A stretch of 63,739 nucleotides of DNA, filler included, from Guillardia theta CCMP2712 (Eukaryota > Protista > Cryptophyta), in the NCBI RefSeq assembly GCF_000315625.1. It is 6 parts of 6 records of this genome, joined end to end, with 100 filler letters (N's around TTAATTAATTAA, not from the genome) between each part and the next. Parts side by side here need not be neighbours in the genome. Positions count along the whole stretch, not along the records: positions 1 to 18,209 come from NW_005434485.1; 5 more parts are not named here. One strand, 5' to 3'. The stretch's first letter is position 1. Each line of letters starts with the position of its first letter. Made by a program: the position numbers and the translations under genes. Shown here in pieces: positions 1 through 63,739 of this stretch. Below the pieces are notes generated by a model. It worked only from the letters and a program-made list of their open reading frames with translations, was not told the origin of the DNA and did not search any database.

Positions 1-84
1 CCCTCGTCCCTCGTCCTCGCCCTCCTCCTCCTCTCCTCTCCTCTCCTCTCCTCTCCTCTCCTCTCCTCTCCTCTCCTCTCTCAC

Positions 85-1843
85 CTCCTTCCAGACAGCT
101 TCTGCACGATCATCCCACTTATCTTTGAGGATCTTGAATGCATTATCAGTACCTTGACAATCCTCCAACCATCCTCCTCCACCTCCTCCCTTCATCAACC
201 TCCTCCTCCACCTCCTCCCTTCATCAACCTCCTCCTCGACCTCCTCCCTTCATCAACCTCCTCCTCCACCTCCTCACAACTCCACTCTCTCCCCTGACTC
301 TTCCATCTTTCCCCTCCCTCCTCCCTCCTCCTCGTCTCTCCTTCCCTCTTCTCTCCCGTCCTCTACCTCTTCCAGCGTCAGCAGGAGCGCAGTCCCAAAC
401 GGCGCCAGGTACTCTGGGCGGACGCCATAGCGAATATGACGGATCGTCAACTCGAAGAGCTGCTCGAAGAAGGTCTGCAACATCAACAACGTCAACTCGG
501 TCTGAGTCAGAAACTCTCCTCACCTCCGGCTCCGCCAGACTCAACAGGAGCATCTCCATGATATGCTGCAGCAGCTTCCCCCACCTGGCAGGCAGCAGTC
601 AAGTCAGCCCTTGCAGCTTGCGAGCTTTCATGTTGCAGTTCGCACATGGTGAACGAGCGGCGGAAGAGATGGGTCTGTTCGGGCGACTGGTACCATCCAG
701 TGTCAGTTGGGGGATGGAGGCAGAAGAGCGCAAGCAGCAGCAGCAGCAGCAGGGACAAAGTGCGGGGAGGATGGAGAAAGGCGAGGAGGAGAGTGGGGGT
801 AGGAGAACAGGGAGTGAAAGGACAGTGGCAGGACAGCGGCCGAAGACGAGGAGAAGGGAGCGAAGGAACTGCTGCCCTACCTCATCGTTGAGATGCTTCC
901 AAAAGATAGAGCCCAAGTCCTTGCAAACAAGATGAGGAGAAGACAGAAAGAGCAAGCGCGAGGTACCTCAATATCAGTGTTCACCCTGACTTCCTGCCAG
1001 TGCTCTAGGATCAGTTCTCCCCTGCTAGTCTTCAGTCCGTTCAGCTCGTTGGTGAGACTCTGCGGGGAGGGGAAAAGAAGTCAAACTCTGAGTGACTGGC
1101 ACGTCAAGTCAGTTCTCAGGTCTCCCATCACCTCGACGAGGGTCTGCCATAGCCAGCGAATCGAGTCGCTCATGTGCTCCCCCCAGCTTTCAACGGGCAG
1201 CGTCAGGTTTGACAAGCGGCGGCCAAACAGCACTCACTTCTCTTCCCCCACAGTGTTCTTCAGTGCAACCTCGAACGAGTAGCCCAGTCCCTTCAGGTTC
1301 TCGCTCCTGATTCCCCTGAGGACGTGGACAAGTCAAACTCAACGACGGTAACAGCAAGTCCGGGTCTCCTCTCACCTCTTGTAGAAGCGAGGCGCGTAGA
1401 TGTACACCTTCTCCACCTGCTTCTCCGGCTCCCAGACCAGCTCACACGCCTCGGCGACAAAGTCGTACACGTCTCGTATCAGCAACTACCCAGAGAGAAT
1501 GTCAGTGATAGAGCCATCATGGCGATTGTTCACCTCGACTTCTTCTGACCCCGGCTCCTTGGATTGCATGCTGATCTTTGAGTTGGTCCGCTTCTGCCTC
1601 ATGGTGTGCGCTGATGAACAGTGAGCAAGTGAAGACAACAACGCATGTCTCAACCTTGACTGATCGTATGACCTGGCGCACTGCTGCTGTGCGAGAAACT
1701 ATCATCATCATGCTTGAAGTTGCCCCCCTTGAATGCGCTCATCCTGATGAGATGAGACACCTGGACAGGAGAAAAGCGTCAATGATACAACAATCAGCAG
1801 TAGGGAGAGCAGGAAGATGAGGAGCAGGAGCAGGAGAAGGAAA

Positions 1844-1907
<64 letters not shown>

Positions 1908-4370
1908 AGAGAAGGAGGATGAGGATGAGGAGGGGAAGGAGGAGGAGGAGGAGGATGAGCAGGAAGAGGAGCAACACAAACAACGCCAAGGCTATATGAC
2001 ACTGCAGGACGCGCAAGGCAAAGACGTCACCCCATTCTGGCTGACAGCAGACGTCGAGGGAGAGATCCCCGAAGCTTGGTCGGAGCCGATGCTGTTTACA
2101 ACCTTGGAGATAGTCCTGGAGAAGCTGGAGGCCGATTCCGACCTCAGCTCCTCGTGCATGTTCTCAAAGATGGAAGGGCAGGTGATCGCTAGCTCTGCCT
2201 GGAAGTTCTTCGAGAAGACTTCTATGTCGACATGCTCCCTTAGGTACAGCACTATGTGCTCCAACGACGTCCCGTAGTCCTCGCCGTTCTGAATTGCCTC
2301 CGCCATGTTCTCGCAGACCATTTTGATCACGATTCCCCATGACTTCTCGACCTCCGGCGTCCACATCGCCCCCGCCGCCTCGGAGAGGACGTTCATGAAG
2401 ACTGGACCGATCAGCGGGATGTGGTGAGGGCGGACGTTGTAGAGCACATGGCGAACTCCGAGCCAGGTGACCTGCTGCTTCATACTCTCAGGATCATCGG
2501 CGAACGACACTAGAGTCCCCAGAGTGTTTCCCATCTTGATCGCCATGACCTCTCTGGGCTTCGTGAACAAGCTTGCAACGTTGGGGGCGAGCTTGAAGAG
2601 TTGGTCGTAGATGAGTTCACCGAGGTCAGCCGGCGTGTACTGCTCGAGGATACTTTCCCAGCAGTCCCTCACCACACTGAGAGTGGATCCGACCTCCTTC
2701 AAGGACTGGTCCAGAGCCTTGGTCAGGAAGGCCCACATCCAGAGCCAGGCCTTCTTCTCCTCCTCCAGCATGTCATCGCCCAGAGTGCTGTCAAACACTC
2801 GCATCACGATCTCCTGCATCAAGGGCATCTGCGATCCCCTCACTCCCTTGCGGTGGTGCAACGGTGCAAGGTCGGCAATCTTGACGTAGATCTCTGCCGG
2901 CGAGTGGATGTTGTCAACGATGCTTGAAAGCATGTCGACGAACTTGGTCCCTTGCACGACCCTGTTTGTGAACCGAAACAACGGCTCTAACTCGTCAACG
3001 TCCCGTACAGACTCGTAGATGGAGAGGCCTAGATCAGCATAGGACACCTTCCGCAGCAGCTTCCTCCAAGAAGATACGATAAAGTTCGAATGGAACTTCC
3101 ATTCCTGCAAGTCCACCTTAGGGGCCTTGTTCTTCTTCACATGAACATGCTTCCGTCGCACGCGACTTGCTCGGAACACTCCTCCAGCCTGACGCAAGTT
3201 CGTCCCCTGCAGCGTCGACTTGGATCCAAAGTGGCTGCTCTGTCCTTGGAAGGACGTGGAAGCGTTCCGGGATGACACGGTCACGTCATCCCTCGACCTC
3301 ATCGATCTTGGAGACTCAACAGCATCTGCAGGCTGCGCTCCTGCGTAGTTCAAGAAAGAGGAAGAATTCAAAATCTTTCCCTTGGAAGAGCTAAAGGATC
3401 CAGACTTCCTCTGGAAAGAGTTGAGCGAATCGTTCGACCCTTGACTGACAAGCTTCGGCACAGGAGCACTTTCTGCCTCCGTGTTCATCATCGTCAAGGC
3501 AAGGAAAGGGCAGTTCCCCGCGTTCCCTTGCGCACCAGAGACCTTGGCTTGACCACTGAAGGGACATTGCTTGTGCTCCAAACTCTTTCTAGGAAAGAGG
3601 TCTTGAGCGATATTGCCGTTGGATCGAACCTCGCAGGTTCCCTGTTGTTCTGGGACAGCCTCGAGCTTCTGGCCATTTGAATGCTCAGATCCAGCTGCCT
3701 CCTCCTCGGCACAATCGTCCTGGCTCGGGTAAAAGGCGTCGAGTTTCGAGGAGTTCTGCATCGGAGTGACACTAACGGTCTCGTCCTCCTCGGGGATTTC
3801 TTGCAGGACGCCCCTCTGCGCAAAGGACAAGTCAAGGTGTGGCCGAGCAACCATGTCGGAGCTCTCCTCATCACCAACTGTCATGGTCGCACGAATGTCT
3901 GCGAGGTCAATGGTGTTAAACATCGCAGATTTCTCGATCCCTTTCTCCTTCTCCCTCTGGTTGGCACTTCCGAATGTCAGGTGCGATGCCACAGTCACTT
4001 GTGCAGTATCCGAAGTTTGCACAGCATGAGCCAACCTTCCATTGCTAGCAGCAATCGCCTTCCCGTCATCAGGCTCCACATAGTCTCCAATGTACATACC
4101 AGGAAGCAATGAGTGCGCGGCATGGGTGTGGATTCTCATGAATTTGTCAGTCGCGTCCTTTCCAGAGTTGCTCTTCATGATGTGCTCTCCTCCTGGATGA
4201 TGTGTGATGTAATTGGTCACATCAAAGACCATGTTCTGAACAATGATGAGGATCTTTCCGGTGTCTTGAAGCTTGACAACATCGGTGCGGGACAGTTCGG
4301 GTTGTTTCAATTTCTTTCTCCGTTCTTCAATGGCCTTGAGGGCAGCCGCATCAAGCTCTTTGCCCTTCAT
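85..4370 (-). CDS. Multi-heme protein: N-terminal cytochrome b5 domain + two CPF motifs + at least four tandem 3/3 globin domains; spliced, 3' end runs off window
   Basis: First exon (ORF 4370-1992) has the b5 signature VFDVTNYITHHPGGEHIMKSNSGKDATDKFMRIHTHAA with both axial His, then globin 1 (IVSSW..IYES..VVQGTKF..LAPLHHRKGV..AWLWMW) and globin 2 (VRDCW..LIYDQLFKLAP..LF..LGVRHVLYNV..WTPEVEKSW). Downstream GT-AG exons splice to ..YAPRFYKRGIRSENLKGLGYSFEVALKNTVG..WLWQTL (globin 3) and LILEHWQEV..DLGSIFWKHL..HLFRRSFTMWGKLL..LTIRHIRYGVRPEYLAPFGTALLLTLEE|ILKDKWDDRAEAVWKE (globin 4; exons 474-367 and 132-85). A donor at 84 shows the gene continues. Confidence 0.9.
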
Positions 4371-4979
4371 TTCTTCTGTTTGTCTTCACTCTAACTGTCT
4401 TCAGATCGACTGCATATGAAGACGTATTGCAAAATATCGTTCCTGTTTTGCAAGGTCAACAGAATGCAACAAGCATCAAAACGAAGGGGCAAATAAAAAG
4501 AATGCAATTCAGGATATCTTTCATACTGAGTACTCTTGAACGTTTCATGAGGCTGTTATGGACAGAATGCATGCACATGCAGCTCAGTTCACAATAAATT
4601 GTCTACAGGTCTCTCGGGCACATATCAGACATTTTCAGGGATCAGGGATCAAGAACGCAGCGAGACATTTTGAGCTAGACAAGTATCCCTGATCGCACGC
4701 AAACATGCAGAACAGTGAAGGATAAATGTATTTGTGCCATTGTGGAGGAGGGTCTAGAGAGCATGCCCTCATAGACGGTTCACAGGAATGCAGGGAAACA
4801 CATTCGTTCTCCAAACTCACAGGGGCAGTGCCTGGACCCATCACATTCTGCATGTCAGACTACTGGGAGGGGACCATTCAGGGATCTTTCATAAATTTGG
4901 GGAAGGGCGAGGGGATAGATGGAAGCAGGAGTCAGGACAGCATCATTCCACCCATGCGTCTCCTCTCCTGTCCTCTCTT

Positions 4980-5600
4980 GCTCGCAGCATTTTTTGGGTC
5001 CTCCCTTGACCCCACCCTACCTATAGCACCACCCCCGTTGTTCCTTACAAAACCACCCATACACTGTAACCATTTTATGGAGGTTGGGTTCCCGACCACC
5101 CCCTTGTAAAGCTCAAGAACTAGTACCCCCACCCCCTCATTTGATACACTTTGGTCGAACAATCTGCCCGGTTATAACGTACTACCCGTACTATACAGGT
5201 ATTTATCAGGGGTACTTGACATCCTACTACCCGTTCACATTGGAACCCTTCCACCCACCCCCGGAAATTCCTTCTCCCAAAATCCTTTCCAATCTCTTTT
5301 TTCCTCCGATGATCTATTAACCCTGTAGCGCATTTTGTACTACCCCTCCTGTTTCTGTTAAGATTGGGTACCCCCCTAGCATGATTGTAGGGCTATTTTT
5401 TTGGATCAGACCCCTTCAATTTCATACCCTACCCACCCTTGTAGACTACACGAATAGTACCCCTTCATTTCTCTATCAAAACATGGGTCCTTCGATGCAC
5501 AGTCCCCAACCCCACCATTCCCCTCTGGCCTCCACAACCCAATTGTTTGACTACCCCCACCCCCATATTTCATAGGAATGTTGAAAGGGTGAGGTCATCC
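4980..5600. promoter_or_regulatory. ACCC/TACCC-rich intergenic block, putative bidirectional promoter
   Basis: Dense non-periodic TACCC/CACCC/ACCCC words between the divergent starts of the globin gene (4370, -) and UTP20 (5751, +). Confidence 0.45.
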
Positions 5601-5750
5601 GAAACGTGAAAAAATGCCTTTTGGTGTTTCAGATGCTAAAAGCAAAAACTAGGTAAGGGAAATGTGAATGTAACGGTCCATACATGAAAAATAACGAACC
5701 TGCGTGGAACAACGGAGAAAGAAACGGATTGAAACGACTGTGTAACGGTT

Positions 5751-8700
5751 ATGGGAACGGTGGTATTCGTGACTTCACGTGCGGGTATGGCGTGGTCGGG
5801 GGAGGAGGAGGAGGAGCAGGGGCCGCTAACGCGGGAGGAGGAAAGGAGGAGGAAGGTCCAAGAGAGCAAGAACACTAAGAAGAAGAAGAAGACAACGAGA
5901 GAGAACAGGCACAGGTACCTTGGCTTCAATGAGCGTCTAGAAGCGGTACAAGTAGACGTTCTGAGGAGGACTGGGCGAGATGAGGGGAGGTCGACGGCGA
6001 GCTTGCTGGACGAGGAGCTGAGGGAGGAAAACGGGAGCCACTTCGAACAACAGATCGGGAAGTGGGGAGAGCTGAACCTCACAGACGACTTCACTGTCTT
6101 CCTGAACCAGGTGACGCCGCTGGTCGGTTCCCTCCCCCTCCTGCTGCACAACAAGAATGGTGTGGTGGAAGCGATCGTCCGCCATCTCTCGAAGGAGGAG
6201 AGCAAGGCCATCAAACCTCTCTGTGCATGTCTCTCTGCCTTGGCACGGGATCTTCGCCATGAGATGTATCCCTTCTTCAAGCAATCAGTCGTCCCCTGCC
6301 TTGTTGGCCTGCTGCAGACTACGGACGCGGAACAGCTGGAAGACGTTTTCTCGTGCTTTGCCTATCTCTTCAAGTTCTTGTTGAGATACGTCGTTGATGA
6401 CTTTTTCGACCTGTTCGACTCTCTCTTCCCCGTGCTCAGCAACCGCTTCTGGTACATCAGGAGGTGAGTTGTGCTGGTGCCGAGTCTTGCGAAGTTGGAT
6501 AACGCGGGAGATTGTGCGTAGGTTCTCCTCGGAAGTGATATCCTTCTTGCTGCGAAAGATGCCCACTGATAGACTAGAGATGAACTTGACTCACATGTTC
6601 CAGAGAGCAAGTACGTTTGTAGCAGACTTCGCTTCTAACAGCACGCGGTCCAACAAACTCAACTCAGAGCAGGTACAGTCACAAGAGAAACCTTGACAGA
6701 CTCTCTGAACTATCTTCCATTCATTGTTTATCATATCTTCTATCCCTCCCTCCCTCCCTCCCTCCCTCCCTCCCTCCCTCCCTCCCTCAAGCTTCCTCCT
6801 CGATTTTCTGACTTGGTTCTTGTCCATCTGATTTCAGGTATCTGAGCTCATCATTGACAAGTACTTTGCGCGCGTCTGTGAGCACTGCAGGCTGGAGCAG
6901 TCGGAGCCTCTTTGGACTGTGCTGAAGGAGCTTGTGGAGGAGGGAGCAGAAACAGGAGCAGGAGGCAGCTCTTTGCTGCTCCAGCACGCTCTAAGGTACT
7001 CAGCCATCGCCGTCGCTCATCGAGGAGGAGCTCGACTCGCTCATCCTCGGCTCATGTTCTCCTCTCTCCTCCTGTCGCTCCGCCTGCCCTCCGTCCTCGA
7101 TGGCTCCGACCCGGCGCTGACAGAGAGTGTTCTCCTCCTCGCCTCCTCCCTCCTCTGCCATGCAGCGGAGGAGGACGTGGAGGAGCACGCGGAAGGATGG
7201 TCGAAGATCTTCGAGCTGCCTGACAAGGAGAAGCTTCTGGCTCTCTGCTCGCGCGTCTGCTCCAGCAGCCCCTGCCCTCCTCTGCTCTCCTCCCTGCAGA
7301 GGTTCTGCAACAGGCTAGCGAGCGAGGATGTGCGCATGGCAATGCTGGCGCATGAAATCGCAGCCAGCAGCGTCGCTTCTCCCTCCTCCTTTCGAGCTGG
7401 GGACGAGCTGTACAGCCGCTGTCTGAAGGAGCTCGAGACGTTCGCTGCAGGGAAGGAGGAGAGGAAGAGCTCAGCGGTGTGGGAGTGGCTTGCTGTACGA
7501 TGTGTCAAGCACGTTTCGACCGCAGAGATGAGGAGGAGGAGCGTGCAGACGCTGAAAAGGTGGCGGACAGGCTTGGTAGGACAAGGCAACCTGTAAGGAA
7601 GGGCAAGGGGAAGGAGGAGGAAGAGGAGGAAGAGGAGGAGGGATACACGGAGAAAGTTGTAAGAGCTCTCCTCTCCTCGTCGCAGCATGTCGACGACGAT
7701 GCTCTCCTCCTCGTCGAGGTTCTCAGTACCGTCTCCTCCCTCCATGGCAGCTGCGGCTCAGCCAGCGCAACCAGCAAGGACGGGAAGAAGAAGAAGGCGA
7801 GGATCTCCTCACATGGGAGCAAGGAGGAGGAGCGAGAGGAGGAGTCAAGGGAGATGGAGGAGCTGATTGACAGCATCGTCCTCCTCCTGTTTCAGCTTCA
7901 TCCTCACAAATCAGTCGTTGTTCAGCAGCTCCTTGAGTACTGTCAGTGGAGCACGACGAGGTCGAGGCGTTCTGTCCTTCTCCTCGACCAGTGCCTTCCA
8001 ACGCTCTCCTTCAATCTCATGTCGTCTGACGGCAGGTAGTCTCCTCCTCTTCCTTCCCCCTCCCTCCCCTCTTCCCTCTCCTCCTCCTCCTCCTCCTCCT
8101 CCTCCCCTCCTCTCCCCCCTGATCTTCCTCCTTGATCTCTTGATCTCTCGCTACTCCTCCTCTCCTCCTCTTCCTGTTTGTCGTTGTTCTCCTCCCCTCC
8201 TCCTTGTACTACTTCTCCTGCTCCCCTGCCATATCATCGCTCCTCCTCCTAGTGTCTTCTGCTCCCAACCGCGCTTGTTCTGACTCCTCTCCTACCACAG
8301 CTTGCGTCTTTCCACCATCCGCCTCCTCGAATCTCTCCTCTCCTCCTCCTCTGCCGAGCTGGACCACTCAGTCGATCCCTTCACTGTCAACCCCGACCGG
8401 GCACTCCTGGACCTCATGAGGAGGGTTGAGGAGGCGCCGATGGACGCGGCGAGCGGGAGGATCAGGGTACTGAAGCTGCAGCAACTTAGCTCGGCCATCG
8501 AGTACAACAAGATCTCCAGCAAGTTCTTTCCTCTCGTCTTTCCCTTCCTCATCGGCCAGTTCAAGTGCAGGTTCACCCTCCCTTGGCCGAGCGTCAGGTA
8601 TGAAACCCATCCTTGCTCTTCCTCTCTCCCAGATCATGCTCTTCCTGCCTCCCCTCCTCTCTCCCTCTCTCCTGCTCATCGTCTCTCCTTCTTCTTCGCC

Positions 8701-11700
8701 TCCTCCTCTTGCCCTTTCCACCCCTCCTCGCCCCCCCCCTTCATCCTCCTCTCCCTCGTAACCTTTCGTTTCTTTCCTCTCTCCCCTCCCCTCCTCTCTT
8801 CCTCCCTCCTCCACACTCTCCCCTTACTTCTCGAGCAGGGACTGCATGGCCAAGTACGCGAGGGTCAGGACTGACGACTTCTGGCGCAAGCTTCTCGTCC
8901 ACCTCTCTCTTGCAGCGCAGGAGCCGACATGCTCGAGCCTGGAGGCCGCAGACCTCATTCTTCCTCCCTCTGAGCAGCAGCAGCAGGAGCGCGCGAGGGA
9001 GAGGGAGGAAGAGCGGAGGAAGGACAAGAAGAAGGAGAGGCCGAGCCCGGAGGTCGCCCTTGTAGCTCTGCCGCTGCTGGGGGAGGAGGACAGGGCCGAG
9101 AACTTGATGAACGGGAGGAGGAGGAGCCACAGGTTTTCTGGTACTCCAGCAGTCGAGCTGATAGTCCAGCTGCTGCAGTCAGCCAGCGTAGAGCAAAAGC
9201 TGTTTGACAGGAGGGCAGAGGGACTAGTCAAACAGTTCCTTCGCTTCCTCTGCTTCCAGTATGACCCGCTCTTTGCGGAGGACCAGGAGGCCCTGGAAGA
9301 GGAAGACAAGAAGAAGCTGCTGGAGACGGGGAAGGCGGAGGGGCGAGCGGGCAAGGGCATGCAGAAGACGAAGAAGAAGGCTAAGGGGATGAAGCAGCAA
9401 GAGAAGGAGCAGGAGCAGGAGACAAAGGAGGAGGAGGAGGAGGAAGGGGCAGGTACCCTCCTACGGTACGGGAGGATGGATGCAAATCGTATCTTAGTGG
9501 CGTACTTGGAGATTCTCTCTTCCCAGCAGGGGGCCACCAGGTTCGAGCTGGGAAAGACCCTCCACCGCATCTTCTACAACCTCCTGCCGAAGGCGCATAA
9601 CCGAATCCAGCAGCTCGCACTAGCTGGGCTGCTGCTGGGGGGGTCCGGTAGTCTGGTGCCTTACAGGGCTCAGCTGGAAAATTTGATCGACGACGAGAAA
9701 TATCGTGATGAGCTCGTGTCGTTCCAGGTCTCCTCTNNNNNNNNNNNNNNNNNNNNNNNNNNNNNNNNNNNNNNNNNNNNNNNNNNNNNNNNNNNNNNNN
9801 NNNNNNNNNNNNNNNNNNNNNNNNNNNNNNNNNNNNNNNNNNNNNNNNNNNNNNNNNNNNNNNNNNNNNNNNNNNNNNNNNNNNNNNNNNNNNNNNNNNN
9901 NNNNNNNNNNNNNNNNNNNNNNNNNNNNNNNNNNNNNNNNNNNNNNNNNNNNNNNNNNNNNNNNNNNNNNNNNNNNNNNNNNNNNNNNNNNNNNNNNNNN
10001 NNNNNNNNNNNNNNNNNNNNNNNNNNNNNNNNNNNNNNNNNNNNNNNNNNNNNNNNNNNNNNNNNNNNNNNNNNNNNNNNNNNNNNNNNNCCTTCCAAGG
10101 ATCGTCCGCATGCCCAAGGAGAATACTCAGTCCCTGTTGGCTTACTGGAGGGATTCCATGAGATGTCCTGCGACAAGGAGGTCAAATTCTCCCCCTCTCT
10201 CCTCTCCTCTCCTCCCCTCTCCTCTCCTCCCCTCTCCTCTCCTCTCCTCTCCTCTCCTCTCCTCTCCTCTCCTCCCCTCTCCTCCCCTCCCCTGGTTACT
10301 TCGTCATTCTTGACATATGAGATTGACGTTTTCACTTGCAGTTAGCAAAGTTTCTCTTTACCATGCCGGAAATTCTTCAGTCGGTTAGTCGCTGCCTCGT
10401 CCTCCTTCTTCATCTTTCTTGTCCTTCTCCTTCTCTACCTCTTCATCTCCTTCACTTCTTCCTTGTCCATCTCATTCCTTGCCTTCTCCTGTACCTCTTC
10501 AACTCCTTCCCCTCCTCTACCTTATCTTTCTCTTCTCCCCCATCACCTCCTCCTACAACTTTCGCCTCCTGTTCTCCTCGTACTCACATTCTGCTCAGAT
10601 CTTCGCTTGCCTCTCTGCTACCAACGCTTCCTCCTCAGTCCGCAAGGTAGTTCTCGCCATCCCTCAGTCCCTCTTCGAGCTCGGCATGCATGAGCCGATG
10701 AAGCCGCACATGGAGCAGGTGAGCACGCAGCACCCCTCCCTATCCCCTCGGAATGACCCCATCCCCTCAGCTGATCGACCATATCCACCTGCATCTGGAC
10801 TCCTTCATCAACAAGGGGGGTCTCAGGTCAGCAGGGGATCAGCTGGAGCAGTTCAAACTCATCGGGCTCCTCCGTCAGCAATTCTCCCTCCTCTGGCAGC
10901 TCTCCGAGCTTGTCTCCAGCTCAGTGCAAGCCAAGAAGCTGCTGGACGTCCTCGTCTACTTCCTGTCAGCTGGAAAGAAGTTCGGAGGCGTCGGGTCAAG
11001 GTGAGGCACAGCAACGAGACTCGCTCCCCCCCCTCCCCTCTCCTCCTCCCGCTTGTCCTCCTTGACCTCTTGTCCTCCTCCTCCTCCTCCTCCTCCTCCT
11101 CCTCCTCCTCGCTCTGCTCCTCCTCCTTCCCATCTCACTTCCTGCCAGCGAGGAGAGCCGAAGGCTCGTCCTCTTAACCTCCGCCAACCTCCTCAAGAAG
11201 GTCGACGACTCCTCCCCCTACGCGGCTCCTGCTGCCCTGCAGCTGCTGCCCAGGGGTCAGCCCGAGACTCGCCGAGCAGTGTGCGAGCTGATCGAGGGGG
11301 TTGGGCGGCCGCTGGAGGAGACGAGGGGGCTGGTGAGGGACATGAACGCCTGGAGCACGACTAGGCTGGAGGAGATCGACTTCGACCTGCGACTGCAGGC
11401 GTACACGCGCGCGAGCAAGCAGGTACAAGAGGAGGACGAGGAGGAGGAGGAGGACGAGGACGAGGACGAGGACGAGGACAAGGACAAGGACGAGGACGAG
11501 GACGAGGATAAGGACGTGCAGGAGGAGGAGGATGAAGAGGAGGAGAACGTGCAGGGGATCTTACTAGTATGCGCAGGAGTTTCTCCTTCAGCTGGACGCG
11601 AACAACCTGCGGGTGCTGGCTGCCCAAAGTCTCCACGACATGCAGGAGACAGACATTGCGATCAGAAATCACGCGATGGCGCTGCTGGAGCAGCTGTTCC

Positions 11701-14700
11701 TTGCTGTCAAGAGAAGGACGAGCGAGCTAGCTGCAGCAGCGTTGGAGGAGGACGAAGTGTGGAAGGTCTACATAGAGCTGGTTGCTACATCCCTCAGGAG
11801 AAGCCTGATGGATAAGAAGAGGGAGATCAGACAAGATGCGTTCAAACTCAGTAAGCCCTGATACTTTCTCTCCCCTCCCCTCCCCTCCCCTCCCCTCCTC
11901 TCCTCTCCCCTCCCCTTCCTTCCCCTCCCTCCTCTCCTCTCCTCCTCTCCTCCCCTCCTCTCCTCTCCTCTCCTCTCCTCCCCTCCCCTCCCCTCCCCTC
12001 CCCTCCTCCTCTCCTCTCCTTTGACTCTTCTACCCAGTCATGTCAGCAGCCTCCGTCTTCGACGAGTTCCACCGCGACCTCCTCCTCCTCACCCACGTCG
12101 ACGTGGAGCAAGATGTCAGCAAGAACTTGCTGCACATTCAGTTCCATCGCAGGATCAAGGCCATGCAACGGCTCAAGACGATCATAGCAGGAGGAGGGAT
12201 ACAACATTCCTCTCTCCGCCACATCCTCTGGCCTCTGATCTGGTACGCGATCATCGACCCGCAGGAGAAGGAGAGGATGAAAGCTACGGAGGGAGCATAC
12301 AACCTCTCGGAGGAAGCGGTGAGGACAGCAGGAGCTCTGTGCTCGCAGCTGCAATGGAGGGAGTACCGCGTGCTGCTGTGGTCGGCAATGCGGGAGCTAA
12401 CGATGGGCAGGGAGTACGAGAAGGAAATCATCAAGCTTGTTTGCTGCATCCTCGAACATTTCCACTTCGAAATCTCCTCCTCCTCCTCCTCCTCCTCGTC
12501 CATGGTTGTTGATGGAGCGGAGGGGTCGAAGGGGGAGGTGGCGAATGAAGAGACGAAGGAGGAGGACAAGGAAGGGAAGGAAGCGGAGGAGGAGGAGGAG
12601 GAGGAGGAGAAGCAAGTTCTAGTGCCTACCGGAGAGCAGGAGGACATTCAGGGTCACGTCGTGGAGAAAATCCTTCCATTCCTCCTCAAACACATGACGG
12701 AGAAGGTCTCGACGCTGGGGAGGGAAGAGAAGAGGGTTCAGCAGGGGAGACTGAGGGGTCAGATAGCGCTTGCAGTGGTCAGGACGCTGAAGCTCCTTCC
12801 TGAACAAATGCTTCGCTCCCGTCTCCTCCTCGTCGTCGGCGTCGTGTGCAACGCCCTCCGGTCGAGGGAGCAGGGGGACAGAGACAATGCAAGGAAGACG
12901 CTGGCAGAAATAGTCCGGTGCCTGGGCCCCTTCTACCTCAACTTCGTCCTCACAGAGGTCAAGCATGCTCTTCCTCTGGGTTACCAGCGGCATGTTTGCG
13001 GCTACACCATCTACTCTCTTCTTGAGTCCCTTGAGAGCATCTTAGCTGGGGAGCACCTGGTCCCCAGCATGCCTCTGATCCTCGAGGTGTACACGAGGGA
13101 GCTTGTGGGAGAGCTGGCAGAGGAGAAGGAAGTGGACAAGATCGCGCAGAAGCTGCGAGAGGCGAAGAGCACGAGAGCTTTCGATGCCGTCGAGCTGATC
13201 GGGCGATGCCTGAGCTTCGAGCTGGTGGAGACAACCGTCCTCCTGCCCGAGCACGAGTACGCACTGAGGAAGACGATCCTGGACGCGGGAAGCCTCAAAG
13301 TCAGGAGGAAGATGGAGGAGTTGTTGAGGAGACTGGGGATGGGACTGGCGGCCAACCCGTCGGTCAGCGACGCCAAGATGCTGATATGGGTGCACCAGTA
13401 CGTCGATCGGTACCTGCCGTCCTGTCTGCCTCCTGCCAAGGGAGCAGGGAAGGAGAAGAAGGAGGGCAAGAAAGGGAAGGAGGAGGTGGGAACGGGAGGA
13501 GGAGCTGTTGGGGAGGCAGGGCAGAAGAGGTCGAAGCTGCTGGAGAAACGGCCAGAACCTGCTGAGAAACTTCCCCCGCTCGGCCCAGCGTGGGAGAGGA
13601 AGTGCAGGACGCGGGAGGGAGTGAGCATGATGGAGGGAGGAGGAGGAAGGGGAGCAAGAGCGGGAGCGGGAGCGGGAGGGGCAGACGCTGTGAACAGGAA
13701 CGAGTACCTCCTGGTGGAGCTAGCGCTGACCCTCCTGCATGTCCGGCTGAAGAGGGAGAGCGTGGACTTGAAGAGCAAGGAGACGCTGCAGATGCTGGAC
13801 CCCTTCGTTCCCATCCTCACCCGCCTCATGCTCAGCAAGCACGACAGCATCGTCGTGCTCTCCCTCCGCTGCTTCACCCTCGTCCTCCCCGCCGGCCTCC
13901 CCGCAGTCCAGGAGGAGCTGCCATGGGCTCTCAGGAACATCTTCTGGCTGATGGAGCGAGGAGGAGGCACAGGGTCGCTGACGATGCAAGCATGCTTCCG
14001 AGCCGTCACCGTCCTCCTGCGGGAGGCGAAGAAGAAGATCAGCATGAGCCAGCAGCAGCTCCGCGTCCTCCTCTCCTTCGCACGTCAGGACCTGCAGGAA
14101 GCAGAGAGGCAGGGGGTAGCGTTCGCCCTGCTCCGCGCTATCATCGAGAAGAAGCTAGTGTGCGAGGAGGTGTACGACATCATCTCGTCAGTGTCAGAGC
14201 AGCTCGTCACCTCCCAGTCAGATCAGACCCGCGCTCTGTGCTCGCAGACTCTCCTCCTGTTCCTCCTCGACTACCCGCTAGGTGCCAAGAGGCTTCACCA
14301 GCACATGTGCTTCCTCATCCGCAACCTGGAGTACGAGTACGAGACAGGGCGGCAGGCCGTCCTCCTCCTCCTCCACCACCTCGTCGAGCGCTTCCCGCAG
14401 GAGCTAGTGGATCAGTTCCTTGACCTCCTCCTCCTCCCGCTCGTCGCCAGGATCGTCAACGACGAGTCGAACAAGTGCAAGGAACAAGTCGCTTCCTTGC
14501 TCAAGGCTCTGATCTCGCGCGCCAACAAGAAGCAAATCGACCATATCCTCGACTTCCTCCTTACCTGGTCCAAGGGGGAGGAGACGCTCCTACGCAGAGC
14601 TGCCGCGCAGGTGCTGGGGATCCTGGTGGAGCAGCAGGGGGCAGCAGCGGAGCGATACGTCGACTTGCTCTTTCCCCTGCTGGAGGAGGCAGGGGAGGAG

Positions 14701-15781
14701 GGGAGGACGAGGAAAGGCGAGTGGGAGACAGTTTACTTTCTGCTGTCCTCAGCGGAGAAGTTGCAAGCAGGAGTACCTAGGATCCAGGAGAGGAAGGGGT
14801 ACAAAGCTTCCTTCTCCCTCCTCCTCCACGCCGACCTCCTCCGTCACCCCCACCCTTGGGTGCAGACGGCAGCTGCTCGGCTGCTGGGCAGGGTGCTGGG
14901 CACGATTGACCCCAAGGCGGAGGGGAGGAAAGAGCTTGTCTCCCTCCTCCAGAAGTGCGGGGGAGCGTTCGAGGTCGCGCGATCTTTGTGCTCGCAGGTA
15001 GCTGGGGAGATGTTCGAGGAGAAGCTGGCGGAGCAGATGCTGAAGAACCTGGTACACTTGACTGCCGCCATGCACGCGAACAAAGAGATGGTTGGGGAGG
15101 AGGTGGAGATGGAGGACGAAGCGGGCTCTGCGAGCGAGGAGGAAGAGGAGGAGGAGAAAGAGAGTGGGAAGGCTGGCAGGATGAACGGGGTCGATCATGA
15201 AGAGGAGGAGGGGAATGGCACGGTCCCTGTGCAGAAAAAGGCGGAGGAGCAGGAGGAGGAGGAGGAGGTCAAAGAGGAAGAAGCTCCAAGAGCTGTTCGC
15301 TGGATTTTCGTGAGACTTTCTAACATCGGCAGAAGATACAATGGACAGAGAAGAGACTTCGTTTTCAAGGTCCTCCTCCTCCACCGTCCTCCCCACTCCT
15401 TCCTCCTCCTCCTCTCCACCGTCCCCCCATCCGACCACCACCACCACCTCCTCCTCCTCCTCCTCCTCCTCGTTTCGCTCCTTCGTCCTCTAACCCTTCT
15501 ACAGTTCTTCGCTGCCATGGGCATCAGGTTGGGCAAGTCAAAACTTCTTCCCCTCCTCCCTCACGTCGTCGCTCCTCTCTACCGAGCGCTCGAGACGGAT
15601 ACTGAGAGCAGCAAGGAGGAAGGAAGGAAGGAGCTGGCGCAGGAGGTCTGCGAGCTGCTGCAGGGGGTGGTGGGGCACGAGAAGTTCTACTCGTCCTACA
15701 ACCAGTGCAGGAGCAGGCAGAAGCAGAAGAAAGACAAGAGGAGAGCAGAGCGAGCCATGGCAAAGCTGCTCGACCCTGCTG
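5751..15781 (+). CDS. UTP20: U3 snoRNP/SSU processome HEAT-repeat protein UTP20 (DRIM); multi-exon, 3' end lost in gap 15889-16535
   Basis: N-terminal KKKTTRENRHRYLGFNERLEAVQVDV..SHFEQQIGKWGELNLTDDF..LPLLLHNK..LARDLRHEMYPFF. Central NLLHIQFHRRIKAM, LRSREQGDRDNARKTL..LGPFYL..GYQRHV, and FLLDYPLGAKRLHQHMCFLIRNLEYEYETGRQAV all match the UTP20 pattern. About 10 kb, consistent with a protein of >2000 aa. Confidence 0.93.
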
Positions 15782-16702
15782 GTACAGCCCCTCTTCCTCC
15801 CCCTCCTCTTGCTTCTCCTACCCCAAACCATCCACTACCCACCAGTCCTCCTCTCGCTCTTGCTCTTGCTCTTGCTCCTGCTCTCGCTTNNNNNNNNNNN
15901 NNNNNNNNNNNNNNNNNNNNNNNNNNNNNNNNNNNNNNNNNNNNNNNNNNNNNNNNNNNNNNNNNNNNNNNNNNNNNNNNNNNNNNNNNNNNNNNNNNNN
16001 NNNNNNNNNNNNNNNNNNNNNNNNNNNNNNNNNNNNNNNNNNNNNNNNNNNNNNNNNNNNNNNNNNNNNNNNNNNNNNNNNNNNNNNNNNNNNNNNNNNN
16101 NNNNNNNNNNNNNNNNNNNNNNNNNNNNNNNNNNNNNNNNNNNNNNNNNNNNNNNNNNNNNNNNNNNNNNNNNNNNNNNNNNNNNNNNNNNNNNNNNNNN
16201 NNNNNNNNNNNNNNNNNNNNNNNNNNNNNNNNNNNNNNNNNNNNNNNNNNNNNNNNNNNNNNNNNNNNNNNNNNNNNNNNNNNNNNNNNNNNNNNNNNNN
16301 NNNNNNNNNNNNNNNNNNNNNNNNNNNNNNNNNNNNNNNNNNNNNNNNNNNNNNNNNNNNNNNNNNNNNNNNNNNNNNNNNNNNNNNNNNNNNNNNNNNN
16401 NNNNNNNNNNNNNNNNNNNNNNNNNNNNNNNNNNNNNNNNNNNNNNNNNNNNNNNNNNNNNNNNNNNNNNNNNNNNNNNNNNNNNNNNNNNNNNNNNNNN
16501 NNNNNNNNNNNNNNNNNNNNNNNNNNNNNNNNNNNTGAGAAAGGGAAGAGGGCAAAGGCGAGACAAGAGTGAGGAGGAAATGAAGAGAGAGAGAGGAGGA
16601 GTGGGAAAGAAGAGGGAAGGAGGACGGGCAGAAGGTGGGAAAGGGGATAGCGAGGAAGGCGAGGAGAAAGAGGGTGGAGGAGGCACGCAGGTAGGGGAGG
16701 GA

Positions 16703-16932
16703 CCTGGCTGGTGAACGTTCCGATGAAAGCATCACAAGAAGCAAGGAGAACAAGGTCAAAGAGAACCTCTCGGAGGAACGAACCCTTCTCCTGCTCTCGC
16801 GTTACAAGCAGCACAGGCGGCAGCAGCACAAGAGGAGAAGGAGGAGGAGGAGGAGGACGAGCAGCACAAGAGGAGAAGGAGGAGGAGGTGGTGGACGAGG
16901 AGGAGGAGGACGAGGACGAGGACGAGGACGAG

Positions 16933-16965
<33 letters not shown>

Positions 16966-17253
16966 CAGCAGCAGCTCACGGCAGAGGATCGAAGAAGATC
17001 GTCCATGTGCAGACATCGCACGCCATGCGAGCAGTCGATTTCATCCTCCCCGCAACAGCTGGAAGTAAAAGGAGGAGGAGGAGGAAAAAGTGGAGGAAAG
17101 AGATCGAGGACGAATAAGAGGAACAGGAACACGATAACGAAGGCAAAGAGGCAAAGGAGAAGAAGATGGGAAGAGAGTAGGAGGAAGAAGACGAGGAGAG
17201 GTGAAGGACGAGGACGAGGACGAGGATGGGTGGAGGAAGAGAGGAGCAGGAGA

Positions 17254-17290
<37 letters not shown>

Positions 17291-18032
17291 AAAAGTGGTA
17301 GTGGAGGAGGCGGCGGCGGAGGGGGAGGAGGCAGAGGAGGAGGACTCACGAATATTTTTGTCTGTCATCGATGTCTTGGACGTCAAACTAATGGGAGAAA
17401 TGAGCGATTAAAAGAGAAGAGGCAATGGTAGGGTTGTGGTGACAACAAGAGGGAACATCGGCAAGGGTTGAGTCAATGGGAAACGTGAGGGAAAGAAGAG
17501 GGAAGAGAGAAGAAATCAGAGAGAGGGGAGGAGAGGAAGGAGGGGAGAGAGGGGAGAGGGAAAAGGTGGAACAGAGGAGGCAGGAGAACGGGAAAAGAGC
17601 GAGAAGAGAGAAAGAGTGAAAGGGAAAGAAAGAGAGAAAGAGAGAGGAGAGGAGAGGAGGAGGAGAGGAGAGGAGACGAGAGGAGACGAGGAGGAGGAGA
17701 GGAGAGGAGAGGAGAGGAGAGGAGAGGAGAGGAGAGGAGAGGAGAGGAGAGGAGAGGAGAGGAGGAGAAGAAACGCAGAGGCTACAAGCTGAGGGAAAGA
17801 GTTGGAAACGTTTTACCTGCAGGTGCGGCAGAGCATCTTCGAGTTGTTTGACTACTCCCTGACCTCCGTTGGTGGCGAGGAAAACATGACGAAAGCCATA
17901 CCTGAGAGGAACAACAATGAGGAGGAGGAGGAGGAGGAGGAGGAGGAGGAGGAGGAGGAGAAGGAGGAAGGTGGAGGATTGGCCTGCGACGTAGAAGACG
18001 TTGACGTAGTCTTCCCTCTCCTCGCTCACCCT
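16703..18032 (-). CDS. Fucosyltransferase-like (FUT8/GT23 fold) protein, partial, both ends uncertain
   Basis: Exons encode YGFRHVFLATNGGQGVVKQL and FLREVLFDLVLLASCDAFIGTFTSQ, matching the conserved 'VFLATD' and 'DxxLLSxCDxFxGTFSS' motifs of alpha-1,6/alpha-1,2/O-fucosyltransferases. Confidence 0.7.
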
Positions 18033-18209
18033 GAACTTAATGGTGTTGATCACCCTCTTGCTCGCCGTCCTGATCATTACAGTTACCGCAGCTGCTGCGA
18101 TCGCGATTGTCACCGCAGCCATCGTCCTTACCGGCAGCGGCGCGTCCGCTCTGGGCTAAAGCGTCTGCTGCGGCATGCTCTCCGAGGCGGAGGCGGCGCA
18201 GTCTCCAGC

Positions 18210-18309
18210 NNNNNNNNNNNNNNNNNNNNNNNNNNNNNNNNNNNNNNNNNNNNTTAATTAATTAANNNNNNNNNNNNNNNNNNNNNNNNNNNNNNNNNNN
18301 NNNNNNNNN
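18210..18309. other. Artificial 100-bp unsized-gap linker (44N-TTAATTAATTAA-44N); same at 27283-27382, 30426-30525, 42103-42202, 62523-62622
   Basis: Identical construct at five places; the 12-mer places stop codons in all six frames. Confidence 0.97.
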
Positions 18310-18334
18310 AGAGAGGAGAGAGAGAGAGAGAGAG

Positions 18335-18420
<86 letters not shown>
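18310..18420. repeat. (GA)n microsatellite
   Basis: Near-pure GA dinucleotide run next to an assembly gap. Confidence 0.95.
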
Positions 18421-18422
<2 letters not shown>

Positions 18423-20166
18423 AAGAGAAGAGAAGGAGGAGAAGAGAGGAGAAGATCACGGTTGTTGAGAGGAGTTTCGGGCCAACTGTCATGAGGGTCG
18501 CTGACTTGCTCCTGCCAGGCACTGTGTCGGATCCAAGTAAAGACAGGACTGAGCGACGTTGCATGTCGGGCTGCTGTATCGGATCATACTGAAATCCTTG
18601 CTTCTGGATAAGACTCTCCTCCACCAGCTGCTCCTTTGCTCAGTCTCGCTCTCTACCAGGCGCCCTCCTCCTCGTCTCGAAATCTTAAACGGACATGGTC
18701 CAAGTCGGAAGCAGGAGGCCAGCAGAGGAGGGGCGGTGCGATCAGGCGCGTACAATTCTGAGTTGGGGAAGGAGGGTGGAATGTCTGCGGTACCAGTGCG
18801 CTGCTCCTGTGCTCAAAGGCTGGTCGAGAAGAGACGTGGGCTCCCTCCTCGCATCGTTCTCGTCCTCGTCCTCCTGCTCTGCTCGCTCGGACATGTAGAG
18901 GCTCAGTCCAACACTACTTCCACCACCACCACCACGATCGGCTACGTCAGTTCGGTGCTGTACGGGAAAGATGATGTTGGATGCTCTGGGGGGGTGAAGG
19001 GATATCGGTAGACGAGGAGGAGAGACGATGATGGCGATGGCTGACTTGAGCTGTAGGTCCGTGCAGAACAACACCTGCGTATACCCTTACCAGAACACAA
19101 CGGTAGGAGAACATCTCGTCTCAGTCTTCCTCCAGCTTCTGTTCGCTGACTGACATGGTGGGAGCAGGGGAGGAGCTACACGTGTAAAGGAGGAGACGTT
19201 GGGTGGAGCGCTTGCTCTCAAGGTCGCGTCTGGTCTACATGACGTTCCCTGACGAAGAAGGAGCAGGATCAGTCAGCTCGACGTTCGTGCCGGAGGGCTC
19301 CAAGACCTGCGTCTCCTCCTTCGAAGGAAACTTCAGAGAGTTGAAATCCTGCCAAGAAGCGATGTATACACAGGTGAGAGAGGAGAGAGGAGAGAGGAGG
19401 AGAGAGGAGGAGGAGGAGAGAGGAGAGAGGAGGAGGAAGGTGGGGGGGGTGAGGGGGAGGACTTACATCGTTTGGCAGATGGGTCTTTGGTGTGGGATCT
19501 ACCAGTTCGAGACGTCTGACTGCGTCGGGGGAGGTGGAGGGGGGAGGTGAAAATCACAGTCTGACATGTCTGCAGTACTTGAAGTCAGACATCGTGTTTG
19601 AAGTCGGAAGGTGCACACCACAGGAAGGTGAGGAGAGGGAGGAGGAGGATACGAGCGAGAAGGGAGGAGGTGAAGAGTGAACGAGGAGGAGGAAGGAGGA
19701 AGGAGGTTGGAGAAGAGGAGGGGAGAGAAGGAGCCAAAGGGAAAAGGAAGTGCAAGGGAGAAGGAAAGAGAGAGCACAGGAGAAGATATCCGAGTTACTG
19801 TGACGAGAAGAAAGACAGGGAGGGATGGTGCAAGGGAGGGAGGGAGGAGGAGGAGGAGGAGGAGGAAGAGGAGGAGGCGGAGGAGGAGACGATAACAGTA
19901 TTCCTCTCTCGCAGGATTTGTTGGGACGTACAACCAGCGGCTGGAGTTGAACGAGGAGACGTCGGTGATCAGCTTCAGGAACAAATGTTTCCCCACCTGC
20001 GACTCAAACTGCCCAAATACCTTCATTCCTTTCTCAGACCCGAGCAAGGTTCGATCCTTCTCCAGCTCCAGCTCTAGCTCCAGCTCTAGCTCCAGCTCCA
20101 GCTCCCTCTGCCCCACCTACCCCTCTCCCTCTCGCCCCTATGCGTCCATCCATCCATCCGTTGTCC

Positions 20167-23149
<2,983 letters not shown>

Positions 23150-23284
23150 CGTCTTCTTATCCAAATCTGCCCCATTCCTCACCATCAAACTTCCAAGACA
23201 CATGTAGAGGCCTGACCTCCTCGCGATCGGAAACCTAGTTCGTGCTCCTTGTCCTCCGCCTTGCCTTTCGCGCTCTGTGGAACG

Positions 23285-23341
23285 AATAGCTTGCCTGCAG
23301 CTAAGTTGAGAACAAGCAGGAGCAGGAGCAGGGGCAGGAGA

Positions 23342-23408
<67 letters not shown>

Positions 23409-24290
23409 ACCAGGTTCAGCGAAGTTCCCTTGATCCAGCCGTGCGGCAGCCGAACGGGGACGAATCTGCAAAGTCTTTGCGGAGACTTGAGACTTCCGGG
23501 TCGCAGCTCCCAGGGCCGAGTGAATGTTCCTGACTTTACGAGGTTGAGATGGGGCGTGGGGAACGTTCTTGAGCTTGCTCTGCAGCTTCTCCTGCTGGCC
23601 GTCAGATGAAGGGAAGAGTGTCGGGCGGGGGAGTCGGGGAGGACCTGGATCGCATTGTTCTCGACGGTGTAAGGAGACGTCTGCTGGCTGGAAAGATCGT
23701 AAGAGCACGCACGGGAGGAAAGGGAAGGGCTCACTCCCACGACGAGACCCTGGCCTGTTTCGACTTCTCCTCCAGCAACCTCATGAGCTCGAAGCTGAGG
23801 CTGCAGGAGCAGCAAGTCAGCGATCAGAGTCTCCGACGGGCCTCACGCACTCTGAAGAGCTCTTCACATCCTTCTTTGCCGTCTCCTTCTGCCCCCCCAG
23901 GCCAACACCTGCCCATATGCTCGAAGTGTTCCGATCGCCATCGCCCGTACCGGACAGGACAATGTCCGCGTCTCGGCTGCGAAGAGAGGAGGCCTGCCAG
24001 CAGGTCACAACACAGTACAGGAACGAGAACTTCAGTGTACCGTCTGTCTTGATGATGCTGACTTCACTTTGCTCTTTCCAGCACCCTACAGCAGGTCTGA
24101 GACAATGGTCTGATTCAAACCTGTCCCACCTGAGCCGCTAGGTACTTGGAGGATACATTCTTGATGTCAGCTAGAGGTCGTCTCTGACCCAGCAACGTGT
24201 AAGAGGAGGAACTCACACCATGAGCATCAAGTGCAACACAGCATAAAATTCATCTCACCGTCTTCACCGATTTCATGGTAGGTACCTGCG
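23285..24290 (-). CDS. Hypothetical multi-exon protein
   Basis: Series of GT-AG bounded, coding-like segments (LSFELMRLLEEKSKQARVSSW; VKSGTFTRPWELRPGSLKSPQRLCRFVPVRLPHGWIKGTSLNL). No family recognised. Confidence 0.35.
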
Positions 24291-24779
24291 ACATTTGTGC
24301 GTAGTATGCACTAGGTCCTGTGCTGGCACCTCTTCCTGCTGTGCGCGTTCTTACAAGAAGGAACTTGGCATGCAATAGGCAGTCTGTCCCTCAGACACAT
24401 GAAGTTCCTCCCTTCTACCCTCCTGCTTTTCCTGCTGCATATTGATGGCCTTTCCTATGGCTCAACCTCGTTCCTCTGCTCCCCTACACGTCCTCTCCCC
24501 TCCCCTCATCTCCTCTCCCCTCATCTCCTCTCCTCTCCTCTCCTCTCCTCTCCTCTCCTCTCCTCTCCTCTCCTCTCCTCTCCTCTCCTCTCCTCTCCTC
24601 TCCTCTCCTCTCCTCTCCTCTCCTCTCCTCTCCTCTCCTCTCCTCTCCTCTCCTCTCCTCTTCGCTCTTCGACGATCCTTCCTGCTCCGCTCCCATCTTG
24701 CAACTCCATGGCCCCTCGAGCGCCCTGTCCTCGCCTTGCCCTTCCCTGCCTGGCTCCGTTGCCATAATGTCTTGAATGG

Positions 24780-25080
24780 CCCAAGGGCGGGAAAGAAAAG
24801 AGGGGTGGGTCATGAGGATTTGCAGGGGTGGGGGTCATTATTACTGGGGTACAGAGAAACAAGAAGCGGAATTTCTTGAAGTTACGAAATAATTTCAATA
24901 TTGGGAGAATCTTTTGGGAGAAGTACGTTAGGGACGGGGTACTTTCTCATTTACTTTACTGATATATTGAGGGTGTATTGAAAATTTCTATTGTGGTCAA
25001 CAATTAGATATGGAAGTGGGTGGGGTCATTTGAAAAGTGACCTTCAGGGTGGGTAGTGCTCTAGACTGACGGGTAGAGCT
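24780..25080. promoter_or_regulatory. GGGT-rich intergenic block between divergent genes
   Basis: Repeated GGGGT/GGGTA/GGGTG words in AT-richer DNA between a minus-strand start (~24290) and a plus-strand start (~25290). Confidence 0.4.
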
Positions 25081-25161
25081 ACACGGGAAAATTCTTTGCA
25101 TGCACCACGAGAGCCCGACGATGGGAGGGGCGGAGGAGAAGGAGGAGGAGGAGGAGGTCGG

Positions 25162-25213
<52 letters not shown>

Positions 25214-25287
25214 GAGTGAGACGGAGACATCAAGGAGAACAGGAGATGGTGGGTTGAGATGATGAAGAGCGCGCTCTCGCAAAAAAG

Positions 25288-27131
25288 ATGCCGTATACAC
25301 GCACGAAGGAAGAGTGGGATGGGAGGTAGCAAGGAGAAACAGCGCCATAGGAGCAGCTAGGTACACACGTGAGTTTGATCAGGACAGAGATGAGTATTGA
25401 TGTTGGCTGGAAGCAAGGATTGTGCCTTGCACTGAATCTGGCGATTGATTTGCGAGAGGGCAAGGAAGTATTAGCTGTAGACAACTGCTTGCATATCCTT
25501 GTGGCATGATGAGAGTTAAACTGATTGCTATGACTGTGCAGGTTGCCTGTGAGAAGCCTTCAGCGAGCATGGTGGGACCGCATGCCATGTGAATCGCCAC
25601 TGACTCGTTTCGAAGGAGGACGGCATGGATGACGATATTGCCCTGCTCTCGCAGGTGCAGCAAGACTCGGACGATGACGTTGGTGAGGACGAGCTCCAGG
25701 CTCCTGCCCCCTGGTGACGGTCACTTGTCTCAGACCCCGAGCTGCTGCAAGCGCTGGGAGACTCGGAGGACGAAGAGAGTGAGTGGAGAAGTATTGACCA
25801 TGTTAGGTGACTTGCGGTAGCAGAGCCTGCAGCGAGCCAGACCACGGAAACTGCGGAGACGAACAATGACTTTGCGTGAGACAAGCTCCCCTGCTGCTTC
25901 TGCTCCTGCTTGACATTCCCTTGCAGCAAGAAGTTGGACGGCTCGAGGAAAGCATACCTCTTCAAGAGATCAGTCGTTTTTGCCAAGAAGTCGACGGGTG
26001 AGGGTGCGACTGTCTTGGTGGCGACTTGTGACTGAGCCCGCAGCCTTCGACCAGCCGCGAGACATGCCGGTCAACGACCTCAACGTCTCTCCCCCTTGCT
26101 CCCTCCCCCTCCTGTCCCGTTGACCCTCGCGCCGAGTGCAGGTAGGAGGAGACAACAATGCTTCGCCAGCGGCTGAGAACAAGGTGATCCTGCCTTGCTG
26201 GGTCGTGTGGACTGACGGGAAGGCAGGCGGAGAAGGAAGAGGTTTGCAAGTACAGGTGAGGAGAGGCAGGTTGCGAGGGTCCGGAGCGCTCACGTTGTGA
26301 TCGTCGACAGTTCGATTCGAATCAAAGAGAGGACGGTGAGAAAGGCTGGTGGGGTGGGACTGATGTGTCGGCTCTGACATCTGCTGCCAGATTCCAGTTG
26401 CTCTTCTTGATAGCTACCTGCAAGCCAGGTAGAAGCGTCGAGTGACGGTGATGACGTGCGTTGACATGCCCTGTAGAACCTTCGTCCGGCTCTCCAACCT
26501 GAAGAAAGTCCCGGAGAGCGGCGACTGGTGAGGGAGGAGGAGGAGGAGGGTAGGGAAAGATGACGCAAGTCAGGGTTACGATCGCGGTGGTTGTGCATAG
26601 AAGCTCAACGAGGGGCTCGAGCAACGGAGGTATGTTGACGGAATGAGATGGAGGAGAGGAGGGAGGGAGGGAGGGTCACAGCTGGGAGGAGGAGGGGAGG
26701 AGGAGATCGAGGAGGAGGAGGAAGGGGAGAGGGAAGGAGTGCTGACGATGCCGTGCAGGGAAGTACACGATATGGGGGCTGAGCGATCTGAAAGGAAACT
26801 CAATGGTGAGGAGGGGAGGAGGTGGAGGCTGGCAGATGGTGACGTGGCTGGTAGATGTTGATGCTGTTCGGGGAGGCGTACGAGAAATTCTGGAAGGAGG
26901 GGGAAGGGATCGTCGTTGCCGTGCTGAACGGGAAGAAGAAGGACGAGCAACCTGAGGCCTCGTCCAAGGGAGCAAGCAAGGACCCGTCCTTCAGCGTTGA
27001 CTACCCCGGGTGACTCTCGCTGCGCCTGCGGAAGGCGGCAGACAGATGGGAGTGGGCTGAATGTTTGCATGCAGGCAGATTGTTATTCTTGGTAAGGCGC
27101 GGGATTACGGCAAGTGCAGATCCCTGAGAAG
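25288..27131 (+). CDS. Hypothetical multi-exon protein, 3' end lost in gap
   Basis: Spliceable exons: EDGMDDDIALLSQVQQDSDDDVGEDELQAPA|DPELLQALGDSEDEE, KKLDGSRKAYLFKRSVVFAKKST, DVDAVREAYEKFWKEGKGIVVAVLNGKKKDEQ. The last donor (~27132) precedes an (ATG)n intron running into a gap. Confidence 0.45.
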
Positions 27132-27154
27132 GTAGTGGAGATGATGATGATGGA

Positions 27155-27245
<91 letters not shown>

Positions 27246-28562
27246 ATGATGGAGATGATGATGATGATGATGATGATGATGANNNNNNNNNNNNNNNNNN
27301 NNNNNNNNNNNNNNNNNNNNNNNNNNTTAATTAATTAANNNNNNNNNNNNNNNNNNNNNNNNNNNNNNNNNNNNNNNNNNNNACGAAAGCGCTCATGAAT
27401 ATAGGCGATGCCCAACCGGAGGTTGGACATCAACCACTGCAAGCCCTTCGGCCAATCTGAGGTGGCCATAGGTGGAACCGGGGGCACATCCGTAGCAGAA
27501 TGAGGGTCGGCATCAGCAAGGTCAGGTTGATCATCCTCGTCAGGCAGGACATTCGCAGTACAGGCTGATGCATCGGATGCCTTCGCAGGGCCCCCGGAGA
27601 GGGGCGGCGGAGAGTCAGCGCCTGCAGCTGGAGACTGAGAAACATCAGCTGAGGAATCAAGCTGAAACAGTCGGCGGTAGGCATCATCCGAGCTGGATGA
27701 TGAGGAGTCCGGAGAGGAGGGGGAAGCAGCACCAGGGGCCGCTGGGCGCTTGTCCTCCTCCCCCTCCCCCTCCCCGGTCTGGCCATTGTCAGCATCCACA
27801 AAAGACCTTTGTGATGAGGCGGGCTCGACCCGCGGAGAGCCCTCAGTCAGGTTGCGACCGCTGAGGTCGACAATGGCGGTGGGGGAGGGGGAGAGAGGAG
27901 CCACGGGAGGCGACTGGAGGAGGGAAGGGGACCCCAGCAGATTCCCTCCGGATACACGACGCAGAGCAGGAGAGAAAGGAGTGCTGCCGAGTCTGCGCCT
28001 CTGGGCCTGAGCTACCCAGCGTCGAAAGAAGGAACGCCGGTAGATGCGCAAGCTGGACTGACGAGCAGGAGTTCGGCACTTGGGGGAGAGCCTCCGCTTG
28101 AACAAACCCATTGGAGATAAAGAAGGGTGAGCCGAGCGACATGGTATCGCCCGTAAAGCCCAAGGTAGATCTCGACGCCTCATGCCAGTAACAGGTAGTG
28201 GAGCCAAACTTGAATGTTGCGATAAGCAAGGTTGAGCCACTGGAGGTAGAGCGGAAGGGCGTCGCATGCCAGTCCCACCGTACAAGGGAGAGGATCAGAA
28301 CAGAGCACAAGTGAAACCTAGTGCCATGAGGTCTCGACAGAGCCCAAGATACCAAGTAGCATGCAGATGGCCGCCAGGAAAATTCAAATTTTTGAATGAA
28401 AACAGGGAGAACCTGAAGAAACTCGACGAATGGTGTGAGGAGATGACAGAAACGCTCACATGTGAACGAGGAAGTCGAAAAACGGTAGAGATGGAACACA
28501 GAAAGCAGGAAAACCCCGGGGACAGGGGGCCCTGGCCGTCGGGGGGGGGGGGGGTGGGGCTC

Positions 28563-29345
28563 TAACCAGCACTGCTGGCAACTGTCAGCAGTATCTGAGT
28601 TTTACTCGCAGAAGTCAAAAAGTGCCTCAAGCAAAACAGACCCGGCACCGCCAGCCCACGCGCGAAGCCGCGCAGACAAGCAGCCGAAGGGTCAAGCAAC
28701 ACTGACAGTCTGTAGGATGGGTAACAAGCAGCAGGAGGGGACGTCCGAAATGAAACCCCCTTAGACGCGATACCCGGAGGCAGCCGACTGACCACCACAC
28801 CGTGGCAGTGTCAGTCGAGACGTCCGCCGCCGCCGTAAAGCTGGCGGCCGCGAACGGAGAAAGAGCAGCCGTCGACAAGAACCTCCATGCACACAGCGCC
28901 ACAGCGGCGAGCCTCGGAGAAGCTGCACAACCGTCACACACAAAAAAACAAGACCAAAAGTAACCAGCACTGCTGAGGAAGATTTACTGGCAGAAGGTAA
29001 AAAGTGCCTCAAGCAAAACAAAGCAGGAACAAGCTAAGCCTGCTTGCACACAGCGCACAGCGAGAAGCTGCACAATCACACACAAAACACAAGCCCGAAA
29101 AGAACCAGCACTGCTGGCAACCGTCAGCAGAACCGTCAGCCCAAGCGCGAAGCCGCGCAGACAAGTAGGGAGGGTCAAGCAACAGTCTGTAGGAGGGGTA
29201 AGGAGCACCCCGAGCAGCAGGAGGGGACGTCCGAAATGAAACTGGCTTAGACGCGATACCCGGAGGCAGCCGACTGACCGCTGTCAGTCGACACGTCCGC
29301 CGCCGCAGAGGCCGCGGACGGAGAAAGGGCAGCCGCCGACAAGGA
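28563..29345 (+). repeat. Degenerate direct repeats (copy A 28563-28880, copy B 29103-29345, partial 28961-29040)
   Basis: Shared blocks AACCAGCACTGCTGGCAAC, GCGCGAAGCCGCGCAGACAAG, GCAGCAGGAGGGGACGTCCGAAATGAAAC and TTAGACGCGATACCCGGAGGCAGCCGACTGACC. Confidence 0.9.
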
Positions 29346-29853
29346 GCCGATCTGCCCGGGGGTCCGCCGGGGGCAGCGGACAGAAGGAGGCTGGACACAG
29401 GAGCACGGTACCGCTCGAGGGGACGCATCCAGTCCTCCTCACTGGGCCTCCGAGTCAGTGGTAGGCACTTTTTCCCTCTCCTGCTTGCTCCCCCCCGACG
29501 GGGTCCTTGGGCACTGCTGCAGCGTCGTCGCCGTCAAGGGTGGTGTTGGTCTCGGGTACCGCTGACTCGGAGGACAGTGAGGAGGACGAGGTGAGTTTTA
29601 CTCGCACAAAGTAGAAAGTGTCTTAAGCAAAACAAAGCAGGAACAAGCGAAACCTGCATGCACACAGCCGGACTGTCTGCATTACTCGGAGCGGTACCGT
29701 CAGCATGCGCCCAGCCTCCATGTGTCCGCTGTCCCACTGGCGGACCCCCGGGCAGATCGGCTCCTTGTCGGCGGCTGCCCTTTCTCCGTCCGCGGCCTCT
29801 GCGGCGGCGGACGTGTCGACTGACAGCGGTCAGTCGGCTGCCTCCGGGTATCG
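29254..29853. repeat. Perfect 115-bp inverted repeat (29254-29368 / 29739-29853), 370-bp spacer
   Basis: Arm CGATACCCGGAGGCAGCCGACTGACCG...GGGGGTCCGCC is the exact reverse complement of GGCGGACCCCCGGG...CCTCCGGGTATCG. Both strands translate to the identical peptide GGPPGRSAPCRRLPFLRPRPLRRRTCRLTAVSRLPPGI. Confidence 0.95.
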
Positions 29854-30525
29854 TGTATAAGGGCGTTCACGTCCCATGCTGTGCCGGTCTCACGGTGCTC
29901 GTTGCTCGCCCCTCTCTGCTGTCTACGCCGGTGGCTTCCCGCGTGGGCTGGCAGTGTAGTGCTGAGTTTTACTCGTATACTGAGGTAAAAAGTGCCTCAA
30001 CTGAGCAGAAGAAAGCAGCAACAAGCAAGACCGTCAGGCAGAGAGCACACAGCAACGTGTAGGGTCTGGTTGCCAGCAGTGCTGGCACCAGACAGGAGCA
30101 CCTCCAGCGTCAGCTGCATGGTGAGGCGCTGATAGGTGGCGGCGCGTTTGCGAGCCAAGACCTCAGCAGCAGGTCCGTCATCAGGCACGAAGTGCCGACC
30201 AAATGCCACATCCTCGAGAGGCAACGAGCGCTGAGCGATGATGTCCGCCAGATACCAGATGAAGCAGAGGGTGTCAGGATGCAGGGTACCGTCCGTCGAG
30301 ATGGCAACTTGGAGGGAAGAACGGGTGAGGAGGAGTAGTCATGCATATCCAGCGCTTCGCGGCGTTTGCGAATGGCGATGACTAGATTTGAAGCTGCAGA
30401 TGTTTCGTTTCTCTTCGTTCAGCCTNNNNNNNNNNNNNNNNNNNNNNNNNNNNNNNNNNNNNNNNNNNNTTAATTAATTAANNNNNNNNNNNNNNNNNNN
30501 NNNNNNNNNNNNNNNNNNNNNNNNN

Positions 30526-30650
30526 GCTGAATGAATCAGAGAAGCATCGGCTCTTTTCGCGCTAGTTGTTCGCATGCACACATAAAGTTCGGCACTTGCC
30601 TGCCCCGGAGTGACAATCTTCATTGCGACAACCTGGAGTGAGGATGAGGA

Positions 30651-30733
<83 letters not shown>

Positions 30734-31020
30734 TGTAGACTACCTGCTCATCCACCGGAGGTAGCGACGCCCCGGTGCCGTGAGCAGACACTTGCATGAA
30801 ACCTGGTCGTGATCGTCAGCCACCGTATCATCGGAAGAAGTTTGAAAGACCTCCAATCTGCTGCTCGCTGATAGAAGCTAAGTTCTGCATGCGATCCCTT
30901 GATCAGTTTTCGGGTCGTCTCATCGAGTCATCATGCTGAGGAGGAGGGAAAGAGGTTGGAAGGTGACGAAGAAAGAGAATGAAAGGGAGTGAGGAGAGGG
31001 GAGACGACGACGAAGACGAG

Positions 31021-31053
<33 letters not shown>

Positions 31054-31951
31054 CAAACCTGCAAAGTCAGCCCATAGGGCTTGAGGGCTTCTAAGACCTG
31101 CAGAGCAAGGGACCTCAACAACAAGAGGAGGAGGAAGCACAGGATCGCTCTACCTGGCTGACCCTCGCTCCGGCCTGTACCGTTATCTGCTTCTTCTCCT
31201 TGTCTACAGCGAGCACCTTGTCCATCAGTGACATGTTGATCATCCCGTCGCCGTCCAGCCCGATGCCGTTGGGTGACAGCCCTGCTCCGATCACATGCAG
31301 CCGCGTCTTGTTCTTGTGCGCCTTCTTCACTAGCTCCTCCAGCTCCCCGAGGTCCTGCGGCTGGAAGAACCTCCTCGTCGTCACCGAGTGAGTCGCCGAC
31401 CAGTTGGTCACGACCTGCTCGTCTCCCTCCTCCAGCAGCTTCGCGCGGTTGAGCTGCTTCTGCTTCTGCTCCTGGTCGTAGATGTAGAAGCAGAAGCCAA
31501 GGAAGGCCTGCAGCACCATCAAAATCTAACCTCCCTTCCCTCCCCTTCCCTCCCCTGTATTTCCTGTACTCTCCTTTCCTCCCCTCCGTCTCATCTCCTC
31601 TCCTCTCCTCTCCCCCCCCTCTCCTCTCCTCCTCGTTCTCCTCCTCGTCTCCTCCCTTCCTCCTCCTCCAGTACTCACCGCCGTAGGGACCCCGACGTAC
31701 ACCGATCTCATCGCGCGCTCGTTGCTGTTAAGGTTCTGGAACTCCTCGCTCTTCCCTCGGTAGTAGCTGTAAGGATCCTCTTTCTCCAAGACCTCATGTG
31801 CCTGTTGCATCTTTCGCGTCTCCCACACGCTCCTCCTCTGCTGCCCTTGCATGCTGCTGCACCACGTCCAGCCCTGCGCCCTGGGCATGAAGCTCGGCTG
31901 GGAGACTGCCTTGCAGAAGCGCCAGCATCGTTGCATGACGAAAGTTTTCAT
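30526..31951 (-). CDS. GLDH: L-galactono-1,4-lactone dehydrogenase (mitochondrial, ascorbate synthesis), N-terminal part only
   Basis: Presequence and TM segment, then NWSATHSV..FFQP..GAGLSPNGIG..GMINMSLMDKVLAVDKEKKQITVQAGARVSQ|VLEALKPYGLTLQ|NLASISEQQIG..|QVSAHGTGASLPPVDEQ|VVAMKIVTPGQ. The GLSPNG motif has Leu in place of the covalent-FAD His, as in plant-type GLDH. Confidence 0.9.
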
Positions 31952-32809
31952 CCTCCTGCTCTCCCCGTCACTGAGGATATATCCATCCTAAGAAGCAGAA
32001 CAACTTCATCCTCCCTACTTCCCGTGTCATCCATGATAGGAATCGAACTGTCTCACTGCGTGTTGGTCGTTGTTGATATCCTATCATCCCTAGATCCCAA
32101 CATATTTCTTGTATCGTTCTTCTCATCTTCTCTCCTCCGCTCCTCCTCTCCCGTCCTGCTCTTCCCTCTCCACTTTCCTGTCAACTCTACAGCTCTTTTG
32201 CTTCTCTTCTCCCTCCTCTTCTCTCCTCTCCCTTCCCATCTTTGCTCATCTTTCGCTGCTCTGCTCTGCTCTGCTCTGATCATCCTCCCTTGAGTTTCTC
32301 CTTCCTGCTCCCCTCCTCCATTCCTCCTCCTCCCTCGCTTCCTGCCGCTCAGTGCATTTCTTCCCCTTTATTGACTGAAAAAGAAGGGCAAACCATTTCG
32401 TGCATTTCATCACAATATTTCGCGTTCTACCCACCCCCACCGCCCCCCTTCTCTACCCACTTATTTCCCGTTCACCACCCCCTACAAGTTTCCGGCCCCC
32501 CTTCTACACTTGATCCTTCCTACACTAACCCCCGTCCCCGTCCTCTCCGCTCTGCTCCGCTCTGCCCTGCCCTGCCCTGCCCTGCCCTGCCCTGCTCTCC
32601 TTTCAGCTCAGCCTCACTCACTCGGCATCATCATTACCAACATCCTTTCGTCTGTCCTCCCATTCCTCCTCCTCCTCCTCCTTCAAGCTGCCCATCCTCT
32701 CCTGTCATCAGCCTTTTACTTTCCGCGCACGCTTTTCCTCCGGGGTATAGCGAGCAGGGTGCGCGCTCGAGTTCTCTCCTCCTCCTTTCCTTCTCGCGCT
32801 CATCCTGTC

Positions 32810-34026
32810 ATGCTCGTGTCGAGCATGTTTGACGGCCCGGTAGACATCATCGGGGACGTGCATGGAGAGATAGGCGCACTGCTGTCTGTGCTTGACGTGC
32901 TTGGCTACAACGGGCATGGCGAACATGCTGAGGGGAGGCGTCTCGTGTTCGTGGGAGACGTGGTGGATCGAGGACCGGACTCGGTCCGCTGCCTGCAGGT
33001 GGTGAGGGGGATGGTAGAGAGCGGGAGAGCGCAGATGGTTCTGGGCAATCACGAGCTGAACCTGCTCCGAGGGTCGAGGAAGCATGGAAACCTGTGGTTT
33101 TGGGGGGAGGAGGAGGTGATAAGGAAGGACAAGGCCAAGATCAGCTTCCAGACCCTTGCAGACGAGGCCTTCAGGGAGGAAGCGCTCTCGTTCCTACGGA
33201 AGTTGCCGTTGGTGCTGGAGCGAGAGGACTGTCGAGTCGTGCATGCTTGTTGGGACGATGAGTCCATCAGCAAGTTGCGCAGCTCCCCCGGAGACGTCAT
33301 GGACGCGTACAGGAAGTTCCAAGAGGAGGTGAAGCACCGGGATAGTGAGCTTGCGGCGAGGAGGAGCGAGCAGGAGGGGATGGCGCGGGACATTGAGATC
33401 GAGCGGGAGCTCAACAGGCAGAACGGAAACCCGGTCCTTGTGACTTGCAGCGGCAAGGAGGAACGAGCGGCCGAGAGGTTCTTTGCCGGAGGGAAGTGGA
33501 GGGACGTCGACCGTAATCGATGGTGGAACAAGTACGAGGAGGAGAAGCTGGTGGTGTTCGGACACTACTGGCGCTCCTTCCCTCGCTCTCTTTCCCTCCC
33601 CCTGGAGATCCAAAACTTCAAGCCATCTGGTCCTGACATGTTTCCTGACGTCCCTGCCAACAAACTCCTGGGCCCGAGGCAGTCTGCGTGCTGCATCGAC
33701 TACTCCGTCGGGTGAGGGAGGAAAGAGAGGGAGGGGGTGGGAGGGGGCGGAGGAGGAATCAATAGATGGAAGGGGGAGGGGGGACGGTGGGGGATGCAGA
33801 GGGACGGAGAAACGGGAGCCTTACATTGTTGCAAGGATTCGATATGAGGAGAGAGGTATGAGGCTTCATCCGGGAGGTGAGTAGCTGAGAGGATGTGGCC
33901 CTACAGAAGCAGACTGACTGACTTGACTCTTGCTCAGCCCTCGGCACCAAGTTGTGCGCTCTTCGCCTCCCGGAGAGACAGCTTGTCTTCGAGGACTCCA
34001 GCACCCTTCCGTTGGAAGCGACTTGA
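32810..34026 (+). CDS. Calcineurin-like metallophosphoesterase, bacterial ApaH/PrpE-like subgroup
   Basis: Motifs GDVHG, GDVVDRG, GNHE, VVHACW, VFGHYW, CIDYSVG. Last exon ALGTKLCALRLPERQLVFEDSSTLPLEAT* ends with TGA at 34024-34026. Confidence 0.88.
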
Positions 34027-34160
34027 TGCATGGCGGGTGAGCAGGACAGGGCATAAATGAGCTGACTGATCTCGGTCGTGACTTATATGATACAGTTTAT
34101 GGTAACACTATCATCACCCCACTTACACTCTTGCTCTCACTCCGCCTGATGCGCTTCCTT

Positions 34161-35258
34161 CTAGTCCCATGGCGTGAGGAACACAGACGCCTCCCGGAAG
34201 ATGCTTTCGGCTGTCCATGGAGAGTGGACCGGGAGAGGGCTGGGAGTCCTGGGCTCAAGAGAGGAGCACCTGGCCCTCTTCGATCCGTCCCACCGGTCGA
34301 AGCTGCTGCTACGAGAGAGAGAGACAGGACGAGACTCCGGCAGCTCCTCCGACTCCTCCAGCTCCTCATACAGCTCACGCGACGTGGCCAAGACCCTCGG
34401 CTGCGTTGGCGCTTGAGCTAGCGGTACCACCTCCTCCTCGGGCTCGGCCTTAACGCAGAAGTCGTGCATGAGCCACGCCTCGTCCGTGTAGAGCTGCTGC
34501 ATGTGCTTGTCGTCCTCCTCACACTTGCTCTCATTCCGCCCATCGCTGCGATCCACTAGCCCGTGAACTGCACGCGAGCCCCCCTCCATCTCCTCCTCCT
34601 GCTGCTCCTGCTGCTCCACCTCCTGCTCCTCTGCTGATGGCAAAGCACCATGCAAGACCGGCCCTGGCCCATGCTCTGCCGCGCCCTGCCTGCCAACATC
34701 CGGCGTCGCGCTCTTGTACTCATCGAGCAGAGGCGAATCTTTGCCAGAGCGCTTCTTCTCCCAGCGCTCGGGGTCGAAGACCCACTCCATGGACCACATG
34801 AAGTCTGCCTTCTGCTGCTGCTCGGCTGAGGCATAGCGAGTGTTGACCTTAGGGCGTATGCCGAGGCTGTTGAGGAAGCGGTAGATGATCTGAGCATGGT
34901 TGGTGCCCTCGCTGCTGCTCCGGTTGGCATCCTTCCAGAAAGCGTTGGTCTTGACCATGTCGATCATGACGTCGTGGAAGTATGGCTGCGTCACTTGGAT
35001 CTCGCTGAAGCCCAGCATGCAGTTATCATCTCTCCCTATCACAGTCACGAGGCCTGCGGATGCGAGGTTGCGCAGCAAAGCAGCGAGGGAGACCAAGCGC
35101 TGTCTTGGAGAGGGTCGGAGGTGGTGTAGGGGAGGAGCAGGAGGAGCAGGGAGGAAGGTATGAGCAGGGGGAAGAGCAGGGGGAAGAGCAGGGGGAAGAG
35201 CAGGGGTAGTGGAGGACCCTCTGGCAAGGAAATCTGTGGGTACGGCGGTGGAGGACAT
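34161..35258 (-). CDS. Intronless protein with divergent HSF-like (winged helix) candidate domain, copy 1
   Basis: Single 365-aa ORF. The globular segment LAALLRNL..FSEIQV..FWKDA..IIYRFLNSLGIRP..WVFDPERW loosely parallels HSF FVRQLNxYGF..WEF, and is followed by an acidic low-complexity tail. Confidence 0.6.
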   Translation of the reverse strand: MSSTAVPTDFLARGSSTTPALPPALPPALPPAHTFLPAPPAPPLHHLRPSPRQRLVSLAALLRNLASAGLVTVIGRDDNCMLGFSEIQVTQPYFHDVMIDMVKTNAFWKDANRSSSEGTNHAQIIYRFLNSLGIRPKVNTRYASAEQQQKADFMWSMEWVFDPERWEKKRSGKDSPLLDEYKSATPDVGRQGAAEHGPGPVLHGALPSAEEQEVEQQEQQEEEMEGGSRAVHGLVDRSDGRNESKCEEDDKHMQQLYTDEAWLMHDFCVKAEPEEEVVPLAQAPTQPRVLATSRELYEELEESEELPESRPVSLSRSSSFDRWDGSKRARCSSLEPRTPSPLPVHSPWTAESIFREASVFLTPWD

Positions 35259-35261
35259 CAC

Positions 35262-35916
35262 TGGGTGGAGTTGGGTGGTTTCAGGTGAGGGTCCGTAAAT
35301 TCACTAGCTGGGTGGGGTATGGGGGTCCGTAAAACAGGACTCCGGGAAGGGGATAGGGGGGTGGGTGGTTATAGGTGACTAGGTGGGTGGGGTGGTCACA
35401 GGAAGCGTGGCAAGCGTGGCAAGGGAGAAGTGTTGTGAAGCTCAAGGCCCTGACCGATTGTTTATCGGCCCTGAGCAGGGGACGGTTAGAAACCGTTACA
35501 TCCCGGTACAAAACCAATCTATATGTTTTTAACTCTGCAATCTTTAAAATCATTTATTGGGCTCGTCCTCTATTGAATCTATGGGTCTAGGGGGTAGGGT
35601 AGAATGAGCATCTTCCAAGGGTGGGTGAGAGCATTTTTGCCTTGAAGAGGGTAGGTAGTCTGCATGTACCCCTAAGGACCAACAGGGGGTACACAATGAT
35701 CTACGCACCGGTGACAGACAGAAGCGTTCAGACTACCCCCTTGAGGGTGGTGGATGAGAGAAGGACGGTGGGGGTGTAGATCAAAGGTACGGTAGGGGTG
35801 GGGGAAGCGATGGGAGTAGTGATTGGGCTGGGGTAGACTTGTGGATAGGGTGCGTGAATCAATGGGGTAGACTGACATAGAGCCGAAGGGGTGGTGAAAG
35901 ATATATTCATCACGGG
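35262..35916. promoter_or_regulatory. GGGT-rich spacer/putative bidirectional promoter between inverted duplicates
   Basis: Very dense GGGTG/GGGTA/GGGGT words, no ORF with coding signature. Confidence 0.45.
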
Positions 35917-36513
35917 NNNNNNNNNNNNNNNNNNNNNNNNNNNNNNNNNNNNNNNNNNNNNNNNNNNNNNNNNNNNNNNNNNNNNNNNNNNNNNNNNNNN
36001 NNNNNNNNNNNNNNNNNNNNNNNNNNNNNNNNNNNNNNNNNNNNNNNNNNNNNNNNNNNNNNNNNNNNNNNNNNNNNNNNNNNNNNNNNNNNNNNNNNNN
36101 NNNNNNNNNNNNNNNNNNNNNNNNNNNNNNNNNNNNNNNNNNNNNNNNNNNNNNNNNNNNNNNNNNNNNNNNNNNNNNNNNNNNNNNNNNNNNNNNNNNN
36201 NNNNNNNNNNNNNNNNNNNNNNNNNNNNNNNNNNNNNNNNNNNNNNNNNNNNNNNNNNNNNNNNNNNNNNNNNNNNNNNNNNNNNNNNNNNNNNNNNNNN
36301 NNNNNNNNNNNNNNNNNNNNNNNNNNNNNNNNNNNNNNNNNNNNNNNNNNNNNNNNNNNNNNNNNNNNNNNNNNNNNNNNNNNNNNNNNNNNNNNNNNNN
36401 NNNNNNNNNNNNNNNNNNNNNNNNNNNNNNNNNNNNNNNNNNNNNNNNNNNNNNNNNNNNNNNNNNNNNNNNNNNNNNNNNNNNNNNNNNNNNNNNNNNN
36501 NNNNNNNNNNNNN

Positions 36514-37006
36514 GCCATCAGCAGAGGAGCAGGAGGTGGGGCAGCAGCAGGAGCAGCAGGAGGAGATGGTGGAGGAGATGGAGGGGGGCTCGCGTGCAGT
36601 TCACGGGCTAGTGGATCGCAGCGATGGGCGGAATGAGAGCAAGTGTGAGGAGGACGACAAGCACATGCAGCAGCTCTACACAGACGAGGCATGGCTCATG
36701 CACGACTTCTGCATTAAGGCCGAGCCCGAGGAGGAGGTGGTACCGCTAGCTCAAGCGCCAACGCAGCCGAGGGTCTTGGCCACGTCGCGTGAGCTGTATG
36801 AGGAGCTGGAGGAGTCGGAGGAGCTGCCGGAGTCTCGTCCTGTCTCTCTCTCTCGTAGCAGCAGCTTCGACCGGTGGGACGGATCGAAGAGGGCCAGGTG
36901 CTCCTCTCTTGAGCCCAGGACTCCCAGCCCTCTCCCGGTCCACTCTCCATGGACAGCCGAAAGCATCTTCCGGGAGGCGTCTGTGTTCCTCACGCCATGG
37001 GACTAG
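36514..37006 (+). CDS. Inverted duplicate (copy 2) of the 34161-35258 gene; 5' part hidden in gap 35917-36513
   Basis: C-terminal ~160 aa nearly identical to copy 1 (PSAEEQEV...IFREASVFLTPWD), with a few substitutions (V->I) and indels in the Q/E tract. Confidence 0.85.
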
Positions 37007-37259
37007 AAGGAAGCGCATCAGACGGAGTGAGAGCAAGAGTGTAAGCCTCCGTGGGGTGATGATAGTGTTATCATAAACTGTATCATATAAGTCACGACCG
37101 AGATCAGTCAGCTCATTTTACCCGCCATGCATCAAGTCGCTTCCAACAGCACAGCACACAGCACAGCACACAGCACAGCACAGCACAGCACAGCACAGCA
37201 AACGAGGTGATCAGGGAGGAAACGGAGGGGGCGCGCCTGAGGGGGAGGCGTCCTCGTTT

Positions 37260-37500
37260 TCAACTTGCCAGCCGCTCATCCCTCCCATGCACAGGCGATA
37301 TTGCTGGACTCGGATCGGACCGGTCGCCCCCCGTCGCCGAGTCACGGTCCACAGTCAGTGATCGGACATTCAGAGTCTGGGGCCCGGTCCGCACTGACTG
37401 AGTTCCGGCCGAACCGGGTCACCGGTGCCCGGCAGGATCGGACGGCCCATATCGGACGGACCCGGCGGCGTCTTGTGACTCATCAGGCTGCCTGAGTCCG
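37260..37500. other. CCGG/GAGTC/GATCGG-rich intergenic block
   Basis: Non-periodic concatenation of GATCGGAC, CCGG, GAGTCA, TCAGTGA and GGCCCGG words. Confidence 0.7.
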
Positions 37501-37830
37501 ATGTAGTCAAGGCAATGGGGTACAATAGTCAAACTTATCCATCTATAGTCAAATGTTTTTACCCGCAAATAGTCAAGATCTGTACCACCCCCATGATCAG
37601 CATCCGTCTAGGGGTATAACCCCTGTATTTGATATAATAAGAGGGGGTGCGGTGGTCTCAAAGTACCCACCCCCATGTACCAAGGCGGGCACATGTCCTC
37701 TAAACTTGCTCTTTTAGATGACCCCTTCCTAATCAACAATACCCCTTCTTAATCCATAAAAATAAGGGGTATTTTTACAGAAATAGGGACCCCACCCCTC
37801 TATACCGTTTTTAAAACAAGTTCAGTATTC
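37500..37830. promoter_or_regulatory. GGGGT/ACCCC-rich block upstream of aspartic protease
   Basis: GGGGTA, TACCCC and ACCCCC words in AT-rich context, immediately after the CCGG block. Confidence 0.4.
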
Positions 37831-38192
37831 CATGATTCCCCCGAGCAGCAACGATGGCATATTGAGTTGGGAGAGGAGGGGAGCGAGGAGGAAGAGGAAG
37901 AGGATATCACCCTTCATGATATTTTCGTCTTGTTCGTGCTGTATTTGTCACTACAAACTCGTTCTTGTTACCGCGAGTCTCCTCAAGTCATGCTCCGAAA
38001 TGTGCGGACTTCTTTGGTTTCCTGCAAGGATGTCATGTTCATTTTGATTTGACTGTATCAACGTAAAATATCGCATGCGATCAATCTCTGCTGACTGCAT
38101 TTGAGTTTGTTTAGATCTCACATTTGCTGTTGAAAGGTTTGAAACCAAACGAACGATGGGCACTAGAAGAGATAAATAGTAGGATCTTCACC

Positions 38193-39123
38193 ATGGCACC
38201 AACAGCAGGAAACACGCTCTTGCTGTGTTTACTTTCAGCACAATGGAGTGCAGTGCCTGGTATTGTACCGGGCTCGAACCTTCTTGGGTATGTTGCATTA
38301 TTATGAGCAGACATGAAAACAGTCTGAAATCTTTTTTGTTGGCCATCAAGACTGAAGGATTTTGAGCGGAATCGAGCTGAGATGATCGCTCAGCTGGCAC
38401 GAACAACTAATGGTTCGTACTTTCAGTTCGCTGACAGTTTCAGTTCGCTGACTCATTGCATGGCTACCATGAACTTCTGACTTTGGCAGGGTTTGAATCG
38501 CATCAGGTATAGTTTGTTGGAGGAGAGGGATCCTGCTGAAGTTTCATTTCCTTCTTGTAGAGGTCTATGCGAAGATTGCTAGAGGAGGAGGACAAGCGGG
38601 AGACAGGTGTCTAACAACTTCGCAACGTGCTCTCATGCTGACTTTTCGTCTGCAGCCTTGTCTCGCTCAACCCATCAGCTCAAGAACGCAGATCAGATCT
38701 CTCAGGTAGGCTTGCTGATACAGGCACCCGCATTTCTGACCTCGAACATCCTACAGGACGATCTTCACTTCGATCCAAGGAACTCTTCAGTCTACGATCC
38801 GCTGCGGAGCAAGACTTTCAGGTCGGAGGCAGCCAGTCACCTGCTGTCTGCCGTGCGATTGAACTTTGTCCTCGTTCTCAGTCTGGTTCCGAAAGCTGTC
38901 TTTCTCCTGAGCTATGCGGACGAGACGCATCTCAAGGGGTTTCAGAGCAAGGATGTCGTCAAGGTAGGATCTCCTCCCCTCCTCCTCCTCCTCCTCCTCC
39001 ACTAGCTGACATCGCGCGCAAGCTGGGAGATTACTTCGTCGAGACTAAGTTCGGATCCGTCACGGAGTGCAACAGTCCTGTATGCTGACCTTTATTTCTG
39101 CTCTCCCTTCCCCCTTCCCCCTT

Positions 39124-39158
<35 letters not shown>

Positions 39159-40962
39159 CCCTTCCTCCTCCACCACCACCTCCTCCTCCTCCTCTCCTCT
39201 CTCATGGTTTTGCTGCCTAGGATTTCAATGGGCTTGATGGAATTGTGGGTTTTGGTATGCCTGTACAGGTATGAGAGCGAGGAGGAGATGGAGAATGAGC
39301 AGATATGGGAAAATTCAACTTCTTCTTTGTGGGGAGATGAAGTTGAAGTAGAGGAACAAGGAACTTTGACACTCTACAAGTCGATGAACTTGTCCCTTTG
39401 ATGATTATGTAGAAGTGTTCATCAAGTTTTGATCGAGATTCAATGTGGAGAAACCTCCTCCACCTTGACATGTTCAAGAGAAACATGTTTCGGGAGTGAT
39501 ACCATGACATGCTGATGACAACCTTTGTCAGCACCAATCTGCTCCTCCTCCTCCCAGCGGGGTCAGTGACATGATGCCGAGGTGATGAGAACTTTTCTCG
39601 ATTTTCTCCCTCAAGTTTCGGTGATGACGCAGGAGCGGAGATGGCATATCGGCATCTTTGCCCGTTCCTCTCCTGTTTGCTCTCACGGACCCGACGGTAG
39701 ATGCTAACAGCTCATGTTCTTCCCATATGCGATGCTGGCTCTTGTTATCTTTGTCTTGTGTTGACGTTTGTTGTCTAATCCTGCATTCTTTCACGTTGCG
39801 TCCTCGTCCTCATGGTAGTGGTGCAGGTCAAGGACAACGCAAGGAACCACGTGCTGGAAAGAAGAGCCTTCTCCTTCCTCTCCACAGATTCACTGGCCGA
39901 GCTGCAGCTAGGAGGCTACGATCCTGACGCGGTGAGGAGGGAGGAGAGAGCAGAAGAGGATGGAGACGCTGCAGGAAACGAGCACGACATATTGGCAGAT
40001 ACGATGTCAGGGGGGAAGAGTAGAACGAGTGCTAGGAGGGAGGGAGGGAGGAGGGAGGGAGGGAGAGAGGAAGAGAAGATGGGTTTTGTCAGCGGTATGT
40101 GATGGGAAGAGGAGCAGATCGACGGCAGGATGTTCCTCACCCCCTCCATCACCATCAACGACTACGTCGTCGTCTCTCTCTCCATCAAGTTTGGCTCCTC
40201 CGAACTCCTCGAGTTCACTCCTAAGAATCCTCGGCTGCGGTACCTCCCTGCCATCCTCGACAGGTACGGCAGGAGCGGGAAGCAAGGGGGAGGGGCTGCA
40301 GATCGAAGGGAAGGGGGTGGCGAGGAGGAGGAGGAGGAGAATGGGCTGGGGAGGCGGGGTTAGGGTTGAGGAAAGCGTTCCAGGAGGAGAACGAGTGCGA
40401 GGAGGAGGGAGAGGAGACGGAGAAAGGAGGGAAGAGGAGGAGGAGGGGGAGAAAGTAGGGAGAGGAACGTCTGACGGAGGGATGCAGCGGGACAAGCTGT
40501 CTTGTGATCCCTGACTCGACGATGAACGGGCTGGTGACGGAGTCGCCATATCAACGATGGAAGAATCTTGTGAAGGATGTAAGGGAGGGAGGGAGGGAAG
40601 GAGCATGCAAACGATGTTGACCTTGTTGCTCTACAGCCGAAGAACCCTCGCTTGAGAGAAACGTTCCACATTAACATCGCGGGTGAGGATGAGGATGAGT
40701 TTGTTTCTCCCTCCTCCTGTTTTTGATTTGCTCTCCTCCTCCTCCTCCTCCTCCTCGTTGTCCACCACAGCCACCACCCTCTACTCCTCCTCCCCTTCCC
40801 TGTCCACCACAGCCACCACCCTCTACTCCTCCTCCTCCTCTTGCCTCTTTTTCTCTGATAGAACATCAGGTGCTGTGTTCGACCTGGAGTTCGATGACTG
40901 GTGGCTGGGAGAATCGAATCAATCCTGCGTGCAGAGGGTACAAGAGGAGGAGGAGGAGGAGA

Positions 40963-40995
<33 letters not shown>

Positions 40996-41581
40996 AGGGA
41001 GAGGAGAAGGAGGAGGGGAGGGAGGGAGAGGAGGAGGAGGGAGAGGAGGAGGAGAGGGGCAGGAGGCGGGAAGGCAGGAGGAAATGCGGGATATGTAAAT
41101 TAAGATAAGGATGCAGGCACCTGAGAACTTCGGAGGAATATTGATTGGGGATGTATTCTTTAGACGATATCTCGTTCTCTTCGATCTTAGGTTTGACATG
41201 CTTGGCACTTGTACATTCCTCCTTGCCCTCCCCTCATCTCATCTCATCTCATCTCATCTCATCTCATCTCATCTCATCTCATCTCATCTCATCTTTTGTA
41301 CTCTCATCTCATCTTATCTCAGACATTATCCGGAATCTGTTGTGATCGGTATGGGCAAGCGAAGTTCGCAGTACAAGTTTGCGAAATCCCATCCAACTAT
41401 ATCAAAGGTAGACAAGAAGAATCCTTTGAGTGTCACTCTGATATGCCATGGAAGATTCCTGCATACAAGAGAAAACCTGTGAATATTAGCAGTGAGACGG
41501 TGAGCTATCTCTAAATCAAACATGTTTTCAGACGAACTTGTAATTTAAGATTGGAGTCCAGAGAGAACGATGATGATGGAG

Positions 41582-41644
<63 letters not shown>

Positions 41645-42000
41645 TTGGTGGTGTTGGTGTTGGTGTTGGTGTTGTTGTTGATGATGATGATAATGGTGAT
41701 GATGATGGCAATGGCAGTGGTAATGGTGATAGTGACGGTGGAGAACATGACTATGAACTTATCGAATCTCTTCAAACTGTTTTACTTGTCCACATTCTGC
41801 TCAATACGCATCTTTGTTCCTTCCACCTCCCGATTCACTGCTCTTCCTCTTCCCAGGCTCCCCCGAGGTATCGCGTGCCCATGGCGACGGATCGCATTCC
41901 TGTACATAACGAGGTGAGGAGGACGAAACAACATGTTGAGATCTCAACACAACTCATGCACATGACAGCAAATGACTCAGTATTACATCAACCTGACGGT
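38193..42000 (+). CDS. Pepsin-family (A1) aspartic protease with the start of a second protease domain; 3' end lost in gap
   Basis: Signal-like start MAPTAGNTLLLCLLSA. Then YDPLRSKTF, LSYADETHLKGFQSKDVVKLGD (flap Tyr), FNGLDGIVGFG, AFSFLS..ELQLGGYD, AILD|SGTSCLVIP (catalytic Asp split by the intron at 40263/40488) and ILIGDVFFRRYLVLFDL. A new domain starts at IPVHNE|QMTQYYINLT. Confidence 0.85.
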
Positions 42001-42382
42001 GATGTCTCCAGCTTCTCCCTCCTCTCCTCCCTCTCCCTCCTCTCCCTTCCCCTCCCTCCTCCCCTCCCTTCCTCCCTCTCCCTCCTCTCCTCCTCAACGA
42101 GTNNNNNNNNNNNNNNNNNNNNNNNNNNNNNNNNNNNNNNNNNNNNTTAATTAATTAANNNNNNNNNNNNNNNNNNNNNNNNNNNNNNNNNNNNNNNNNN
42201 NNTTCCTTCCTTCCTTCCCTTCCCTTCCCTTCCCTTCCCTTCCACCCATTTTCTCCTTCTCATCTATCAGCACTACATGTATTCAAGATTACCCTTCTCT
42301 CCATGACAACTGAATCCATCGAATTCCAAAGCATGTCACCTGCGAGCTCTTCTGACTTTTTTTTCAGTTGACATTTACCGTC

Positions 42383-42738
42383 TTACAATCGCCCAGAAGC
42401 CCTCAGCAAAAATCCCTTCCCAGCTCTTCCCCGCGCTGACCTGTCAGCAAGCTGAGAAAATTTAGACAGGTTACAAGACTTGAGTACAGCTGGATGACAC
42501 TTGTGCCTCCCGTACTTCCCCCCGATGAAATAAGCACCTGGAACCAAAGAAAAGTCAGAATCTATTCTTCTTCTTCCTCCTCCTCCTCCTCCCCCCCCTC
42601 CCTTTTTGACCTCCATCTCCGATCCAGGAACAAGAGAGACAAACGAGGATCCATCCATGACCGTTGGGACCGAAGCACAACATCTTGAGATGATGGTCAG
42701 CTAAAACATCTTCCTCCTCCTTCTCATCATCATCATCA

Positions 42739-42779
<41 letters not shown>

Positions 42780-43013
42780 ATCATCATCAGCAGCAGCAGC
42801 AGCATCTTACATTTGCCAGTCCTGACATCACTGAGACGTACATCAACCCCAACACTCTTAACCTCCCGCTCTGCAAAGTTTGTCAAGAGAGAAGAAGGTG
42901 CCAAAGGTCAAGAGCGAAGAAACGAGAGAGATCGAGCCAGCGGAGGAGAAGGTGGAGGAGGGAGGCACGAGGGATCAAGGAGCAGGAGCAGGAGAAGCAA
43001 GAGGGGCAGGCAA

Positions 43014-43082
<69 letters not shown>

Positions 43083-44041
43083 TGAAAACAAGGAGAAGAG
43101 GGACCTCTCGTAAAGTTTGCCGATCGCTGGATGAAGACACAACGAGGACAAAGAGGGAGAAAAAGATTGATCCGACAAAGAAAGTCCAGGACCTAGAGGA
43201 AGAAGAATCAGAGGACGAGAGAAAATGGAGGAAAAGCAACCCGAAGAGGGAGGAGCCTCCGATTAAGAGGTTCAAGGAATGCAAACGAAGACAACGACTG
43301 ATCTCATGCATTTTTGGCCATGTTGATGAAGCCGATGTTGAGAGTGCTGCTGGTGTTGTTGATGATGACGGAGATGTCGACGATGTTGTTGTTTCTGTTG
43401 TTGTTGTGTTGTGTTCAGAATTGTCTTTCTGGTACCCTCGCTCCATGATGTCGCCATATTCTTGCAATCCATAACAGCTGGAGCATTTTTTTCCAAGATA
43501 TTTTTTCCAAGACAGGCACATGTCAGGCCAGGACTTACACAAGAGAATTCAACCTGATGACGATGAGAAAGATCTGGAAGATGAGAGGGAAAAAAGCGTT
43601 CATGATGACAACCTGCAAAGATAGTGAGTTTGCTCCGATGAATTTTGTCAATAAGCGCACTGGCGAGATCCAATTCGCAGCTGTCTCAAGCCTGATGGAA
43701 AGCGAGTGAGAATAGACAAAAGAAGGACAACAGAAAAATGACTGACTGACTGACTGACTGGCTGACTGACTGGCTGACTGACTGACTGACTGACTGACTG
43801 ACTGATGTCAGATGAAGAGGAGGGAGGGAGGAAGGAATGAAGGTAAATGAACTGAGGTAGGCAGGCAGGTAGGCAGGTAGGCAAGCAGGCAAGCAGGCAG
43901 GCAGCAACCTGATCTTATGTCTGGGATTGACAGCAAGTGACGTTACACGTAACCAGCACGTGTAGAACAGAAAGCATGACAAGTTGGAGAGAGTCAACTC
44001 GCCCTGCACCAATCTCGTTATTTCTACATCCCCTCCCTCCC

Positions 44042-44110
<69 letters not shown>

Positions 44111-44393
44111 TCTCTTCTCTTCTCTCTTCTCATCCCCTCTCCTCCTCCCTGTCCTCACCGTGTACAAGGGTTGTAGCGAGTCCGACAACAAGACCCGAGA
44201 TCCCAGCGTGAAGGGAAGGAGCTTGTGAACGAGGAGGGGAGCAAGGAAGGTTGAGACGAGCGACAGGAGCGAGAGCAGGGCCAGTAACTTCCTGCAGGCA
44301 AGATGGTTCAGGGCTGCAAGCATCGTTCAAGCTCTTTGCTCACCTGGATTGTGAAATTGGCTTCTCATTCTGCAGTTGTGAAACTCTCGACAT
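42383..44393 (-). CDS. Hypothetical type II membrane protein
   Basis: MSRVSQLQNEKPISQSR|KLLALLSLLSLVSTFLAPLLVHKLL (short cytosolic tail + TM), followed by several GT-AG exons separated by microsatellite introns. Confidence 0.45.
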
Positions 44394-44724
44394 AGAAGCC
44401 ATGGGCAGCGAGAGCGCCCGCTGCTTTGACGAATAGCAATCTCTTGCCTTTGCCTGTCGGTTCTCTTCTTTCTCTCCCTCTTCCTTCCCCTCTCCTTTGC
44501 TCAAATGAAGCAGAGCCTGTCAATCTACTTCGAATTCAACCTCATGTAGGTTGGTGGGGTTTCTTTCTTCTGGTTTTGTCCAACTTGTGCCGGTCCTTGG
44601 TCACTGGATCTGTCTTTCTCCTCTTCCTCTTCCTCTTCCTCTTCCTCTTCCTCTTCCTCTCTCCTTTCTCACTCACTCGTTCCCTTGGCCGCACATGCCA
44701 TGCTCATATAAACCTTTAGCTGGT

Positions 44725-45240
44725 TGGTCCGGTGCTGCACTGCACATTTTCAACCGGGCCCCGGCGGCCCGCGGTCGGGCCCGGCCGGGCAGACTCCGGG
44801 CGAGAGGCTAACCGTTACGAAATAGCCTGATAATAACCGTCAGCCACCCAGCTGGGAGGATGGGACAGGGGTGGAAAGATAAGCGACGTTTGCATGTTTA
44901 GCAGGGGATGTGTGTGGGAGGGGTGGGTCAGCACCCTGCCATGATGAAAAGTAGGGGTACTTTGGAGGGGAGAATTACCAGGTAGTAAGTACCTCTTCTT
45001 TAACCTGTACCCCCTTCATCATACCTCTTCCGTCAAATTTACTACCCTGGTCGTGTTTACCCCAATGCTGACTGCCCAGGTGCTTGGCACCTTAAATCAA
45101 GGGGTAGGGGTCCAAAAAGATAAAGAGATCGTGTATAAGTACTGGGTACTTAATCGTAAATCTGGAGGTAGGGTATGAGAAGATGGGTGTGAAACTGGAA
45201 GGGTACTCGATTAGGTGGGTGGTGGCAGGTGGAGTCTGAA
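44725..45240. promoter_or_regulatory. CCGG block (44725-44830) followed by GGGT block (44830-45240) between divergent genes
   Basis: CCGGGCCCCGGCGGCCCGCGGTCGGGCCCGGCCGGG, then repeated GGGGTA/GGGTAC/TACCC words. Confidence 0.45.
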
Positions 45241-45638
45241 ATTGGATAAGGAAATGAGTAGAGGAGAGAAGTGGCGAGGAGGGGAGGGGATAGGAGAGGG
45301 GAGGGAGAAGAGGGAGAGGGGATGAAGACGAAGAGGAAGAGGAAGAGGAAGAGGAAAGGAAGATGGAGTGGAAGAGAAGACAGGAAAGTAATACGAGCCA
45401 GGAGCGACTTGGAGGAAGGAAGTTGTTGGATGATAAGCCGCCGTTTTGATATTACAAGGAGACATGCGAGAGAAGCAGAATTTTTTTCTAAAGAGATGGA
45501 AATAGGTAGAGATAAGAGGATATTAGGCAGCCATGCATTGACGAGTTTCATAGTTTAGGCAGCGGCAGTGGCAGTGACAAATATGTGCCAAAATCCCTCT
45601 CCTAGGCCTCTTTGACTTACTTGTTCTGTTGGACAGGC

Positions 45639-46007
45639 ATGCTTGCTCGATCTCTCCTGCTCCTCTCCCTCGTCTCCCTCGCCTGCGCCCTTCACGTGGC
45701 GCAAGACTCTCCCCCTAAGTCCTGCTACAAGGCTCCAGTGATTGCTGAGGCTGACCCCGACGTCCTCATCTACGATCAAAACGCTCCCTGCCCTCCAGGA
45801 CAGGTCTACCTGAGCAACGCTGGAATGAAGCGCCCTTCTGCTCCCCTGGTGGCGGCAGGGGCAGCCGACACGCATACGTACGTCGCTGCTCGCTTCAACC
45901 CAACGCTCGTCTCCTCCCTGGCTGGCAACATCGGACAGTGTGTTGCCTTGCCTGCAGGAGGAACCAACGTGGCGACATGGCAGGTCACCCGCGGTCAGTG
46001 TCCCTAA
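45639..46007 (+). CDS. Small secreted Cys-containing protein
   Basis: Signal peptide MLARSLLLLSLVSLACA, 122-aa ORF with 4 mature-chain Cys and GC3-rich codons. Confidence 0.6.
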   Translation: MLARSLLLLSLVSLACALHVAQDSPPKSCYKAPVIAEADPDVLIYDQNAPCPPGQVYLSNAGMKRPSAPLVAAGAADTHTYVAARFNPTLVSSLAGNIGQCVALPAGGTNVATWQVTRGQCP

Positions 46008-49000
46008 GCGTGTCTACCAGTAGGTTATAGACTTCACGTACTGATATATGTAAAGATACTTCACCATCCTCTCTATCAACTGCATCTCTTATCTGATCTA
46101 TGCACCACATGTTGGCCTTCCTTGCTGCATCATCGTGGAAACCTTGAAGAGAGGGGCGGATAGGTGGAGGTCTGCTGGGAAGGAGCAGCAGAGCAGCAAA
46201 AGCCACCGTAAACAGCAGCTCACTGCTTGATGATGTCGATTTCTATGTAGCCTGGACAACAACGTGAGGTTTGAAGAGAATGAGATACTGGAAGAGGACT
46301 AGGAGTATGAGAATGAGGAGAGGGTAGGGAAGAGAGGTGAAGGGAGGAGAGGAGAAACGGAAAAGCAAGGGATGGAGGGTAGGAAGACAAAGAACTGAGG
46401 GAGAAGGGAGGGAGAGTAGGGTACGAAGAACGGAGGAGAGCGAGCGAAGGGGGATGGAGAGAAAAACAAAATCTATGAGGAGAGAGCGGGGCAAGGGCAC
46501 GACAGGAGGGGGGAGGCGACAAGGAGGGAACCACCTTCGAGGTCCATCTGAGGATCGGTGAGAAGGTCCTTGCAAGCAGCCCAGCTCTTCTCATCATTGA
46601 CTTTGACGGTCTTGTCACCTAGAGGACGGGACGGAGTGAGCGAGAGACACTCGAGGTAAAACGGGACACTGACTGTCTGGACGCTGGTAAGTGAATGAGG
46701 CAGGCGACCCCACCAGATCCTCCAGCTCAGTCTTCAGCTCTTCCCAGCTGACTTGTAGTTAGCAACGGGCTGGCCTGCACTCTGAGATCTGCTCACTCTG
46801 TGGACGCGTCGATGGCGAGCTCCCCGAGATCCTTGTCGTTGAGGAAGCAGCCCAGAAAGAGCTCGACCTGTCCTTCAGCTCCTGACTTCTGGCTCCCCTC
46901 CTTGTCCCCGCCTTAGCACTTGAGTCAGGGTTGATCGTGCTGAACAAGCAGGAGGAGGACCAAAGAAAAGATGCTGAGGGCCCTCGTTCAATGCCTTGAT
47001 CGCTTCTTCGTCTAGCTCTTCCTGTTCCTCCTCTTCTGCGATGAGTGAGCCATCGGAGACTTTGTTGCTGTCTGATCCTTACCTTCGTCTCCGAGCAAGT
47101 CCTCGTTCAATGCCTGGGGGATGAATGAGAAGAAAAGCAACATGAATGAATGAAGTTGAGAGGAGCAGGAAAGGGAAGGGAAGGGAAGGGAAGGGAAGGG
47201 AAGGGAAGGGAAGGGAAGGGCAGTGCAGGAAAAATCCAGTAGGTACAAGGAGAGGACAACGAATACCTCAGGCGACGCCTCCTCACTCGTATTTGCAGTC
47301 CCATCTTGAGTTAGCTCCTCGTCTTCCAAATCTTCTCCTTCCAAGTTTTCTGGGCTGGGAAATTCTGGAACAAAGTTCTTGTCTAGAACGTACTCCAATA
47401 CTCCAACGAATCCCTGGTGACACAGGTCAGCAAGGACGGGAACCCTGGTTGTCAACAAAAGCAGCACCATGTATCCCTCAGGATTCAAAACCTTTGAAAA
47501 AATTGCCTGCAAAGATTCGTCAGCTGTAGTGTTGGAGGTCAAATGAATTCACCTCTGTCGGAACGAGGCCCGACCTCAAGGTCATATCGACATTCTCGTC
47601 AGTGACTTCTCCCTTGAGAAACAAACATCACTCTATCAAAATCAGCCCAGTGACGTCACCTTGTCAAAAAATCCTCCCACGTAACGCCTTGTCCGACGTC
47701 TCCCGTTGTTCATCCAAGGGTCCTTCTTCCTCAAGATGATCCCCAGCATGTCTTCACACCTTAATGATTTGCCAGTCAACCTCCAACACGAGAGCTGACA
47801 AGCTTGCAGACACAGTAGAAACTCAAAAAGTCCTCACCAGATGGCAATCGAGACTGTCTGACCGGCAGGTACACGGATAGCTTCAGTGAGAGGCAGCGGG
47901 CCGTAAAAAAGCTCCGGGTTTTCATCCTATCAGCTCGTCATCTTTGGCTTCGATCACAAGCACTCTCACAAGGTCTGAGATCGAAGGAAGTAGCTTGTTG
48001 ACCCCTTCCACCGTCCTCTTCACTTGCCTTGGAAACCCAAAAGCATCCCACTGACATAAGGGTTAGGAAGGTCAGCCCAGGAGAGTTCTGAGGGACAGAT
48101 CTGCTCACCTTTTTGGGGCCCACTCTCTTGACCAACGCCTTCACATTCTTCATGCCAACCTGCACAAAGAAGATCAGTGGGAAAGGAAGAAAAATGTCGA
48201 AAGAGCAAGTTTGGTGAGCAGGAGACAGAAAGGAGCTACAGGGAAATGTAACGACAACGAACCATCCAGAAATAACGATAAAAGCGGTAAGGAATAAACA
48301 AGCAAAGAGCGATGACAGCTTCCATGAGCGAAATTCAACGAAAGGAAGTATTCAGGAAAGAAATCACGGATAAACAACAATTCCAGTAATAGAGGAGAAT
48401 CGACGAATCTACGATGATCACACAAGAGCCAGCACCTGCTTCCATCCTGACTTCGACATTTCGTGGCCATAAGATGGCCCATCTCGCACGAACACTCGAT
48501 ACTTGGTGACGTAGATGTCGGAATGTTCATGACTGTCCAGCTCGTCATGTTCATGACTGTCCAGCGCACGTCCTACCTGCCCGTCCTCACGCCAGTGATG
48601 TAGACATCAGCGCTTTTCGCTTGGACCTGGAGTGCTTGTGAGGCAGTGCATACTAATCGGGACTCTTGCATCTAAGGAAATTGAAGGCGGGAGGAGTAGG
48701 GAAAGGGATATCCCTCGTTAGACAACCTCAAAGAAGATGCCGTTGTGGGCATGTCCCGTTGTCTTCTGTGTGCAGATCCATTTGACTCCCTCTGTTCCTG
48801 CTGGGTCTGCGAAGAAACGGTTGAGAAGGAAACAAACTCTTGCTGTCGTCTTGCCTGCAATGGTCATCGTCAAACCCCTGAAGGGGGTGAGATCTCCCAA
48901 AACCTATCGGAGATGTCAATGCACGCTATGGAGGGAGTTGACAAACGTCCAAGGAAGCAACACAAAAAGCAACACAAGAAACAACACAAGAAACACTTGC

Positions 49001-49777
49001 CTCCACTCCCTCTGGGACGTCCCACGTCGTCTCGTCGGTGTTGATGTTCCAGAAGTACACATCGCCGCTCTCAGGATCCTTCACCTGAGTTTGACGTGAA
49101 TATCATGAGCTGCATCCGCCTACTTGATCTAGCTCACCTGCTTCCACTCAAACACGTTGGTGTTTCCAACAATGTCGTCTTCATCAGTGTCCTTGCTAGG
49201 ACTGTTAAATTCTTTACTCCACCTCTGTTGAATATCCAGGAATTCCTGACGAAGGGGTCAGTCGGACACGTCGGGGTCGAGAGAAACTCGGAGGTGATCA
49301 CATAAAGAATCAGCATACCTTGGTCTTCGTCCAAGCTGTACTTGTATCTCTCTCTTCGGCCAGTCTCTTCTTGAGCTCATCGCGCACAGTATCCAGCTCC
49401 TCCTCCTCGTTATCCAGTCTTTCCAGGAGCTTCCTCTTTGCCTTCCCCAATGGCCTTCCCGTCAATCCAGGGAGCTGAGAACCGTATCTCTTGCGAGAGC
49501 TCCTCTTTCGTGGGCCTTTGGGCTCTTGCTGCATGCATAGCTGCGATATCGATGGACGAGAAAATCCACGGAGCATGTTTGGAAAGATAAATGGGGAGGC
49601 AAAGGCTGCAATGCGAGAAACGGGAGAGAAGGATCGAGAGGACAAGGAGGAGGAAGAGGAGGATGGAGGGATGGAGCAAGAAGAAGAAGGAAAGGCGGGG
49701 GAGGGGAGGCGGAGAGGGGCTCCTGAAGATGCGGAAGGCAGCGCCATTAGTGCCACGAGGCACAAAACTGCTGCCAT
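45985..49777 (-). CDS. Putative plastid/periplastid-targeted multidomain protein: WW domain + beta-rich domain + acidic linker + PB1-like domain (possibly two genes)
   Basis: Signal + Ser-rich transit peptide (MAAVLCLVALMALPSASS..SPAF..RIAAFASP). Spliced WW domain FEWKQ|VKDPESGDVYFWNINTDETTWDVP (49150-49000). Then GHAHNGIFFE|VQAKSADVYITGVRT..YRVFVRDGPSYGHEMSKSGWKQ|VG, and C-terminal ELAIDASTE|VSWEELKTELEDL|..FYLE..GDKTVKVNDEKSWAACKDLL..|GYIEIDII. Confidence 0.6.
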
Positions 49778-49959
49778 GGCGGGGGGCCGCTACTCAATAT
49801 ATGTGGGTTTTAGTTTTATTACCCACCTGCGAGATTTGTACGGACATCTCTCGGACGAACTGGTACAATCATTTTAAATATTTTTATATTTGAATGACGT
49901 GGGATTTTATCTCATAACCATTACTCTTTGAGTAAACTTTTATATCTGGACTTTTTCAA

Positions 49960-50280
49960 TGCGGCCACGGTCAGACTCTGCACTGATCGGATCGGACCCG
50001 GACCCGGCGGCGGGCCCGGCCGCCCCAGCGTACGGTACAGGTCAGTGACCGGCCGGCCTCGGTACACAAAAACTTGAAACTTGCCAAGTTGAACTGAGGA
50101 ACTGGCCCGGGCGACACTCGGTGCCGGTCGGATCATGCTAGCTCTGAGGGCGGCGTGATTTCAAGTGACGAGTCTGAACTGGTTTAGTTCTATTAGGTAG
50201 TAGTTTGGCTCTACTGATCTAGTTAGTTCTACAGCAGGCTCGCAGTGACAGTAGGCTACTGTGACTGGAGGTCTGATGTT
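49960..50280. other. CCGG/TCAGTGA-rich intergenic block
   Basis: GATCGGATCGGACCCGGACCCGGCGGCGGGCCCGGCCGCCCCAGCGTACGGTACAGGTCAGTGACCGGCCGG; AACTTGAAACTTG. Confidence 0.7.
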
Positions 50281-50295
50281 GATTAGGATCTTAGG

Positions 50296-51540
50296 CTACA
50301 AATTTGTAGATGAACCAGAAGTGTTGCGAAGCTCCCTAAAGCGGAACAAGTCAATCAACGGCTGAGGGGCTTGAGAGAGAAGGAAGACAGAAAGAGACCA
50401 GGAGCACGAAGAGGTGCCACAGACCATGAAAGCCAACCTGCAAACGTCATGAGTGACAAGCAAGTTACGTGCAATCATGATTTGCACAAGGCATCTCACC
50501 ACGTTGGGCAAGGGATCGGGGAACTTGGTGGCATAGACGAAAGCGCCAAGAGTGTAAAGGAGGCCGCCTGCTGCTCTTGAGATGGCGATCATGGTCACAG
50601 AACGTTCACCCGCGACTAAGTAGTGAATCTCGTCTGGGGAGAAGGCCTGGTGGAGAGGGGTCCACAAGAAAAGACAGATCCATCCCTGGAAGACATCTGG
50701 ACGGCAAGAAGAGTGAGCTTGTTGGACAAAGAAACAGGGAGCTCAGACAAGTTCCAATGGTGGCCCATCGCGGAGAGAACTGCGAGAGGGTCAACTTGTT
50801 TGGACCTCCACGTCGATTCGTTCTCTAACCTGGAGAGTGGATTTCTGCACTATCCCAGCGATGGTCAAACTCCAAACGATCGCAAGCAGGTAGGTAGCGG
50901 CCCTGGTCCTCAAAGAAAGCATGCAGATCGGCGTGTCTAGTGTGGACAATAGTCAGAAGAGAATCGGTCTAGTGTGGACAACAGTCAGAAGAGAATCGGA
51001 GAAAAGTGAAAAGACGAGCAGTGGGCAGTCATGTCTTACAGCTCCCTGCGATGAAAAGATAGATCGAGATGTGATCGAAGCGACGAAGGAGATCCGACAT
51101 CTCTCTCCCCGCAGGCCTCTTGACCATGTGATGGAGAGCGCTGGCAAAGAAGAGAACGCACATGCAGCAGCCATACAAACCGCATGAAAACTGCGAAATG
51201 GGCTGCTCATCGCCCCCCAGTCAGCCCAACAGAAACTTCAATGCCGCGCCTACCGTAGATGCTTTCAACACTAACAACAGGAGGCCTATCAGACTGAGCA
51301 CGAAGCCCAGAGCATGCGTCCAAAAGCTGTCCAAGAATCTCACCCATGACAAACTCGCACGTCGCCTTACCTGAACCAATCTGGCCCATCTTTGTAGACA
51401 GGCACGTGGAAAGTGTGGTTCAGCCGGCAAAACTTAGCCAGCATTGCGTCTTGACTCAATATATCATTCTGTGGAGACACCTTTGAAATCCGATAGGATT
51501 CTGCGTACTTGCGCTTCGAAAGTTCCTGTCCATTGCACTA
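50296..51540 (-). CDS. PAQR / hemolysin-III family 7TM membrane protein
   Basis: SFWTHALGFVLSLIGLLLLV, SALYHMV, DHISIYFFIAG, GGLLYTLGAFVYATKFPDPLPNV|VGFHGLWHLFV, giving the conserved Zn-binding motifs SxxxH, DxxxI and HxxWH. Boundaries approximate. Confidence 0.85.
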
Positions 51541-51716
51541 TGTCAAGGTCTCTTCTCGAACGCTTCCTACGTGTGCCATTTGCTATCTTCTTTCGTTTCC
51601 CTGTATTCCCCCGTGATTTGAAATGATAGCCTGAATCCCATCTTGACTGACACAAACACCATCCCTCGATCTGCAAATTTTTGGTACTGTTGTCTGAGGT
51701 ATCCTGCTCTCTGAAG

Positions 51717-51794
51717 ACTACAACTCGTCTCTACCTGTCTCAACTACAACTCGTCTCTACCTGTCTCAACTACAACTCGTCTCTACCTGTCTCA
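51717..51794 (+). repeat. Tandem repeat 3 x 26 bp (ACTACAACTCGTCTCTACCTGTCTCA)
   Basis: Three exact head-to-tail copies, no spacers. Confidence 0.95.
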
Positions 51795-51919
51795 ACATGC
51801 TTCTTTCCCTTGTCTTCACATCTTGTTATCCTATCCTTGCATCTTCTTCTCTGCCCTCCTCCACCCTCGCTCAGCATGATCTCTAAAATCCCTCTTCATT
51901 GACAAAATCCCTGCCAGGG

Positions 51920-52320
51920 CGTGTGCTACCCCACCCTCTTAAGAATTATAAAATGGGTGGGTGTATGGTACCACCGTGAATTTTCAACATAATTGTGATA
52001 TGAAAGGTAGGGTGGGGTAGTGGACTAGGTTTAGATTAAAGAACTAAACTGAAGTGTGTAGAAATGGACTGGGGTGGGTAGGGTCAGCGTCAATCGGGTG
52101 GGGTCATAAGGTCATGGGGGTAGGTAGCAGCAACTCAGTTTGCGCACTATGGGGTAGTCAAAAATACAGTTCGAGCGAAGTAATATGAATGAAGGAAGGG
52201 GGTAGGGGTGAGCAATTGCTTCATGTCTTTTCCAGGTAGGGTAGTCGTGCCCCCATGGATTACTGGTGGGTTCAGAATTCACTACAGGGGTGGGGTACTT
52301 AGGGGTGTGAGGTACGCTCT
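51920..52320. promoter_or_regulatory. GGGT-rich block between divergent PAQR and alpha/beta-hydrolase genes
   Basis: More than ten GGGTA/GGGGT/GGGTG words, ending ~20 bp before the ATG at 52336. Confidence 0.45.
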
Positions 52321-52335
52321 TACAAGTTTGGAGTC

Positions 52336-55035
52336 ATGGCGTGGGGTGCGATGGCTAAGGAGGAGGCGACGAAGATGCTGGTGATCTGCTATGGCATGGC
52401 GATGATAGGATGCAGCATGGCCTGGGCTCCTGCTCCTTCCTGTTTCCTAGCTACCAGGCACACTCTTGGATCCATGAAGAGCCTGGGTTCACCCATTCGC
52501 AACGTCGGACGATCGTGCCTGGCGAGATCAGCGAAACCCAGCGTAGTCGGGCTTGCAATGCGCTGGACAGAGGAGGAGAGGATGCAAAGAGAAGCTGCAA
52601 GACTGGAAAGAGAGGAGAAGATCAGGAAGGAGAGAGAAGAGCGGCAGAGACTACTGGCAGAGATGGACCAGGAATTTTCGCAACAGAAGGCTACCACGGT
52701 GAGGAGGAGCGAGTGACGAGCCGCATCCATAATGTAACTCTTGTATGAACAGCCGTCGAACTTGGCCGGCTCAGGAAAGGAAGGGTTTGCCATTCAGGAT
52801 GGAAACTATGGCGAGAACGCGAAGGGCCTCTTTGGCTGGGCGAACAACAACCCCTCTAGCAAGAACGCCATTTACGATACAGAATTCATCAATAGCGCTG
52901 CTGTAAGCTTGTACTTTATCCTGCTGATCTCTCCCTCTATGAAGTCTTGTTCTCCTCTCGTTTTTGCTTCTCGTCCCCTACCCTGAATCATCACTGACCG
53001 TCCTCTAATTTGTTACCTCTGCCTCCTTCCCATCAAGCTTCGTCCCTGACGCAAGCCTGTCTGATCTCACTGCTTCAGGGGGGAGGAAATGTCGGAGAGA
53101 TGATGATCGCACTTCGTGGAAAGGGGAAGACTGCAGAAAGCCGGGAGACGACGATTCCTGGCAAGAACGGCAACGCCCTGAAGATTTACTACAGGTGCTT
53201 CAGTCATTGTTGGGGACGGTGAGGGTGCTAAACTCTGGTTGAATGATACCAGACAGATGGGCGATGTTGAGAACAGCAGACTCAGCCCCGTGCTGATGGT
53301 TCACGGGGTGAGGAAACCTGAAGGAGGAGGTTTCTTGCTAGGGCTGACGATGCAGGACAGATCTTGGATCACAGTTGGTCGTGGAGGGAATTGATGAACA
53401 AAGTTTCATCGCAGGGTCAACCGTGTCTTGCGCTCGACATGCCAGGATCTGGTTACTCTGCCTGGCCGCAGGTCAGACCTTGTTGGTTTTTTGACGTTGG
53501 TTGTGAGTTTGACGACCTTGCCTGCAGCCAGGGTTTGACTTTGAATGGAGCGAGAAGGATATCAAGCAAGTTTTCAGCAGCTTTCTTGATGTAGGAGGAT
53601 TGAAATTTCACCTCAGCCCCTTGTTTCTCATCTCTCATCCTCCACCATGCACATCCTCTCCTTGTTGACACGTGAAGTTCGGATGACAAGTTGTGCACCG
53701 CAGGCCGTAAATGTTCCACGAGTTACCCTTGTTGTTCAAGGTTTCGTGTACAGCCAGGTAAGATCCTTGCTAATGAGAGGCTTGTTCAAGGGCTGATGAA
53801 GTGTTTGTAGTATGCTCTTCTGTGGGCGTTCGAAAACCCGGACAGGATTGACAAGATTGTTGTGCTCAACACCCCGATCAAGGTGAATCTCAAGGCAGCT
53901 TCCCACAGAGTTTGACTGCAATCAGACCGGAACCAAACTTCCCTTTGAGCTGCAGCAGTACAAGCTTCCCTTCGTCTCCTCCTTCGTCGCTCAGGTGATC
54001 CGCCGCCTTCTCTACCTCTTCCAGCGACAGAACTGACTTCTTCCTCTTGCCAACAGGACGCCATGAGAGCTGAGAGGTTCCTTGAGGCCGGCAGCGCCTA
54101 CGCCATGGACGTCGCTGTCAGTGACTCCCACTCTCCTCCCCCGCAATGCTGAGCGAACATGCGCAGGATGCTGATCGTTATCGCGAACCCTTCCTTGAAA
54201 GCATGATGCCGGGATTGGTGAAATTCAACGTCCTACCATCTATGTTCTAACCTCGACTCCTCCTCCTCCTCTTCCTCCTCCTCCTCCTCCCTCCTCCTCT
54301 TCCTCCTCCTTCTCCTCCTCCTCTTCCTCCTCCTTTACAGGCTGTAGTTGATGCCATGAAGCGCTACGACCATGACGCTATCCTGTGAGCAGCAGCTCCT
54401 GGGCTCGTTCCTGGAGCGCTAGCTGACTCATCTCCAGCTCCCGCGTCACCAAGATGGCGAGCTCGAGCAAGCTGCCCGTGTTGGTGGCCTGGGGAACCAA
54501 CGACAAGTACCTCAGCTCGGAGGAGGCGAACAGCTGGGCAGAGGTCAGCTGGGGTGCAGGTTGGGAGGACGTCCAGCTGAGAGAGATGAGTGCAGGAGAC
54601 CGGGAAGACGTTCAAGGCCGTCCCAGGGAGCGCAGGGTTTCAAGTGCAGATGGACTACCCTGAATCCGTCTATGACACGGTGATCCTTCGAGCAGACCTG
54701 TGATCGAGGAGACTCTGACAAGACTTGTGATCTCCTGCTCTTCTCGCCTCGCCACGCCTTTCCTCTCTCCCCCCTCCCTTCCGCCTCTCCCTTCCCACTC
54801 CCTTCCCTCCTCCTTACTGCAGATTCGCGGATTCATCTCTTCCCCTTCCTCCGCCCCTCCCCAAGCTTCCGCCGCCGCCGCCCTTCCGGCAGGATGGCAG
54901 GTGAGCGTACATCTTCAGCGTCTTCCTCCTCCTTACCAGACTCTCCTCAAGATGTTCAAGGACGAGGCCACCGGAAGAGACTACTACTACAACGCCAACA
55001 CGCAGGCTACTCAGTGGGATCGCCCCCAGAACTGA
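52336..55035 (+). CDS. Plastid-targeted alpha/beta-hydrolase-fold protein (haloalkane dehalogenase-like) with C-terminal WW domain
   Basis: Bipartite presequence ..AMIGCSMA|WAPAP (ASAFAP-type). PVLMVHG|ILDHSWSWRELM..CLALDMPGSGYS, LVVQGFVYSQ|YALLWAFENPDRIDKIVVLNTP, LPVLVAWGTNDKYL. Tail LPAGWQ|MFKDEATGRDYYYNANTQATQWDRP. Confidence 0.85.
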
Positions 55036-55129
55036 GGAGACCAGGCGGTCGAGAACTTGAAAGCGGTCGAGAACTTGAAAGGCGGTCGAGAACTTAGAGT
55101 TCTCCGTGGCAGTTAGGCAGCAAGTTGAC

Positions 55130-55810
55130 TTGCGACCGGCCGGCGGCTGATTTGAAAAATTGAACATGAAAAAGCCATCAAGCTTAATGGCATGTTAAAG
55201 TTACATTTCACCGTGACTGAAATGTGTCGCCTAGCCTAGTAGGCGTCGCTGAGTCATCAGCGGCCGCCGCCGGGCCATCCGGCCTGAGTCCGGGCCGAGC
55301 CTTGAACCCCCTCAATACTCACTGTTCCTCTTGACATGAAACTTGGGCCCGGCGGGGTTACGCCGGGGCCGTCCGAGTCACCGGGCCGGTGACCGCCCGG
55401 CGCGCTTGACAGAGGCCAGGCCGCAAGTTTGTTAGACTTGTACTGTGCCGAGTAATGCAGACATCATAACGACCTTAGTTGCAACAAGACACGGTAGATA
55501 GACTGTATCACCAGTGCTAGGATGTGAAACCCAAGCCTGGCACAAAGACATGACTCGTGAGAGGACCTTAGGAAGACGGGCCCCTCAATTCGTCGCACGT
55601 ACTACATTCCGTCACATTGCCGTCTCGAAAACACGTAAGGGTCGTCTTGGTTTACAGGACAGTTTTGTTAACTCGGCGCTATCTGACTGGCACGGCTGGC
55701 ATGCGATCCGTCCGATACGGTCCGGTCAGCGCTTCCGAACTCCGTTCTCGCCGGTGCCGCAGTGGGCGGGCCGGCCCCCCGGACCGCGTACCGGGTCCAA
55801 TCACGAATTG
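55130..55810. other. Two CCGG/GAGTCA-rich intergenic blocks (55130-55440, 55680-55810)
   Basis: GCGGCCGCCGCCGGGCCATCCGGCCTGAGTCCGGGCCG, CCGAGTCACCGGGCCGGTGACCGCCCGG, GGGCCGGCCCCCCGGACCGCGTACCGGG. Confidence 0.7.
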
Positions 55811-56361
55811 TTGACGTTACAGATTCGTAACGACCAGCAACGGCCATCATCATGGCGGGAAGGCGGTTCGTCTGAGGTAAAGGATGGGCGATGAGGAGGA
55901 AGAAGAGGAAGAGAGAAGGAAAGAGAGAGAGAAGCATGCGCATGCAGAATAGAGACTGATGGAGACAGAAGAGAGGAGGGAGAGAGGGGGGGAAAGTTTG
56001 AACAGAAATGCTGTTGTCGACAAACAGCGTCAAACAACTTCCTGATGCTTTCACTTCTTGGCTGTTTACATGTAATGTCACGCCGAGAGCTTCAAGAGAT
56101 CTTACGATCACTGACTGTCTTGCCCATGCTCTCTCACTATCATTTCCATCACCTTCTATCTTCCTGTCCTACCACATCCCTTTTCCTACATAACAGCATG
56201 ATGCTGTCCTACCACATCCCTTTTCCTACATAACAGCATGAGCATGCACTGGCATGAGGACCGTACTGTTTTGCTGTGGTTCTTCCATGAGATATACCAG
56301 AAACCATTGATGCCTCATCCTATTCGCTCACACGATTTCTGACCATCTTGTCTGTCTTTCA

Positions 56362-63407
<7,046 letters not shown>

Positions 63408-63739
63408 GTCAGCATCTTTACTCTGACCGCAAGTACCCTCTGCTCCTCCATCTGCTGCCCCTGTCCCTCCTCCTCCTCCTCCTTCTCCTCCTCCTCCTCC
63501 TCCTCCTCCTCCTCCTCCTCTTCCATCTCTTACCACCATTGCACTCAAGGCAGAGGGGAAACTGAACTCTCAGTTGGGCGGTTGTATCTCGCCCGAACCG
63601 AACTTAGATGACCCTGCACAGAGAGCAGCTCCGCCAACTTTTCGCTCAAGATCGGGGCACAAACTCTTAGCAGGGTTGAGCAGGTAATAGGCACAGCTGC
63701 GGGCATGTTCGAAAGATCACCGAGTAAAAGAAGAATGGA

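What the first reader, a model, noticed from the sequence alone, without database searches (positions are those of the whole stretch)
85..4370. Cytochrome b5 fused to a chain of at least four globins: candidate self-reducing multi-heme O2/NO system
Seen: one gene encodes an intact bis-His b5 domain, a linker and at least four 3/3 globin domains, and it continues off the window. The ORF track shows only two globins; globins 3-4 appear only after splicing about nine short exons between 1500 and 85. Established: cytochrome b5 re-reduces ferric globins (methemoglobin, cytoglobin), and flavohemoglobins fuse one globin to an FAD/NAD reductase for NO dioxygenation. Inference: this b5-(globin)4+ architecture could be an intramolecular electron-relay NO dioxygenase or O2/redox sensor. 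I do not know of it as a characterised architecture.
Basis: partly seen in the sequence, partly recalled or inferred. Interest (0 to 1): 0.9.

Follow-up and report, generated by a model that had tools for sequence, protein, structure and literature searches.

The report
Cytochrome b5–globin chain fused to TRP channel

Summary
**Organism and gene.** The window is Guillardia theta scaffold C189. The gene is GUITHDRAFT_120658 (EKX33177.1).

**Observation: confirmed.**
- Pfam finds an intact cytochrome b5 domain and two globins in the 792-codon first exon.
- Spliced RNA contigs from three runs join that exon to 11 further short exons through GT..AG introns.
- The result is an open 1052-codon frame that runs off the window.

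**The four globin domains.**
- G1, G2 and G4 keep the proximal histidine.
- G3 is a degenerate globin fold. It has Phe in place of the proximal His and a ~100-residue disordered insert.

**Prior work.** The b5 + 3-globin chimera of this exact protein was published in 2014 (PMC4101818).

**What is new.**
- The globins are not a soluble enzyme. All eight G. theta paralogs continue, on the same strand, into a conserved linker domain and a six-helix channel.
- Full-length transcripts (P0163, P0164, P0009) carry b5, four globins, linker and channel in one ORF.
- An AlphaFold model of linker + channel (pLDDT 89) matches whole TRPV3/1/4/6 subunits (Foldseek E 5e-12).
- At least 292 protein clusters, from cryptophytes, a dinoflagellate, chromerids and unassigned environmental contigs, share the linker domain. 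Nearly all of the full-length ones among the best 150 are globin–linker–channel.

**Best reading.** A heme (O2/NO/CO or redox) sensor that gates a TRP-like cation channel, with b5 as a built-in electron partner. The function is untested.

The parts
2028..4444 (-). Exon 1: about 74 nt of 5' UTR, then the start codon at 4370-4368, then 781 codons (b5, a low-complexity linker, G1, G2, and the first half of G3)
   Evidence: RNA contig X1 record 1 covers 4444-2028 without gaps. ORF. 100% identical to P0001.
4080..4286 (-). Cytochrome b5 heme-binding domain (aa 29-97), with the HPGG His and a second His in F-M-R-I-H
   Evidence: Pfam PF00173, E 2.5e-17, 63.1 bits, profile positions 3-73 of 74
3504..3566 (-). 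Two Cys-Pro-Phe motifs (aa 269-271 and 287-289; the second reads C-P-F-L-A-L) in the b5-G1 linker. Candidate heme-regulatory motifs.
   Evidence: The motif is present in the b5-G1 linker of every cryptophyte-type member whose sequence reaches that far. 21 CPF triplets observed against 4 expected from composition. The heme-regulatory-motif reading rests on my own knowledge.
2697..3116 (-). Globin 1 (aa 419-558): Tyr B10, Gln E7, proximal His in A-P-L-H-H
   Evidence: Pfam Globin. PDB phmmer best hits are HGbRL 3wfw and HGbI 3ubc. On paralog P0163 the AF2 model matches HGbI 3s1i at Z 19.1, rmsd 1.5 A.
2283..2687 (-). Globin 2 (aa 562-696): Tyr B10, Met E7, proximal His in G-V-R-H-V
   Evidence: Pfam Globin, best stretch aa 587-687. 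HGbI 3s1i at E 2.6e-12. On paralog P0163, Z 18.7 to neuroglobin 7ohd.
2145..2279 (-). Globin 3, N-terminal half (helices A-C). It is followed by a ~100-aa disordered insert that spans the end of exon 1 and exons 2-3.
   Evidence: Family alignment. AF2 on paralog P0163 gives pLDDT below 50 only in the insert.
1655..1757 (-). Exon 2 (G3 insert, with the conserved V-S-H-L motif)
   Evidence: RNA joints 1757/2028 and 1610/1655
1534..1610 (-). Exon 3 (G3 insert)
   Evidence: RNA joints
1132..1485 (-). Globin 3, C-terminal half (helices E-H), on exons 4-6 (1485-1375, 1314-1238, 1186-1132). Phe replaces the proximal His (A-P-R-F-Y-K-R-G).
   Evidence: RNA joints. hhalign against G2: 96.8%, E 2.6e-10, with the G2 F8 His aligned to Phe. 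This column is non-His in 82 of 86 family members.
85..1059 (-). Globin 4 on exons 7-12 (1059-966, 918-881, 686-643, 581-524, 474-367, 132-85): Trp B10, Trp at the E7 position, proximal His in T-I-R-H-I-R-Y-G-V. Exon 12 encodes the H helix.
   Evidence: RNA joints. Open frame. The F8 His is invariant in 86 of 86 family members.
1..84 (-). Start of intron 12 (donor GTGAGA, then a (CCTCT)n repeat). It runs into a 1005-N assembly gap that hides the linker-domain exons.
   Evidence: Sequence. N run at L025 8975-9979. The RNA contig continues about 1.1 kb further.

Best explanation
Window 4444-85 (minus strand) is the 5' two-thirds of a gene for a ~1500-residue membrane protein.

**Domain order**
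1. Cytochrome b5.
2. A disordered linker carrying Cys-Pro motifs.
3. Four tandem 3/3 globin folds. G1, G2 and G4 should bind heme; G3 is a non-heme pseudo-globin.
4. A linker domain of short ankyrin-like helices plus a beta-sheet.
5. A TRPV-like six-helix cation channel.

**Shown**
- The domain order.
- The splicing.
- The TRPV-like fold of the linker and channel.
- The invariance of the G4 proximal His across the family.

**Inferred**
- All the heme domains face the cytosol.
- Binding of a diatomic gas (O2, NO or CO) to the globin hemes, or a change in their redox state, alters channel gating. G4 is the most likely sensor, because its H helix runs straight into the channel's coupling domain.
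- The signal would travel through the rigid helical connectors to the linker and TRP helix, and so change cation (probably Ca2+) entry.
- The fused b5 would supply or withdraw electrons, either to keep the globin hemes ferrous or to report cellular redox state.
For: **Splicing and frame**
- RNA joints and an open 1052-codon frame.

**Same order in all paralogs**
- All eight G. theta paralog loci show b5-G1-G2-G3-G4-LNK-CH, collinear on one strand. In our locus the LNK exons lie in an N gap.

**One ORF in transcripts**
- P0163 (G. theta, 1582 aa on a 4886-nt contig, so no room for introns), P0164 (1470 aa, complete ORF) and P0009 (1425 aa on a 4838-nt contig) each carry the whole architecture in one ORF.

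**Our own channel exons**
- Channel exons beyond the gap on our scaffold, same strand, are mostly 70-96% identical to P0164.
- The linker domain occurs nowhere else in the genome assembly.

**Channel identity**
- phmmer gives TRPV3 at E 3.4e-4 across S5, pore, S6 and the post-S6 region.
- Pfam Ion_trans and PKD_channel pass their cut-offs in P0167.
- The AF2 model has pLDDT 89.3 and pTM 0.85.
- The top 50 Foldseek hits are all TRPV1/3/4/6 subunits: E 5e-12, 514-618 aligned columns.

**Family size**
- 292 representative proteins match the linker domain. Nearly all full-length proteins among the best 150 are globin-LNK-channel.

**Heme-ligand conservation**
- G4 F8 His is present in 86 of 86 members. 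The G2-type F8 His is present in 70 of 70.

**b5 placement**
- b5 sits at the N-terminus or the C-terminus in different members.

**Rigid connectors**
- Long continuous helices join adjacent globins, and join G4 to the linker domain.
Against: - No experiment exists. Heme binding, the ligand, ion selectivity and gating are all inferred.
- For this particular locus, the linker exons and the last channel exons lie in N gaps. The link to the channel therefore rests on three things: the length of the RNA contig, the seven intact paralogs, and the orthologous transcripts.
- P0164 may be a chimeric assembly of two paralogs. Its N-terminus is the same as P0003, while its channel half resembles ours.
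- The globins are F/M-type (closest to HGbI and neuroglobin), not the S-type usually used by globin-coupled sensors.
- G1 has the Tyr B10/Gln E7 pocket typical of NO-dioxygenating globins, so enzymatic chemistry is not excluded.
- No canonical TRP-box sequence is evident.
- The only raw-read RNA run gave 3 reads.
Confidence: 0.6

Rival explanations
1. One reading: a soluble, self-reducing b5-(globin)n enzyme, such as an NO dioxygenase, that is not coupled to any membrane output.
For: - G1 has the Tyr B10/Gln E7 pocket of flavohemoglobin-like globins.
- b5 is a known globin reductant (established knowledge).
- The annotated model P0001 ends after G4.
Against: - The stop codon in P0001 lies inside an intron that RNA removes.
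- The transcript runs on for about 1.1 kb.
- All seven intact paralogs, and the full-length transcripts, end in a channel.
- No FAD/NAD reductase domain is present.
Confidence: 0.05
2. The channel is real, but the hemes report labile heme or cellular redox poise (through b5 and b5 reductase) rather than a gas. The Cys-Pro motifs and the globins would act as heme-occupancy or redox switches.
For: - Cys-Pro-Phe motifs are conserved in the linker.
- b5 is fused at either terminus.
- The predicted distal pocket of G4 is apolar (Trp/Trp, or Phe/Leu in the family consensus), which would disfavour stable O2 binding (my inference).
Against: - Stable globin folds with an invariant proximal His usually hold heme permanently.
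- CP motifs are found only in the cryptophyte-type members, not across the whole family.
Confidence: 0.22
3. The globin folds are mainly a structural or assembly scaffold for the channel, taking the place of the ankyrin-repeat domain of TRPV, and have no sensory role.
For: - G3 has lost its heme ligand, yet it is conserved family-wide.
- Rigid helical connectors join the domains.
- Non-heme globins are known (PMC8717448, listed).
Against: - The F8 His is invariant in G4 (86 of 86) and in the G2-type domain (70 of 70).
- Recurrent b5 fusion is hard to explain without redox-active heme.
Confidence: 0.1
4. At this locus the N gap hides a gene boundary, so the globin gene and the downstream channel exons are two separate genes.
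For: 1005 N lie between the G4 H-helix exon and the first channel exon.
Against: - Exon 12 ends in a splice donor, not a stop codon.
- The RNA contig extends about 1.1 kb further.
- The spacing fits the linker exons of the paralogs.
- The seven other copies are uninterrupted.
Confidence: 0.03

Closest known systems
b5-(globin)3 'chimeric globins' of Guillardia theta (EKX33177.1, EKX39126.1), Smith, Vinogradov & Hoogewijs 2014, Biol Direct 9:7 (PMC4101818)
   Same: It is the same protein: EKX33177.1 is the 1060-aa model P0001. The paper notes the N-terminal b5, three 3/3 globin domains, a mostly Met E7, a Phe CD1, and atypical intron positions.
   Different: - The paper used the truncated gene model, which is why it reports 'D3 lacks the H helix'. 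The H helix is exon 132-85.
- It did not see the degenerate G3, the eight-gene family, or any channel. The words 'channel' and 'transmembrane' do not occur in it.
- Its five small (107-126 aa) 'single-domain' globins, which it groups with D2, are probably fragments of these genes. All 16 Pfam globin hits in the genome lie in the eight loci.
Globin-coupled sensors (HemAT, globin-diguanylate cyclases, Leishmania globin-adenylate cyclase)
   Same: An N-terminal heme globin is joined by a helical linker to a C-terminal signalling output. Ligand binding or redox change at the heme is thought to drive the output.
   Different: - The output here is an ion channel, not an MCP, GGDEF, kinase or cyclase domain.
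- The globins are F/M-type (Pfam PF00042, closest to HGbI and neuroglobin), not S-type sensor globins.
- There are several tandem globins, one pseudo-globin and a fused b5.
TRPV channels (TRPV1/3/4/6)
   Same: The predicted fold matches a whole subunit: ankyrin-like helices, a beta-sheet linker, S1-S6 with a pore helix, a post-S6 helix and a C-terminal beta-strand (Foldseek E 5e-12). The S6 motif L-N-I-L-I-A resembles the TRPV motif L-N-M-L-I-A.
   Different: - Sequence identity is only 13-18%.
- There is a short ankyrin-like region instead of a six-repeat domain.
- No canonical TRP box is evident.
- The N-terminus carries heme domains.
- The hosts are cryptophytes and alveolates, not animals.
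Flavohemoglobin / cytochrome b5-reduced cytoglobin
   Same: A 3/3 globin with a Tyr B10/Gln E7 pocket (G1) sits next to a dedicated electron donor.
   Different: - The donor is b5, not an FAD/NAD module.
- No reductase domain is present.
- The protein is membrane-anchored through a channel.

Membership tests
Cytochrome b5 (PF00173) | Profile match above the curated cut-off, and both axial His present (the HPGG His and a second His) | tested here: met
   63.1 bits against a cut-off of 23.7, covering profile positions 3-73 of 74. H-H-P-G-G and F-M-R-I-H can be read directly in the sequence and are conserved in P0163 and P0164.
3/3 globin (PF00042, F/M type) | Profile match, Phe CD1 and proximal His F8, for G1, G2 and G4 | tested here: met
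   - Pfam: 64 bits on the first exon; 86.3 bits on P0001, which includes G4.
- Three separate Pfam stretches in the full-length paralog P0163.
- On paralog P0163, Z 18-19 to HGbI, myoglobin, cytoglobin and neuroglobin for G1 and G2.
- F8 His conserved 11/11, 70/70 and 86/86.
3/3 globin (PF00042, F/M type) | Proximal His F8 in the third domain (G3) | tested here: not met
   hhalign puts Phe opposite the G2 F8 His. The column is Leu, Ile, Phe or Met in most members and His in only 4 of 86. The fold itself is retained: 96.8% hhalign probability, plus confident helices in the AF2 model of paralog P0163.
Flavohemoglobin | A C-terminal FAD- and NAD(P)H-binding reductase domain | tested here: not met
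   No such Pfam family appears in P0001, P0163, P0164, P0166 or P0167.
Globin-coupled sensor | S-type (protoglobin-like) sensor globin | tested here: not met
   The only Pfam globin family hit is PF00042. The closest solved chains are HGbI, HGbRL, neuroglobin and cytoglobin.
Globin-coupled sensor | A globin N-terminal to, and contiguous with, a signalling output domain | tested here: met
   The G4 H helix runs directly into the linker + channel module in P0163, P0164, P0009 and most of the 150 representatives.
TRP channel (TRPV-like) | A six-helix subunit with a pore helix, a post-S6 (TRP) helix and a cytosolic coupling domain | tested here: met
   The AF2 model (pLDDT 89.3) matches TRPV3/1/4/6 subunits over 514-618 columns, E 5e-12 to 1e-9. 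Tested on the ortholog-like P0164. The channel exons of our own gene are mostly 70-96% identical to it.
TRP channel (TRPV-like) | Sequence-family membership (a Pfam channel model above its cut-off) and a TRP-box motif | tested here: inconclusive
   - Ion_trans at 33.5 bits and PKD_channel at 31.9 bits pass their cut-offs in P0167.
- P0163 and P0164 fall below the cut-offs.
- phmmer against TRPV3 gives E 3.4e-4.
- YVC1_C appears only as a precomputed hit.
- No clear W-K-F-x-R box is seen.
TRP channel (TRPV-like) | Tetrameric cation-conducting pore | not testable with these tools
   Needs electrophysiology or cryo-EM.
Heme-regulatory (Cys-Pro) motif | A conserved Cys-Pro dipeptide followed by a hydrophobic residue, in a flexible region | tested here: met
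   C-P-F-(L/M/S/K)-A-L occurs once or twice in the b5-G1 linker of all cryptophyte-type members whose sequence reaches it. Heme binding by the motif cannot be tested here.

The most novel reading that the evidence does not exclude
These proteins would be the first known ion channels gated directly by a diatomic gas or by heme redox state, through covalently fused globins. They form a 'globin-coupled TRP channel' family found in cryptophytes, a dinoflagellate and chromerids. In these flagellate algae they would turn O2 or NO levels into Ca2+ signals, for example for aerotaxis or control of vertical migration. The fused b5 would act as an on-board reductant.
Probability: 0.4. Interest if true: 0.9.

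Novelty: new variant of a known kind. Interest (0 to 1): 0.8.

Why it matters
**Why the architecture is unusual**
- In animals, oxygen and NO sensing by ion channels is indirect. It works through prolyl hydroxylation, cysteine oxidation, soluble guanylate cyclase, or loosely bound heme.
- In bacteria, heme-globin sensors drive enzymes or chemotaxis receptors, never a pore.
- A protein that hard-wires b5 and globins to a TRPV-like channel would be a one-polypeptide route from gas or redox chemistry to membrane current.

**What it opens up**
- It makes directly testable the question of how a heme conformational change can open a channel.
- It offers a candidate genetically encoded gas-gated channel as a tool. 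G. theta already gave the anion channelrhodopsins (my own knowledge).
- It changes the picture of algal globins. All of the Pfam-detectable globin domains in G. theta appear to sit in these eight genes.
- It extends TRPV-like architecture well outside animals.

Tried and rejected
**More globins beyond G4.** tblastn and my own HMMs on 10-kb loci of all eight paralogs found none. The linker domain and the channel follow instead.

**A reductase domain.** None was found.

**The missing linker exons of this gene on another contig.** Only the seven other paralog loci match.

**A protein translated from this gene's own full transcript.** The search for homologous proteins returned only the truncated model P0001 for this gene.

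**Raw RNA reads.** Run X15 gave only 3 reads from the roughly 6% of the run that was sampled. That is uninformative. The splicing evidence comes from Logan contigs whose RNA status is 'a guess' in the tool output, although spliced GT..AG joints can only come from RNA.

**Literature.** Seven full-text searches for a globin joined to a TRP, cation or ion channel in cryptophytes, dinoflagellates, Chromera or protists found nothing relevant beyond the 2014 note. Two candidate papers and a 2020 globin review do not mention such a fusion. Subscription-only papers were not searchable.

**Fold of G3.** A fold search restricted to G3 was not possible.

**Complex prediction.** Not used, because the domains are covalently linked.
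Full report
**Where we are.** The window is G000:C189:61979-80243 of an 87.1-Mb, 669-contig genome. The large minus-strand ORF is 100% identical to GUITHDRAFT_120658 of Guillardia theta CCMP2712 (P0001, 1060 aa). A run of 1005 N lies directly left of window position 1.

The 792-codon ORF (4370-1992, minus strand) scores Cyt-b5 at aa 29-97 (E 2.5e-17) and Globin (E 2.2e-17, two stretches). Its stop codon lies inside an intron.

Contigs of three RNA-type runs, laid on window 1-4700, show 11 joints, all GT..AG on the minus strand. A single 4362-nt contig (depth 256) covers 4444-2028 and then exons 1757-1655, 1610-1534, 1485-1375, 1314-1238, 1186-1132, 1059-966, 918-881, 686-643, 581-524, 474-367 and 132 onward.

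Joined, the exons give 3156 nt with no stop codon. The contig has about 1170 nt beyond window 132, so the mRNA continues roughly 1.1 kb past the window edge. The public gene model is wrong at its 3' end: it reads through intron 133-366.

**The four globin folds.**

| Domain | Residues | Key positions | Proximal ligand |
|---|---|---|---|
| G1 | aa 419-558 | Tyr B10, Gln E7 | His |
| G2 | aa 562-696 | Tyr B10, Met E7 | His |
| G3 | aa ~698-922 | ~100-aa disordered insert after helix C | Phe |
| G4 | aa ~925-1052 | Trp at B10 and at the E7 position | His |

- G1 and G2 are most like the Methylacidiphilum globins HGbI and HGbRL, and neuroglobin (E 2.6e-12 for G2).
- In an AF2 model of the paralog P0163 (pLDDT 87.7), G1 and G2 superpose on HGbI, myoglobin, cytoglobin and neuroglobin at Z 18-19.
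- G4 is split over six exons.
- G3 starts in exon 1 (helices A-C). Its E-H helices lie on exons 4-6.
- Profile comparison of G3 with G2 gives 96.8% probability (E 2.6e-10) and places Phe opposite the proximal His.
- Across 86 family members the G3 column is Leu, Ile, Phe or Met in most, and His in only 4. The G4 His is present in 86 of 86 and the G2-type His in 70 of 70.

So there are three heme globins and one conserved pseudo-globin. The assignments of E7 and B10 come from sequence alignment to HGbI and from helix spacing, not from a structure.

**Prior art.** Smith, Vinogradov and Hoogewijs (2014, PMC4101818) already listed this protein (EKX33177.1, 1060 residues) and EKX39126.1 as chimeras with an N-terminal b5 and three globin domains. 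They remarked that D3 'lacks the H helix'. That remark is an artefact of the truncated model: the H helix is exon 132-85. Their text never mentions a channel.

**What the gene really is.**

*Eight collinear loci.* Six-frame Pfam searches of the genome find 16 globin hits. All fall in eight loci, each with a b5 in the same long open frame. In the seven gap-free loci, tblastn and my own HMMs find, collinear on one strand within about 7 kb, b5-G1-G2-G3-G4, then a ~170-aa linker domain (LNK), then a ~375-aa membrane domain (CH).

*Our locus.* The LNK exons fall in the N gap. Channel exons resume on the same strand at L025 8867-6480, mostly 70-96% identical to the transcript-derived protein P0164. 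LNK occurs nowhere else in the assembly.

*One ORF in mRNA.* Intron-free contigs prove the single reading frame:

| Protein | Source | Length |
|---|---|---|
| P0163 | G. theta | 1582 aa on a 4886-nt contig |
| P0164 | MMETSP, complete ORF | 1470 aa |
| P0009 | environmental contig | 1425 aa on a 4838-nt contig |

Each carries the globins, LNK and CH. P0163 and P0164 also carry b5.

**The C-terminal module is TRPV-like.**
- phmmer of the P0009 tail hits TRPV3 (E 3.4e-4) across S5, pore, S6 and the post-S6 region.
- P0167 passes the Pfam Ion_trans and PKD_channel cut-offs.
- YVC1_C (PF23317) appears only as a precomputed Pfam hit on P0163, P0164 and P0167.
- An AF2 model of LNK+CH, built from a 95-sequence alignment, has pLDDT 89.3 and pTM 0.85.
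- Its 50 best Foldseek matches are all TRPV3/1/4/6 subunits (E 5e-12 to 1e-9, 514-618 aligned columns, TM about 0.5).
- The model has two or so ankyrin-like helix pairs, a beta-hairpin linker, S1-S6 with a pore helix, a helix directly after S6, and a C-terminal beta-strand. That is the TRPV layout.

**A large family.**
- The LNK domain finds 292 representative proteins (50%-identity clusters) at E <= 1e-3.
- In the best 150, almost every full-length protein reads (globin)1-4-LNK-CH.
- Named sources are cryptophytes (Guillardia, Hanusia, Chroomonas), the dinoflagellate Polykrikos, and the chromerids Chromera and Vitrella. There are also many environmental contigs.
- The common core is a G2-type globin, the pseudo-globin, the G4-type globin, LNK and CH. 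The cryptophyte-type members add G1.
- b5 is found at the N-terminus in the cryptophyte-type members and some others, and at the C-terminus, after the channel, in a further set (Pfam).
- Some proteins hold two complete units in tandem.

**How it probably works (inference).**
- Both termini of a TRP subunit are cytosolic, so all the heme domains face the cytosol.
- The AF2 model shows long unbroken helices linking each globin to the next, and linking G4 to LNK. That fits a rigid transmission path to the coupling domain that controls the gate in TRPVs.
- I propose that ligand binding or redox change at the hemes modulates gating. G4 is the prime candidate, being invariant and adjacent to the channel.
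- I propose that b5 shuttles electrons to the globins. The fusion of b5 at either end in different lineages supports a b5-globin partnership.
- G1's Tyr/Gln pocket would suit O2 binding or NO dioxygenation. G4's apolar Trp/Trp pocket would suit NO, CO or redox sensing. I cannot decide which signal matters.
- Conserved Cys-Pro-Phe motifs in the b5-G1 linker could add transient heme binding.

**Novelty.**
- The b5-globin chimera is published but uncharacterised.
- The channel fusion, the pseudo-globin, the eight-gene family and the wide family outside cryptophytes were not found in seven full-text searches, two candidate papers or one review.
- The sequences sit in public databases under uninformative names.
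- I rate it a new variant of known kinds (heme-globin sensors; TRP channels), of high interest because it can be tested directly.

**Limits.**
- There is no functional evidence.
- This locus is interrupted by gaps.
- P0164 may be a paralog chimera.
- The RNA nature of the Logan contigs is inferred from the splicing itself.
- Closed-access literature was not searched.

Noticed in passing
window 5751-~17000 (+): The neighbouring gene, divergently transcribed, is a UTP20 (small-subunit processome component 20) homolog. Pfam finds UTP20_N at 8846-9736, and UTP20 (E 4e-55) and UTP20_C in 12040-15888. It is interrupted by N runs at 9737-10090 and 15890-16535.
   Followed up: partly
window 133-366 (intron 11), 166-275: This intron holds a 29-bp tandem repeat (3.8 copies). 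The stretch 172-373 matches dozens of other contigs at 70-84% identity (59 matches), so a dispersed repeat sits in the intron. The annotated model translates this repeat as its false C-terminus.
   Followed up: partly
G000 genome-wide; loci L009-L024: All 16 six-frame Pfam globin hits in the genome fall in the eight b5-globin-channel loci (C78 x3, C178 x2, C192, C189, C29). The five small (107-126 aa) 'single-domain globins' of the 2014 paper, which it groups with D2, are therefore probably fragments of these genes. Intron-split globins elsewhere would escape this search.
   Followed up: partly
P0003 versus P0164 (Hanusia phi transcripts): P0003 jumps from the G3 F helix straight into the G4 E helix (…A-P-R-L-Y-R / W-W-G-H-L…), skipping about 100 residues that P0164 has. 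This is either an exon-skipping isoform that makes a hybrid globin, or an assembly error. The C-terminal half of P0164 resembles our gene while its N-terminal half resembles paralog C78a, so it may be a chimera.
   Followed up: no
P0015, P0016/P0159, P0037, P0093: Some family members (Polykrikos, Chromera, Logan contigs) hold two complete globin-LNK-channel units in one polypeptide. This is reminiscent of two-repeat channels.
   Followed up: no
P0074, P0088, P0097, P0125: In these members the cytochrome b5 domain sits at the C-terminus, after the channel, instead of at the N-terminus (Pfam E 1e-12 to 1e-14).
   Followed up: yes
window ~3150-3300 (aa ~355-400), and the end of A1: Short motifs are conserved in an otherwise divergent linker: E-S-P-R-S-x-R-S-R-(D/E) and G-T-N-(L/I)-x-x-A-G-G-V-(F/Y)-(R/H) just before G1. 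A nearly invariant C-terminal G-G-(I/V)-Q … S-P-x-(D)-P-W-P motif follows the channel. Their roles are unknown.
   Followed up: no
window 1820-1973 and 9-80: (AGGAGC)n and (CCTCT)n microsatellites fill introns 1 and 12. They produce the long spurious Leu/Pro/Ser/Arg ORFs in the ORF list.
   Followed up: yes

What the first reader, a model, noticed from the sequence alone, without database searches (positions are those of the whole stretch)
1060..2280. Globin 3 appears to be a heme-less pseudo-globin split by a large Ser-rich insertion
Aligning F-helices gives G1 LAPLHHRKGV, G2 LGVRHVLYNV, G4 LTIRHIRYGV, but G3 YAPRFYKRGI: the invariant proximal His F8 is Phe (codon 1386-1384). Its A-C helices (SLEHIVLYLREHVDIEVFSKNFQAELAITCPSIF) are separated from the E helix (LLIRDVYDFVAEAC) by >100 aa of Ser/Arg-rich sequence spread over several exons. 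This suggests a regulatory or structural globin with a phosphorylatable loop, reminiscent of the non-heme globins of bacterial stressosome RsbR proteins.
Basis: partly seen in the sequence, partly recalled or inferred. Interest (0 to 1): 0.75.

Follow-up and report, generated by a model that had tools for sequence, protein, structure and literature searches.

The report
Conserved haem-less globin with disordered insert
The third of four tandem globin domains in a Guillardia theta cytochrome-b5/globin/ion-channel protein has lost the histidine and other residues that normally hold haem and carries a ~100-residue serine-rich floppy loop. It is expressed, conserved across cryptophyte algae and absent from the published globin census of this genome, so it is probably a regulatory or structural module rather than a gas binder.

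Summary
The window is Guillardia theta CCMP2712, gene GUITHDRAFT_120658 (EKX33177.1), minus strand. Codon 1386-1384 is TTC (Phe) at the position where globins 1, 2 and 4 of the same protein have the proximal His. Spliced transcript contigs from two studies show that the ~100 aa Ser-rich stretch between helices A-C and helix E is in the mRNA. It is the tail of exon 1 plus mini-exons 1760-1655 and 1610-1534. My own simpler model, which made it one intron, was wrong.

Globin 3 is a real, folded domain:
- Profile-profile match to its haem-type sister domains: 99.2%, collinear across the insert.
- AlphaFold core pLDDT above 90; the insert is below 50.
- Best structural matches are all globins (Z 15.2).

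In 27 G3-type domains (8 paralogues, Hanusia, Chroomonas, metagenomes) the F8 position is F/L/Y/V/N and never His, against His in 26 of 26 sister domains. The B10 aromatic and CD1 Phe are lost too.

Haem loss, the regulatory role and phosphorylation are inferred, not shown. RsbR is only an analogy. The 2014 globin census of this genome required His F8 and counts three domains here. The protein appears to continue into a cation channel.

The parts
4080..4286 (-). Cytochrome b5-like haem-binding domain (aa 29-97; HPGG motif) at the N-terminus of the same protein; start ATG at 4370
   Evidence: Pfam PF00173, E 2.3e-17
2664..3083 (-). Globin 1 (aa 430-569), F8 His in LAPLHHRKGV
   Evidence: Pfam PF00042; alignment A2; D1 of Smith et al. 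2014
2280..2663 (-). Globin 2 (aa 570-697), F8 His in LGVRHVLYNV
   Evidence: Pfam PF00042, best stretch 587-687; PDB relatives 3s1i/3ubc, E 1.6e-11
2151..2279 (-). Globin 3, helices A-C (aa 698-740), still within exon 1
   Evidence: hhalign aligns it to helices A-C of the sister domains; AlphaFold helices 2-18, 21-35 and 37-59 with pLDDT 93-96
2031..2150 (-). First part of the insert (aa 741-780, Ser-rich), the 3' tail of exon 1; donor GT at 2030-2029
   Evidence: Joint 1757/1760 to 2028/2031 in transcript contigs X1 and X2; exon check
1761..2030 (-). Intron of 270 nt containing the (AGGAGC)26 microsatellite at 1820-1973; not coding
   Evidence: Skipped in X1 and X2 contigs; Tandem Repeats Finder
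1655..1760 (-). Insert mini-exon (106 nt): VSHLIRMSAFKGGNFKHDDDSFSHSSSAPGHTISQ. It starts with the VSHLL-type motif conserved in paralogues and relatives.
   Evidence: motif conservation
1534..1610 (-). Insert mini-exon (77 nt): (A)HTMRQKRTNSKISMQSKEPGSEEVE. With the previous mini-exon it totals 183 nt, a frame-preserving pair.
1376..1485 (-). Globin 3 exon with helix E, the EF corner and helix F. The family-specific W-E-P-E-K-Q motif is at 1434-1417. The Phe codon TTC at 1386-1384 stands in place of the proximal His F8.
   Evidence: homologous exon in all 8 paralogues
1238..1315 (-). Globin 3 exon: FG corner (G-I-R, Arg nearly invariant) and helix G
1132..1186 (-). Globin 3 exon: GH corner and helix H (IRWLWQ; W909 and W911 conserved)
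967..1059 (-). Exon with the end of helix H of globin 3, a short linker and helix A of globin 4
   Evidence: start of D3 in Smith et al. 2014
367..919 (-). Globin 4 in four exons (919..881, 686..646, 584..524, 474..367); F8 His codon at 438-436 in LTIRHIRYGV. The next exon (ILKDKWDDRAEAVWKE) lies at about 135-85, and the gene then runs off the piece.
   Evidence: Joints and the loose end at 367; exon check; EST EG728842.1 sequence in the paper's supplement

Best explanation
Globin 3 is a folded 3-on-3 globin domain. It arose by duplication of the neighbouring haem-binding globins inside a cryptophyte multidomain protein: cytochrome b5, four globins and, beyond an assembly gap, a PKD/TRP-like cation channel. 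It then lost the haem site.

The losses are proximal His F8 to Phe/Leu, the B10 aromatic, CD1 Phe and F4 Leu. In their place it gained aromatic residues: Trp or Tyr at E12, Trp in a W-E-P-E-x-Q EF corner, Phe/Tyr at F9, and Trp in helix H. These most likely fill the former haem cavity.

It is kept under selection as a non-haem module. It most likely acts as a structural or signal-relay partner of the flanking haem globins. Its C/E corner carries a 60-250 aa intrinsically disordered, Ser-rich loop with a short conserved VSHLL-type motif and basophilic Ser sites, which would serve as a regulatory handle.

Shown here: expression, exon structure, fold prediction, homology to the sister domains, and family-wide loss of the haem-contact residues.
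Inferred: no haem bound, cavity filled, regulatory role, phosphorylation.
For: Sequence and splicing:
- TTC at 1386-1384.
- Spliced transcript contigs from two studies contain the insert exons, with no differing letters over the Phe exon.
- The annotated protein P0001 includes the insert.

Homology:
- hhalign of the G3 family against the haem-type sister domains gives probability 99.2%, E 1.1e-19. The match is collinear, with A-C before and E-H after the insert.

Fold:
- AlphaFold2 has 136 residues at pLDDT 90 or more, and the insert blocks score 44-49.
- VIA-align: the listed matches are globin-fold chains and the highest are haem globins. Thermoglobin 7dih scores Z 15.2 with 135 of 137 residues aligned at rmsd 2.5; neuroglobin scores 14.9.
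- Foldseek's 50 listed matches are all globins.

Conservation:
- All 8 paralogues have F or L at F8.
- 27 G3-type domains have F15 L7 Y3 V1 N1 at F8, against H in 26 of 26 sister domains.
- B10 is aromatic in 26 of 26 sister domains but variable in G3. CD1 is F/Y in 25 of 26 sister domains but S/A/C/L in G3.
- W853, E860, R875 and W909/W911 are nearly invariant and P855 is invariant in G3-type domains.
- The family is present in Hanusia phi and Chroomonas CCMP1168.

Insert:
- It sits at the same C/E position in all relatives but varies in length and sequence.
- The VSHLL mini-exon is conserved.
Against: - No haem-binding measurement exists. Loss of F8 His argues against canonical ligation only.
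- I could not inspect model coordinates, so the filled-cavity idea rests on residue identities.
- Pfam Globin on G3 alone is below its cut-off (15.4 bits against 22, E 0.028), and phmmer against PDB sequences found nothing.
- Phosphorylation, partner domains and any effect on the channel are untested.
- For this particular gene, the link to the channel crosses an assembly gap.
- The 27 sequences are phylogenetically related, so they are not 27 independent events.
- Contigs show only the major isoform. The two mini-exons total 183 nt, so a minor in-frame isoform with a shorter loop cannot be excluded.
Confidence: 0.6

Rival explanations
1. Globin 3 still binds a cofactor in a non-canonical way. 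Candidates are haem held by another ligand (for example the Cys-Pro at the start of helix C, or the His of the VSHLL motif in the loop), or a different hydrophobic ligand such as a bilin or a fatty acid, as in phycobiliproteins and RsbR. It would then be a second kind of sensor rather than an empty module.
For: - The fold is intact and strongly conserved.
- Known non-haem globin families reuse the same pocket. Phycocyanin has a hydrophobic residue, usually Tyr, at the position analogous to the proximal His (PMC8717448). G3 has Phe/Leu/Tyr there.
- Cryptophytes make bilins (established knowledge).
- G3 in the Guillardia/Hanusia clade has a Cys-Pro dipeptide at C1-C2. The resemblance to haem-regulatory motifs is from my own knowledge and was not tested.
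Against: - No candidate ligand residue is conserved across the family. The Cys-Pro and the loop His are clade-specific.
- The E7-equivalent is L/I/V, not the Cys that attaches bilin.
- There is no conserved Arg at the F8-equivalent as in RsbR.
- B10 and CD1 are unconstrained, which suggests the distal pocket is no longer used.
- Extra aromatics at F4, F8, F9 and E12 fit a filled cavity.
Confidence: 0.2
2. Globin 3 is a decaying relic: a dead globin copy that now serves only as a passive spacer between globin 2 and globin 4 and is drifting neutrally.
For: - It has lost the haem ligand.
- It tolerates a long insert of variable length and sequence.
- Pfam no longer recognises it above the cut-off.
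Against: - The core is conserved from Guillardia to Chroomonas and in metagenomic relatives at only 15-34% identity.
- G3-specific positions are invariant or nearly so: Pro855 in 27 of 27, Glu860 in 26 of 27, Arg875 in 25 of 25, Trp909 in 25 of 25, Trp911 in 26 of 26.
- All 8 paralogues keep the exons open and in frame.
- AlphaFold core pLDDT is above 90.
- The domain is present in the abundant transcript.
Confidence: 0.08
3. The 'insert' is an annotation artefact. The Ser-rich stretch would be intronic, and the real mRNA would join helix C directly to helix E (donor AAG|GT at 2103, acceptor at 1486). This was my own first model.
For: - A phase-0 donor at 2103/2102 and the acceptor at 1486 would give an in-frame globin of normal length.
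- The region holds a microsatellite.
- Contigs do not show rare isoforms.
Against: - Transcript contigs from two independent studies carry the joints 2031|1760, 1655|1610 and 1534|1485, and none carries 2103|1485.
- Hanusia transcripts and metagenomic relatives also contain an insert at this position.
- The VSHLL mini-exon is conserved in paralogues.
Confidence: 0.03

Closest known systems
Haem-type globin domains D1, D2 and D3 of the same protein EKX33177.1 and its paralogues (Smith, Vinogradov and Hoogewijs 2014, Biol Direct 9:7, PMC4101818); M-family / single-domain-globin-like 3/3 globins
   Same: Clear homology (hhalign 99.2%). Same helix order and lengths, same FG 'G-V/I-K/R' motif and helix-H 'A-W-x-x-W' motif, and the same predicted fold (Z about 15 to haem globins).
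   Different: - F8 His is replaced by Phe/Leu.
- The B10 aromatic, CD1 Phe and F4 Leu are lost.
- New Trp/Tyr residues appear, together with the W-E-P-E-x-Q corner.
- A 60-250 aa disordered insert sits between helices C and E.
- The paper required His F8 and therefore lists only three domains here. Its D3 is my globin 4, and YAPRFYK does not occur in its files.
RsbR N-terminal non-haem globin of the bacterial stressosome (PDB 2bnl; Murray et al. 2005, as cited in PMC7475203 and PMC8717448)
   Same: A 3/3 globin fold without the proximal His, used as a sensory or regulatory module in a larger signalling assembly. The structural match is Z 10.8 with 128 residues aligned.
   Different: - Independent origin: G3 derives from eukaryotic haem globins in the same chain and matches them better.
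- There is no STAS partner domain.
- The F8-equivalent is Phe/Leu, not the conserved Arg reported for RsbR.
- RsbR has no large C/E insert (my own knowledge, not checked here).
Androglobin (chimeric metazoan globin; PMC9249397, PMC13696810)
   Same: A globin domain inside a large chimeric protein, interrupted by an embedded regulatory segment (a calmodulin-binding IQ motif in androglobin).
   Different: Androglobin is circularly permuted. G3 is collinear from A to H. No IQ motif was identified in its insert (I did not scan for one), and it has lost the haem ligand.
Phycobiliproteins and photoglobin (non-haem, bilin-binding globin-fold families; PMC8717448)
   Same: Globin fold with a hydrophobic or aromatic residue at the position analogous to the proximal His. 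Phycobiliproteins occur in cryptophytes (own knowledge).
   Different: There is no Cys at the E7-equivalent for bilin attachment (G3 has L/I/V). The structural match to ApcE 4xxi is only Z 8.5. G3 is embedded among haem globins rather than in an antenna protein.

Membership tests
Globin fold (3-on-3 alpha-helical sandwich) | Helices A-H arranged as a 3/3 sandwich | tested here: met
   AlphaFold2 model with seven helices and core pLDDT above 90. VIA-align Z 15.2, rmsd 2.5, with 135 of 137 residues of thermoglobin aligned, covering model residues 1-232.
Globin fold (3-on-3 alpha-helical sandwich) | Sequence-profile similarity to globins | tested here: met
   hhalign to the haem-type sister domains: 99.2%, E 1.1e-19. 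Pfam PF00042 on G3 alone reaches only 15.4 bits (cut-off 22), E 0.028.
Haem-binding haemoglobin (criteria of Vinogradov/Hoogewijs, PMC4101818) | His at proximal position F8 | tested here: not met
   Phe (TTC, 1386-1384). None of 27 G3-type domains has His, against 26 of 26 sister domains.
Haem-binding haemoglobin (criteria of Vinogradov/Hoogewijs, PMC4101818) | Phe at CD1 and an aromatic or hydrophobic B10 lining the haem pocket | tested here: not met
   CD1-equivalent is Met or His in this protein and S/A/C/L in relatives. B10 is Gln here and variable in relatives. Sister domains have 25 of 26 F/Y at CD1 and 26 of 26 aromatic at B10.
Haem-binding haemoglobin (criteria of Vinogradov/Hoogewijs, PMC4101818) | Binds haem | not testable with these tools
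   Needs expression and spectroscopy.
RsbR-type non-haem globin | N-terminal sensor domain fused to a STAS domain in a stressosome protein | tested here: not met
   The context is cytochrome b5, globins and a cation channel in a eukaryote.
RsbR-type non-haem globin | Conserved Arg at the position analogous to the proximal His (PMC8717448) | tested here: not met
   F/L/Y/V/N at that column.
Phycobiliprotein / photoglobin | Cys at the E7-equivalent for covalent bilin attachment | tested here: not met
   L7 I7 V7 at the E7 column.
Androglobin-type split globin | Circular permutation of the globin helices around an IQ motif | tested here: not met
   The alignment to canonical globins is collinear, with A-C before and E-H after the insert. 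I did not scan specifically for IQ motifs.

The most novel reading that the evidence does not exclude
Cryptophytes possess a family of haem-based, gas- or redox-gated cation channels (cytochrome b5, four globins, then a PKD/TRP-like pore). In these, the haem-less globin 3 is the transducer. It would pair with the flanking haem globins, convert their ligand or redox state into a conformational signal to the pore, and be tuned through its disordered, phosphorylatable (or calmodulin-binding) C/E loop. That would make it a eukaryotic pseudo-globin relay with no described counterpart.
Probability: 0.15. Interest if true: 0.85.

Novelty: new variant of a known kind. Interest (0 to 1): 0.6.

Why it matters
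Non-haem globin folds are few: RsbR, phycobiliproteins and photoglobin are the families named in PMC8717448 (PMC7475203 adds other non-haem globin-like proteins). All of those are prokaryotic or plastid-related.

Here a haem globin has been converted in situ into a conserved haem-less module inside a tandem array of working globins in a eukaryote, and it has acquired a long disordered loop. This gives a natural, paralogue-rich system (8 copies in one genome, with relatives in other cryptophytes) for asking what a globin fold does once haem is gone.

It also corrects the published domain count for EKX33177.1. Together with the C-terminal channel, it points to a possible globin-controlled ion channel, an architecture I found no paper on.

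Tried and rejected
1. My first gene model joined 2103 to 1485 and made the whole Ser-rich stretch an intron. Transcript joints rejected it.
2. phmmer of G3 against PDB sequences found no hit.
3. Foldseek against the PDB gave only weak E-values (0.011 or worse). This is probably because the insert breaks the alignment. Even so, the 50 listed matches were all globins, and VIA-align resolved the match.
4. The word-based protein search with the G3 region found only the protein itself and one Hanusia fragment. I therefore used the exhaustive HMMER search, which gave 31 hits in 1.84 billion proteins.
6. The raw-read RNA run X14 gave only 2 reads, so minor isoforms and expression level could not be judged.
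7. I sent no joined spliced model built from exons to any tool. Exons were handled one by one by reference. For whole-domain work I used the database protein P0001, which differs from the RNA-supported form by six residues (GHTISQ) in the insert.
8. Complex prediction was not run. I make no firm binding claim, and a split single chain would be a weak test.
10. Literature searches for globin-channel fusions found nothing relevant.
Full report
**What the locus is.** The piece is nuclear DNA of Guillardia theta CCMP2712. The exon-1 translation is 100% identical to GUITHDRAFT_120658, a 1060-aa protein (P0001). This is EKX33177.1 in Smith, Vinogradov and Hoogewijs 2014. The genome handle reports 87.1 Mb in 669 contigs, and the window is C189:61979-80243.

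The gene lies on the minus strand and starts at ATG 4370. Exon 1 (4370..2031) encodes a cytochrome b5 domain (PF00173, E 2e-17), a long low-complexity linker, globin 1, globin 2 and the beginning of globin 3. On the plus strand, from about 5750, lies an unrelated housekeeping gene, UTP20. The apparent low-GC stretches in the window are runs of N.

**Checking the observation.** Codon 1386-1384 is TTC. It sits in YAPRFYKRGI, which aligns without gaps to LAPLHHRKGV, LGVRHVLYNV and LTIRHIRYGV of globins 1, 2 and 4. Phe falls in the His column.

I first suspected that the Ser-rich 'insert' was an intron read through. A phase-0 donor at 2103 and the acceptor at 1486 would give a globin of normal size. 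Contigs of two runs from two studies (X1, 4362 nt; X2) carry ten GT..AG joints. These define exons 4370..2031, 1760..1655, 1610..1534, 1485..1376, 1315..1238, 1186..1132, 1059..967, 919..881, 686..646, 584..524 and 474..367. A DNA-type run (X10) holds the unspliced form.

All exons are in frame and, apart from one, match P0001 exactly. The exception is that the annotated model uses a donor 18 nt upstream of the RNA donor at 1655 and so lacks GHTISQ. The segment between helix C (…CPSIFENMHE) and helix E (LLIRDVYDF…) is therefore coding. It is 95 aa in P0001 and 101 aa in the RNA form, and spans three exons. It is 25% Ser but only 5% Arg. The hexanucleotide microsatellite at 1820-1973 lies in the 270-nt intron. 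No differing letters were seen in the RNA contigs over the Phe exon, and no junction restores a His.

**Is it a globin?** Pfam alone is marginal: 15.4 bits against a cut-off of 22. The other evidence is clear.
- A profile of 27 G3-type domains matches a profile of 26 haem-type sister domains with 99.2% probability (E 1e-19). The match is collinear, with A-C before the insert and E-H after it.
- AlphaFold2 with that alignment gives seven helices. 136 residues score pLDDT 90 or more, and the insert (model residues about 60-135) scores 44-49.
- An exhaustive structural comparison lists globin-fold chains, with haem globins highest: thermoglobin Z 15.2 (135 of 137 residues, rmsd 2.5), neuroglobin 14.9 and flavohaemoglobins about 14.5. 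RsbR scores 10.8 and a phycobilisome linker domain 8.5.

**Is the loss of His real and old?**
- The genome has at least 8 paralogues of the gene. All have the homologous E/F exon, with F or L at F8: six F and two L.
- An exhaustive HMMER search found only 31 relatives in 1.84 billion proteins. They include Hanusia phi, Chroomonas sp. CCMP1168 and unnamed MMETSP or metagenome sequences.
- Over 27 G3-type domains the F8 column is F15 L7 Y3 V1 N1. In the 26 sister domains of the same proteins it is His 26 of 26.
- Other haem-contact positions changed in the same way:

| Position | Sister domains | G3-type domains |
|---|---|---|
| B10 | aromatic 26/26 | variable |
| CD1 | F/Y 25/26 | S/A/C/L |
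| F4 | Leu 25/26 | Y/I/M |
| F9 | I/V | F/Y |

- G3 gained its own invariant or nearly invariant residues: W853 (W/Y/F in all), P855, E860, Q858, R875, W909 and W911, plus Trp/Tyr at E12.

This pattern is the opposite of neutral decay. The core of this particular G3 has no His in helices E or F at all.

**The insert.** It always sits at the C/E corner. Its length ranges from about 60 to about 250 aa, and its sequence is low-complexity and poorly conserved.

Within the Guillardia/Hanusia clade, and in one metagenomic relative, a short motif (V/L)SHLL.xSA is kept. In this gene it opens the mini-exon 1760..1655, and it recurs in paralogues L019, L020, L021 and L024. Basophilic Ser sites (RRxS, RxxS) occur in each member, with three R/K-x-x-S/T sites here. 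The two mini-exons total 183 nt, so skipping them would keep the frame. Whether that happens is unknown.

**Context.** The annotated C-terminus (…TLEEVEDGREEG…) is an intron read-through. The RNA contig and an EST quoted in the 2014 paper continue with ILKDKWDDRAEAVWKEVWKRAANSMSRGLSL. Just below window position 1 the assembly has an N gap. Beyond it, the same strand encodes transmembrane segments that match the ion-channel part of relatives. Relatives P0009, P0025, P0029 and P0035 combine globins with PF00520 or PF08016. All seven other paralogues show the linker and channel exons downstream. For this copy, continuity across the gap is inferred.

**Comparison with what is known.** The 2014 census of G. 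theta globins required His F8 and lists three domains in EKX33177.1. Its D3 is my globin 4, said to 'lack the H helix' because of the truncated model. The string YAPRFYK is absent from its files. Globin 3 is thus not described there. I found no paper on it or on globin-channel fusions in four searches.

The non-haem globin families named in PMC8717448 are RsbR, phycobiliproteins and photoglobin. G3 fails their defining features (Arg at the F8-equivalent, Cys at the E7-equivalent) and is closer to haem globins. The RsbR comparison is therefore functional analogy, not membership. Androglobin is the nearest precedent for a globin interrupted by a regulatory segment, but it is circularly permuted.

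**Mechanism.**
- Shown: an expressed, conserved, folded globin domain without the haem-ligating and haem-packing residues, carrying a disordered Ser-rich loop.
- Inferred: it binds no haem; aromatic substitutions fill the cavity; it works as a structural or relay partner of the adjacent haem globins; and the loop is a regulatory handle, through phosphorylation or motif binding.

I put about 0.6 on this composite reading. I give about 0.2 to a non-canonical ligand, under 0.1 to a neutral relic, and about 0.03 to an artefact.

**Verdict.** This is a new variant of a known kind, of moderate to good interest.

**Method note.** Whole-domain analyses used the database protein P0001.

Noticed in passing
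window 1-366 and beyond (G000:C189 below 61979; L017 2483-4864): The gene does not end where it is annotated. After an assembly gap it appears to continue into a 6-TM PKD/TRP-like cation-channel domain. All 8 paralogues and several relatives share the architecture cytochrome b5, four globins, linker, channel. I found no paper on such globin-channel fusions.
   Followed up: partly
window 275-366 and 1655-1673: The GUITHDRAFT_120658 model has a false C-terminus: it reads into the intron after …TLEE, giving VEDGREEG…VEL*. It also uses a donor 18 nt upstream of the RNA-supported donor at 1655, so it lacks GHTISQ.
   Followed up: yes
window 367-919 (globin 4): The '211-residue single-domain globin' EST EG728842.1 in Smith et al. 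2014 has the same sequence as globin 4 of this gene and continues across the real splice. The published count of 13 globin domains therefore seems to count this domain twice while missing globin 3.
   Followed up: partly
window 1655-1760; L019, L020, L021, L024: A mini-exon beginning with a VSHLL-type motif is conserved within the otherwise variable insert. The two insert mini-exons total 183 nt, so they form a frame-preserving pair that could be alternatively spliced.
   Followed up: partly
window about 2178-2183 (Cys731-Pro732 of P0001): Globin 3 of the Guillardia/Hanusia clade has Cys-Pro at the start of helix C, where the sister domains have Ala-Pro. The dipeptide resembles a haem-regulatory motif (my own knowledge). 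It is not conserved in more distant relatives.
   Followed up: no
P0015, P0018, P0030 (distant relatives): Their inserts contain up to three repeats of a basic amphipathic segment, GKxKWKTALxAVKA. It resembles a calmodulin- or membrane-binding helix. It is absent from the Guillardia copy.
   Followed up: no
P0004 (Hanusia phi transcript): This transcript jumps from the F helix of globin 3 (…APRLYR) straight to the E helix of globin 4 (WWGHLIHHI…). That is either an exon-skipping isoform or an assembly chimera.
   Followed up: no
window 5751-16572 (+): The divergently oriented neighbour is a UTP20 (small-subunit processome component 20) gene (PF20416, E 4e-55). The apparent low-GC zones at about 9.8-10.1 kb and 15.9-16.6 kb are runs of N, not AT-rich DNA.
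   Followed up: yes
window 9-80, 166-275, 1820-1973 and elsewhere: The introns and flanks are full of purine/pyrimidine microsatellites: (CCTCT)14, a 29-bp unit repeated 3.8 times, and (AGGAGC)26. When read through, they mimic Ser-, Leu- or Pro-rich ORFs.
   Followed up: partly
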